A stretch of DNA of 63,092 nt, filler included, from Globobulimina sp. (lineage: Eukaryota), in NCBI GenBank assembly GCA_003354225.1. It is 43 parts of 43 records of this genome, joined end to end, with 100 filler letters (N's around TTAATTAATTAA, not from the genome) between each part and the next. Parts side by side here need not be neighbours in the genome. Positions count along the whole stretch, not along the records: positions 48,506 to 49,874 come from PIVH01017817.1; 42 more parts are not named here. One strand, 5' to 3'. The notes beneath the pieces were generated by a model. The model searched no databases and was not told the DNA's origin. It saw only the letters and a list, made by a program, of their open reading frames with translations. The position numbers and the translations under genes were made by a program. Shown one piece after another: positions 1 to 63,092 of this stretch (its first letter is position 1; every line of letters starts with the position of its first letter).

Positions 1-180
1 ACCAAATGCATGTGATAATATATCCGGTATATTAGTTTACATTCTTCACTGTTTTCCAATTTCAATAATGAATACTTACATGTTCGACAGGATTCTTAAA
101 AAAAATGAAAAACTCTGTCAAACTGAATGAAAATTCAGTACATATCGGAGACCCCTAATGGACGAATTACATGTACAGCA

Positions 181-1296
181 TTAAGCATAATTTGCAATGG
201 CTATGGTTTGTCCTAAATTGATTGATTGGTTCACCTCAACAGTAAATTGCTGGATAGCATCTGGTTCAAACAATAATAATATACTACTTCCACCAAATTT
301 GAAATAGCCTGTTCCATCGCCTTTATTAATATGTATTCCCGCGTCAGTATTTATATTGACTGAGCCATCCACATCAATTCCAACATAAACGTTTCCAACC
401 AAACCTACTAAATCGTTATATACGTACAATATACCTCTTCTATTGTTGTTTGTAAAGAATATCATATCCTGCGTTCTTGCATACAATGTATCTTCATTTG
501 GTTGAGGAGCCCAAAAATTATAACCACTCAGTTGTGTATATTCAGCAACATGCCCAGAGACAGCAGAATGATATCGATGATAATTATATGTGTTTAGAAA
601 AAACAAAATCGCTGAACCATTGTGCTCAAATATTTGTGAATAAAGTGGATTGTTTAATGATTGCGAGATATTTAACTCTTGTCCTTTGATGTCAAATACT
701 TTATCCTTTGTCATATTATTTAAGTTTACCTGTAACACAATGCAATCGCAGGGAGAGGTTATAACGGAATCGTTGTTTGGTGCCGAGATTGGACGCATTC
801 CATCTTTAAATGTTCGAGTAAAAAATGCATTGAATGATTCAAAACCATTCGGTGGAGTAATATATTCAGACATATTCACCATATCCCAATTCTCATACGA
901 TGCTACGATATACGATGAATTTGCAGAATCGCAAAATGTTTTCCTTTCAATTAAATACATTTGCATTCATTCTTGTCCTTTGACACTGTTTATTATTTGC
1001 TTTCCAGTGTTGGTATTGATATAACTTTTAATAACATGATTAAAGCTCCAGTTAGTGTAATTTGGTGCAATTGGTATCCATTCGTCAAAGAAGGTATACA
1101 TTGCATCGTATGTTGTTGGGGAAGTGGAATTTGGTCCAAACCCGGCCTCAATAAATGTTTCATTTAATTCTAATGCAAACGTTTTGTTGGATTTGACATA
1201 ACGCTCTAATACATTTACAATATCATGATAGCCATTTCCAATTTCAACTAAGAGTGCGTAAATACTAAAAAATAATTTAATAAGAAAAAAAGACAT
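181..1296 (-). CDS. psd: Phosphatidylserine decarboxylase (PSD/PsiD-like) proenzyme with hydrophobic N-terminus; one in-frame TGA at 967-969
   Basis: Motifs FNAFFTR, SPCD, YHRYH and GYFKFGGSS (self-cleavage site). ORFs 967..1296 and 181..966 abut in the same frame. Confidence 0.85.
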
Positions 1297-1371
1297 ATGG
1301 TAATATTCGTAAAGCGAATTATTTGAATGTGAAACTGCTGACTATAATGTCTAATGTACACAATATTGATC

Positions 1372-1471
1372 NNNNNNNNNNNNNNNNNNNNNNNNNNNNN
1401 NNNNNNNNNNNNNNNTTAATTAATTAANNNNNNNNNNNNNNNNNNNNNNNNNNNNNNNNNNNNNNNNNNNN
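1372..1471. other. Artificial contig linker (N44-TTAATTAATTAA-N44), repeated about every 1470 bp (42 copies)
   Basis: The same linker recurs between unrelated, length-sorted contigs; the 12-mer gives stops in all six frames. Confidence 0.98.
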
Positions 1472-1947
1472 TGATAGTGACTATTACCACCGAATCAATT
1501 CCATTGTTATGCAATTCATTGAAAAATATAAACCACTTAGAAGAGCTTAGATTAAGTGAGTGTTTCAAGAGTCCTCAAAGTGTAGATGATGTAATGCAAT
1601 TGGCAAAAACAATAGAAACAAGTTCACTTTGTCAAATTCTCAAGGGACTTAACCTCAGTGATAATATTCTTGATACAGAGACAGAATCATCAACTGACAT
1701 ACTATTCCCAGTCATTTCAAAATGTGTTCAACTGGAATACCTTGACCTTTCTTTGTGTCAAATAAAAGTACAGTCCTTGGACATTCTAAAAAATGTTCTC
1801 CAGAATTCAAAAAGCAATCTGAAAACTTTGAATGCTTTTAAATGTCATTTCATTCCACCAGATACAGTAACAAAAGAATCGTTGGACAAATGGGAAAGTG
1901 AGATGGAATTGATATTACCTGATTGTGATATATGGGTCAGTTTATGA
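1472..1947 (+). CDS. RNI-like leucine-rich repeat protein, C-terminal fragment
   Basis: Repeats LEELRLSEC, LKGLNLSDN, LEYLDLSLC, LKTLNAFKC. Confidence 0.8.
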
Positions 1948-2942
1948 GATCGAGATCAATTCAATAATATTGTGATATGTCTACCTAAATAATTCACATA
2001 AAATCTTCAAAATCATGTGAAACGGTTTGTTAATTTTGATCGAAACTGGTTTGGAAAAGTTATAGAAATACTTTGTAACAGTTACAAAGAATTCTGTTAC
2101 ATCTACATAAGATTTAGTACATTTGACGGCAGAAAACTTTGCAGATATTACAGATATGTTTTTCTTTCCACAAACTACATAGAACTTTGTTTCTTAAACA
2201 AATTGTTTTCTATTACTTATTATTTCCGAAAATTTTGTTGTTGCAATGAAATCCATTATAGATATATTAAAATTAGAAACCTTTATATTTAAAGCAACAA
2301 ATTAAAAATCGATATAGTTATGATGGTAGATTTGTGAGTGGAATTTATAGTTTGAGCTAAATATATATGGTTGTTCTGGGTTGTGTTGTGTGATATGTAA
2401 TCGAAAAGTTACTATTTAGTTTACTTTTATTGGAATATTTGTTGAAATAGATATAGACATAATATATTACAGTTACATTTCAAACAAAAAACTTACGAAA
2501 TAGATCATACATATTACATTTGTACATGACCGTTATACAGTCAGTCCGGGATATTGGGACATATATGGTAACGTTTCCATATATAGTAACACATGCAACA
2601 GTTACCATATGTGGTAACAGTTAAAATAGAAAGTTTTCAATTTGCTTGTCGTAAACAATAAAATGTATTTGCTTTACTGGCATAGAATGGTGTATAGATA
2701 AGTTGCCACGTGGGAGTTTGCTGATTGAAGTAACTTGGCTGATTGGCTTGTTGTGGAGGGATGACCGGGTAAGGGAACTGGGTTTGTGGCATGCCGAATG
2801 GATGTGTGGTTGATTGGTAGTAGGGCTGGGGGTTTGGAAATCNNNNNNNNNNNNNNNNNNNNNNNNNNNNNNNNNNNNNNNNNNNNTTAATTAATTAANN
2901 NNNNNNNNNNNNNNNNNNNNNNNNNNNNNNNNNNNNNNNNNN

Positions 2943-3848
2943 TTGTAAATCTGGCGGTGACTGAGGCTGAAATTGTTCATTTATAATAAATCCAATATTT
3001 TGTATTGCGGTCAATAATTTTTTTTTATATTTTTCAGTTAATACAAAATCAATTTTTATCACAGATTTATTATTTTGAGCCACTGCATCTCGCACATTTT
3101 GAATATTGTCGTTTAATATTTTTTTGTTGTTCGCAAATTGTGCTTTTGTTTCTTTTCCGATATTAATGATTTCTTCTTTTCTTTGCTGTCTTTGATCATT
3201 TCCCATCGAAGCAATTTTATCATTGCATTCATTTAATTTTTGAGCTAAATATGCTCGCTCTGACTGCATTATTTTTGAACTTTCTCTCAATATTTGATTT
3301 TCTTTCGTTTCTAATTCCAATTCTTCTTTTTTCTCAATTTTATTTAACTCATTTTCTACTTTTTCTTGCCGAAAAATTATTTTTTCTTTGATTTCATTGA
3401 ATGAATTCTTGCTTTTTTCTTTCGTATTTTTAATTTGTTTTAATTTTTCTCTTTTAATTTTCTGCAAACTTTGAGGTAATTCTTTGTTTAATGAATTTAT
3501 ATCAACTTCAAACGCATCAATTTCTTTTAAATGCGATGTTATTTCATCGATTACATTGTGTTCTTCCTCCGCTACGATTACATGTTTTGGTTTTTGTGGC
3601 AATGATGATAGGCTTTGAATGGCACAGACTACGAATGGAGTGGATAAAGGTTGGGATGCTGTTAAATCTGATATTAATTTAAAAAGTGAGGGGGAACTCA
3701 TTGATATCGTATCTCTGTTCGTCATGCCATGCTTTATCAGGAATGGTTTGGCCTGTTCGAGATGGTTTTGTTCGATCCATTTATCAAAATCAAAACCATC
3801 ATCTTCACCCTGCATTTTTCCATCAACGGTTTCTTGCAGACTTGCCAT
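2943..3848 (-). CDS. Coiled-coil protein with SAM-like N-terminal segment (3' truncated)
   Basis: FDKWIEQNHLEQAKPFLIKHGM followed by a long E/K-rich heptad region. Confidence 0.6.
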
Positions 3849-3950
3849 TATCACTCAAGAAACGTAGCGGAAAACTATTTTGCTGATGTCGTGTTGAGTG
3901 TACACAGTGTTTTCTTCAATACTTAAACGTGGAATTGTGAACAAAGCAAC

Positions 3951-4313
3951 ATGCTACCAAACATTTGGCCAATTTTTAGCATTATAAATATTATTAATTT
4001 CCAGGAAACAAAGAATGAAAATAAAAGCCCCCAACAAAAACAAAGCAGTGAAAGTACTGCCTATAGCTATGTATCAGAATTAATTGCTAGAAATCTCAGG
4101 TTGTCCACATATTGGATTGTAGCACATTTGGCAATGGTTTCTTCATTTCCGTCTTATGATGAATTTATGAAAAAAGAGGACTATTTGACTCATTTTATGT
4201 TAAAATGGTCGCTTATTGTTTGTAGTCGCGATGTCTGTGTTGTTGCCTTCTTTTATTATTTATGGCATTGGATATTATATGATTCTCCGTGGTCCGCTAA
4301 ATTAAAATCACTA
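3951..4313 (+). CDS. Sterol desaturase / fatty-acid hydroxylase family protein, N-terminal fragment (start uncertain)
   Basis: RDVCVVAFFYYLWHWILY resembles the N-terminal membrane region of this family; His boxes lie beyond the contig end. Confidence 0.5.
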
Positions 4314-4413
4314 NNNNNNNNNNNNNNNNNNNNNNNNNNNNNNNNNNNNNNNNNNNNTTAATTAATTAANNNNNNNNNNNNNNNNNNNNNNNNNNNNNNN
4401 NNNNNNNNNNNNN

Positions 4414-5588
4414 ATAAAACAGTGAAACTATGGAAAATAAATTTAAATGAGAATCAAAAACTGATTCCATTTTTTAGTGCCAAAATAGAAGGGGTTGCCT
4501 TGTCATTAGCATATAATAAAAAAGGGAGTTATTTAGCAGCAGGCTGTGCGTATCAGAGTGGCGCCGAAGGCGTAATAATTGTATGGAGCACAAAGTCTTA
4601 TCAGGTAAAATGTGTATTTTCATCGAGTGTACTATTAAGATTCAGCAAAGTACATTGCGTGGTATGGTCAAATGACGGCAAATATATATTTAGTGGAGAC
4701 ACTACCGGTATTATTTGGGTGTGGGATTTCAAAAACAAAGTAAAATTAGCAAAGATTAATGCACATAAAGACGTTGTAAACGATATCTGTGTATCACCCA
4801 TAAATAATGCATTATTTTCGTGCAGTTTGGATCAAACCATTTCTGTTTTTAATTTGAATAAATTAAAAAAGAAAAAGAATATAAAATTAAAATCAAAATC
4901 AAAAACAAAAACGAGCAAAAAATGTCTAGGTCGAACGAAAAGAGCAAAAACAATGCATCAAATCTATAGCGATGAAAAAGAGACAAAATATGGAGGGATC
5001 CGGAGACGTTCAACCAATTTTAAGCTACCACTTAGAAATACAAAATCGACGCATTCTAAGTCAGAGTCAGCGTACAAAATTTATAGTCGTCCGAAATATG
5101 ACAGTGATGATGCAAAATATGAGGAATGCGATGAAAATATATATTCCGTGAAACAATTAGTTAAAAATGACAGAAAATATGGATTTCGGAGTGTGACGGC
5201 GACTGAAGATGGCTCACATATTATTGCAGTAAGTCGAAAGTTACATTGTTGGAAATTTGGAGGGAAAAACAATTTGGGAAATTTAAAATGTGTAACAATC
5301 AGTGACAGCGATGTCGATCATATCGGATGTTTGCGGGTACAAAAAGAATTAATGTGTGTTTCGAGAAAGGGCAAAAATAAAATAAAAATATTTAATACAA
5401 CAAATGGGAAATTAACACTACAGAAAAGATTTAAAGGGCCGGTGGAGAAAGTAACGTTTTTATTTGATAATCAATACTGTGTTGTTTGTGTACAGAAAAC
5501 GGATGAAACAAAGAAGAAAAAAAAAAGATATCAAAGACCTGCCATGTATGTATGGGATTATGTGTGGAATCATTATCAATGGGATTGA
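4414..5588 (+). CDS. WD40-repeat protein with basic insert (5' truncated)
   Basis: IFSGDTTGIIWVWD, AHKDVVNDI, LFSCSLDQTISVF, MYVWD. Confidence 0.85.
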
Positions 5589-5884
5589 TAATATAATATT
5601 TAATATATAACAGTTAGCAATATCAATATCAATATATACATTAATTTATTTATTTATTTATAATCATATACTAGTAATTTTAGACTGTGTCAAAAATTGT
5701 GCCCAATTGTTAAATAATCATCACAAGTCAGTCTATTGTTTGATAACGATATTTATTAATATTAATTATTTTGGCAGCATGTACNNNNNNNNNNNNNNNN
5801 NNNNNNNNNNNNNNNNNNNNNNNNNNNNTTAATTAATTAANNNNNNNNNNNNNNNNNNNNNNNNNNNNNNNNNNNNNNNNNNNN

Positions 5885-7255
5885 ACATGCATTTCTATTC
5901 CATTTACGATGGTGGTCACAAATCCAATTTCTATACCTATGTACACGCAATATTGCAACCAATACATTTTATAAAATATTATATTATATTCACATACTTT
6001 CAGGCGATGATTGAAATTGCTGTGCAATTGATTTTTGTAATGCTTCTTTTCTTGCTTTATTGTTCTCGATTTGATCCTGTTGATGTTGGCTTAATGCGCC
6101 ATTATTTGCCGTATTTGAAAACTTTAAATAATATGATACAATGTCTGCGTCCTTAAGGGCCAATTTGTTGGCATAGTACGTAGAGCTGGTCATAATAATG
6201 GACAATACAGAGCCAATAAAGGCGCCTACAATGGCCGGAGTAATAGTGTCCACCTGAACTGCATAAATAATTTGGATCAATAACTGCGGTAAATTTTCTA
6301 TGTATTTTAATTAATTTGTTTCGTTTTTATTGATTTGTATACAAAATAACATACCTAAACAGATTGTGGATTTCATTTTTATTTTACTTAATTCATTTAG
6401 TTCGTGTTTGGTTAAGCCACAATCAAATAAATATAAATTAAATAATCGCGATGACACCATCAACAAAGCAGGATGACACCCGCCGGATATTACAATTAAT
6501 GCCACAAAGACAAATATGCGATCTGCGAAATATTCGTCAGCGCGCCGATTATTTTTTATTGTTTCTTGCGAATGGATCCGAATACCATACAATAAATTAG
6601 TTAAATAAGGAACCACTGTAAAAAAGACACTGGCAAAGCCACACATTAATATTATATTAAATTTTTCTTCTCCCACATAGGCCAACGGATTAGTTAAGAT
6701 TTCAAAACACAGATTGATATCGCTTATAAAATCATAGATTTGCAACGCAAATAATAATGGTACGTACCTAGAAATAAAATATGGTTCAAAAATATTTCAA
6801 ATTTATAAAATTGCATTGGTACAAACCATTTGGAATTATCAGATTTTGAGGATTTTTTAGTGTTCAGCCATTTAGCAATCAAGGAAATGATCAGTCCGCT
6901 TACTATGATGCCGATCGATAATCCAATTACAAAATAATTCGGATCTTCATCAAATTGTTCGTCTGTCACAGCTTTTAACGTCTCTTTATTGTCCACAACA
7001 AATAATAATCCCCCTTCGTCGCCATATGCATTTACGTCGACGTCTGGATTAGATTCGTTATTTGGATTAAAAAAATGTCTCAAATCAGCAGTGACCTGCT
7101 CGCTAAATGTGTTAGCTTTGGATTTAATGACCAAAGTATTGCCAATCTCCTCTGTACAAAAAATGGTACAGTCCATGGTTATGTCTTCATTATACTCCAA
7201 ATTCGCTTTGCCGACTTCAACGCCATTTATATCATTCACAGAAACCATAAAATCA
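5885..7255 (-). CDS. Multi-pass membrane protein, spliced (introns 6768-6826, 6298-6354 and a third near 5937-5997)
   Basis: Removing GT-AG introns joins three ORFs into KWYVPLLFALQIYDFISD...TICLENLPQLLIQIIYA with several hydrophobic helices. Confidence 0.7.
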
Positions 7256-7355
7256 NNNNNNNNNNNNNNNNNNNNNNNNNNNNNNNNNNNNNNNNNNNNT
7301 TAATTAATTAANNNNNNNNNNNNNNNNNNNNNNNNNNNNNNNNNNNNNNNNNNNN

Positions 7356-7636
7356 AAATAATAGTTACAATTTGCGAGCATTACCAAACTGAAAAAGGAA
7401 TCATTTTATGAGAGGTTTGGTATTAAAACAGATGGAATAATATCAGTTTGAAACGAATCCAACATCGCCTCACAAAGCAGCGCGCTGTGCGCGCCGCGGC
7501 CGCAGGCCGCGCTGCTTTATGTGGGGAGGATAGATTTGATGTAAACTGATATTATTCCATCTGTTTTAATACCAAATCTCTCATAAAATGATTCCTTTTT
7601 CAGTTTGGTAATGCTCGCAAATTGTAACTATTATTT
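7356..7636. repeat. Long palindrome: 94-bp arms, internal bubble, GC-rich Y-shaped apex
   Basis: 7356-7449 is the reverse complement of 7543-7636 with one mismatch. Apex: AAAGCAG-[CGCGC TGT GCGCG]-C-[CGCGGCC GCA GGCCGCG]-CTGCTTT. Confidence 0.92.
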
Positions 7637-7942
7637 TAATGCGAAATTGCGTTATAATTATCCTTGCACTTTGTCTAGAAACGTTTGAAAGGTCATTAAG
7701 AGAAACAAGATGATTTTATATTTAATTTTATTAAATGACATACATAAATAACATCATCAAAAGAAAAAAAGAGAGAAAAAGCCGTAAATCCATAATGAAT
7801 CCATAAAAATAAAAATAAAAATTAAAAAGAACAAAAAAAACAAATAATTACATACGTAATAGGTTTAAATCGAGCAAAAAAGCAATCACAACACAGTCAC
7901 ACAACAAACTAATATGTATTTACATAATACAAAAAAAAATAT

Positions 7943-8725
7943 TCAAAATGAGAAAAAAAATAATTTCTTGAACACACGCTCCGACATCCCCTTATTAATG
8001 TGATCATACTCTCTAATCCCTAACTTCTCACGCAAAACATTAAATACCTGCGCGATCCTTTGATGAACGGATGCGCTCGCGAGGCCATCCGGCTGAAACG
8101 ACACAGTATATTCTTTCGCCTGCTCAAATACTAACGAGGCGGCGACCAACTAATGGACTAAAAATTGAATATTTTCAGTGGGAATGCGATAATTCAGCAC
8201 TTTCTCTTTGCCACCCTTCGCCTTCAATAATATCACTCTGTATCCATACCACATTTCCAAAATCGACTGCATTTTATGCTTTTCCTTGACAAACGGCACC
8301 AATTCTTCGTTTCTATCGCCGCCCAAAATTATCTGTTTCTCTTCATCAATATCACTGTCCGGGGCGTCTGGCGGATCATACCGAAAGGCAGCTTCGCGAT
8401 GGCTATCATATCGATGTTGGGCGCGTGGACGACGATGTGTTGCATAGATTAGTATAGGATAGTTGCATATTTTGCATATTTTCTCAAAGTCTGCGATGCT
8501 TTTCCATCCTTTAAATGTCTGCTTTTTGAGTATTGAAAATTTGATCTTCTTTTTTAATAAATATGTGGTTACGACGCCTCTCGCGGGCTTCGTCATTTTC
8601 TCCCTTGAATAAATAATGCGCGTCAAAAATCTATCGGAGGGATATTTTTTTGTGTACGCCAATAATATGTTAAATGCCGCTGCATTTGGGTCCATTTTAA
8701 TTTCTTCGAACGCCGGGACCATAGC
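7943..8725 (-). CDS. Hypothetical protein with one in-frame TAG (8150-8152)
   Basis: ORFs 8150..8722 and 7943..8149 are contiguous in the same frame; no recognisable family. Confidence 0.5.
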
Positions 8726-8825
8726 NNNNNNNNNNNNNNNNNNNNNNNNNNNNNNNNNNNNNNNNNNNNTTAATTAATTAANNNNNNNNNNNNNNNNNNN
8801 NNNNNNNNNNNNNNNNNNNNNNNNN

Positions 8826-10195
8826 CCCAGTGGCCCCTGATGCCCATAAAATGGATGAAGAATAGCCAGGCGATGATCAAATGGATCAAGAAACAGAGGT
8901 GGCGAGGTATTACCCTCCTCTGTGATACCCGATGGACAGTGACAAGTCCATCTGGCAATGAAGGGGAAGTGCAGGCAGCGACCCGACTGAGGCTCAGGAG
9001 TTTTCGTTTTTTTTTTTGGTATTTCAATTTTTGAGTTTTTTTTATGGTAACCTGAGCCATTTGTGGACTTCGGTAGAAATGGAGGGAATAAAGGATACAT
9101 TCACCTTACGTAAGGTAGTGGCTTCAGCGATCAATCGGAGTTCGGCCTGATCGTTGGGTGGTTAATTCATTTTACTCTAGGGACGCCAAAAGTTTTAATG
9201 CGACATTAACCACAGTATATCTGCCAGCCAAATACAGCTCTCCCAAGCGCATTGGACTTGAGCTGGGATATCTCCGCCCTAAGAATTTGGGTCTACCGTG
9301 GGAACTGAGTCGGCTTGCGCAGGCCCAGGCTCACTTTCCACCTGTAGAAAGCAAACCGTGCCCCTTATTCCTAATTACAAAAAGTAAAGGGCCGAAGTCC
9401 AAGAGGTGTGGGATAATGGCCTATCCTATTCCTAATATGTCGGTCTGGAAATACTGTAAACAGTACTTAACGCGACATAAAAATGTTGTATTAGGGTTAC
9501 CCGACGCGATAGACGTTAATATTCGTGAAAACCACTCTCCGCTGAACAGTAGCTTTAAGCGTTCAGTTGTTATTTCAATGTTTTGGTTTCGAAACGACGT
9601 CGAGAATTCTTTTAGCCTGCTGCGATTTGGTTTAAACCTGCCAGCCCACTATGAATGTTTTTGTTTGAAAGAGTTATCTGAATAGCGATCTACAAAGTTT
9701 TAAGCTGCATGACAGCTTGGCTTTCGGCCGCCATTTTTCTATGTTAAATTTAACATGCAGTAATAGAAATCCCTCTATTACATAACGATTTCTATTAGTA
9801 TTTGAGCATAAAATGGCTCTACTACTATTGACTTCCTTTATGCGTTAGTAATCGGAGATACTTGTAAAACTGTCATGTGTTGTTATACCATGACAGTGAT
9901 TCGAAATTTATTTGCCAGCTAATTACTCGATGTTGGCACATACTGTAGTTAGCAAATAATTTTAAGCAGCCAGTCGTAATATCGATGGTGACAAAGTTCT
10001 TTTCTAAGTTGCTGAGATTTAGTTTAAACTGATTCAGCTGCGAGGAGAATGTTTACATTTCTCGCGAGCTAAAAGAGCGATTGAAAGTTTTTGTTAAGCC
10101 ACAATACTATGTCGCCAACCGTCGATCAACGTGCCACTTGGGTGGGCAAAACGTTAATTGTCAACACTTGTCTCGTTTTTGCACTCGTTTTACTG
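8826..10195 (+). other. Hairpin-dense, probably non-coding contig (candidate structured RNA or element UTR)
   Basis: Many local stems, e.g. 8893-8923, 8931-8952, 8991-9058, 9125-9156, 9158-9213, 9870-9898. G-T pairs favour the + strand. Confidence 0.35.
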
Positions 10196-10295
10196 NNNNN
10201 NNNNNNNNNNNNNNNNNNNNNNNNNNNNNNNNNNNNNNNTTAATTAATTAANNNNNNNNNNNNNNNNNNNNNNNNNNNNNNNNNNNNNNNNNNNN

Positions 10296-10652
10296 ATGAC
10301 TAGCTCACTTCAGGAAAACTTGCAATATCTAAAAAAGAGAGAGATGAGAGTTTATGGATGGATAACTGTACATCTATATGTATCCGCGAGATTTTATATA
10401 TAAAATACATATCGGTACATCTAGAATACATGTCTCTTCATTTAAATACATATCTATAAATTTAAAATACATATCTGTACATCTAAAATACATATCGATA
10501 CATCTGACATACATATCGGTACATCTAAAATACTGTACAGATATGTATTTTAAATGAAGAGACATGTATTTTAGATGTACAGTAATCCATCCATAAACTC
10601 TCATCTCTCTCTTTTTTAGATATTGCAAGTTTTCCTGAAGTGAGCTAGTCAT
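10296..10652. mobile_element. Foldback-like element: ~80-bp outer inverted arms with inner 21-bp subrepeats
   Basis: 10296-10376 is the reverse complement of ~10572-10652. The unit AAAATACATATC(G/T)GTACATCT occurs about 6 times on the left and about twice, inverted, on the right. Confidence 0.65.
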
Positions 10653-11204
10653 CATTGTTAGTAATTATTTTGTAATTAATATAAAATGCAATTAATATAA
10701 ACAAGATTATAGTGTGAAATAGTTGAATCTCTAAAGTGCTAAGGTTTCACTGAGCTTTCGGCTGTCGTAAAGAAGCCATTGTCAAAGTGTTTTAAATTGA
10801 AAAGTTACTAATCAATCACAAAAACTACAACACTCAAAACGAAACACCACAAAAAAACAACACACGTGAAAATTGAATATAACATATATATATAAAATGC
10901 ACACAACACCTGAATCATATACAAAACTAATGATTCTCGATTAAATAGATTATTTCAACAAAAAAATAAAATAAAGATATAAATCCGAAACCAAAGTTGA
11001 AATAAAATGACAAAAATAATTGTAAACAAAACTTGACAATGATAAATCATAAAAAACCATAACGGTTAGGGGGCAATTCGTAGTTTCAAATAAAACGCAA
11101 AAGCAAAACCAAAAAACTACCCCCAATTTCACGATACCACACTCAAATAATATAGATATAAAAAATAAATAAAGACATAAAACTCAACACTGCAACGTTA
11201 CGTA

Positions 11205-11665
11205 TTATAACATCGACGTAAATGTATGATATTGACTCTCATCATCTAATTTGAATAATTCTTCCCTTTCCCAGTTCTCCCAAATCGATTTGAATGGAAT
11301 GTGTGGTTCTGGCTCAACGCCAAAACTTAATTCCATAGTATTATTTTTCTCATCTTCCATATCATCGAATAACTCCAACACATCGCTCCCGTCCTTGACT
11401 TGATTAAAAATTAAATCTAAGTCTAAATTTGTATCATTTAAATGAGAGATTAATTGATTTCTATTCAAATCCAATGCATCTTCCTCTCTTAATTCTGGAT
11501 CCCAATCTGATTTAATTTCTGTTATGTTTAATGCAGATAAATGTAATTCTTTCTCAATGAGATTCTTTTTTAACTCATTCTTCTCCAAAATGATACTGTC
11601 TAAATCTAATGTCATTTGTTTTAATTTCGGAGGTATAGACCCCTAGTTATTTAAAACTTTATTTG
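11205..11665 (-). CDS. Acidic hypothetical protein, C-terminal fragment
   Basis: Protein-like D/E/L-rich open frame; no recognisable motif. Confidence 0.45.
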
Positions 11666-11765
11666 NNNNNNNNNNNNNNNNNNNNNNNNNNNNNNNNNNN
11701 NNNNNNNNNTTAATTAATTAANNNNNNNNNNNNNNNNNNNNNNNNNNNNNNNNNNNNNNNNNNNN

Positions 11766-13082
11766 TCTTCAGAAAAAATCATTTGAATTGTTTCCGGAGC
11801 AGAGCTATCATTGCTGCTCCCACACTGCTTCATGGCTGCTACTATAATTTTTTGTTTTTGCTGTTGTTTGTGTCTCCGGTACAGTACAACCAGCAAAAAA
11901 CAACATATAACGATAAAAATAGCTACGATAATTACTAGTATTTGATTTGTAGCTGTAACGGTTTTTGTTTTTGATGAAAGCGAAGTTGTTTTTGTCGGAG
12001 ATGCGGTGGGATTTTCTGTTAAGCAATAATTAATTGGTTATCATAATAAGTTAGAAAAAGGATGAAAATAAACCTGTAGTTGGTTGTGCTGTTGTTGGTG
12101 GAGATGTTGTCGGTGCAGCTGATCGATAAATATGTACATGTTTTTATAATGGGTATAAATGGGTATTTAAAGTATAATACATAACAAACCTGTTGGTTGA
12201 GATGTTGTGGGTGATGTTGTAATTGGAGCTATGGTCGGAAGTCGACTCGGAGCAGATGTTATTGGTGATGTCGATGGATAATTGGTTGGATTTCCAGTGG
12301 GTGATTTTGATGGATTTTTAGTTGGTGAAGTTGATGGATAATTGGTTGGATTTTTAGTTGGTGATGTCGATGGATAATTGGTTGGATTTTTAGTGGGTGA
12401 TTGTGTTGGCAATGTTATATAAAACGTTTTAAATCGAACTCTTGCGCCATACACATATAAACCAACAGAACCAGAAGCAAATGAGGTACCAGATCCATTA
12501 TGAATATATACGCCATTCAAATATATATCCCATGAACTGCCAGCTACTACAACTTGCAATGTATAGTCTGTGCCTATGGCAATAGTTTCATTTACATAAG
12601 AAACCAACGTCATTAAATTATCATACTCAACGTTGTTATAATGATTACCTATTCTATTCTTACCGTAGTCAGCTAGAAGCGCATAAAATTCGCCACTATA
12701 CCAAGCATTGCCTATAGAGTTTACTCGGAACATTATACCAACGTATGAAGTGATCTCAGCTTGAACTATTTGAAATTTTGATTCAATTTTATAATCAGTC
12801 CATGAAAGAGTGGATGCGTCAGCACCGAGCCATATGACTGCACCCCATGGGTCGGCGTCATCTAGATTTGGAATGATGTAATAAACATTTCCGAGCAGAT
12901 ATTAAATACAATTGTGAACATAAGTGCAAACCTTGAGAGTCGACCTCACAATTTGGTTGTTGAGTCCATGAGCCAGGGTCATTTTCTGTGAATTTGGTGT
13001 CGAAGTCGCATAGATAGTTATATTGACTCAGACATGTGTTGGTTACAAGTAATAGCACAACCACTTTTTGTAAGGTTGACAT
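11766..13082 (-). CDS. Type I surface protein: signal peptide, ConA/DUF1080-like beta-sandwich, PT/mucin repeats, TM helix; introns 12862-12931, 12119-12189, 12016-12073
   Basis: Three frame-consistent GT-AG introns; WTDYKIE...GIMFRV...SGSVGLY; (SPTKNPTNYPST)x3; ILVIIVAIFIVICCFLLVVLY followed by RRHK. Confidence 0.8.
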
Positions 13083-13799
13083 GCTCTTTTACTACTTCAG
13101 TTTTTCGTCTCTCTCATCATCACTCATTTCAAAGTNNNNNNNNNNNNNNNNNNNNNNNNNNNNNNNNNNNNNNNNNNNNTTAATTAATTAANNNNNNNNN
13201 NNNNNNNNNNNNNNNNNNNNNNNNNNNNNNNNNNNATAATACTAATGACATTTACAAGCAGAACTGAGGCCATGAGTGTACTTGTTGAGTTAGGAATGAA
13301 TAGAGTGGAGTTGATATAACTTGTTTCTGATATATCAATGGGGCACTTCTGACCTTATATGGTACCTGTACTATATATGGAACTGATACCATATATGGTA
13401 CCCTTTCAAATTCGTCATTTAGGGGTCAAAATCTTAATTAAATTATTGTTCGATTCTCATTAATAATCGATTAAAAATCGATAATTTTCGATATATTCTA
13501 AACGTTATTGACAGACATCGATACCTGTATCAGATCAGGGAATACCATATATACACTACAAAGTGATACGGTTACTTAGAAAAAAGTACTCGAAGAGCAA
13601 AAAGACATAATATGATGTTTAAAAAGTTTCAGCCACATCGGTTACTTGTCCGAGTTATGGACGAAAAGCCAATAATAAGTTAGTAATTAGGTCACTTCCG
13701 GTCGGTTTTGAGAAATGCTGCTTGTGTGGAATGAATTCCTCGTATCCTAAAACTCTGGGTAAGAGTTGGTTTTAGCCAAACAAAAATTTTAACAATATT

Positions 13800-14580
13800 T
13801 CTACAGTATGACATAGGGTGGCCGCAATATTACTTTAATAAGAAAAGTGCCTGTATCAGGGCAATCATAAGTTTTGGAGAAAAATAGATCAACTCAATGG
13901 TTTTCTGGATGTTTCTTGTCTCTAGTTTGACTGTCAAAAAACTAAACATCAAATATAGTTAGTACAGTATACACTGCTACACTACAGTACCCAGTATGAC
14001 CAAAACTACTGTAACCAATCGATAAAATGGGGTTGTACTTTTATTTTCTATTAGCTAAAGTATCTATTAGCAGTTTATAGCACGTTTTATTACGTAAACT
14101 GTATGATCAGTCATGCGAAAGGTGAAATTTCTCTACAATAAGGGGTGGCCGCAATATTATTTTGGGTAAAAAAGTCCCTGTATCAGGGTAACCATAAATT
14201 TTAGCGAAAAACCGACCAGCTCAATGGTTTTCTAGTCGTCTCTTACCCCTAATCGAAATGTCAAAGGTTTAAAAAGACGACATTTGGTAATTCGATTGTC
14301 CCAAAAAATGAGTATGACTTCCTGTTTTGAGGGGCGTTTAGTTCCTTTGAGGCTGTATGCCAAATAAAGATTAAAATTGGTACTCTGTCCTATGTTTGGT
14401 AATTTTTCTCACATTCTACCAAACTTTTTTTAGTTTTTAATGATTGAATTAGGGTAAACGAATAGTGAGGAAAACGATAAGCTTGTCTATTTTTGTCAAA
14501 ATTGTATGGTTGCCGAAATATAGGTACATTTTTGAAAAAAAATAATATTGCGGCCGCCCTATGACTGTCATAGTAGAAAA
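13800..14580. repeat. Non-coding dispersed repeat or non-autonomous transposon with direct and inverted modules
   Basis: ~120-bp module beginning GGGTGGCCGCAATATT at ~13816 and ~14143; inverted copy of the head at ~14544-14563. Confidence 0.6.
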
Positions 14581-14705
14581 ACAAAATTGGCTGTGAACAG
14601 ACAATNNNNNNNNNNNNNNNNNNNNNNNNNNNNNNNNNNNNNNNNNNNNTTAATTAATTAANNNNNNNNNNNNNNNNNNNNNNNNNNNNNNNNNNNNNNN
14701 NNNNN

Positions 14706-16075
14706 AGGTGCCATGTTGTGCAGTCACGACGACACGAATCTTGTCTCCACTGTGAACACAAACAAGCACTTTTTAAAAAAACTTGATAACAAAGCCCGTA
14801 TTCTAAACACACTGGATTTCAATCACGATTTCATATCACTCGATGACAAAATACGTATTCTTAAAACTTTCTATCTTGTTTATACAGAGATTTTTGCTCA
14901 GGTGCTTGACAGTGACACGATTAACTTACAAGAGGCAAATCAAAAGCAACTAGACGCGATAAAAAAGCAAACCAATATAAAACACTTCATCCCAGAACAG
15001 CTTTATTTGTGGGCTGGAATCCCCACACCATTCGAACGATGGGTCTCCTTAAAATTGGTATTTTACTGGAAATTATTGAGAATGCCAAATGTCTCTTTGA
15101 TGCATAAATGGGCTCAACTGCCGCACATAAACCATCATAAACTATATAAACAATATGCAGCATTGAAAAGAGAATGGTTACCGGCGATGAGCCAAGTGGT
15201 CCAGAATGATGTCCATATAGTTGATCCGTTTGATATTGTCGCTGAACCGCATGAACTGCGCCCAATTGTAATAAAAGCACAGCATAACCAAATCCTCAAC
15301 AAACTTAACAAATATCATCCATTAAAAATATTAAATCATTGTTCCTGTGACTATAAACCGATGAATATGTACGAAAAAAATGAATTAGAGGATTATGTGA
15401 AAGCGCCGATGATTGAGACATATCGCGAATTGTTCTATAACTTTGGCCAAAAATATCCATACTGCCAATTATGTCATAACGATATTAATAAACCTCTCGA
15501 ATTACATCTAGCAGTCCTATGTCCTGTATTGGATGATCTGCGCCAAGCTTATTGGTATCACGCCAGCTTTATGTTTGCCAAAAGTGGCTCGGCGATAAAC
15601 AAAATCCATAACCAACTATATATGCAACGGCTGATAGAGCTATGCAAAAATGTCAATATCCATAGATCCCAATTTTGGAAATTAATCTGTGGTGTAAACA
15701 TATACAATAATGATACCAATGAATTCATCTATAAACACCGTCCAATAAACATAAATGTCACCAAATACACATTGTACAGACAACTCATATCGCAGACACA
15801 TCGTTGGATGCACAATATTTACCTCCTACACCAAAATAAACTCAATCTGCAAAGAATGCGTAATAAACACATAACTATGCCCAGTAAAATGCCATTGTAC
15901 CATACTCGCAATAACAACATAACAGAATGGCACAACAATAAGCACCGACTCCGCCCAGATGACCTTATAATAGCGACTGACTCCTCGCATGACCCACACA
16001 CAAATACCACAGGAATTGGCATATTCATATTAGACCGTGACACAATCCATTGCTTTGCACAGCCTCTTGGTGCCC
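14706..16075 (+). mobile_element. Non-LTR retrotransposon pol fragment: post-RT region, zinc finger, start of RNase H
   Basis: SLDDKIRILKTFY (thumb-like), CQLC-x10-H-x4-C then LDDLR, and LIIATDSS...TGIGIFI (RNase H first strands). Confidence 0.7.
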
Positions 16076-16175
16076 NNNNNNNNNNNNNNNNNNNNNNNNN
16101 NNNNNNNNNNNNNNNNNNNTTAATTAATTAANNNNNNNNNNNNNNNNNNNNNNNNNNNNNNNNNNNNNNNNNNNN

Positions 16176-16420
16176 AATTGTTTTGGTTTGACTTTTCTTG
16201 ATTGAATAATTGTTGATATTATGGAATTAATATTATTTAAATTATCAGTATTAGGATTTGTAATAGATGGCGGATTAATAAAATGATTAAATAATGTCGT
16301 TGAAATTAAATCGGAATGATTTATATCAGATATTTTACCAATAAACTGTAAAAGCTCGTGTGGTGATGATTGTTTGATGAGTGATTCAAAAATTATTGCC
16401 CTTGCAAGTCACGTCGACAT
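16176..16420 (-). CDS. N-terminal fragment of a hypothetical protein with in-frame TGA at codon 4 (absent from the ORF track)
   Basis: ATG TCG ACG TGA CTT GCA AGG...: MST*LARAIIFESLIKQ...IISTIIQSRKVKPKQ, open to the contig end. Confidence 0.55.
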
Positions 16421-16492
16421 GTTTATATTAATGTTTATGCACAACTCTTGAGAAAGTTTTTAGTTTAATGATGGTAGCTTTAACTAATTAAT

Positions 16493-17545
16493 ATGAATCA
16501 GAAAGTATATGTAATTGGTGCAAATGCTCATGGTGAATGTGGTGTGGATGGTGCACACAATTTATCGATGTTAACAGATTTTAATTCAGCAAATCCCAAT
16601 TTAACATCAAGCATCAAACACATTTTCAATGGCAATGGTTATACCATTTATTACGATAACAACAACAATTTATACACATCAGGTGATAATAAACATTATT
16701 CCTGCTGCGTTAATGAAAAAATTGAGCATCTAACAACATTGAAACGAATTGATTATTTTGAGGAAAAAGCAGAAATTGACAACAATAAAAAAAAAGAGAA
16801 AAAGAAATCAAAGAAAAGAAAAAAGAAAAAAAGAAAAGCTGAGAGACAGAGTGAAACAGCAAAACCTATAAAAATAAAGAAAATATGCGTCTCAGTTTCA
16901 GGCTATTGTTCATTTTTTGTGTCAGAACAAAATATAGTTTATGGCAATGGAAATAATCGAAAATATCAGTTAGGATTTGACAGCAAAGAAAGCGAATGGT
17001 GGGAGAATGGATTTAAATTTAAATGCGAACCAAAAGAGATAAAGTCAATTGTTAAAAACTTAATTGATATCAAAACAGCATCCAATTACAGTCTAGCTTT
17101 GCGAATGAGCGACAAAGGCATAATGTTTCTATATTGCAATAGAAGTAAATATGCGACGGGTCTGCAACTTCATGATGACGTATTGCAATTAATTATAGCT
17201 TATGTTGGTAAATTAACTGACATGGATTGTGCTGTGTATGTGGTAGGTAATGGCCGTTCTAAGTGGAGACCTGTTAAGCAATTTAGACGTAGAGATATGG
17301 TTAAAATTGGTTGTGGAGGTTTGTCATAATTACAAATGAATATATTTCTGTTGAGAACTCATTGGCATATTTCTTGTAATTATATAGTTGGACATTCATT
17401 GGCTTTGGAATCGAATGGAATGTTATGGAGTTGGGGGAATAACAGATATTTACAATGCGGTGCAGTATGGTCGTGGCGCGGTGATCCTGCATTGAAATGT
17501 ATTAAAGCACCGACGGAGATTGCATATTTTAAAGAGAATAATATT
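16493..17545 (+). CDS. RCC1/BLIP-II repeat protein; intron 17319-17387
   Basis: VYVIGANAHGECG, VYGNGNNRKYQLG; spliced IGCGVGHSLALESNGMLWSWGNNRYLQCG. Confidence 0.88.
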
Positions 17546-17881
17546 NNNNNNNNNNNNNNNNNNNNNNNNNNNNNNNNNNNNNNNNNNNNTTAATTAATTA
17601 ANNNNNNNNNNNNNNNNNNNNNNNNNNNNNNNNNNNNNNNNNNNNTGTTTTGTTTTTTCACTCGAAACGGCACAAAAATACGTGCTCGAACAACAACTTA
17701 ATAAATAATCAATAGGATCGTCACACAACAATGGCACAAAATATTTGTCATACAACAATCAAAGGAATGCAAACCCACAAACAAAATAACAACAAAACAT
17801 AACATATACTTACTTTCGCACAAAAACTAACACTAAAACAGTGAAAATATACACAACTAAATTAATAAAACAGTGATGAGG

Positions 17882-19015
17882 TTAATGGTAATCATTAAAA
17901 TAAAAATGAGGCGCATAATGTTCTAATATTGCAATTGCATTTTCTTTTTGTAATTTCGCCAATAATTTGCGATAAACATAACATTTTTGCTGATCTTTAT
18001 CTAGTTTCTTATTTTGACATTTTAAATCAATAATGTAATTAAGTGTTTTTCTGCTTTCGTAATTCATACCGCCCATAGATTCAAACACCAATGGTTTGTA
18101 TTTGTAGCTCAGATGATCATTATTGATGATCTCCTGATATTTTCTTGTTTTGGTGGCATAGTACAGATCAGCACAAACTAACCTGTTCTCTGCACACTTC
18201 TTGAGTTTCAATAATCTGTTTGCTGTGTCCAATTCGCAGATATTATTTGTAATTCCCACATCGATGGCACAGTCTTTGTCCGGAAATAGACCATAAACCA
18301 TAATGTCCGCAGGTCGCTTACAAGTGTCTTGAATCAATCCGTTTAGTTCCAAATCACAATTAAATCCTGCTCCTTCACATATATTCATCACTTGTTTTGC
18401 GATCGCGTTGTGTCTGCCATGTCTGCCGTGTCCGAACGCACAATTTAGGCCATGGTCTCCGTATATATCTAACTCGGCTGTACATAGCAAACATTGTGAT
18501 TTTCTAGGCATAATAGGCATATTTAGTCGCCTTTTCATCAATAACTGGAATTCGATATTATCGAAATCTACGCCAAAGCCAACCGAAGGATTGACTTTTA
18601 GCCAGGAATCGCATTTCCAATTTGATACGGCTTTCAATAATGCTCTGCCGCGTTCGTCATAGATTTGATATAATTCGCTTAGTAATGATTTGTCGATTCG
18701 ATCAATTAAATCCGATTGTTTGTACATCAAATTATCTCTTAAATTAATTTGGAAACGAGGTAGGACTTTGTTATTAAAATCATTTATTGCTAATTCCAAG
18801 ATGTTTGAGGCATAATTGTTTGTATAATGAATCAAAGCTGGCTCTAATAATAAAGACAAAACTTTTGCTGTATTTGTATTGGAAGAAATGAAGGCCGCGC
18901 TTTGGATTTGTTTAATTGTGCGCATGCTTACACCACCTCGTTTGCACGAAATACTTGCATGTTTTACATTTATTTTCGACATATTTTGACCCAATAAATT
19001 ATTATAAATACCCAT
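17882..19015 (-). mobile_element. CRE-clade-like non-LTR retrotransposon C-terminus (zinc knuckle plus restriction-like endonuclease)
   Basis: C-x2-C...DHGLNC, RHN, RPADI...AIDV, KTRKY, PLVFESMGG. Confidence 0.85.
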
Positions 19016-19430
19016 NNNNNNNNNNNNNNNNNNNNNNNNNNNNNNNNNNNNNNNNNNNNTTAATTAATTAANNNNNNNNNNNNNNNNNNNNNNNNNNNNN
19101 NNNNNNNNNNNNNNNGCCCCCAAGGCCAAAAACTGTGTTTTCGGAAACACGTTTCTTGCCAAGAAAAAGTAAACAAATTGAATACATATTTTTATTCCAA
19201 AAAATGACCAGACAGTGAATTTGGTATCATCAAAATAATAGAAACTAATATATGTTTTCGGATTTTTGATTGGTTTCATGGGAGAAAAAAAAATGTTTAA
19301 TAAGTGCTTGTTTTATTAATATGATTGTGATATTTGTATTTGTGTTTTTTATTAGTTCTGTTGTTTTTGTAAAAAAAAGTAAAATTAAAAACTAACAAAA
19401 CTTCACCCCAACTTTCATCTCCTTACTAAA

Positions 19431-19937
19431 ATGTCCGAGCAAAAAAAGCAGGCACCAGAGGCAGCAGAAGGTTTCCAAGACGAAAAAGAGCAGAAATCAT
19501 TGGTGGATTACGCCAAATTACAAGTGAAGAATGTAGATTTACGCTTGGAATTAGCAAACCAAGATGAAAAAATATATTCGATGCATGAAGAAATTTGTGG
19601 TTTAGAAGATGACCGAGATAAATTAGAAGAAAAATTACAAAGATGGAAATTAAAACAATTGGATGAGGCATTTATGGCGAATTGCGATTTGGATGAATTT
19701 GAAAAACAAATCGCAATGGCTTTGGATGGTAATGCGAAGAAAATTGATGATTTGAAATCGAGATTGGTGCAGATGACTGGCACAAATCGGGTGAATCGTA
19801 GATGGCGTATTGTGAGAGGTGCGGCATATTTTCGTGTGAAGGAGGAGTTGGAGGCTGCGAAAGCCAAAGCCGCCAATAATAGCACTGGCAAAGTGCAAAA
19901 CATTGGTGATATTCAAACGTATAATGAATATCATTGA
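19431..19937 (+). CDS. Small coiled-coil protein
   Basis: ATG-to-stop ORF with E/K/L heptads, flanked by AT-rich UTR-like DNA. Confidence 0.6.
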   Translation: MSEQKKQAPEAAEGFQDEKEQKSLVDYAKLQVKNVDLRLELANQDEKIYSMHEEICGLEDDRDKLEEKLQRWKLKQLDEAFMANCDLDEFEKQIAMALDGNAKKIDDLKSRLVQMTGTNRVNRRWRIVRGAAYFRVKEELEAAKAKAANNSTGKVQNIGDIQTYNEYH

Positions 19938-20283
19938 TTTTATAATAATATCTTTAAAAATAATAATAATACAATACTAAAATTCTATTGATGTTTGTTT
20001 GTTTGTTTTTGTTTTTCTTTTTCTAATACAATATTAATATAATTATTATGTGGATGTTTCTTTGTTTTTGAATGCATTTTTAATTGAATCATTGCCAATA
20101 TTTCAATTTGGTTGACATCCGAAATAACGTTGTTGATATATCCAGATTCTTGTTATACATTTATTATTTAGTAACGTTTATGCTTTTTAGTGCTTTAGGG
20201 GACAGTTTCAGTGTTAAGATAAAAGTTAAGAATAAAAAAAAACACTGTAAAGTCTTTACTTGCTTTCATCAGAACATGTCAAC

Positions 20284-20485
20284 ATGAAGAGGTTGACGAT
20301 AGTCCTCATAGTCTGCATAGCCATCACAACACAGTCAATTCCACAATTAAAAGCATGAAAATTCCCATTGCCTACATTCAATCAACTGATTGTAGTCAAA
20401 CCATATAATGATACTATCCCAAAATATATCATTAGCGAATGTGCAAATTGGTCAATGTTTGATTTATTAGATGCCGATATCGCAT
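20284..20485 (+). CDS. Secreted protein N-terminus with in-frame TGA at 20356-20358 (absent from the ORF track)
   Basis: MKRLTIVLIVCIAITTQS (signal peptide) then IPQLKA*KFPLPTFNQLIVVKPYNDTIPKY..., open to the contig end. Confidence 0.55.
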
Positions 20486-20585
20486 NNNNNNNNNNNNNNN
20501 NNNNNNNNNNNNNNNNNNNNNNNNNNNNNTTAATTAATTAANNNNNNNNNNNNNNNNNNNNNNNNNNNNNNNNNNNNNNNNNNNN

Positions 20586-21919
20586 CACAGTCGCCGATTT
20601 AAAACAATATGCGCGCTGTCTACACCCCACCACCATTGTAAACCGTATCCTCTTTGCCGGTAAAATGTTGAAAGACGAAAACAAAGCCTTATCAGAATGG
20701 GGCGTCTATAAAGAATGCACCGTCCAATTAATGTTAAAAAAGGCGCAATCCGCCTCTGATATGATGGACCAATTCACCATCAAAATGATCCGCGAACGCA
20801 GATTAAAACGACAACACACTGAGGAAGACATACAATTTGGCGATGCCATCATAATCCGCTTAATCGAAGCACGCAATCTAATGGAGATTGGTATGACTAA
20901 TCCATATGCGGTATTACGCTACGATGGCAATGCTCAAATCCAAAGAGGCTCCGTTCAAAAAAACACCAACAGTCCCTCTTTCAACGAGACCTTTGGCTTT
21001 TTCGTGGAAATGCAAACTGGCCGTCCCAAATCTGAGTACATTCAAATCGGTATATACCATCACGACTTTAGCAGCAAAAAAGAGAAACCAATGGGTACGT
21101 TCCAGTTGAAAGTGGCGGATTTGCCACGCGATAAACAAATCGACCACTTTTGCAAATTGGATTCTGGCACCGGCCAAGTCTTGCTATCCATACGCAGAGC
21201 GCCCATCGTCTCGCCCACGTTGGCCATCACTATGAAAGTTAAGTATTTCCACAAAAATTATATTCGCCCTACGCAAATTCGCAACACACCGACAGAAAAT
21301 GATTGCGTTACAAACGCCATGGACCAAACAGATGTTGAGCCAACACAAAGTGTCCTTGTATCATTTTTTAGGTTCGCAGCCCTGGCAATTAGCCGACATC
21401 GACGAGCAAGCGTGCAATGCCACCAATTCAGTGTTGAAGTACTTATTAGACTCAGTGAGCAAAAACAAAATCAATTTGCAAAACTATCGCAATGTCAATA
21501 AAGTGACCACTATGTTGCGCTCGCAACGCGGCATTGTCACCCCGGACGCGGCCTGTCCTACCTTGTATATCTCGGATATGGCTGCCACCGAAAAGGACCT
21601 CTTCGATTATCTATCCACGGTGGTCCCCAATGGCGTGAAATCTATCTATTATAATGTGCCCAAAGTGAGTTTAAAAGACATTCACGACGCAAGTTCTCTA
21701 CACCGCCAAGCTTACGTCATCATACAATTCAAGAACACGGCCACTGCCATCCGCGCCTTATTGCACATGCTCTGCAACGGCGACCCGAAATTCCAGGCGT
21801 TTGTGGCGTTTGGCCCACCCAAAGAATGCGACAGTTACGGTGTGATCGGAGCGAGTTCGAACAGTTTTATTGAGGGGTTTTTACAGGTCAATGTGACTAA
21901 AAGTATACTGGCGACGTAA
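20586..21919 (+). CDS. Ubiquitin-like + C2 + RRM-like multidomain protein; intron 21238-21295
   Basis: TVADLK...ILFAGKMLKDENKALSEWGV (Ubl); IRLIEARNL...NPYAVL...NSPSFNETFGF (C2); TLYISDM...QAYVIIQFKNTATAIRAL (RRM). Confidence 0.75.
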
Positions 21920-22724
21920 AACGACAAGAACCATTACAACCGCAATGAGTATAAGNNNNNNNNNNNNNNNNNNNNNNNNNNNNNNNNNNNNNNNNNNNNT
22001 TAATTAATTAANNNNNNNNNNNNNNNNNNNNNNNNNNNNNNNNNNNNNNNNNNNNACAAAAAGGAGAATCAGTCAAAGATGTGATTGTGCAACATTTGAG
22101 GAAATATTTTGTGCATAGATGTGAGGACATTGATTTGATGGATGAATTTGAGGCATCATTTGATGAAATGTGTAAAACATATACATTTGCTCTGAAAACA
22201 GATGAAAAGAAAAATTTGAATCATTCGCGGGATACAAGAATGTATGCGGAATTACCACCAAATGCACTTTTGATTATTGAGAAGAAATTATGATTGTTTT
22301 TATTTAATAAAAACATAAAGTCCGTAAAAAATATTTGTTTTAAATACATATTGGCAAACTTCAAATCATATATCATTCGTAGTCCGGCATGGTAGACACT
22401 ATATTGTGTTTGTTCCCATGAGTCTGTGCAACAACAGAACACTGTCATGTTTATATAAACAATAAGAAAGTAAATGTGTATCACCAACTCAACGCTACTG
22501 AGCCTTCATGCTTGAATTTCCTAGGGTTCATTAACTTTCTTTTGGTCAAATTTTGACTACTCTAAGTCAGTGAAAACCTTACAAACAATATTCTTCATCT
22601 GTTAGTTACGAGCAACAAGGAGTTAATGCGTTTGTTTAGAAACATCGTCTCGATTATGAGTATCTAAGCTAGAATGGTGGAAATGTCGGAATAGCTTCAA
22701 TAATATGAGACAGCTGAGACGATT

Positions 22725-23402
22725 ATGATTGATAAACATTCTAAATTTGTTCATAACCAAGCTATTCTGGCAATTCCGAACCTAAAAATACCAATCCAAA
22801 ACACTTTTCTCTCGGTTCTCAACATTTATCCTTTGAAGATGTTGAAAAAAAAGAAAAAAAAAAATGAATTTATCATTAAATTGACTTACTGTATTCATGT
22901 TATTTCAGTTACTGTAGTTGGATTTTATTTTGGGAATATTTTGGATTATTTAGGAATCATTTCAGGTAAAGAAGCAATTGAATATTATGCTGAGGTCCAT
23001 CACTCGAAAGTTAATCGCTTCATCCATACAGTAACAATGCCGTTTGCAGCGTATGCGTTTTTATTAGGATTCCCTGCACTCTTTAGGCTATCCCGTACAA
23101 ATGCAGATATTTCACGTATTTATGTTTATGTCATTTTAACTGTGCACTATGCAACAATTAATTTGTTGGTTGGAATTGTTACATTTGCAGTGTATGCAAT
23201 TCCATTTTATTTCGCACATAAACATTACAAAAACAATGGTTATACCAGAAAGTTCGGACTAATATTTGGTTTTGGGATTATGTTTTTTGCTGAATTCGTT
23301 GGTCATTCATTGTTCGAAAAGACACAAAGTCGACCAGAAGGTGTTCTCAATGCTATTCTATATTCACATTATTTTGCATGTGCTGGCACTTATTTTGGGT
23401 AA
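22725..23402 (+). CDS. Mpo1/DUF962-like membrane dioxygenase family protein (start may be 22839)
   Basis: YYAEVHHSKVNRFIH and EFVGHSLFE His motifs with intervening TM helices. Confidence 0.7.
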   Translation: MIDKHSKFVHNQAILAIPNLKIPIQNTFLSVLNIYPLKMLKKKKKKNEFIIKLTYCIHVISVTVVGFYFGNILDYLGIISGKEAIEYYAEVHHSKVNRFIHTVTMPFAAYAFLLGFPALFRLSRTNADISRIYVYVILTVHYATINLLVGIVTFAVYAIPFYFAHKHYKNNGYTRKFGLIFGFGIMFFAEFVGHSLFEKTQSRPEGVLNAILYSHYFACAGTYFG

Positions 23403-23641
23403 ATTCGTCATGATGGCCCGACGGTNNNNNNNNNNNNNNNNNNNNNNNNNNNNNNNNNNNNNNNNNNNNTTAATTAATTAANNNNNNNNNNNNNNNNNNN
23501 NNNNNNNNNNNNNNNNNNNNNNNNNGTATATCTTAATTTTAGCTTAATCGTTTTTGTTCGTTTCTCAATCCGTTTTTGCATACGGCAATTGAAATTGTTT
23601 GTAGTTATAAGTAAATATAATCTATATACGAAACACAAAAG

Positions 23642-24895
23642 TTACATTTTCGAGTCAATTACATCATATTTTTCAAGATACTTCTTGAAATTTTGCCATA
23701 TTCCAACATTGATATCTAACTGTTTTAAATTCCCGACAACTAACAATCCATATTTGCTGCGCGTAAAAGCCACGTTAATTCTTTTTTGGTCCCTCATAAA
23801 CCCCGTAGATTTTGCATCCGTTCTGGTCATACTATATATAATTAATTTTTTTTCTTGGCCTTGGAAAGCATCAACAGTCGACACTTTTAATTTAACTGCC
23901 GCAGCCTTTTGAATTTGTTTATACAATTTTCTTTTTATTAATAGTTCTTGAGATTTATGAGGAGTGATAATTCCGATATCACTGAAATCATTAATTAAAT
24001 ATTTTTCATCGCCAGATTTATTCAAACAATTCAATGCAATGTCTCTGGCAATATCAATAACAGCATCACATTCCATCTCATTCGTGTATGACCCATTCGG
24101 AGTGCGTTTTTGTGCGGAATTAATATGTACAAAATTTATTGGTTTTCCGTTCTTCCAATTATAGCCTGGTATTAATTTATTTATCTCATCAAATCTCTGA
24201 TGATGTTTTAATTTCCCATTATAAAAAAATGTATTGCTAAAATTATGTATCAAATCATATCCTCTGTACTGAATATTTAACATTGTAAAATTCCTCAATT
24301 TATCCATCTCATTATTTGCATAATCACCGCCATTTATTATATCTATTAACTTTGTGATTGGTACCCTATATAATAATCGCTCAAATAAAGACAAACCATA
24401 TCCTAATTTTTTACTTTCTTCAGTTTTAATAATCGGGGACAATTGCTTAGGATCACCGATCATAATCATTCGTTTATCCATATCCTTCGATGTCGATATG
24501 CAATTTATCACTGACAACAATTCGGGTTCATGAATCTGTGTGGCTTCATCCACCAAAATGGTGTCAATGGTAACCGTATTCCTTTCTGCTTCAACAAAAT
24601 TCATTAAATATTTATTGCAACTCCCTAAACATGTTCCTATTATAATGGATGCCGCATTCAGTGCTCTTAAACACAGCGAATCTTTTATCTCCATTGCTTT
24701 TTGGCGTACTTCCATTCGAGTGTTTGGATTCTTTTCTTGCCGAGCTTTGTTAAATAACCTTTGCATTTCATCATATTCTTTAAATTGAGTTATTTTATTA
24801 TCCAAACAATAACTTCTTAGACTCCATTTAACTTTGCTCGGAGCACCAATACGAACTATTTTGTCTGCAAAGTGGGCAAATTGTTTAATTAATTC
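23642..24895 (-). CDS. UPF1/DNA2-NAM7-like SF1 helicase, C-terminal half
   Basis: VDEATQ, IGDPKQL, SLFERL, LNIQYR, IGIITP, TVDAFQGQEK, RINVAFTRSK. Confidence 0.92.
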   Translation of the reverse strand, partial: ELIKQFAHFADKIVRIGAPSKVKWSLRSYCLDNKITQFKEYDEMQRLFNKARQEKNPNTRMEVRQKAMEIKDSLCLRALNAASIIIGTCLGSCNKYLMNFVEAERNTVTIDTILVDEATQIHEPELLSVINCISTSKDMDKRMIMIGDPKQLSPIIKTEESKKLGYGLSLFERLLYRVPITKLIDIINGGDYANNEMDKLRNFTMLNIQYRGYDLIHNFSNTFFYNGKLKHHQRFDEINKLIPGYNWKNGKPINFVHINSAQKRTPNGSYTNEMECDAVIDIARDIALNCLNKSGDEKYLINDFSDIGIITPHKSQELLIKRKLYKQIQKAAAVKLKVSTVDAFQGQEKKLIIYSMTRTDAKSTGFMRDQKRINVAFTRSKYGLLVVGNLKQLDINVGIWQNFKKYLEKYDVIDSKM

Positions 24896-24995
24896 NNNNN
24901 NNNNNNNNNNNNNNNNNNNNNNNNNNNNNNNNNNNNNNNTTAATTAATTAANNNNNNNNNNNNNNNNNNNNNNNNNNNNNNNNNNNNNNNNNNNN

Positions 24996-26365
24996 GAAAC
25001 GGTCGTCCCTAAATATCTCATTCGACAGCTATCACTCGGTCCAAATTTGGTTAAATTCATCATACAAATCACAAAATATGGTATATATTCTGTTTGATAT
25101 CGGGTGCCAAGAATTGATGAATAAAACCGTGTCAATCCGGGATTGGCTTTTTTTAAACAACATTTATATATAAACTCCCAATATAAATTATTCCGCGACA
25201 AACACTCCAACATTATACTACTTACAACATTTAGTATTAACGCAGCAATGTCATCTTTCAACGCCACCATTCCCGCCACGCGCATCGACTCAATGAATAC
25301 AATGACAGTGCCACCAGCTACAAATAGTATATCCTGCGACCATACATCTTCGACAGTCAATTCCAACTCGGTCGACCTGTAACGATGTGCACTTTCACCC
25401 GATTTTATTTTGTTTATGATCGTTGTATCCGTATTCTCATGTTTCCCAACATCATTTGGCTTGGTTTCCAATTCCAATCCGTTGCTGATCCGTTTTTGAC
25501 TATATTTTAAGTCATAAGTTGACGGCAACCAAACGTTATTATAATTATCATAATAAACAGGGGTTTGACCGTTGACATCTGTCTTACAGCACCATTGAGG
25601 ACAACAGCCGGAGCAACATTGTCGTATTTTATATGGTAATCGAAACCATAACATACATTTAAATGTTATTTGCTGCAAAATAGTGAGATATAATGGATAG
25701 AAAATACCAAATATATTTGGATGAGAATTGATAAACGTCCATACGTATTCCTTCATGAGTGCCATAATCAACATTGCGAAGAATGCAGCACTGAACAATG
25801 GGAATATAACCCAAAATGCAAAGTAACCGCCCCAATAAAAGAAAATGGTCAATGCCAACACGCCTAATATTGCTGATGCAACGTACGAATATGTGCTCCA
25901 ATCCAATCCATAGAAGCCGTAACAAGTAAATACTGTGAATATAATCAATAGGAATGCAAAGATGAAACGTGTTCTATGTTTATGTGTGACGCCAACAGTG
26001 GGCAATAACACATGTAACAAAGGCACAGATACTAATAATCCATTTTTAAATGCCACCATGAAACCATATGCAAATGACATATATTTAAACTGTCGATTTG
26101 CTCCTTCAATGCGACATGTATTAATTCTGAAGACTAGTTTCCATAAAAACGCTAATGTGAAAAATGAGGCACAGCCAATAATTACACACAAAATGTATCG
26201 AAATACATAGGATACGGCAAATAAATCGCGAAGTTTTGTTACTCTTAAAACATCCATCATGTTGCTTCTATTATGCAATCTTTCCAAAGTATATGGTATT
26301 TGACTCAACTCTTTGCCATTTTTCTTTTTTCTTTTGACATTATTGGCATAATCTAGATCTTTTTC
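24996..26365 (-). CDS. Multi-pass membrane protein of unknown function (partial)
   Basis: Long open frame with many hydrophobic helices. Confidence 0.65.
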
Positions 26366-26601
26366 NNNNNNNNNNNNNNNNNNNNNNNNNNNNNNNNNNN
26401 NNNNNNNNNTTAATTAATTAANNNNNNNNNNNNNNNNNNNNNNNNNNNNNNNNNNNNNNNNNNNNTTGATCTTGCAAAGAAGTAGCAAATGATCAACGTG
26501 AAGATTATTAAAAAATGCTGTGTAGGAATATTAAAAAATGTCAGTATATATGATATCGATGATTGAGAAGAAAGTAAATATATATATACATAAATTATAG
26601 C

Positions 26602-27429
26602 TCATTCACTTCCAGTTACATTTTTAATGCATATCAAACATTGCTCAGCTTCGGAATTCCAACATTTTTTATGAAAACATGTCTTGCATTCATTGCATTG
26701 AACAGTTTTATTATATTGGAATGAGTAAATAATTTCATTTGCATTTTTACAAATTGTACAATGATTTCCTTTTGATTTACATGCATCGCACCCTTTAATA
26801 ATATGTTTTTGTAATCTTTTGGATAACATTTGAAATGTCTCCAATGTATTTGATGATAAAATGCTGACACAATCATTTAATGTCAATGAGCCATCATAAA
26901 ATATCCAATCGTTTTTATATTCATTATAAATACTACATTCATTGCAATTATTCAAATATTGTTTAATGTGTTGTAATTCGAATAATATCTTTTTTAATTT
27001 TATAATTTGTTTATCCAGTTCAACTTTTTTTGTTTTCCCAAACATATCCATCGTAATACACGGCACATTGCACATTTTATTTAAATATTTCTTTGCTGCA
27101 ACACAAACCATAAATGGTTTACAATTTAAATTATTTAATACCTGAAAGGGTATAAATGCTCTCTCTTTTTTATGACATTGGATGCAATGCATCGATCCGG
27201 TATATTCACAAAAATGATATTGCTTTTTGCTCAAAAAATTGGATTTTAATTTGGTTCCACAGGTTGCACACAAATAATTCTGTTGCGATAAAATAGTATT
27301 CACATCGCGTGTTGGTAGTGGTTTGATATTCCATTGTATATGACATCCAGGCGGCGATTCAATGGATTTCACTTCTTCGCGAGAATGTTGTTCCAATGGT
27401 GTATCATTTATTGTTTCTTTTTCTGCCAT
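26602..27429 (-). CDS. Rubicon-homology (RH) zinc domain protein, DEF8/PLEKHM-like
   Basis: QNYLCATC, FCEYTGSMHCIQCH, IP...VC, HIIKGCDACKSKGNHCTIC, CNECKTCFHKKC. Confidence 0.85.
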   Translation of the reverse strand: MAEKETINDTPLEQHSREEVKSIESPPGCHIQWNIKPLPTRDVNTILSQQNYLCATCGTKLKSNFLSKKQYHFCEYTGSMHCIQCHKKERAFIPFQVLNNLNCKPFMVCVAAKKYLNKMCNVPCITMDMFGKTKKVELDKQIIKLKKILFELQHIKQYLNNCNECSIYNEYKNDWIFYDGSLTLNDCVSILSSNTLETFQMLSKRLQKHIIKGCDACKSKGNHCTICKNANEIIYSFQYNKTVQCNECKTCFHKKCWNSEAEQCLICIKNVTGSE

Positions 27430-27949
27430 TTTCACTTTATTTACACGGGGAGATATGTTTATTTTTGCATTTTGCGAACTGATTACTAAGATTAAAAACA
27501 GCTAGCTACATGTCTGATAATGTAGCAGATTGGAGAGCCGCAGGTGTAGCAATTGGAAGTCATCCTGATAAGCATCAAAAATGGTATGTTTAAAATAGCA
27601 TACTTTAGAATACTACCTAGGTCATATTCAGTATTCACCGAAGTGCATTTTATTATTCATTGTTGCTTAATTGCTATTTAATTTGAACAGTTTGGCACGC
27701 ATTAAAATTATATTTAAGCCGTACAATATCTCAATCGATCCATTTGCAGCATTCCATATTAAATAATTCTATTCTATAATCTATACCGACAGCGAGTTAT
27801 TCGGCGCGGATATTGTGTCCATAGTCACGAATTTTNNNNNNNNNNNNNNNNNNNNNNNNNNNNNNNNNNNNNNNNNNNNTTAATTAATTAANNNNNNNNN
27901 NNNNNNNNNNNNNNNNNNNNNNNNNNNNNNNNNNNTTCATCTTTTTTCT

Positions 27950-28534
27950 TTATTTGTTATTCAAACTGAATTTCACGCCTATTGTAGGCCCAATTCCTTC
28001 AAATAAGATATTTGCATTTTGAGTATTAGTAATATTATCTACAATTATGTATGGTATTGCAAGTTCCATTTCAAATAAATCAGAAAACCGGTAATCTACC
28101 CCAATGCCTGCATTATATATCACAATTCCTGAGTTTAACCAATCTACATCAGGTGATATATGATCATCATCCATTGGTTTATAAAGGGTAGCACCGAAAC
28201 CAGCACCTACCTGCCCAAAAATATTCCACTTATTATTATTTAGTGAATAATTATATCTGATTGATGGTATAAATCCAAAAGTAGTTGACCTGGACTGTAC
28301 TTCATCTATAACATGTCCTGATTGTGTGTGATAAAAGAAATCATTTTGAATAGAAAAATGTGTTGTCATAAAATACTCAAAACCAGGCTTAACAACAAAA
28401 CCATAATCTCCATAATCCCAATGAATAACAGGTATTCCGGAGAGTGATATTTTTATTTGACCTTTTTGTGCTCTCTGGGCATAAATAGCAATAGAAAAAC
28501 AAATAATAACTACTATCAGATATACCTTTCTCAT
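27950..28534 (-). CDS. Bacterial outer-membrane beta-barrel protein (Bacteroidota-like)
   Basis: Signal peptide; amphipathic strands FIPSIRYNY, FGQVGAGFG, GIGVDYRF, IGVKF. Confidence 0.75.
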   Translation of the reverse strand: MRKVYLIVVIICFSIAIYAQRAQKGQIKISLSGIPVIHWDYGDYGFVVKPGFEYFMTTHFSIQNDFFYHTQSGHVIDEVQSRSTTFGFIPSIRYNYSLNNNKWNIFGQVGAGFGATLYKPMDDDHISPDVDWLNSGIVIYNAGIGVDYRFSDLFEMELAIPYIIVDNITNTQNANILFEGIGPTIGVKFSLNNK

Positions 28535-28853
28535 TTAGTTACTGGTTTAATGCATTGCTCACAAATTATCAACTCAAAGGATAAGAAAAGGAGCATGAAT
28601 ATCAATTTTTATTTTGGCCTCAAAGTTATTAACATAATCTCAAGAAAAAGAGAAAAAGATGCTAAAAAATAAATTGACTCGCTACTTTTCTCTTTTTCAA
28701 TTAATTGCTATATGAATTCTTTCGCGCTTACTAATCAATTCAATTGAGGACTAATATTATGTTAATTTAATATTGTCAATTAGACTGTTGTGAAAAAACG
28801 AGATAAGTTTACCTTTACCGATTCGAAAATCGGATAACATTATTAACACAAAT

Positions 28854-29305
28854 ATGAAGGGGATAAAATTTCGCATTACAGTCATGAATTTTCTGCAGTT
28901 TTTTATTTGGGGAGCATGGCTAATTACCATTGGCGGATATTGGTTTCAGAATAGACAGTGGACAGGAACAGAGTTTGGTGTAATATTTTCTACAATGGGC
29001 ATTGCGGCACTTTTTATGCCGGCAATTACAGGGATTATCGCTGACCGATGGGTAAATGCGGAAAAGCTACTTGGTATATTCCATATTTGTGGGGCAATAG
29101 TGCTATTTATGTTACCAGAAGTAAATAATCCTACCACCTTTTTCTGGGTGATGTTGCTCAATATGATTTTTTATATGCCTACGATATCGCTGGCAATAAC
29201 TGTGGCATATTCTGCATTAAACGGGGCGAATTTAGATGTAATAAAACATTACCCTCCAATCCGTGTATTTGGTACAATTGGATTTATTGTTGCCATGTGG
29301 ACAGT
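28854..29305 (+). CDS. nupG: Nucleoside:H+ symporter (NupG/XapB MFS), N-terminal fragment
   Basis: MNFLQFFIWGAW, GIIADRW, YMPT, PPIRVFGTIGFI. Confidence 0.9.
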
Positions 29306-29405
29306 NNNNNNNNNNNNNNNNNNNNNNNNNNNNNNNNNNNNNNNNNNNNTTAATTAATTAANNNNNNNNNNNNNNNNNNNNNNNNNNNNNNNNNNNNNNN
29401 NNNNN

Positions 29406-30775
29406 ATTGAATCTAAGCTGCAACCTGTTTTAGAATCAACGGTAACACATTGGGTGCTTGATATTGATTATAAAACAAAAGAAGAAGGGAATGGAACCAG
29501 AGTTCCAATGCAAATTACATATTCTAAAACTAATGATAATAAATTCAGCGATATGGTTTTTAAGGTAGTACAGGAAATAAATGAGTACTGTATCTTATAT
29601 TTGTATACAATATAATTTATGTTTGTTGTGTGCGTAAATTATGCAAAATTACCTTAAGATTGATAAAGAACGAAGTAAACATAAACTATCTCCATATTGG
29701 ATAGGGAAGCAAAACAAAGCATTCCTTAAACGTTTATGTATTGGGATGTTTCGAGTTGAAGCGTCAAGTTTTGTTTTGCTATGTACAGTCATTTAAATCC
29801 ACAAATACATTGATATACAATAAAATAATAGTTTTTAATAATAAATCAAGAGATGAATATGTACTCATTGCATTCAAATACTTTGGGTTTGTTATAGATC
29901 CACGAAAAACCACAAAATTAAAATTTGATATTGTAGATTTGCAAGAATTTGAAAATGAATTAAATAAAATTAAACGTATCGATGCAGAATTTTATTATTT
30001 TATTGTTTCGCAGGAAAAGTATATTTCAGATCGGAACTTAATGAATGCATTGGATGCTTTATTGGATGAAACTCATTTTATTGAAGTTACATGTAATGTT
30101 TGGAGATTATTTCTGACATTTTTGCATAAAAAACCATCTGCTGCAGGAATAGAAGAACAATATCATCATTTATTTCTGCAACCGATGAAATATACTGAAA
30201 TATGTGAGTTAAAACTCATTTGTGATGGAATCGGATTGGATAAATACCATATCAATTTTTGTTGGTTCAAATCTATGTTCATTCGAAATATGAAATTTTT
30301 ACTTTTATCCAAATTACATGGAATAGTGTACAAATTTATTAAAGGTGATTTGAGTTCGAAAGTGCAACCAAATAAATTGACTAAATATCAAATATGGTGT
30401 ATTGGAGGATATTCTCTTTGTGTTGTGCTCCATGAAGCATATGGAAGCAATATGAAGTCAGAAAAAAAGGGAAATTATATTCGACTCACAAAGGAGTGTA
30501 TTATCCGTCCAAATGACACTGCAAAATATAAACAAGTGCCTCAAATATTAAAATATCGCAACTGTGGACATATGTATATAATGACTCCAATGTTATATCC
30601 TGTCACAGAGATATTAACAAATGGGTATTGGGGTAAAATAATGGCAGTATATATTGTTGATAAATCCGAGCCGGATTTTCAAGATATTATTCAAAGATAT
30701 CAAAATAATAAATCTTTGCTCAAACAGTTTAAAAATGTATTCTCGAAAAATGATTTATTGGTGAATATGGATACA
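29406..30775 (+). CDS. Hypothetical protein (probable intron and frameshift near 29585-29745)
   Basis: Long open frame 29741-30775 with upstream open segments; no firm family. Confidence 0.45.
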
Positions 30776-30875
30776 NNNNNNNNNNNNNNNNNNNNNNNNN
30801 NNNNNNNNNNNNNNNNNNNTTAATTAATTAANNNNNNNNNNNNNNNNNNNNNNNNNNNNNNNNNNNNNNNNNNNN

Positions 30876-31655
30876 TTCTGGTTCAGCTGGTTCTTTGTAG
30901 GTATTATCATCGATGTTATTGTCGTCGTCGATGTTATTATCACTTTCTGACGATATTTTAGGTGGTTTTTCAGGTGCGATATCCATTAAAATTATTTCCG
31001 GTTTTTTCCTTTTACGAGATAAGTTTTTTCGGGTTGAAATTACTTTAATTTTATCATCGTTTAATGCATATTCTTTGTCTTTTGCGCCTGGCATAAATGC
31101 ATTCAATTCATTTGTGGATAAATTACCAAATTCAAATGGTTTATCGGTTGCGGGTTGTATTTCGTTTTCGTTTTCGTGGTTTATAGTATCGGTGTTATAG
31201 CTTTTTAAAGCATCAGTTTTCAAACGCATAATCTGCGAAGGAGTGGATTTGATAATGTATAGCTCAGAATCATCGATATCGATTCCGGCTTTTTTAGTTA
31301 AATATAATCGTTTTAAGCGCTCTTTTTTTGTTTCTTTATGTTTTGGAGCAACCATTAATGCCAATTCTTTATTTGTTAATTGATGTTTTTCTAAATCAGA
31401 TAAGGCGGTTTTTAATGCTTTTTCTTTTGCCTTTTTTTCTCGCAATTTTTTTAATTTCATTAATTGTTTTTTTGATGGTAGTTTGGGTTTTAATTGTTCA
31501 GCTAATTTACGTGCTAATTTTTTCGCTTTTTGTTGTTCCGGATCTATCATAAATACACTGCTGTTATAATTCATGTGTCCTCCATTATCACGTATTAATT
31601 TCTTGTTTTTTTTGAATGAATTCCAAATTGCTGTTCTATTCTGTTTACGTCCCAT
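30876..31655 (-). CDS. DHX37: DEAH helicase DHX37/Dhr1, N-terminal fragment
   Basis: SKKQLMKLKKLREKKAK...LSDLEKHQL...ETKKERLKR...AGI matches my recollection of the Dhr1/DHX37 N-terminus; helicase core not present. Confidence 0.65.
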
Positions 31656-31716
31656 GCTTTAGACTTTAAATTATCATTAAAATTCAAGCTGAAAACTGTT
31701 TGAAGCAAAGTTTAGA

Positions 31717-32245
31717 ATGGAAGACTTTGTAGAATATCAAATTTACAATGCTGAATTGTTGAATGTATCACACAATTGTCAACAGGATAAAGCAAACTTC
31801 ATTGCATTTGGGCAATCATTGATTAATTCCATTACTAAACTGACAAGTAATTATTTATGGAGAAAGGATTCTTTTTATATCGAACCAAAATTCATAAATG
31901 ACAGTATAAACGGAGCAAGATCAAATGTGAGTTATTTTGAAGGTGTTGTTTATTACGGCGGAGATATAAATGATGAATGGTTTATTGTTTATTTATTATA
32001 CAAATTATCAGAAATAAATAAAAACATTTTAATTGAAATCCGTGATAACGATGGACAGTTCTTATTAATTCACAGCGCGTACAATTTACCAAAATGGATT
32101 AAGCCACAAAATGTTGAGAATCGAGTTTTCATTCATGAGAAGAAACTGCATTTAATACCATTAATATACAATAATCTCAATAATAATAAACAAAAAGCAA
32201 TCAATTTAATACTACATGATAAAATGGATACTTTCGCAAATGATA
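31717..32245 (+). CDS. ECD: Ecdysoneless (ECD/SGT1 family), N-terminal fragment
   Basis: YLWRKDSF, GDINDEWFIVYLL, DNDGQFLLI, LPKWIKP, NRVFI...LHLIP. Confidence 0.9.
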
Positions 32246-32345
32246 NNNNNNNNNNNNNNNNNNNNNNNNNNNNNNNNNNNNNNNNNNNNTTAATTAATTA
32301 ANNNNNNNNNNNNNNNNNNNNNNNNNNNNNNNNNNNNNNNNNNNN

Positions 32346-33715
32346 TACAAAGTTGAGAAACAAATCAATGAATAGTTGTCGTATTGTCGCAAAACGAAAA
32401 AAATGGAAGCACAGTGTATATCGAAACAAAGAAAGGCGTACAAGGCCAAAATATTACAAACAAAAAACAAATAAAAAATCAAATAAGAAGAAAAAACAAA
32501 ATTATATTGAATATCTTTTGAACATGCAAGCGACGTCAAAGCCGGATAAACCATCAACTAAAATGCCCGATTGTGAAACAAAAATAACAATATTGTCAAA
32601 CACAAAAGCATGGAAAGGTAAATCAATGTTGATTGATATTAATCCATTAACAACAATTAGTGAACTATTGCAGTCAATATGTACCAAACAAAACTGCAGA
32701 TTGCATCATTTCAATTTGTTTCGAGTCACATTCGACAAAACATCAAACAATTTCATCGCACATAATCTGCTTTTTATAAATGGAAATGATAAGTTGACAG
32801 ATCATGGCATAATATATCAAACACCTTTGCATTTTAAATGGAGAAATCTAAAGTTATTTGTAAAAACATTAAACAAACAACTTACTGAAATAACAGACAT
32901 TACATACGATAATAAACCGAGCGATATTATGAAGAAATATGTGAAATCACCATGGCCAATAATAAATTGTCATTTATTGTTCCAAAATAAAGAATTATGC
33001 ATTCAGAACCTATCCTGTATACAGATAGAATGTGATAAATTGTATGAAATGGATATTGCACAAAATTCTATTTTTAATGTAGAATGTTATGTGATGTTAA
33101 ATGTTCCGACTGTTGGCAATATCAAAATTATCGTTGATGCTGCATCCACTGTTTATGATTTAAAGCAAGAGATCTTTCATAAATGTAATATTCCTGTGCA
33201 CCAATTCGACATTTTCGTATGGCTTTTTCATGAGACATTATTAAAGAGTGAGTTGCTTGTATGGGATATTGGTCATATTGCAAAAAGTGTATGGTATCAG
33301 TTGCTTTTTAAATGGAATAACACAAATATTCACATAGGTTGCACTAAATTGGAGTCCATTGGCTATAATGATACGATTAGATGTATTAAAGAGACATATA
33401 ATCGAATTCTAAATATATCAGATACATCATATCGACTATATTTTGGCGATCAACAATTATTGAATGATGATAAAACATTGCATGATTATAAAATACCTGC
33501 AAATGCAAAATTAATATTATCCTTTGTCACAACTGTTATGATTCCAAACCAAACACCAATTTTGCTTTCTATTTCACCGGTTCATACCATCAAAGATTTA
33601 AGACTTAAAGTTTGTGATCAAACAGATATTAAAATGAATGATTTTAGATTATATAAAGTGCCACATATTAACAATCAATATTTGTCAGACGGTATGACTT
33701 TGAATGAATATGAGA
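32346..33715 (+). CDS. Protein with several divergent tandem ubiquitin-like domains
   Basis: TVYDLKQEIF, YRLYFGDQQLLNDDKTLHDYKI, TIKDLRLKV...LSDGMTLNEY. Confidence 0.75.
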
Positions 33716-33815
33716 NNNNNNNNNNNNNNNNNNNNNNNNNNNNNNNNNNNNNNNNNNNNTTAATTAATTAANNNNNNNNNNNNNNNNNNNNNNNNNNNNN
33801 NNNNNNNNNNNNNNN

Positions 33816-35184
33816 TATAAAATGAATTTTGATTCGATAGAAACTAAGAATATGACTGAAAATAAAAAGAAAATAATATTAAATAATTACTATAATCGAT
33901 ATACTTTTTTATTGAACAAATCCCTGATTAAAAATAATTGCCTTGAAACAAAACGGATGCATAACAACAATAAAACAAATGACAAACATATTGACAGCAC
34001 ATTATTAAATCTATTAAACTTATATGAAAATGCAATTAATAAAAATAATGCAAACCCAAATATAATCAAATCAATTGAATTAAAAATAAAAAAACAATCA
34101 AATAAACTGCTATTACATAAACAAAATAAATTTATAAATACTGCACATCATTATAATAACAATGGGCTCGAAAAGAAATTATTTAATCATCTTAACGCAA
34201 ATAACAGTATGAATGACATAATTGAACACAAAAATAAATTACTTTTATCTGATGTTGATATAATGGAAGGAGCCATGGAATACAGAATCAAATTATACGG
34301 TAAAAGACATAAATTGCATAATATTCCCAATGTGGAACATAAAATTGATAAAATCATTGCCCATTCATATCAACACGACCATAATAGCAGAAACATAAAT
34401 TTCTCCTCAAATGAACTTGAAAAAGCACTCAAACACTTTAAACAGGGTAAAGCTGTCGGATTTGATGGATTTGGATATAAACTAATCAAATCTATAAATA
34501 ATAACAAGTATATACATGATTTTATATTGGATCTAATAAATAAAATTTATAACTTATCTATATATCCAGATCAATTACACATAAATAAACTAACAATGAT
34601 TAAAAAAAGATCATACGTGAATAATTTCGGCGATTTCAGGGGATTAACGATAGCAAATAACTTCAAAAATATCATAAACATAATGAGATTCAACAGATAC
34701 AAACACATATTATTACAAAATACACATAGCAATCACGCAGCACATAAACCAGGAATAGGTTGTGAATTAACGATGATGTCTATAGCTAATATCATAAATA
34801 AACTACGTAAACAAAATGAAAAGGTATACCTTGCATTGACTGATTTGGACAAAGCATATGACAAAGTAAGCAGATCCGGGATAATTATTCAATTAAATAA
34901 CATAAATATCAGTGGGAAAAATATACGATTACTAATCAACGAACTAAATAACAGTAAATGTACAATAAATTACAATGGAATACATTCGCTTGAAATCAAC
35001 ATAAATGACGGTACACCGCAAGGGCACGTAGAGAGCGGTGCGATTTATAATATCTATACAAATTCGGCATTGATAGAATGTTTAAAAGCAGTTAATACGC
35101 ATTGTTATAACACAAATGTATCGGCGTGGTATTACGCCGATGATGGCTTGAAAATAGCATTGGACACAAATCATATACAACAAT
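33816..35184 (+). mobile_element. Non-LTR retrotransposon reverse transcriptase fragment
   Basis: KAVGFDG, FRGLTI, DLDKAYDKV, GTPQG, YYADD. Confidence 0.92.
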
Positions 35185-35825
35185 NNNNNNNNNNNNNNNN
35201 NNNNNNNNNNNNNNNNNNNNNNNNNNNNTTAATTAATTAANNNNNNNNNNNNNNNNNNNNNNNNNNNNNNNNNNNNNNNNNNNNCATTGTGCAAAATGTA
35301 TATCTGCCAAGAATCACACCGCAGCATAAACATATCATCCATGAAAGCTTGGATATTGCGTTCGAAGCCAATTATAATTACCAGACACCCAAAATACTGT
35401 CACTAAAACATTTTGATTATAAGAGATTTCTGATGTATAATATTCAGTATATTTTGGCCAAAATAATCAATTCACCAAAATAACGGTAATTACCACATGA
35501 AAAGCCAGTAAAAATTTTGTGATACGACTGGAACAATGGCAACTATTTCCCTGTTCATGTTGGTGTTGATTGTAGCACTAGCACTTGCAGCTGATTTTGT
35601 TGATATTGACCCCAGTAATCATAACTGTTATTGTCACTATTATAGGTTATAAGGTACATATTAATGGCCAATAAAGTGAATAGACGGCGTCTCAATACAC
35701 AGGGAGAAAATATACAATTGTATTCTCGGTGACTGGGTGTTAATTAACGGTAATACCAATACCATCCTCATTGTCAGCCATTTCATTTTCTAATTTTTTA
35801 TATTGTCTCATGATTTTCTAATTTC

Positions 35826-35889
35826 ATGAATCACTGCGAATTAAAAGCTTCTCAGTGACAACACGAGAATGTGTAAGATGTAACAAAAA
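35826..35889. mobile_element. Truncated second copy of the MITE at 36541-36652
   Basis: ATGAATCACTGCGAATTAAAAGCTT...CAACACGAGAATGTGTAAGATGTAA matches the reverse complement of the MITE's right half. Confidence 0.7.
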
Positions 35890-36011
35890 CGTTTGATTAA
35901 TTCAACTACTGATAGTTATTTAATTTGCATTATTGTGAATATCACAAATACAACAGGTTCTTTCATGAAAAAAAAAATACGCAATATTTTATTATTATTA
36001 TACATATAAAG

Positions 36012-36493
36012 TTAAAATAATTTCCAATATGACTCGGGAGGTTTTGATCTTTTGAATTTACCATAATATTTACAAAATGGATAACAAAATAAGCATAACA
36101 AAAGCCATAATGGAACAATTAAACCGGCAGCATACCACGATCCACCTTCATATGAATCAATATTCTCAATAATTCCGTGCAAAAAACCATATATAAGAAT
36201 CACTTTATGCAGCACATAAAAAAAAAAAGATGTATCACGAAAAACCATAATTCTTTTTGTAAAGTTCGTAATTCCAAATTTTTGTTGAAATCTATATATA
36301 CCATATGCCCAAAACAAATTCATTGATATACCATACATTTGAAATGTTAATGATGCCGGATATTTGACCATATTTACAAATTCTAATACTGTCCATTGAG
36401 TTTGCGCATTCTTACCATGCCACGGAGGCCCAAAATTGCCAAAATGAGCATTGGTACTTCTAATTATTAAAAATGCAACGAATAATATGACCC
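36012..36493 (-). CDS. DUF1624 / HGSNAT-like membrane acyltransferase, last exon
   Basis: AFLIIRSTN...FGN..PPW...TVLEFVNMVKYPASL, FFFYVLH, YPFCKYYGKFK; AG acceptor at 36494-36495. Confidence 0.75.
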
Positions 36494-36540
36494 CTATGTA
36501 TGTGTAATATAATAAATAATTATATCAAATCAAATGATCC

Positions 36541-36652
36541 ATATGAATCACTGCGAATTAAAAGCTTAGAACCCGGCAAAACTTTTTTTGTTTACATCTT
36601 ACGCATTCTCGTGTTGCCAGGTTCTAAGCTTTTAATTCGCAGTGATTCATAT
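36541..36652. mobile_element. 112-bp MITE-like element with 39-bp inverted repeats
   Basis: 36541-36579 is the reverse complement of 36614-36652 with one mismatch; a second copy lies in the same contig. Confidence 0.75.
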
Positions 36653-36753
36653 TNNNNNNNNNNNNNNNNNNNNNNNNNNNNNNNNNNNNNNNNNNNNTTA
36701 ATTAATTAANNNNNNNNNNNNNNNNNNNNNNNNNNNNNNNNNNNNNNNNNNNN

Positions 36754-38122
36754 AGTAACTCGAGGAGTACCACCAGTTGCTTGCATAGTCGTTGCCGATA
36801 ATGTTCGCATCAAATCATCTGGGGGCCATGACATAGTCGAATCCAATTGTGCTGCTTGAAAATCAGGCCATACAGTACCGGAAAGCTGTTCAGGAACACA
36901 TTTCAAGACATCAGTCATATGTTGAAAATGCCACTGTAACGTCTTCAAGACACCAACCAATTGCAAGAAGTGATCAAGAGGGAATACAGTACACACCAAT
37001 TTTTGTTTTAATCTAAATAACATAATTTTAAATTCGTAAGCCATCCGTGCAGCATGGGATGAGTGCATTATTGCTGCTGTCCACTTCTGTGTATGAATAT
37101 AATGTTCGGTGGATCGTCGCTGGTCCATAATCTCATGACGCAAATCATCGATAGTGAAATTATCGTATTCTTTCCACATATTTGTCACAAAAATGATCCC
37201 TTCCGCTTGAGATAACTGAGTTTGCACAGGTGGACCAAGTGCTCTGATACTAACTTCTGTCAAAAGCATCCAATCAGCTCTAAGTGGACAAGCTTCTTCA
37301 ATTCGTCTTCTAGCTTGTATCAATACTGCAGGATCGATAGGAGGTTCAATCAAAGCTCGATCATCATTAACCATCTCAACAGTATCGGATCCAGAAATAG
37401 GTTGTTCCATAGTCATATCTGTCATAATTCGATTCAATGTCGAAACAGTAGGAGGAATAGGTTCGTCTTCAGGACCAAATGGTTGTTCTCTGGTTTCCAT
37501 AAAGTTGTCTCTGTCATCATCTGGTTGGTCAGGTTCGTCTCCTAAAGGCTGAATGACAATTTCTTCCTTATACTGTCCTCTCCAATGATCAAAAGCTACC
37601 TGATCAGCAACAACAATGGGATGTAAAATTGGATGATTACTCCTGAACTGTAGAGCATAATTGGGATCAAACAAATCCTCCATTTTGGTGTAACGATTTT
37701 CATGTAATGCCCAAAAATCCTCTGGTTCATTTACCGGTTCAGTAGCAATAGCCACGTCAGTAAAGGTCATGTCTTTGCCACAATCTTCAAAAGGCAATAT
37801 AGTTCGGGTGGAGTTCTGTTGTTCCATTCTAGTTTGACATTCCGCAATAGTTCTCAAAGTACCATCGGGATGATACCAATATTGACCAGGGATTGAACAG
37901 TATCGTTCCATCGTCTCAACACCATTTGGAAACCATGCTTTGTTTGCTACTAGACTTCTTGACATTGTATACCAAGCAGGGGCACAATCCATGGTAAGAT
38001 GATCAGCAAACATGAAAAGACAACTTTTGCTTCGCGACACTCCCACATTAGTACGTCTTGGATCATATAAGAAGCCAACCAAAGCTCTTTGAGACATCAA
38101 TGACGACTGTCGGAAATTAATA
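36754..38122 (-). CDS. UPF1-like SF1 helicase end (motif VI) fused to a long unknown region
   Basis: VGFLYDPRRTNVGVSRSKSCLFMFAD; frame open across the whole contig. Confidence 0.65.
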
Positions 38123-38534
38123 NNNNNNNNNNNNNNNNNNNNNNNNNNNNNNNNNNNNNNNNNNNNTTAATTAATTAANNNNNNNNNNNNNNNNNNNNNN
38201 NNNNNNNNNNNNNNNNNNNNNNAAAATACACTTTAAAAGAATAAGTGATAGCAAACACGTGACAACTGCGATAAACCTCGTACACCAACCATGACTTTTA
38301 TTGTATACTGAGCCTAAAGAAGAAGCTGCAAAATATGGATCTCTACTGGAAGTAAACAACATATTTGCAAATATTACATATTATTAAGTGTACACTGTAT
38401 AGCGTATCATGGCAGCACCAAAAAATGATAATAATTGGATGAAGCAAGGTTTTGAAATGGAATGGATAACATTGAAAACCCAGAATGTAAATTTAATGAA
38501 CGTACGTATTATATTGAGTTAGAAAATGGAATGT

Positions 38535-39314
38535 TTATCCATTAATATTGACATTTTCGTCTTCATTGCCATGCATAAAATGCAATAACAAACCTTGTTC
38601 ATTCGAATAAGCAGTGGCCACTGACAACGACCGCGTCATTGAGGTCGGCGCATACAACGAGGCATAGATTTCATTGAAATGCATGCAGCAATTTGTGCCA
38701 TGGTAGAAGTCGTCCACACTGCCATAGAATCGCCGATTCACAAATACTTCGACGGTCTCACATAATAATTTCGCATGATTGGCGTAATAACTATGCCTTT
38801 GTCGCAACGCTTTGTCAGACTCATGATTCGAGCGCTTTGTATACGATTTATTTAATGTGATCTGCAAATTATAGTCGGTGCAAAACAATAATACACTCAA
38901 AATGTGCGAAATTGACAAGTTGTCTCCTTCTCGGATGCCGTAAAAATATGTTCCAAAAAACCTCTCAACGGACGGCACATACGATTTGCACAAAAAAGTG
39001 GAGAACATATATGAGGATTCATTGTAATACATGTTCCATTCGGATATACTCAATAATTTATTTGACATCATTTCAGTTTTTAAATCTTTAAATTTCGCTG
39101 AAATGTACCAATTCCATCCGGCTTTTTTGTGGTAATCCCAATAATAAAATTTCTGACCAAATTGGTAATTGTCATTAAATAATTTCGCATGATTTGCGTA
39201 ATAACTATGCCTTTGTCGCAACGCTTTGTATACATGCTGTGATCGACATTTGCTAAAGCTTAAGGTTTTTGGGATTATGTTAGATGTTTTCAGACCGGAT
39301 GACAATACAAACAC
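38535..39314 (-). pseudogene. Rearranged member of a protist family with ADP-ribosyltransferase-like motifs
   Basis: FYHG...APTSMT..LSVA resembles the ART R/H-G and S-T-S motifs; no ExE before the stop; 52-bp internal duplication. Confidence 0.4.
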
Positions 39315-39691
39315 TTTGGTTCATGTTCACAGTCTGGGATGCTACTCAGGTGATTTTTAATCACCTTTTTGTGACATTTGATTCTAGACAAGTTTTTGCT
39401 TTGTAGTTCGTCCGTTATATGATCTTTATTTTTACACAAAGATCTCCCACAAATGTGATCATGACTCATTTGTATTCTGAAACTGCTACTAATACCACTG
39501 CTACTAATACCACGTGTGTTACGGTATCCAACCGTCTTTTACAATGAAGACAGATTGATGAACTCTAAGCAGTTTTGGTTTTTTGTTTTTGNNNNNNNNN
39601 NNNNNNNNNNNNNNNNNNNNNNNNNNNNNNNNNNNTTAATTAATTAANNNNNNNNNNNNNNNNNNNNNNNNNNNNNNNNNNNNNNNNNNNN

Positions 39692-41060
39692 CTCGGATTC
39701 GTCGGTTTCTTCGTCATGTTCGTCCATTAACATTATGCGCCGTGTCTGCGCGGAGTTGGACGACGAAGTGTTGCCATTCGTGCCCAGGGAGTCCAGCATG
39801 GCGATTCTCTCTTTTGTGGGCGTGATTTGCTGCAATCCGACACTGGCTTTGTCCTCGAAACTGAGGCTCTGCGATCGGGTACGTGTATGCTTCGGGCACT
39901 GGTGGGCAACGGCATAGAGGGACAGTTGTGGCGGTGGGTAGTGCGGCGGTGAGCTGCTCAACGCGGTCAACAGGGTATTATGGTTGGCATTGGAGGCATG
40001 GATAATGTTTAGATGCTCGGCAATGGATCGTTGCGTGGAGGTCGATGGCGGTGGTTCGGAGGAACTGGGTCTGAGGATATTGAGTGGCGACGCGATGTTG
40101 TTGGTGGTGATGGTGCGTAGTATGGAGGGTTTGGGTCTGTGTTGCGCGGACAATGAGTTTTTAGAGAGTGATTTGTGACGATCGGGAGTGTTGATGTTGA
40201 TGTTAATGCTTTTAGTTGATGGAGGTGTGCATGTTTGTTGTTGCGGATTTGTAATATGCTTGGGATTAACACTGCAGATTTTAACATTTATGTTGGATGA
40301 ATTGGTGGTGGTTGCAATAGAATGGTTGTCATTGGTTTTTATGTTATTGCTCACATTTATGCTGTCCGTGATGGTGAGGTAGGTGTCATTGGAGCAGTCG
40401 TTCGGTTTTAGGGTCTTTGTCGGTGCCGGTGCCAAACATTTTTTTTGCTGTTCTTATTTTTCAGTGTAAAAAGTTTTTGGGCTTAAAGCATGGCAACATG
40501 TTTGAAAGCAACGTACATAACATACCGTTTGCGTTTGTAATACTTGCGACGTTGACAGATGGCACATTTTCCGCGGCCGCGTTGGCTGAATTATTTATAA
40601 GTATCTCCTTCGATAATCCGACCATTGGCAGTGGAGCTGATTGTTTTTTGTTTGTTGCTTTCTCGGCGCCATCGCTTGAACTCACATCATCCGTATTGTT
40701 ATTTTCCTTATTCTTATGCGTATGGTTCATAATTTTATGTTGATGATACATTTTATTTTCTTGTTGCATTAGTTTCAACTCATTGTTTCTATGCATTCTT
40801 TTGATGGTAAATGACTGTGCTTTGTTATAATTTCTATGCCATATCAATCCCTCCTCACTCCTCGATAATATCCACCCTCTTTTCCTAACTTTGTCAATCC
40901 AAATACCGTCAATTCGCAATAGCGAACAATGCGATATTTTGAGGATTATAAAGGAAGCGTATAATGCAAATATGCAATATATAAAAGTCCATACTGCGAC
41001 GAAATAAAATTGTTTATTATTGTAATAAGAATCGAATATGACCATTAATAAAATAATAAC
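39692..41060 (-). CDS. Membrane protein with long low-complexity S/T/P/N tail; frame break in A/T runs near 40440-40480
   Basis: A TM segment, then two offset ORFs (40461..41045 and 39692..40435). Confidence 0.45.
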
Positions 41061-41160
41061 NNNNNNNNNNNNNNNNNNNNNNNNNNNNNNNNNNNNNNNN
41101 NNNNTTAATTAATTAANNNNNNNNNNNNNNNNNNNNNNNNNNNNNNNNNNNNNNNNNNNN

Positions 41161-41326
41161 GATTTCTATCATTGATTTGAGTCATATTCCATTGACACCC
41201 ACTCCAATATGGCCCATTCCATTCTTTATACAGTATATTCATCGCATTAATTTCAATCTCATCCAAATACGAGACAACAGACGAAATGTTCAATACAGAA
41301 AGCCAGACAAACGTGGAAGGGAACAT
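41161..41326 (-). CDS. Secreted or surface protein N-terminus (LRR N-cap-like)
   Basis: Signal peptide then EINAMNILYKEWNGPYWSGCQWN. Confidence 0.5.
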
Positions 41327-41620
41327 GGTTTACTATAACGACACAATGCGATGTTTCGAAAATCTTAAAGGGAGGCCTAGGAAAAATATTTTTAATTATT
41401 AATAACTATTAACTGCACTGCCCGTTGACGAGGATTAGCAAATTCAAAATAGTCACGTGTCAAATATAAAATTAAATATCCCTGACAATGTAGGTAAACA
41501 CTCAAATGAAATCACATTAGCTTTTTGGTTGCTTTTTGATTTTGTTGGAATACATCGTCAACATGAATTTGAAAAATACTGTTTGTTGAAACCTCCGCGA
41601 TAAAAACCATATTTGTGGCT

Positions 41621-42496
41621 CTATGTAGTTGTTATATCATATCTTATCTTGCCATACACGGAAATATCATACTTATTGTATGCCACACCCGTGACTTCAG
41701 GAGCAGCCGTAGGTATTTCTGCCACTAATTTGCCAAACGGATCGATCACCGTCAAATAGCCGCAAGTATTTAATCCTTTGTGTTCAAATCTTGTGACAAA
41801 TAAATTTCCCTCGGAATCAACATCAATGCCACTCGGTCCAACTGCTCCTGAAAATTGATAAAATACAGAATATAAAAATAATCCGTTATTTGTCTGTACA
41901 AATCTTAATATTCGATTTTTTAACATCTCTAAAACATATAAACATTTCTCATTTGGTGAAAATGCTAAATCTGTTGGTTGAGCTAAACATTTATAGGCCA
42001 ACGGTCTTAAGAGTCCCTCTGTATTTATACAAAAAACACTTCCTTTCGGACTCGCCAACGACGTATCACCTAAAGGTCCGCCATCAGTAAAATATTTACT
42101 TCCCTTTGAATCTAAGATACAATGACTTGGTCCTCGAAAGGATTCACTTTCATAGTCATTGCATAATATCGATGTGGATCGGCCGATGTTATCAGTATCA
42201 CTCGATGTTGTTACTGTAAATTGAGACAGTCGGAAATAAAAAATAAATTATGTAGATACTAAACATATTGCTAAAGATGATGGATCGCATATTATCATTT
42301 CATTTCTATCCTCAAATGCTACGCAGTTTGGCTGGCCGTCAATTTGTAACAATACTTTTGCGTTTGGTAGCCCTTTCTCATTATCTACAAATTCAATAAT
42401 ATGGCCGGACCCTGTACATACCACCAAATTTCCATTTGGGCCAAAACATGGCGCGGATACTGCACTACTCATTGTTGCCCAACGATTCATTGCCAT
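41621..42496 (-). CDS. SMP-30/gluconolactonase-family beta-propeller; intron 42214-42264
   Basis: Spliced DYESESFRGPSHC..YFTDGG, PTDLAFSP, GPSGIDVDSEGNLFV, APEVTGVAY; the 3' end may be spliced further. Confidence 0.85.
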
Positions 42497-43138
42497 GATC
42501 TTTTAAACGCGGCCTTTACACATTTGTAANNNNNNNNNNNNNNNNNNNNNNNNNNNNNNNNNNNNNNNNNNNNTTAATTAATTAANNNNNNNNNNNNNNN
42601 NNNNNNNNNNNNNNNNNNNNNNNNNNNNNGTCGCTTAAAAATTGCGAAAGGATGGTGAGTGAGGTTTAGAAGGGAGTTAAAGTGGGTTGAAGGTGTTTTG
42701 GACAATATAATTATAAATCAAATGAGCAACATCCTCTGATCCTCTATAGCACCACAGTCACAATGAATTCTCGAGATTAATATCCAGAGAACACCAAATT
42801 CTACGCAAAATGAACAGTAACTTGCGATACTGTACCATCATTTTATCATTAAAAATAATTTGTTTCCATCAAATCCATTTTAATATCCTCCATACGACGT
42901 CTAATTACTATATATATATGGTGATGACGACGGATTGAGAAATCGCCTGTTGTTTTTGAGATTGCTTTCAAACTAAGATAGCATATGCTTATGTTTCATA
43001 GATGTTTCGTATAGAAACTGCGATCGTAGTTTAAAAATCCAATCTCTAGAAGTGACTGCATTGACTGAGCCGGAGCGTCATGGAAATTTAAAAACAAACA
43101 AAATTATCATATATATCATATCATTCATTTATCACTTG

Positions 43139-43924
43139 TCAGTCTTTATCTTTCCTATCTTTTTGTTGTTTGAAGTTAACATTCCATGCTTGTTTATCAT
43201 AATCATCATCTTCAAAATTAATTTCCTGTCTGGATAAAATTCGCGTAGTTCCAACTTTAAATTGATATCGATAGTCTTTTTTATGTGGTATTTGAGTTTT
43301 AAATATATTTCTATGAAAGGTAGTTTTTTCTCTTGTAATCACACATAAATCGACATTTGATCCAGAACCTAAATCATTACTGATACCGGACAATATGGCA
43401 TCTTGTACCAATCGCATAGCTTCTTCTTCATTAATTTTCTCTTTTCTTGTATAATTTTTCTCGAATACAGCCATAGCCGCTAAGGAGCCACTGCCCATAG
43501 TCACATACGGCAACGTAGAGGTTGAGCCATGTGGCCATATTGTATGTAAATGCGGCCCATTCATATCAACCCCGCCCAACACCAATGCGGCCGACACATA
43601 GCCCATATAACGAAATAAATATCTTTTTAAGCGAGTTAAGGCCATCACAACTCGCGAGTCCGTCGATGTGTTTAATCTCATTAAGGTTAATTGCGAGGAT
43701 ATCATCTCGGTTACATTCTCGGTGTCGGCGGCTGTTCCTGCTCCACAACAATAGATATTTGGCGCAATATAATGAATTTTTTCACAATTCTTTTGTGCGA
43801 CTATTGGCCCAGCGGTTGCTCGCGTATCTGCTCCTAATACGACACCTTTATCGAACACTAAGCCGGCGATGGTTGTTCCTGTCTTTGTAAATGATGGCAA
43901 TTTCATTCCTTGCGAGGCTAACAA
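43139..43924 (-). CDS. PSMB7: 20S proteasome subunit beta-2 (5' exon missing)
   Basis: KTG|TTIAG catalytic Thr, [35 protein letters not shown]. Confidence 0.96.
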
Positions 43925-44545
43925 TGCATTTCTTATTTTGTTTTATTTTTTACAATCATCAGTGCAAGGATCAGATTCATGATATCGGTAAAATAAATNN
44001 NNNNNNNNNNNNNNNNNNNNNNNNNNNNNNNNNNNNNNNNNNTTAATTAATTAANNNNNNNNNNNNNNNNNNNNNNNNNNNNNNNNNNNNNNNNNNNNCT
44101 TATATTCAATCAGTATTAATCCTATCATGCCAATGCCAATCAATATTTTATTCCATCTACTTACTATTTCATATCAGTTTTTTTTTTGACTTTTTCAAGA
44201 TCTGTTGTATACTCTATAAAAAATATAGACACACAACCAAGAAACACTATATTTTCGCATAGCAAAATTCGTTTTCGGTCATATTTCAAATCTTCTATTT
44301 TTCAATTGTGACAGCAGTCACATTCTTCTTGTTTCTATTTATTACAATTTGTAATCCATATCCAATTGTTGATTACATATTTGATTTGTGAGGAATGCCC
44401 AATTGTTGTGGTGATAACTTAACCTCTTTCTTGATGGAATGTGTGTTTAACAAAAAGACGTTTATCATACACGTTAAATACAACAAATTAAAATGTAAAC
44501 AAACAGTAAACAAACAGGAATAAACATGTTTTCTTTTTTTTTTCT

Positions 44546-44595
44546 GTGAAAACCTTTCAAGTAAGTTAAATTTAACTTACTTGAAAGGTTTTCAC
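44546..44595. repeat. Perfect spacerless 50-bp palindrome
   Basis: GTGAAAACCTTTCAAGTAAGTTAAA|TTTAACTTACTTGAAAGGTTTTCAC. Confidence 0.95.
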
Positions 44596-44651
44596 TTTTC
44601 ACAGAAACATGTTTTCAACAAAATAACATTAGTCTGTACATATATACATTA

Positions 44652-45467
44652 TTACCAACAAATTGCAATGGCAAAAGGAGCAATAATCCCAACAATATAT
44701 GTCAAAGATACCAATACAAATTGTATTATATCTACAAATCTATCACACGCAAATAAGCCTCGATAACCACATGTTTGCACACTTATATCGTCTCGAACTT
44801 CAAATGCAATATTTTTTGATTTCTGAAGCATATATTCCGTACAAAACGCAGTCATAAAATCTTCAACATCCTCATAATCATTTGTTGAAACTAATAAATC
44901 ATCCAATTCAACCATAAAAAACAAAGTAATTGAATTTAAAACCATGTCTAATGCATCAAAGCCACCCTCACTCGCATAAATTAAAAAGAATGAGCCATGA
45001 CAGCACAAAACAAGATATAAACATTGATCAATAAACCAAACTGAATCAACGCAATATCAACAAAGTATATTTTACCAAAATCAGCTTCTGCAACACTTGA
45101 CAATATCTCATTGAATCCACTGTGTCTCTGCTCTTGTATGGTTTTATTGAGCTGTATAGATATCATCGCAGCAAATAACATTGCCAACACCTTGAAAAAT
45201 CCATCTTCTTTCCATGCCTCCCAAGAATATTCACAGCCAGACCTATCATTGGAAATTTCATACACATCTTTATCAAAATAAGCGTAGGTCGTTTCATACA
45301 AAATGACAGAAATACCGACAACTTGGAGCAGTCCAATGATGATTGCGGTTAATAATGCATCTGAATATAGACTGTGACTCCGCACTTCGCAGTTACAACC
45401 AAGCAATTTGAATGGTTTTGTTTTTGTAGCTGCTCGCGATTTTTGATCTAATTTTCGAAATGCTAAA
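44652..45467 (-). pseudogene. Multi-pass membrane protein with a 1-nt frameshift near 44998
   Basis: ORFs 44981..45406 and 44652..45008 join as ...ILFCAVxGSFFLIY...LDMVLNSITLFFMVELDD if one base is added. Confidence 0.55.
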
Positions 45468-45567
45468 NNNNNNNNNNNNNNNNNNNNNNNNNNNNNNNNN
45501 NNNNNNNNNNNTTAATTAATTAANNNNNNNNNNNNNNNNNNNNNNNNNNNNNNNNNNNNNNNNNNNN

Positions 45568-46656
45568 AATCACACCACAAGGGACGCCATTGCCTGATAA
45601 TGTGCTTACTAAGTTCACTCAAAATGTGGAAAACCTCAAAAATGATGAAAACACTCAAGTAGTGGAGCATGACAACAGTAAAAGTGATGAAACTCCACAG
45701 ACTACGGATACACTCTCTGCCTTGGCACCATCCTCAGTTTCTCACAGTTTGGAGCCGCTAACTCCGTTATCATTGTCACCGCCCATAAGTCGCAGACACT
45801 CGCATGAATTGGTGCTGTCTGCGCTATCTGCATTGCCTGACGAGGACACATCTGATGAACGAGAAGAGGAGAACAAGGAACATGAAAATGAAGCGGAGGC
45901 TGAGAATAGTAACAATTTAACGGTAAAAAAGATATTGTCCATCGATTCCGTGGCCTCACAGTCCATTACCAGTGCAAGCGTCAGCACTCCCAATTGCAAG
46001 GTGGAAGACTCTGTGTTCTCCAATACGATTACTGTCGGATCCGAATCTGTGACCAATACATCCTCCAATTCCAAGGTTTGCAGTATACACAGATGTTTAT
46101 TTTCTGTCCTTACACATTATTTATAATTATACAGAACAGCATGCGCAGTCATTACAAGTCCTCAAGCAACGTTAACAATGAGTGGAGTGTGGATGTGCCC
46201 GATTCGCCAAATACGCCAAACATTAAAATATCATCGCATGTGCAATATAATTCGACTTCGTTTGATGGCGATCATGATACGCCCATTCCCAATGATATAG
46301 ATAACCAATATCCGAGTATAGATTTGCAAAATAAAAAACGTCGCAAAAATAGCCGCCGGTCGTTGCGATCGCTACAAAAACGGACATCTGCGTCGTTGTT
46401 GCATTTAGCAAATAGAGTGCCGCGGAATATTTTGAATCAACGGATTGATGAAATGATGTTTTTGATGGATAGAAAGGAGAAAAATAGCAAAGCTGCAAAG
46501 CAGATATTGAGGAAATATGTGGATGATTTGTATGACATTGAGTCTATTATTGATGCGCTGGATAACTGTTTGAAAGATGTCGTTGCGAATTTGAGGGATA
46601 GTTTTGGGCGCTTTGTGTTTACGGATGCGTATAAACGATGGTCTGGTGATGAATAA
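45568..46656 (+). CDS. Protein ending in an RGS-like C-terminal helix; intron 46076-46134
   Basis: IIDALDNCLKDVVANLRDSFGRFVFTDAYKRW; phase-0 GT-AG intron. Confidence 0.7.
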
Positions 46657-47104
46657 GTTTTTTTTTATTTCTATAGCTTAGTATTTATAATTTCAGCTTG
46701 ATTTTGTTTGTTTGTATTTCTTTCTTTTTCTTAAAGGCGTTTTTTTGTTGTACATAATACGCAAAATGTTTTTAAGCAATGTTTTTGTTTTCTATGTTGG
46801 TTGGGGTTTGTAGTGAATCTCTCTGTTTATTTGCACATTGTTTGTGTTGTCATTGTTGATATCATTTTATTTTCTCGTTATATTTTTTTTTGAACGTTTT
46901 GGCAAATATTTCTTTTTTTTATCTTTTTTTTTCCGCNNNNNNNNNNNNNNNNNNNNNNNNNNNNNNNNNNNNNNNNNNNNTTAATTAATTAANNNNNNNN
47001 NNNNNNNNNNNNNNNNNNNNNNNNNNNNNNNNNNNNAGTGACAGTTTTTTTTTTTTTGGGGAACAGTTTTTTGTTGCATGTGGTTTTATACATAGAAGCA
47101 AAGC

Positions 47105-47818
47105 ATGAGTGTATTGGGTAAACGTAGCAGAGAAGAAACAGAACAAATAATGGAATGTAAGGAGAAAGAACCACCAAATAAGAGATTAAAAACTAACCAT
47201 ATAAATGATAAAAAGGAAAATGATATGGATGTGGATGCTAATGATAAAAATCGCAATGTGAATAATTCTAAAAAATCAAATAAAATATGTTCGTTTAAAA
47301 TGGAAGCTGTGATCAATAATGAGTTTAAAACTATTACTGATCATTTATTAAATGGTATGGATGTTGTTTTTATCCATAATTATGCATTGTTTTTTTGATT
47401 TATTTACACATACACAGACAAATGGAGTGTTATATATTTTTATGGTTATGATTTTGAGAAAACGTCATGTCGCAATTTAAAATATTTAAATGGAAAATAT
47501 TGTGAATTTAAATCATTAAACACTCAAATTATTGGTATATCCACAGACAGTCATTATGCTCATCTTGCATTCATTGAATCTGATTTAGGATCAAATTTCA
47601 AGATTTGTTTGGCGTCAGATTTATCCACAAATGTTACAAAACAATTTGGTGTTTTAGAGAATGGTTATGCAAAGAGACAGAATTGTGCATTTATTATTTC
47701 GCCACATAAATCTATGGAATATTTTACTGAATTTCCATCAAATATTGAATCTAAAACAATGGCTGAACAGTTATTAACTACACTCAAATCATTACAATCA
47801 ATGCAAACGACTGAATGA
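47105..47818 (+). CDS. Divergent peroxiredoxin (AhpC/TSA)-like protein lacking the canonical active site; intron 47355-47417
   Basis: FKMEAVINNEFKTI, KWSVIYFYGYDF, IIGISTDSHYAHLAF, LASDLSTNVTKQFGVL, AFIISP. Confidence 0.85.
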
Positions 47819-48505
47819 CTTTTAATTATTATTGATTTTTAAATTATTACTTGACCTTTCATTTGAAAAAGGATTTTCGACAGTACTGAGTGTGGCATGT
47901 GCGAGGAGTATATTTTTAACAAAAAAAAACACAAATTAAATAGTTAAAAAGTCACAATTTATTAACATTCGATTCGAGTTCACCTAGTTAGTACAATACA
48001 ACAATACAAGAAATTATTTTATTTTAGGATACGATACAAAATAAATAAATAGCAAATGATATCAGTTATGTCCGACATTTCAACAGCTTTGGTCGCAGAT
48101 TTGTTCGGTCTGCTTCTGTCCGCCCGTCGGATATTATACTCATCAGAAAATATACAAATATATAATTACAAAGATACGCACCTCAATATCCAATTAAATC
48201 TATCTATAATAGAAAATCTTCCATTGCTTTGTGCAAATTCATCATATTCCGTTCAATCAATGGTGATTTAAATAAATACCAAATCTATATATGTAACACT
48301 GTGAATTTTCCAGATTTTTCTGATTTGATGACAATGGATAAAAACAAGGGTCGATCAGAAAAAGGGTGTTCCGAATTATTTGTTTTTTCATTGTTTATAA
48401 ATAGANNNNNNNNNNNNNNNNNNNNNNNNNNNNNNNNNNNNNNNNNNNNTTAATTAATTAANNNNNNNNNNNNNNNNNNNNNNNNNNNNNNNNNNNNNNN
48501 NNNNN

Positions 48506-49874
48506 CTATATTTGTAAAGGTCCCATCCTTCAACACTTTTGTTTAACTTTGAAAAAAAACTTCAGTTTAATTTAAAAAAACACAAACCTAACTACACAGA
48601 ATAAGCACAAATATTTCCGAGTGATACCACAGCAGGAAATCGAATGCAAAGTGCAACAGAATTATGGCAACAGGCACGCAAAGGGAACAACGACAAACTA
48701 TAACGGCACAATCGGACATTGGAAAATCTATGCAGCAATGCAACGGAAAACAAGCATGGATTTCAGCGAAACAAACATAAGGAATTTCCTTGCCTGGAAA
48801 CAGCTGACAAACGGCATTGGATGGTCCGCAATGCACGGACACAAATACGCGGTGAGAGACTTTGCAAAATCCAACGGACATTATATCGACGTATCTGCCA
48901 AAGCAATGCCGAACTTAAACGATGATATTATCGGTGAAAAGAGAAGAAAACCATCGAGCGGTGGATCCAAACCGGTCGACATGAACATCATCAAACAATT
49001 CTATGCCATCATTGACGATGACGAGCAATACGATGAGAGAGACACATTGATTTGGAAGGCACTCCTCTCGATCGGACATGACGCCATAAAGCGAGGATCC
49101 GAGATAACATATGACGATGTCATGGAACAAGGACTTCAATTAAATAAGTTCGAATTCCAACACAATTTGGACATCGATACCTTGGAAACAAACATTGGAT
49201 GCAAAGCAAATATTGCACATACAACAGAACAAAAGGCAAAACATATCAATTCGGAGCTAAACTAACTGCTATATTGATATGTAACTGCTACAGCAACGTC
49301 TGTGGACTGCATGCCTTAATATCTCTGATTGCGTTCAAAATAAGTCAGAACGACAGCAACCTCAATCTACTCTTGCAAATGACAAACGGCAAATCCGTCA
49401 ACAAATATATCCTTGGCCAAGGCTTCAGAAAGTTTTCGAAGCACTGCGGCTTCAAAAAAGGCGAAATAACCCCACACGGGGCAAGAAAAGGCGGTGCCCA
49501 ACAAGCAATCAAGGACGAATTGCCGGCAACGCATATTCTTAAACAAGCAGATTGGAGAACCCTCAATTCATTGAATCGATATAACAGTAACGTACACGAC
49601 CAAACCAGAGTCAACGTACTACTGAAAATAAACAAAAAAGCAAAGAAAAGATTCAAAAAGAAGCAAAGAAAGAACAGAAAACGAACATTGTAAACACTTC
49701 GTAACTGTAATATTTAAGCAACGATTGGATACTATAACATCAAGCAAATCACACACTATATTTGTAAAGGTCCCATCCTTCAACACTTTTGTTTAACTTT
49801 GAAAAAAAACTTCAGTTTAATTTAAAAAAACACAAACCTAACTACACAGAATAAGCACAAATATTTCCGAGTGA
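48506..49874 (+). mobile_element. 1250-bp cyclic (circular or tandem) unit encoding a solo tyrosine recombinase
   Basis: The first 119 bp (48506-48624) are identical to the last 119 bp (49756-49874); the YR fills most of the unit. Confidence 0.8.
48644..49693 (+). CDS. Tyrosine recombinase (DIRS/Ngaro/Crypton-like), frameshifted near 49187 and probably near 48677
   Basis: Catalytic set R (AIKRGSEI), K (KGKTYQFG), HxxR (TPHGARKGGA), W (ADWR), Y (LNRY); core-binding-like N-terminus; basic tail. Confidence 0.85.
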
Positions 49875-50894
49875 NNNNNNNNNNNNNNNNNNNNNNNNNN
49901 NNNNNNNNNNNNNNNNNNTTAATTAATTAANNNNNNNNNNNNNNNNNNNNNNNNNNNNNNNNNNNNNNNNNNNNATATTTGCATCTTCTTGCTCTTGGGT
50001 TACGGTAACTTCTTGCTCTTGGGTTATGGTAACAAATGGGAGAAGAAAGATAACCACAATAATAGGGTACAACATGATGGTCACACAAACGATCGACAAC
50101 AAACACAAAATGACACGCTCTTCTTCCGGTAAATATTTGCATATTACGGTCAAGAGTTATTGCACCTAAGATACATATTGAAAGGAAGAGTGAAGAATCT
50201 CCTTTCATGCACTTCGACAATCAGTGAGTAATCTAAGAACGGGGCAGGAACGGACCATGACGAAATATGGTAATAAAACTAATTTTACGAAATAAACCTA
50301 CTAAAATTATGTATGACATATAGTCAAAACCGGAGCCGTTTAGCCCAGAAACTTAACATCTCATTTCTTAGAATCTGCACCCTTGATTACTTAAGACAAA
50401 TCGAGGGTCTGCAGATTTTTAAAAAAGCAATAGTCCCGACCTAAATCGACCATGGGAAACACGAATCCGGTGTCCGTTTTCAGCTTTAGCAACTCTTCTT
50501 CTCAGGGCAGTCCATTACATATGGCAAGTTGGCCAAATTTGCATAAAGTTTTATGCAAATTTCTGAAAAATATAATCGCTCATAGCTACCCAACCAGTTG
50601 GACTTCAGAGGTCGGTTATGTCTCATTTTGTAACCCATCACATGTACTTCCTCATACAATGTTTACTTTTTCCATTATCATTAGTTTTGCAAACCGGATA
50701 TGCAAATTAGTGTGGGAACATGCTTTTTTTGGCCACGGGTCATTTTAGGAAATCGATCAGTACTCTGTTAAAAGTTGCTGTCCCAGGCCAATTTTTTGAT
50801 AATGTTGTTCCAAACAGTATCCCACATGTTTGGAGGCCAGAAATCGTGCATATACGGGGGGGTCCCGGGGTGGTTTTTGACCCCCGTAGCTCAC

Positions 50895-51300
50895 ATAAAA
50901 AAATTTTATTTCGATTTTTCTTCTGAAAATTTGTACCCTAACACAGTTTTTGACGCTGAGTTCGAAAATCATAATGATTTTTTTCAAAACTTATTTCCTA
51001 ACGCCACAGGGGTGACCAAAGTTTGAAAAAATTAGCGAAGTCAAAAAAAAATTTCAATTTTTTTTTCTGGAAATTTGGTCCCTGACGCAGTTTTTAACGC
51101 TGAGTTCGAAAACGGTAGTCGTTTTTTGTGAAACTTATTGAATAATGCTCCATCGGGAACGAAGTTACCAAGGCCCAAAAAAATTTTTTATCGAATTTTA
51201 TTATATAATTAGGTTTTCTTGCCCAGTTTTTAATGCCGATTTCGAAAATCATTATCATCTTTCACAAAACTTATTCGATAACGCTCCACGAGTTACCTCT
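50895..51300. repeat. Degenerate ~140-bp tandem module (MITE or satellite-like)
   Basis: CAGTTTTT(G/A)A(C/T)GC(T/C)GA(G/T)TTCGAAAA at 50944, 51088 and 51224, each followed by AAACTTATT. Confidence 0.7.
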
Positions 51301-51443
51301 AAGTATAAAATGTCAAAAAATGCATCATATTGATGCCATTTCCNNNNNNNNNNNNNNNNNNNNNNNNNNNNNNNNNNNNNNNNNNNNTTAATTAATTAAN
51401 NNNNNNNNNNNNNNNNNNNNNNNNNNNNNNNNNNNNNNNNNNN

Positions 51444-51540
51444 CAGTTGATAGTTGACAGTTGATAGTTGACAGTTGATAGTTGACTGTTGACAGTTGAC
51501 AGTTTACAGTTGATAGTTGACAATTGATACATGTTGACTC
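51444..51540. repeat. 7-bp microsatellite (AGTTGAC/AGTTGAT)n
   Basis: Directly visible at the contig start. Confidence 0.9.
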
Positions 51541-51976
51541 TGTCATTACAATGTTGACAGTTTGAAAATTCAAAGTGACTCTATCTGTACACCGTTGACA
51601 AAAATAACAAATCATTACAGATCAGGTTTCAAATCATTCCAAATCTGAAAATAGAAATGTGAGAAATAGAAATGTGAGAAATCATTCCAATATTTGTAAT
51701 GATTATCTCACATTTCTTATAGAAATGTGAAATAATGTGAAGAAATGATTCAAATATACAAGGTGTTGTGTATGGGTTTTATACCTAAATATTGGAATGA
51801 TTTTCTCACATTTCTAAAACCAATCATTACAACTACCGTGTTATTTGGGGACCAGAGTCAATAATGGGATATTGAATGACAACTAATTAATTGTCGCAAC
51901 TTTGGCAGAAATTTAAGGAAAATTGCAGGACAATTAGTGAATTGGAAAAATTTCATTCCCAAACAATTAAACAGAA

Positions 51977-52216
51977 ATGCAGACAAAGAGTAAATACGTT
52001 TGGATTTGTATTGCAATGTTTGCGTTGTTGGCAATCGTTTCTGTGTTATTGCAACATTTGAATAAATTATTTCACTCTTTCTCAACAACATATCCACCAA
52101 TTAATCGAGTCATGAATGGAATGGATGTCAATCCAAATGATTATCCATGGATGGTCTCACATGCTGGGCAGCCTGAAGCATCACATTGTAGCGTAAACAC
52201 CACGGGGAACACCTAG
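51977..52216 (+). pseudogene. Trypsin-like serine protease N-terminal fragment
   Basis: Signal or anchor, then R|VMNGMDVNPNDYPWMVS; no catalytic motifs follow in this contig. Confidence 0.55.
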
Positions 52217-52361
52217 CTATCTGTTTAAGATCTTACATATAAATATGTGAATCACGAAAGTTTTTTTTTTCTTTTCTACTTGTTTAATATCATTTAAATC
52301 AACTCATATATAAACTACTATATTTGCACTGATCACACACAGTGTAATGATCATCAAACAC

Positions 52362-52544
52362 GATGATTATCAATCATTGTGATGAATGATTATCAATCAT
52401 TGTGATGAATGATTATCAATCATTGCGATGAATGATTATCAATCATTGTGATGAATGATTATCAATCATTGCAACCGCTCAAATGACACTAAAATAAGAC
52501 GGCAATAGTCGGGGTCTTATTTTAGTGTCATTTGAGCGGTTGCA
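52362..52544. repeat. 23-bp tandem array plus 31-bp perfect stem-loop
   Basis: GATGAATGATTATCAATCATTG(T/C) at 52381, 52404, 52427 and 52450; 52470-52500 is the reverse complement of 52514-52544. Confidence 0.9.
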
Positions 52545-53251
52545 GTGGATTGATGAGTGATCAATGATTCACTGGAGGTGTTCCCTTGTCCCATTTTTAT
52601 TATGGTCGCCATCCATACCGACCTGTAGTCAGTATGGCTTTTGCGTAGCCATTTCAGATACATAAAAAAAAAGAAAATAAAAGCTATTACAAGCAATTAC
52701 ATATCCAATTTTGGACTGATATATATACAATATTTGCACTGTTCGTACACACATTATATTGTTAATCTTTATATGAGTATCAATCACTGAGTTCGATGAT
52801 TATCAATCATTGNNNNNNNNNNNNNNNNNNNNNNNNNNNNNNNNNNNNNNNNNNNNTTAATTAATTAANNNNNNNNNNNNNNNNNNNNNNNNNNNNNNNN
52901 NNNNNNNNNNNNAGCTTTCTATTCGTGCATTTGCTCCCGGTTTTGCAGATACAATCGTCGCCATTCTAACAGTATTTAGTGCGGTTATAGCTGTCTCTTT
53001 GGCACCCGTGAACCGAGTTCTAGAGGTTCCAGCTAGGCAGTAACAAATCGCATTATCCTACTCATTACTGTTACAGTGGTGGCAGCTAACTTGCATTGTT
53101 TTGTGTTGTATTACATGTAAAAACGAGCCATTGTGGTCTCAGTCAGTTAATGAACAATCATTCCGTTGCAAAAAGTATAATATGACTGAACTATCAGGTG
53201 CACAATCATCACATTTGAATACATACATTAGCAACGGTTTATAAGTTCATT

Positions 53252-54100
53252 ATGCTATTATTTTATGGAGAGACTGAATGTGATACTGAATCAGATAATG
53301 CTTGTGGTATGACTGATTCGCAGAATCGGGTTTGTTTCATTGGCTCTTCAGTGCCTCATTGGGACAATGATGCCATGGTATATCCAGTGGAATATGATGA
53401 AGCCATGTTTGAATGGTGTGAAGACAGAGAACAACAATTTCCACCAAACAGTTTTCATGACTTGCCAGACAATCTGTTGCCCACTGTGCCCAATTTCCCA
53501 TATCCCAGATGGACACGAGCCTACCAAACATGGTTTGAGGGAGGAAACCCAAATGCAGTGATAGAAACCTTCAATTATGGTGAGGTACACATATATGATA
53601 CAGTCACTGATTATCAAACAGACACAGTATGTGCAGAATACACAACATATGATGAGCCACAATACACAAAATACGAGTATGAACAGGTACCTAACAGCAC
53701 AATGTACAGTCCTGCAGTCATAACAACGACAAATAGCACATTATACAGCCCAGTTTTTACTGCAACACAGGATTTGACTCAACAGTTGTTACATCATATC
53801 ATCAGAGTCACTTCCAAATGGATTGCTGATATACCAAGTGCTTGGCCTGGCATGAAGGAAATCGACCGTCAAAAACATCAGGATTGTAAGTTTGAAATGT
53901 ACACAAATATTACAAATTTAGGTATGTTGATGGCTTCACATTTTCAAGATTACGGTCGAAATGGGACAACATTGCCTGCAAAAATGGCCCCTGATGATCA
54001 CAATTATTTGCCTGTCACATATGGACCTCCTGAGAGAAATGAACGAATTTACCAGGATCCAGGGAGTTGTTTGAATGGTCAACCTCATAGAAAGAAGTAA
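53252..54100 (+). CDS. Hypothetical acidic protein
   Basis: 282-aa ORF with no recognisable motif; followed by a ~47-bp duplicated unit at the contig end. Confidence 0.5.
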   Translation: MLLFYGETECDTESDNACGMTDSQNRVCFIGSSVPHWDNDAMVYPVEYDEAMFEWCEDREQQFPPNSFHDLPDNLLPTVPNFPYPRWTRAYQTWFEGGNPNAVIETFNYGEVHIYDTVTDYQTDTVCAEYTTYDEPQYTKYEYEQVPNSTMYSPAVITTTNSTLYSPVFTATQDLTQQLLHHIIRVTSKWIADIPSAWPGMKEIDRQKHQDCKFEMYTNITNLGMLMASHFQDYGRNGTTLPAKMAPDDHNYLPVTYGPPERNERIYQDPGSCLNGQPHRKK

Positions 54101-54381
54101 AATGACCAATTTTTTATATTTACCATATTAACATGCACTGAACATATGTATAAAAAAGGTATGAATGTATTTTTCCAGTATGAGTGCATTTGTATGAATT
54201 GTATGAATGCATTTTTGTTTGAGAAAAAATTCCTTTTGTATGAATTGTATGAATGCATTTGTTTGAGAGAACATTCCTTTTNNNNNNNNNNNNNNNNNNN
54301 NNNNNNNNNNNNNNNNNNNNNNNNNTTAATTAATTAANNNNNNNNNNNNNNNNNNNNNNNNNNNNNNNNNNNNNNNNNNNN

Positions 54382-55414
54382 TGTGCCATGTTCAACTTCT
54401 TGCGTATATTCCTATTTTGTAAAAACACTTTACAGAAAAAGCCAAACGCACTGAATGGGATCCAATAACAAAAAATGCCCGCTGGAGCCTCCACAGTCAA
54501 CGCTAGCATCAATATGGGAAACATACTGATTCCAAAGTATCCGAATGAGATATATTTATGATAGACGCCCGTGTACCTCCCATCCAACCAATGTCCAGAT
54601 TTGAATGAAAAAACACACCATGTCATGCAGACTGCAACAAAGGGCAAAACAGTATGAATGTCGGGCTGCGTCAAGTCCATAAACCACAGCAAACCGCCTT
54701 CATTCAAGTCGTGATTCTGTCTCCGCGCAATGCCTCTGGCCGCAAATATAAACGGCGGCAGTGACAATATTAAGCCAGCTGGGTATAAAAAGATTTTGTA
54801 TAAGCGATAACCGGTTATATCTGTAGTTTGATTGTATAGCGCTTGAAACCAACGTTTTTCTTGCAATCTGTTGTCAAATTCATGGTTACTTTTCTTACGT
54901 TTGTATTCGTCTGAGATGAGCCGCATAACTGGCTGACTGTCCATGGCGCCATAGACTTGCTTGGCGTTGACCATTAACAGAGGGAAACACGCTAAGCGCA
55001 CTGCTATGGCGGTGATGGCGATGGTGGACCACCAAGGGATGCCTAGACCGAAATGGATGATCTCTAGGGAGTCTTGTACCCATTCGATGGGGGTTTCGAA
55101 CCAACGTTCGATGAACCACGGTTTGTATTCGACGCTGAATTTCTCAGACATTGCTTCCAGGTTTGTGTCTTCTTGGCGTATGTCTAAGGACAGTTTGTTG
55201 CTCAGTGATGATAGAAAGGATGAGGATTCTGAGCGTGTATGGTGTTTTATAATGAAAATTCATGAAATTTCATAGTGGGTTGTTGCTAAAGTATATGCAT
55301 ACCATTTGTTGTTGAAATTGATCTGTTATGGAGGTAATATGAGATTGGTGCATTGTGCGTGTACTTGCATTTTATGAGAGAGTAGCTGTTGGTATGTAAT
55401 GTTCGACGCAGCAT
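54382..55414 (-). CDS. Mitochondrial YidC/Oxa1/Cox18-family insertase; intron 55229-55302
   Basis: Presequence MLRRTLH...; LGIPWWSTI...VRLACFPL, GGLLWFMDLTQPD...LP, PAGIFCYW. Confidence 0.88.
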
Positions 55415-55476
55415 TAGTGGAGCATTTAAAATATAGAGTTTTCCAAAATATTTGAGTACTGGAAAAAACTGGATTA

Positions 55477-55750
55477 ATGAAGAATGTGTTGCTGCTTTCA
55501 GTGTTTTCCATTTTATTGGGATGTAATTATGGTGAGGAAATTCGTTTTTGTTCCATTGGAATGGGTGTCTTTGGCACTGAATTAGCCAAAGTAGCAATAA
55601 AAAAAGGATTTAAAATGGTTTCCGCATTTACACGGCATTCAAAACATAGAAAAACTGTTGCTGAATTACTAGAAATTGCAGATGAATCATTATCGTTTTT
55701 AGTATCTGATATTGATAAATTGGAACAAATAATTGATGAAACAAAACCTC
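55477..55750 (+). CDS. Signal-peptide-bearing Rossmann dehydrogenase (DapB N-terminal / 2,4-diaminopentanoate dehydrogenase-like), fragment
   Basis: MKNVLLLSVFSILLG then IGMGVFGTELAK...KGFKMVSAF...LEQIIDETKP. Confidence 0.55.
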
Positions 55751-56089
55751 NNNNNNNNNNNNNNNNNNNNNNNNNNNNNNNNNNNNNNNNNNNNTTAATT
55801 AATTAANNNNNNNNNNNNNNNNNNNNNNNNNNNNNNNNNNNNNNNNNNNNACAACGCTAATATAGTAGATGCATATGTGGATTTACATTTTAAGGTGTAA
55901 AATAACCGCAAAGTATAGTCCATCTAATGTCTACCTAATGCGCCACGCCCCCTCCGCTGTTTAGACAGCTATACTGATTATGTGAAGAATTCATTTGTAA
56001 CCCTCCCAAAATTCATTCATATGCTATACAGTGGTCCCACCATGAAAAAGGCTATATATTGAAAAAGTATCATAATATATTGTATTTAG

Positions 56090-56705
56090 CTGAATCCACC
56101 ACAGTATACAAGAAAACGTCAATTGCAACAACCCCAACAACAAGTACTGAAAAACAAATTGGAATTGAATGCAAAATTGCATGTACATTCAATGGGGATA
56201 CTAATTGTCCAACAATGGTCACTGACCCATGGTCAACTTGTTATAATACTGATGACAAATATTGGGCACATGTTGTGGGTAAAAAACCAAAATATGGTGG
56301 AACGAAAGTTGCAAAAACCATTGAGTTCCAAGTGTGTGAGTCACAAATTAATAATGGTAAACAATCGTAAATTAAATACATGTGGCCGAATACAATGGTC
56401 CATTAATTTCTTTAGAATGCAGCAGTCGGATGGCAGCAGATGAAACATATGGTGTGTTTAGTATGGCTACTTACACTCATCAAGGCCTTCAATTGTCAGA
56501 TGTCATCTTAACTTGTGGCAGTGCTTGTCAATCTGATCCTGCCATGGACCCCCCAAATCCTCCCTCTACCAGCAGCACCAAACAAGTTAAAATAACCAAA
56601 GGTAAAACATGCATAGTGGCCATCAATTTCAAACTTTCGAAATCTAAAATGGTAAAACTTGCCAAAAAGGGATCAATCATGCTAAAATTTGAAATGTATG
56701 CATAG
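56090..56705 (+). CDS. Cys/Thr-rich hypothetical protein, 3' exons; intron 56357-56415
   Basis: A frame-consistent GT-AG intron joins ORFs 56059 and 56382. Confidence 0.5.
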
Positions 56706-57319
56706 AAATGCCATAGAAACAAAAATGGATATTATGTGAGAGAATATAAACATTAGAAGCCCACATAGGAAGTTGTAAAAAGTTTGGAACTTTGCCAAGT
56801 GAAGAGATTTTTAACTGTTCTCTTTAGTATTTCCAAGAATATATAAGAAGGGAAGAATGTGTAACTTGGCGCCTTCAACACAGAACCTCTTGTAAAATGC
56901 GCGAGAACACCGCGTCCAGCTCTAGCTGGACGCGTCCAGTTCTAACTGACGACAGTCCAGTTCTGTTCGACTGTCCAGTCTAGTTCCTTTAGGCTGTTTA
57001 TGACAAGATAAAATGATTATTTGACGACGAAATAAATTTCGATTTTTTTCTTTTTTTCTTTTAAAGTAATGTAGTTTACATTTGTTAGTGCTACATGGCG
57101 CCATTCTTGAACTTTAACACTGTTTACCACAAATAATGACTTTTTACCTCGTACCTTTAATATTTTCTTACTTTTCGCGATATTTTGGATCCTGATTTGA
57201 GCGTTTTTGCGTCAAATACNNNNNNNNNNNNNNNNNNNNNNNNNNNNNNNNNNNNNNNNNNNNTTAATTAATTAANNNNNNNNNNNNNNNNNNNNNNNNN
57301 NNNNNNNNNNNNNNNNNNN

Positions 57320-57879
57320 CCATGTGTTTCAAAATCACGACAGTGGATATTTTCAATCAATATATCATGATTATAATGTCCATGGATGTTATGATGCGAC
57401 GATAAGCCCAATATGCCATTCTTAACAATCACATGTTTGGCAAAGGTCGGCGTCGCACCGAAAAAACCGGGGCCTTGACCTGGTAAAAAGTATTGCGACT
57501 GCAATGCAACAGTGGTAAACCAACGTTGCTTAAAATAAAAGGCATCGCTCATAGCTAAACTGTACGAGTTTAAATCCAAAATCACGTTATTTGTTTCTAT
57601 GGTGATCCCAGCCCAAAAGCCCAGGAAATATGCATCGCGGTACGACTGTGCGCCGGGATATATTCGAAACTGATCAGATTTCGGAAACCAGCTATCCATT
57701 GTCAATGGATCAGCATTCATGTCACCAGCATTGAAGTCAAATATTATATCTTCCATAACAATGTACGTTCCACTTTCACGAATCCGATATGTACCGTGCA
57801 AAAAATCTGATTGATACAAATATACGATTTTGTCACTCGGCACGTTCATAATATCATCGCGTTCCATCTTCTCCTGCAA
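57320..57879 (-). CDS. Putative right-handed beta-helix protein, fragment with disrupted 5' end
   Basis: GTYRIRESGTYIVMEDIIF, AGITIETNNVILDLN, IVKNGILG...ILIENIH repeats. Confidence 0.55.
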
Positions 57880-58788
57880 CTTTTGCTTATCTTCAAACTG
57901 CTGCTGTTTGATTCATCGTATACCAGCATCGATTTCTGAACTTCTTATGTAGGACAATTATTCCTACAATGTCAATTGCTATAAAATCTGGTTTAATTAA
58001 GTTTTTTCAATTATTTTTTTTGCAAAATCCACTGTTTGATATCTATTTTTGGTGTGTGTCATTTGAATTTGAATAAAAGTTGAAACATAATCAATTAATG
58101 AAAAAAAATAATTAGGTAAAATCACTCAATTGCACTCGATAGAAATAAAAAGTTCCAAAATGTATGCTAGTATACGATGATTATAAATTCTTTATTCCGC
58201 TGCTGTGCCGCATGCAACTCTGAGCTGGCCACTTGGAAATACCTTTTCTGTGCTGGCTTGACACAGACACAGTATTTGCCAGCGATGCCAATGAACGGTT
58301 TCAAGTGATATCCCGGAAAAGTCAACGGTGCACATATCATGGTTGATGTTGGATATTTTGAAGTTGGACATTGAAAGCGCAGACACCCGAATGGTCCCAG
58401 TCGTTAATAGAGGATAAATCGTCCAATTCGAAGGGAGTGAGCTCGCCCATTTCATTGAGGTGTGTGTCTTGAGTGTCATAGGCAGGGTTGAAATAACATT
58501 GTTGTGATTCCAAGTCTTCGTCGAAATTATGTTCGCCGAGGAACCGCCAAAAACAACCAAACATGGTACCAGTCATCATATAGACGGTTTTATCTGCATA
58601 TAATTGTCTGCCATGCTGCACGTCACAAACATTGCAGTCTGGTGAGATTATGTAGGCAGTGCCAGCATCGTTTCTATTTGATATATGCNNNNNNNNNNNN
58701 NNNNNNNNNNNNNNNNNNNNNNNNNNNNNNNNTTAATTAATTAANNNNNNNNNNNNNNNNNNNNNNNNNNNNNNNNNNNNNNNNNNNN

Positions 58789-59113
58789 TCATATTTTGCT
58801 AAATCAGTACGAATTTTATTTAATGTTTCAGTCTCGCAATGTTTTGTCATTAAATGGATATAATCTGACAAACACATTAAATATGCATTGCTACAAAATT
58901 CGATAAATATTGCTTCTGAGTTCGCATTCGAGTTTTTACCACATAATAATTGGTAATATCGTAAGCCATATGCTATCCGTAATAAATGATCGCAATTTTT
59001 GATTATTTCCTCGTCGTACTCACTGCAATTATATTCAGTTGCGTTTGTTTTAAATATTGTAAAATCAAGCTCCTAACTACAGTTTTGGCTTTCTTTACTT
59101 GTTTGTTTCCCAT
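58789..59113 (-). pseudogene. Hypothetical protein N-terminus with a 1-nt frameshift near 59070 (absent from the ORF track)
   Basis: MGNKQVKKAKTVV / ELDFTIFKTNATEYNCSEYDEEIIKNCDHLLRIAYGLRYY...LSDYIHLMTKH. Confidence 0.5.
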
Positions 59114-59327
59114 TGTAAAATCGGCTCAGAAAAAAAACTTTGGGATCGAATGTAAAGAACCACAATTAAACAATGACAATTAATTGTGCGAGAATATGTT
59201 ATTTTACATGGACGTGATATTTGAAAATGTTTACAGTAACAATCAAGTTTCAACATTTACCGCGGAGTTGAACTATTTGAGGAAGTATGGTTTACAGCGG
59301 CTAATATCTTTTGTTTTAATTGTTTAT

Positions 59328-60156
59328 TTATAACCAACTCAACTTCATAAAATTGTGTTTCTTGCGTCGATTCATCATCATTTCCATCTCTTTCTTTTCT
59401 GTTTCTGTTTCTTTTTTATTTTCACATTCTTTCGCATCGATACCATCCAAAATAACAGCCCCATTTCCTTCGATTTTACCGCCTTTTCTCCGTCAAAATA
59501 GTCTTCGCCTTCCTCATCATACAAATCTTTCATTGTCAAGCCTTTCTTCAATCGTTTCTTATGAATCGTAATATATCCTTTCCAAATATAGCCTTTCTGA
59601 CTTTTAGTTTTTCCAAAATTCTTTCGATTCAACTTCTTTCTCAAACGGCATCCTTTCCACCCTCATAATGACATGTTTTCGTATCAACCGATTGCCCGAC
59701 CCTCGGAATGTCCAATTTGTCTCCATATACAATTTAGTGTCACTCCACGACCCCGTCAACGGCAAAAATCCTAAAAAGCGACACATTGGAAACAAGAAAA
59801 TAGAAAAAGAACAAGAAAAAGAAAAATAAAGACCTGCGGCACCAAAAACAGGCGATACAATTTGACAGACTCTGCCCCAAATATTTATTTTTTTATTTAA
59901 CCGATTGGTCAATGACGAGGTTTGCGGATAAAATACGTAAAAACCATCCTCGTCTTTGATTTTATCCGACGCAAAAATGAATTCTTGGTCCGTCAAATAT
60001 GTGTTTTGGCCATGCTCTGTGTTTCTATATTTAAATGACAGAATATTCCAATTTGCGAAGATTGGCGGTGCCAACATTGCCGCCGGAAACTCGCAGATTA
60101 ACTTACTGAGGATCTTCTGAATTAAACCAAAAGTCGGAGTGGCAGCAGGCATTTCC
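59328..60156 (-). pseudogene. Membrane protein C-terminus with two A-run frameshifts
   Basis: ...EFWK / TKSQKGYIWKG...KAVK / IEGNGAVILDGIDAKE; both breaks fall in A homopolymers. Confidence 0.45.
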
Positions 60157-60256
60157 NNNNNNNNNNNNNNNNNNNNNNNNNNNNNNNNNNNNNNNNNNNN
60201 TTAATTAATTAANNNNNNNNNNNNNNNNNNNNNNNNNNNNNNNNNNNNNNNNNNNN

Positions 60257-60764
60257 ATAAAGGCGCTGATAAACCGAACCCAACGAGCACAGAACCGGTG
60301 GCAAATCCAATATTATTTGGAAACCATCTCATTACGCACACTATCGGTGATATATACATTGTGCCCACACCAACGCCAGTCATTACTCCCAATGTAATGC
60401 ACGTAAATGCAAAACTATAATCTGACTTAATGGAAAAATACGTCATTACCACACCTAATGTATACAGTAAGCAACCAAATGCTGCGGTTTTGCGATGACC
60501 ATATATTGTTTCACATTTCGCACCAACAAGAGTGAAAATGCCATTTGATACAAGTTGTATTGTAAAAAGCCAAGTAAGTTGATCCAAATAATAAACATAC
60601 ATTTCTTCAGTATTTCCATTATGTGAGGCCATGAATGATGCTAAATATGGCAAAATATTGCCAAATGCATAGATAAGTCCCATTGTCAAATTTACAACAA
60701 TTCCACCAAATATTGCTATGTATCCTTTTACTTTGTGGTTAACTGCGTGGTGTTTAACGTCCAT
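60257..60764 (-). CDS. MFS transporter, oxalate:formate antiporter-like, N-terminal fragment
   Basis: LTMGLIYAFGNILPYLASF, GVGVGTMYISPIVCVMRWFPNNIGFATG. Confidence 0.85.
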
Positions 60765-62475
60765 GCTGTGTTTTACAGAAACTGTCAGTTAGTGAAAAAA
60801 CTCATTTGTTTTATCAAAGAGTGCCAACTTTTTATTAAACTCTTCACTCGTACATATTTCCAAAATTATATTACAAATATGGCAGACGAAATTTTTCGCA
60901 AAATACTTATTGTGCCCTCAATCTCTTTCCGGTAAACAACAGGTCTCTGTTTCATCTGAACAGGTAACAAAAACACAATAATCGCACAACAACAAACAAG
61001 ATATATATACAAACAAAATAAAACGACAGACATGCAATTGAATTCAATCTGTATATTTACATTACCAAATGGTTTATTTGTCGCTTTATTTTGTTTATAC
61101 GCTCGTGATAATTATAACGTATATATCTTGTTTGTTGTTGTGACTATTATTGTGTTTTTGTTACTTGTTGTTTATAAATATTTTGCAAACAATGTTGTTT
61201 TGTTTCAGATTCGTTTTTGTTGAGATATTCCGCAGATTTGTTCGATAAGGCTGCACTGATCATGAGCCTAGGTTTCCTAATTAGTTTCCTAAATAGTTGC
61301 TAAATAGTAACTAAATAGTTGCACATTTTCGTTTTTGGTCAGAAATAGCAACTAAAAAGTCAAAGGTTTTTTTGGATTGCACTTGTTTACTCGATCATGG
61401 CTGATCCATCACCTTGTCCAATCTCATCAGAATTGGTCTTTATCATTGTATTACTAGTGATTGTATCTGGGATGTGTTACCATGCTTTTTTTAACAAGCA
61501 ACACCCACAAAAAAAGAAACGGAACAACAAACAAAAGAAAAAAAAGAAAAAACAGAAAAAACAAACCGATTTCAATGTAGTATTATTTGCAAATGGATTG
61601 TATGAAAATATGGAAAAACCAAATNNNNNNNNNNNNNNNNNNNNNNNNNNNNNNNNNNNNNNNNNNNNTTAATTAATTAANNNNNNNNNNNNNNNNNNNN
61701 NNNNNNNNNNNNNNNNNNNNNNNNTTATGATAAGCCTATTACATGATAGGCATATTCTTTATATACTGATTGTATGACATGATTGTTGTAGTACTGTATA
61801 TGCTTAGTATATATTTCTATCGATATAGCTCTGAGTTATAAAACATTTTTATTATTTGGATCGAGATATAATTATATTCCAATAAGCTTAGTCAACAGTA
61901 AACTGTGAAATTTATATATTTATCTCCAGACATATGCCTGAGAGCTGAACTAAAGAAACTTCAGCACCTTTTTTTATATGTTTCTGTTTCATCCTTTGTT
62001 TGCCCTTCTTTTTGAGGTTTTAATGTTGTACTTACTGCGGATGATAACTTTGGAATTTTATTAAAATTAAGTTTTGTACGACTTTCCAGATGATGATAAC
62101 AAATAATTATTAAAATTCCATTCTGTTTTAAGAATCATCATTAAATATGCCATCATTTAGAATTGAGAATAAAAAGTGCAATATTTTGGTGGTAGAATGC
62201 TGGTTTTGTGCCATATCAGTCGGTGTATTTTATGGTGAATCAGACTCATACCTGACGCCATTCGCTGTAAAACCCATAGATTCTCACTCTGCCCCATCGA
62301 TATTCTAATGCGACGTACAAATATCTTAAAGCAAATCCGGTGATACCAATGTCAAATAGAATAAGTCATCAAGCAAATTAAAATAAGTCATCAAGCAAAT
62401 GTCGTTCAGAAAGGTTGCAAATACATGATCAGAACTGATGTAATGCGGGAATTGCAAAAAGGGGATATACAGTAT

Positions 62476-63092
62476 TCACAGCAAGAAGCAGTTATGTGAT
62501 GGGAATTGAAGTAGCTTAGTTGTTGAGTGATTTCTAGCTTCAATCACTTGTTTCACATTGTTGCATGTCAATGTCTGTCTTTCTATATCTTGATTATCAG
62601 CAAAATTATCTGCGCTTTCATTGCTTTTTATATCAGTACGTTGCAACACCAACATTCTGGCATATTTGCCTTTGGGATGTGACGATATCTCTGCTATATG
62701 TGGTTGAATAAAAGGCACCGCATCAAAATCATTAAACAGCGCAGCACCAATTCCATGGCAATCATTCTCAGCCAATCTCTCATTTCTTTGTTTCAAAAAC
62801 AATGTACCCTCCGATATTTTAAATGTAGTATCCATTATTTCTCTCTTTTCTATTGTACCACCATCCAAATTCAACACATTGCGCGAGGCTAAAAACTCGG
62901 CAATTATACGACTTTCCAGATGATGATAACAAATAATTATTAAAATTCCATTCGGTTTTAATAACAATTCGCTTTGACGCAATGCTAACGATAGTTCAAT
63001 AAAAGAATTATTTATAAATCTCATCAATCCATTTAATGTGTTTTTGATTGGATGGTCATTTCGTATGAATGATGCTTTTCTTTTATTAAATA
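62476..63092 (-). CDS. Divergent RsmH/MraW (METTL15-like) rRNA methyltransferase, C-terminal part
   Basis: RFINN...LLKPNGILIIICYHHLESRII, PHIAEISSHPKGKYARMLVLQR. Confidence 0.7.
   Translation of the reverse strand, partial: FNKRKASFIRNDHPIKNTLNGLMRFINNSFIELSLALRQSELLLKPNGILIIICYHHLESRIIAEFLASRNVLNLDGGTIEKREIMDTTFKISEGTLFLKQRNERLAENDCHGIGAALFNDFDAVPFIQPHIAEISSHPKGKYARMLVLQRTDIKSNESADNFADNQDIERQTLTCNNVKQVIEARNHSTTKLLQFPSHNCFLL

Follow-up and report, generated by a model that had tools for sequence, protein, structure and literature searches.

A self-closing 1250-bp tyrosine recombinase unit, probably a recent derivative of a Ngaro-like retrotransposon

Introduction

How does a contig come to close on itself after 1250 bp and to carry a tyrosine recombinase (YR) as its one recognisable gene? 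This question is raised by the contig at positions 48506-49874 (+ strand) of the stretch of DNA analysed here, which measures 63,092 bases and is referred to as the window. Retroelements that encode a YR are rare, and little is known of how they replicate. A circular DNA form of these elements has been proposed since the 1980s.

Known YR elements differ in gene content and in their repeats. According to excerpts of PMC4157794 and PMC8547959, Ngaro elements carry gag, reverse transcriptase (RT)/RNase H and then the YR, without a methyltransferase, and their repeats are split direct repeats of the form A1-[ORFs]-B1A2B2. For the YRs of CryptonA elements, a match to DUF3504 is the criterion given in the portion of PMC3212892 that was available.

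Results

The window joins 43 unrelated contigs of 1368-1371 bp each by N...TTAATTAATTAA...N spacers, and the GC content of these contigs ranges from 27% to 45%. The window therefore resembles a slice, sorted by length, of a metagenome assembly, and the neighbours of contig 48506-49874 are uninformative on the present finding. Rfam gave no match anywhere in the 63,092-base window.

The first 119 nt of the 1369-bp contig (48506-48624) and its last 119 nt (49756-49874) are 100% identical at an offset of 1250 nt (direct-repeat family D2, strand not assigned). Since the same 119 nt stand at both ends, the unit is 1250 bp long and the contig consists of this unit plus a repeat of its own start, with the cycle-closing junction at 49755|49756. 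A scripted comparison found a terminal overlap in one of the 43 contigs of the window, namely this one. The assembler MEGAHIT prints a looped path with its last k-mer equal to the first, and 119 is a step in its default list of k values. The original prediction had taken the identical ends to define a 1250-bp unit and to be an assembler-printed cycle; the former is confirmed by the alignment and the latter is supported.

The non-coding part of the unit amounts to only 185 nt. The spacer shows no significant DNA fold (z 0.46; 134 of 200 shuffles fold as well), and the repeats found in it are a weak 16-nt palindrome and an imperfect 24-nt direct repeat. Besides the N spacers and this palindrome, the contig contains no inverted repeats.

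The unit carries a single recognisable gene, the YR, on the + strand, next to which only short antisense or overlapping frames are found. The gene is read in two frames. The first (48576-49265) encodes the N-terminal half and the second (49148-49693, with the stop codon TAA at 49691-49693) the C-terminal catalytic half. The closest relative of the YR is P0001, a protein of 355 aa encoded by the metagenome contig PJEL010015822.1 (5623 bp, hereafter L001). By BLASTP, P0001 is 63% identical to the first frame, with homology to about position 49186, and 67% identical to the second. P0001 runs colinearly through both frames; the gene of the unit is therefore one base short near 49186/49187, as is seen in the DNA alignment with L001 as well. 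All catalytic positions of the tyrosine recombinase superfamily (PF00589) are present and in order, R...K...HxxR...W...Y. They lie in the boxes KRGSE (49089-49103) in the first frame and TKGKT (49229-49243), HGARKGG (49475-49495), ADWR (49547-49558) and LNRY (49571-49582) in the second, all on the + strand. The Pfam profile Phage_integrase (PF00589) scored 19.9 bits on the C-terminal half (E 6.5e-4), below its gathering cut-off of 27.1, and the full-length P0001 scored 27.8 bits, just over it. A basic C-terminal tail (49634-49684, +) is found in P0001, P0004 and P0008, too. Within the coding region of this lysine-rich tail, there is an imperfect 23-nt tandem duplication (49625-49670, repeat family D5).

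Three other readings of the two frames and of the stop codons were considered. An intron joining the frames (GT...AG, 49148-49227, 80 nt) was rejected, since P0001 reads colinearly through the interval. For a programmed -1 frameshift, no slippery heptamer of the form X XXY YYZ was seen by eye in 49172-49190, and the relative is unshifted there. An alternative genetic code, considered as all three stops in the spacer are TAA, was dropped; the genes of L001 end in TAA, TAG and TGA, and the standard code was therefore assumed.

The codon aligned to residue 1 of P0001 is ATA in the unit and TTG in L001, so that an ATG start is missing in both. The sequence TACACAG|AAT is conserved just upstream of the YR in unit and L001, at a codon boundary. 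Together with the lack of an ATG near the YR start in the unit (48576-48740) and in L001 (924-1260), this suggests expression by splicing or by non-AUG initiation. With its frame break and without an ATG, the unit has no intact YR gene of the kind expected of an autonomous Crypton copy. In the original prediction, about 1050 bp were held to encode a YR with R, K, HxxR, W, Y and a basic tail, next to a spacer devoid of ATG and of other genes. Residues and tail are indeed present, and the spacer, at 177 nt from the stop to a GTG at 48621, is free of ATG and of any other gene. It had missed the division of the gene between two frames and the lack of an ATG start; its observations of the terminal overlap, the YR and the spacer are borne out.

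Relatives of this YR are few. A HMMER search with the C-terminal half against 1.84 billion representatives returned only 33 proteins at E<=1e-3, 11 of them at 1e-10 and one at 1e-30. A word-index search with the N-terminal half gave one protein among 26 candidates, which was P0001. Alignment A1 comprised 16 of the 33 proteins, that is the longer ones among the top 24 and three fragments; used in the word-index search, it retrieved seven proteins of 3009 candidates and no named protein. Residues R157, E160, K206, C220, C227, H285, R288 and W311 are invariant in these 16 sequences. The catalytic tyrosine, Y320, is conserved in most of the 16 and invariant in a second alignment of six sequences (A2).

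Between the K box and HxxR lies a Cys-x-Cys...Cys-x2-His cluster (49280-49312, +; Cys-x-Cys...Cys-x2-His/Cys in the family, P0001 residues 220-230). Its Cys columns show little or no variation among the 16 members of alignment A1, which suggests a putative metal site. Against solved structures, the family profile matched best the Cre recombinase of phage P1 (E 4e-10), with which it aligned through HxxR, W and Y. Cre is nevertheless a distant relative: the similarity is confined to the catalytic C-terminus and a weak N-terminal match, and the YR family of the unit has the Cys/His cluster and the basic tail in addition.

Alignment A2 was used to scan metagenome contigs, viral contigs and prokaryote genomes. 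In the metagenome contigs 178 stretches matched, which yielded one locus, L001; the 67 stretches matched in viral contigs and the 50 in prokaryote genomes yielded no confirmed relative. In a language-model Atlas, the neighbours of P0001 are mostly eukaryotic (Oomycota, Basidiomycota, a cnidarian ALOG/Phage-integrase cluster and Rhodophyta), and one is labelled bacterial. Taken together, the lack of confirmed prokaryotic or viral relatives in these scans and the mostly eukaryotic neighbours favour a eukaryotic origin. NCBIfam gave only XerA and RNase H matches, far under the cut-off. DUF3504 was not among the Pfam matches at E up to 1, neither for the two halves of the unit's YR nor for P0001.

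L001, too, has 119 identical nt at its ends, the same overlap length as in the 1250-bp unit, and forms a loop of 5504 bp. Its genes lie all on one strand and comprise the YR, an ORF of 194 aa, a gag-like ORF of 396 aa and an ORF of 635 codons for RT/RNase H, which spans the contig ends. The YR frame is open from 924, with a called start TTG at 990 and the first ATG at codon 91. The 194-aa ORF (2502-3086) matches no known family, and the gag-like ORF has a Cys/His knuckle and no family match over the cut-off. In the back half of the 635-codon ORF, the RNase H-like Pfam family RVT_3 was matched (E 1.6e-5, 25.2 bits against a cut-off of 21.6). The front half contains a YVDD motif. All nine PDB matches of this region are retroviral RTs, weak ones (E 0.2-0.7), and among its Atlas matches RVT_1 makes up the largest set (16 of 30). 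Given such weak sequence scores, we call it a putative RT. No Pfam family was found in the approximately 75 aa that remain after the RNase H match, hence no methyltransferase domain or other further domain, as in Ngaro elements. Like these, L001 has no long inverted repeats, the longest being 30 nt at 70%. Inverted terminal repeats with an internal complementary region, as in DIRS1, are absent from L001 and from contig 48506-49874. By gene content and order, L001 thus appears to have the Ngaro arrangement; split repeats, the internal pair of which lies downstream of the YR in Ngaro elements, would be collapsed in a loop contig.

By blastn, positions 61-1094 of the unit align to L001 924-1966 at 70.5%, and nothing else rises above noise. 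In tblastn searches of contig 48506-49874, neither the RT/RNase H ORF nor the gag-like and extra ORFs of L001 found a match. The contig is therefore without RT, RNase H or a gag-like ORF, two hallmarks of Ngaro elements being absent, and its YR stands as sole gene without RT, as in Cryptons.

The similarity extends beyond the annotated YR start. A stretch at 48566-48620 (+), open from 48576 and devoid of ATG, aligns to L001 924-986 with a score that none of 1000 shuffles reached; in a control with the wrong flank, 255 of 1000 reached the score. The gaps in this alignment come in multiples of three and both frames are open. The stretch probably extends the coding sequence at the N-terminal end; neither in the unit nor in L001 does it contain an ATG. 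Downstream, just past the YR stop, the 13-nt motif AGCAACGATTGGA (49717-49729, +) recurs identically at L001 2063-2075, where 19 of 1000 shuffles reached the score. The region of this motif may be part of a recombination or end-joining site. In L001, the motif is duplicated in diverged form 68 nt further on (2062-2159, repeat family D2). A looser alignment extends the downstream similarity to the ...CACACA of the unit at 49755. L001 contains no significant match to the first 60 nt of the unit (48506-48565). All in all, the unit corresponds to approximately L001 865-2110 closed on itself, with the closure where the downstream similarity ends.

Selection on the YR was assessed over 345 aligned codons of unit and L001, for which pN was 0.19 and pS 0.80 (the latter saturated), both halves being alike. 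At 83 sites conserved in six outgroups, which were the closest long relatives out of 38 proteins, both YRs keep 71; the unit differs at five and P0001 at seven (binomial p 0.77). Relative to the YR of the full element, the YR of the unit as judged from these comparisons is not decayed beyond its frame break. It follows that the frame break is recent and the loss of the other genes probably recent, or else that the YR remained in use until not long ago.

The unit was then sought in sequencing runs, the evidence consisting of Logan contigs (k=31), not of reads. Run X1 contains 0.99 of the sampled words of the unit. Two other runs of the same sample (X2 and X3) contain next to none, and no Logan record of theirs was placed on it. 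No RNA run is among those listed as containing the unit's words. Nine records were placed in X1, the depths of which are crude according to the tool's own warning. Record 5 (935 nt, depth 12.7) covers 48821-49755, stopping exactly at the last base of the unit. Record 1 (370 nt, depth 18.3) places 340 nt on 48506-48845. Both match with 0 mismatches and 0 gaps, and together they span all 1250 nt. The frame break, across which record 5 runs without a gap, is thus not peculiar to one assembler, though the reads are probably shared by both assemblies.

On exactly 49726-49755 (strand not assigned) the depth is in excess by 23.4, which is the sum of 18.3 and about 5.1, and no record runs past either end of the sequence on which the records were placed. 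Since the excess contains the 18.3 of record 1, the remaining 30 nt of that record would lie across the junction (k-1 letters). The residual of about 5.1 would be one short record of depth about 5, which forms a side branch, and three records would share this 30-mer. The side branch of the k=31 graph falls inside the region of AGCAACGATTGGA (AGCAACGAT|TGGA).

The loop is also broken at 48816-48850. This 35-mer is identical to L001 1182-1216 and to Logan record 3 and is the only exact stretch of at least 20 nt common to unit and L001, which explains the break. The loose end of record 2 is identical to L001 1122-1151, so that L001 is present in X1 as well, at a depth of about 10. Of the four records at least 99% alike to the unit, each falls inside the loop or on the 30-mer branch, and no parent element with an identical YR was seen among the X1 Logan records. 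Records 4, 6, 7 and 8 are pieces of no fewer than three other YR genes of the family, which are 85-95% alike where short stretches are conserved and have depths between 2.8 and 26.6. A diverse family of such elements thus appears to reside in the host.

Both assemblers open the loop at 49755|48506. As a shared break point has a chance of about 1 in 1250, this hints that 49755|48506 is a real structural boundary. The depth figures of the listed records in turn hint at a head-to-tail array of 2.3 units at about 6-fold single-copy depth, or at an extra partial copy.

Discussion

On balance, we hold the unit to be a recent, YR-only and non-autonomous derivative of a Ngaro-like YR retrotransposon of a eukaryote in this metagenome, present as head-to-tail copies or circles and dependent on a helper. 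On either side of its YR, the unit matches the sequence that flanks the YR of the full element, which argues for a deletion derivative and not for an independent Crypton-like lineage. A full element with gag-like, RT/RNase H and YR genes would have lost everything except the YR, about 55-115 nt upstream and about 60 nt downstream, and the two remaining ends would have been joined at 49755|48506. Present at several-fold depth as head-to-tail copies, be it a tandem array or DNA circles, the product would be printed by an assembler as a loop. The recombinase would have been under purifying selection until recently and would now carry the one-base frame break. Movement or resolution of the unit would probably depend on full-length relatives in the same genome, which would provide the YR (and RT) in trans.

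Some observations speak against this reading. The YR is undecayed but for one break, which also fits a YR in use until very recently. The downstream homology consists of the 13-mer (p about 0.02) and the looser alignment, positions 48506-48565 have no significant match in L001, the sequence scores for the RT of L001 are weak, and the X1 records contain no parent with the same YR. A plain circle, moreover, would not predict the unequal depths of the records (18.3 and 12.7, with a third of about 5 on 49726-49755), crude as these depths are.

Precedents for such a loss exist. In Cafeteria burkhardae, internally deleted Ngaro variants and solo AB repeats coexist with full copies, as described in excerpts of PMC8547959. 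The Cafeteria variants, as far as these excerpts go, lost only ORF1 (about 2 kb) and kept the RT, whereas the present unit is a YR alone and closes on itself. With the Ngaro elements of the DIRS order in general, the unit shares the kind of YR; the element that contains its nearest relative has the Ngaro gene order of gag-like, RT/RNase H and YR. It differs from them in having no gag and no RT/RNase H and in measuring 1.25 kb, compared to about 5-7 kb; their split direct repeats would be hidden in the collapsed loop contig of the unit. The original prediction had seen in this locus a cycle that holds only a YR, of the DIRS/Ngaro kind, and these parts of its interpretation are supported, the last by the gag-RT/RNase H-YR element in which the nearest relative sits. 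It had further proposed a minimal solo-YR transposon. This implies autonomy and is not supported, given the frameshifted gene without ATG and the flanks shared with the YR of a full element.

What the loop itself means is a separate matter. A clean loop at k=119 has three possible sources, which contigs alone do not separate: a DNA circle, a head-to-tail array, or dispersed copies with direct repeats of at least 119 nt and unassembled flanks. The choice between circle and tandem copies offered by the original prediction is retained here; the third source had been left out of it. Tandem repeats derived from retrotransposons are a known phenomenon, and tandem copies would result if a YR integrated the element into a resident copy. 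DIRS-1 inserts preferentially into existing copies, according to part of the text of PMC7192593.

We regard the third source as rather unlikely. It assumes copies that each have a direct terminal repeat of at least 119 nt, LTR-like or split, with flanks too diverse or too shallow to assemble, so that a loop arises with neither circle nor array. The split repeats of Ngaro elements (A1-[ORFs]-B1A2B2 in the excerpts of PMC8547959 and PMC4157794) would suit this explanation, and so would the greater depth of record 1, which holds the junction and the first 340 nt, the side branch at 49726-49755 and the break of both assemblers at 49755|48506. A copy of the Ngaro form, however, has a full-depth A2-B2 joint. 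Such a joint should break the loop up into several contigs, whereas at k=119 a clean loop is seen. By this graph logic, the clean loops of L001 and of the unit lean to circles or tandem copies. Besides, 185 non-coding nt leave little room for repeats of at least 119 nt, and the depth ratio of records 1 and 5 is 1.44, not 2.

An autonomous minimal Crypton-like DNA element, the own YR of which excises and reintegrates a 1.25-kb circle or tandem unit, with the frame break bypassed or confined to one allele, is improbable. The YR is the sole gene, retains all catalytic residues and, under strong purifying selection, shows no excess decay compared to P0001. The shift needed is -1, the direction often used by retroelements, and the lack of an ATG, being common to the full-length relative, is not a defect particular to the unit. 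Yet both assemblies contain the frameshifted form only, 49172-49190 has no slippery heptamer by eye and is unshifted in the relative, and the flanks match those of a YR within a retroelement. The DUF3504 match expected of CryptonA YRs by the excerpted text of PMC3212892 is lacking. The same excerpts describe likenesses: Cryptons are YR-only, an excised DNA circle has been proposed for them, and non-autonomous derivatives are known. The YR of the unit, in contrast, is closest to a retroelement YR and its gene is broken. Compared to Cryptons, the unit also seems smaller. Direct repeats of 4-6 bp mark the termini of integrated Crypton copies; no copy of the unit integrated between flanks was seen.

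We likewise give little credence to the boldest version, in which the loops of 5504 bp and 1250 bp are real double-stranded DNA circles and the small circle is a retroelement that sheds its RT and becomes a self-contained, Crypton-like module of excision and integration. The circle postulated for DIRS-1 in the available part of PMC7192593 is comparable in that it closes on itself at the junction of its ends and the YR is thought to integrate it, often into resident copies. The same text, however, has the extrachromosomal DIRS-1 cDNA as mostly linear and single-stranded, with a junction that could not be amplified, and our unit is known as a graph cycle, not as a molecule. Were both loops circles, they would show, at the level of sequence, the circular form long postulated for YR retroelements, and shedding of the RT would be the reverse of the usual scenario, in which a Crypton and an LTR element gave rise to DIRS and Ngaro.

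An artefact of assembly or library (a loop falsely closed through a chance repeat, chimeric reads or an amplified fragment) is very improbable: the unit is found in one run only, two others from that sample being nearly devoid of its words, and the second assembly, probably from the same reads, is not independent data, but an exact 119-nt overlap requires junction-spanning reads, an unbranched k=31 unitig crosses 48624/48625 (the 119-mer is therefore not a bounded repeat), the gene is well conserved with sensible flanks, and L001 has the same topology.

A family with a self-closing full element and a YR-only unit in one sample is suited to the study of circles versus head-to-tail arrays. It bears as well on the location of the recombination site and on the shedding of RT with persistence as a recombinase cassette. 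Should the unit be no more than a deletion copy that died recently within a tandem array, it would represent ordinary transposon decay. Our literature search, which was not narrowly aimed, returned no YR-only loop derived from a YR retroelement; absence from print is not claimed.

Two minor observations concern the rest of the window. Many of the 43 contigs are one open frame from end to end, as in prokaryotic DNA. The contig that follows 48506-49874 starts with two tandem 24-nt copies (49985-50032; CTTCTTGCTCTTGGGTTACGGTAA, 96% alike), which are unrelated to the YR unit.
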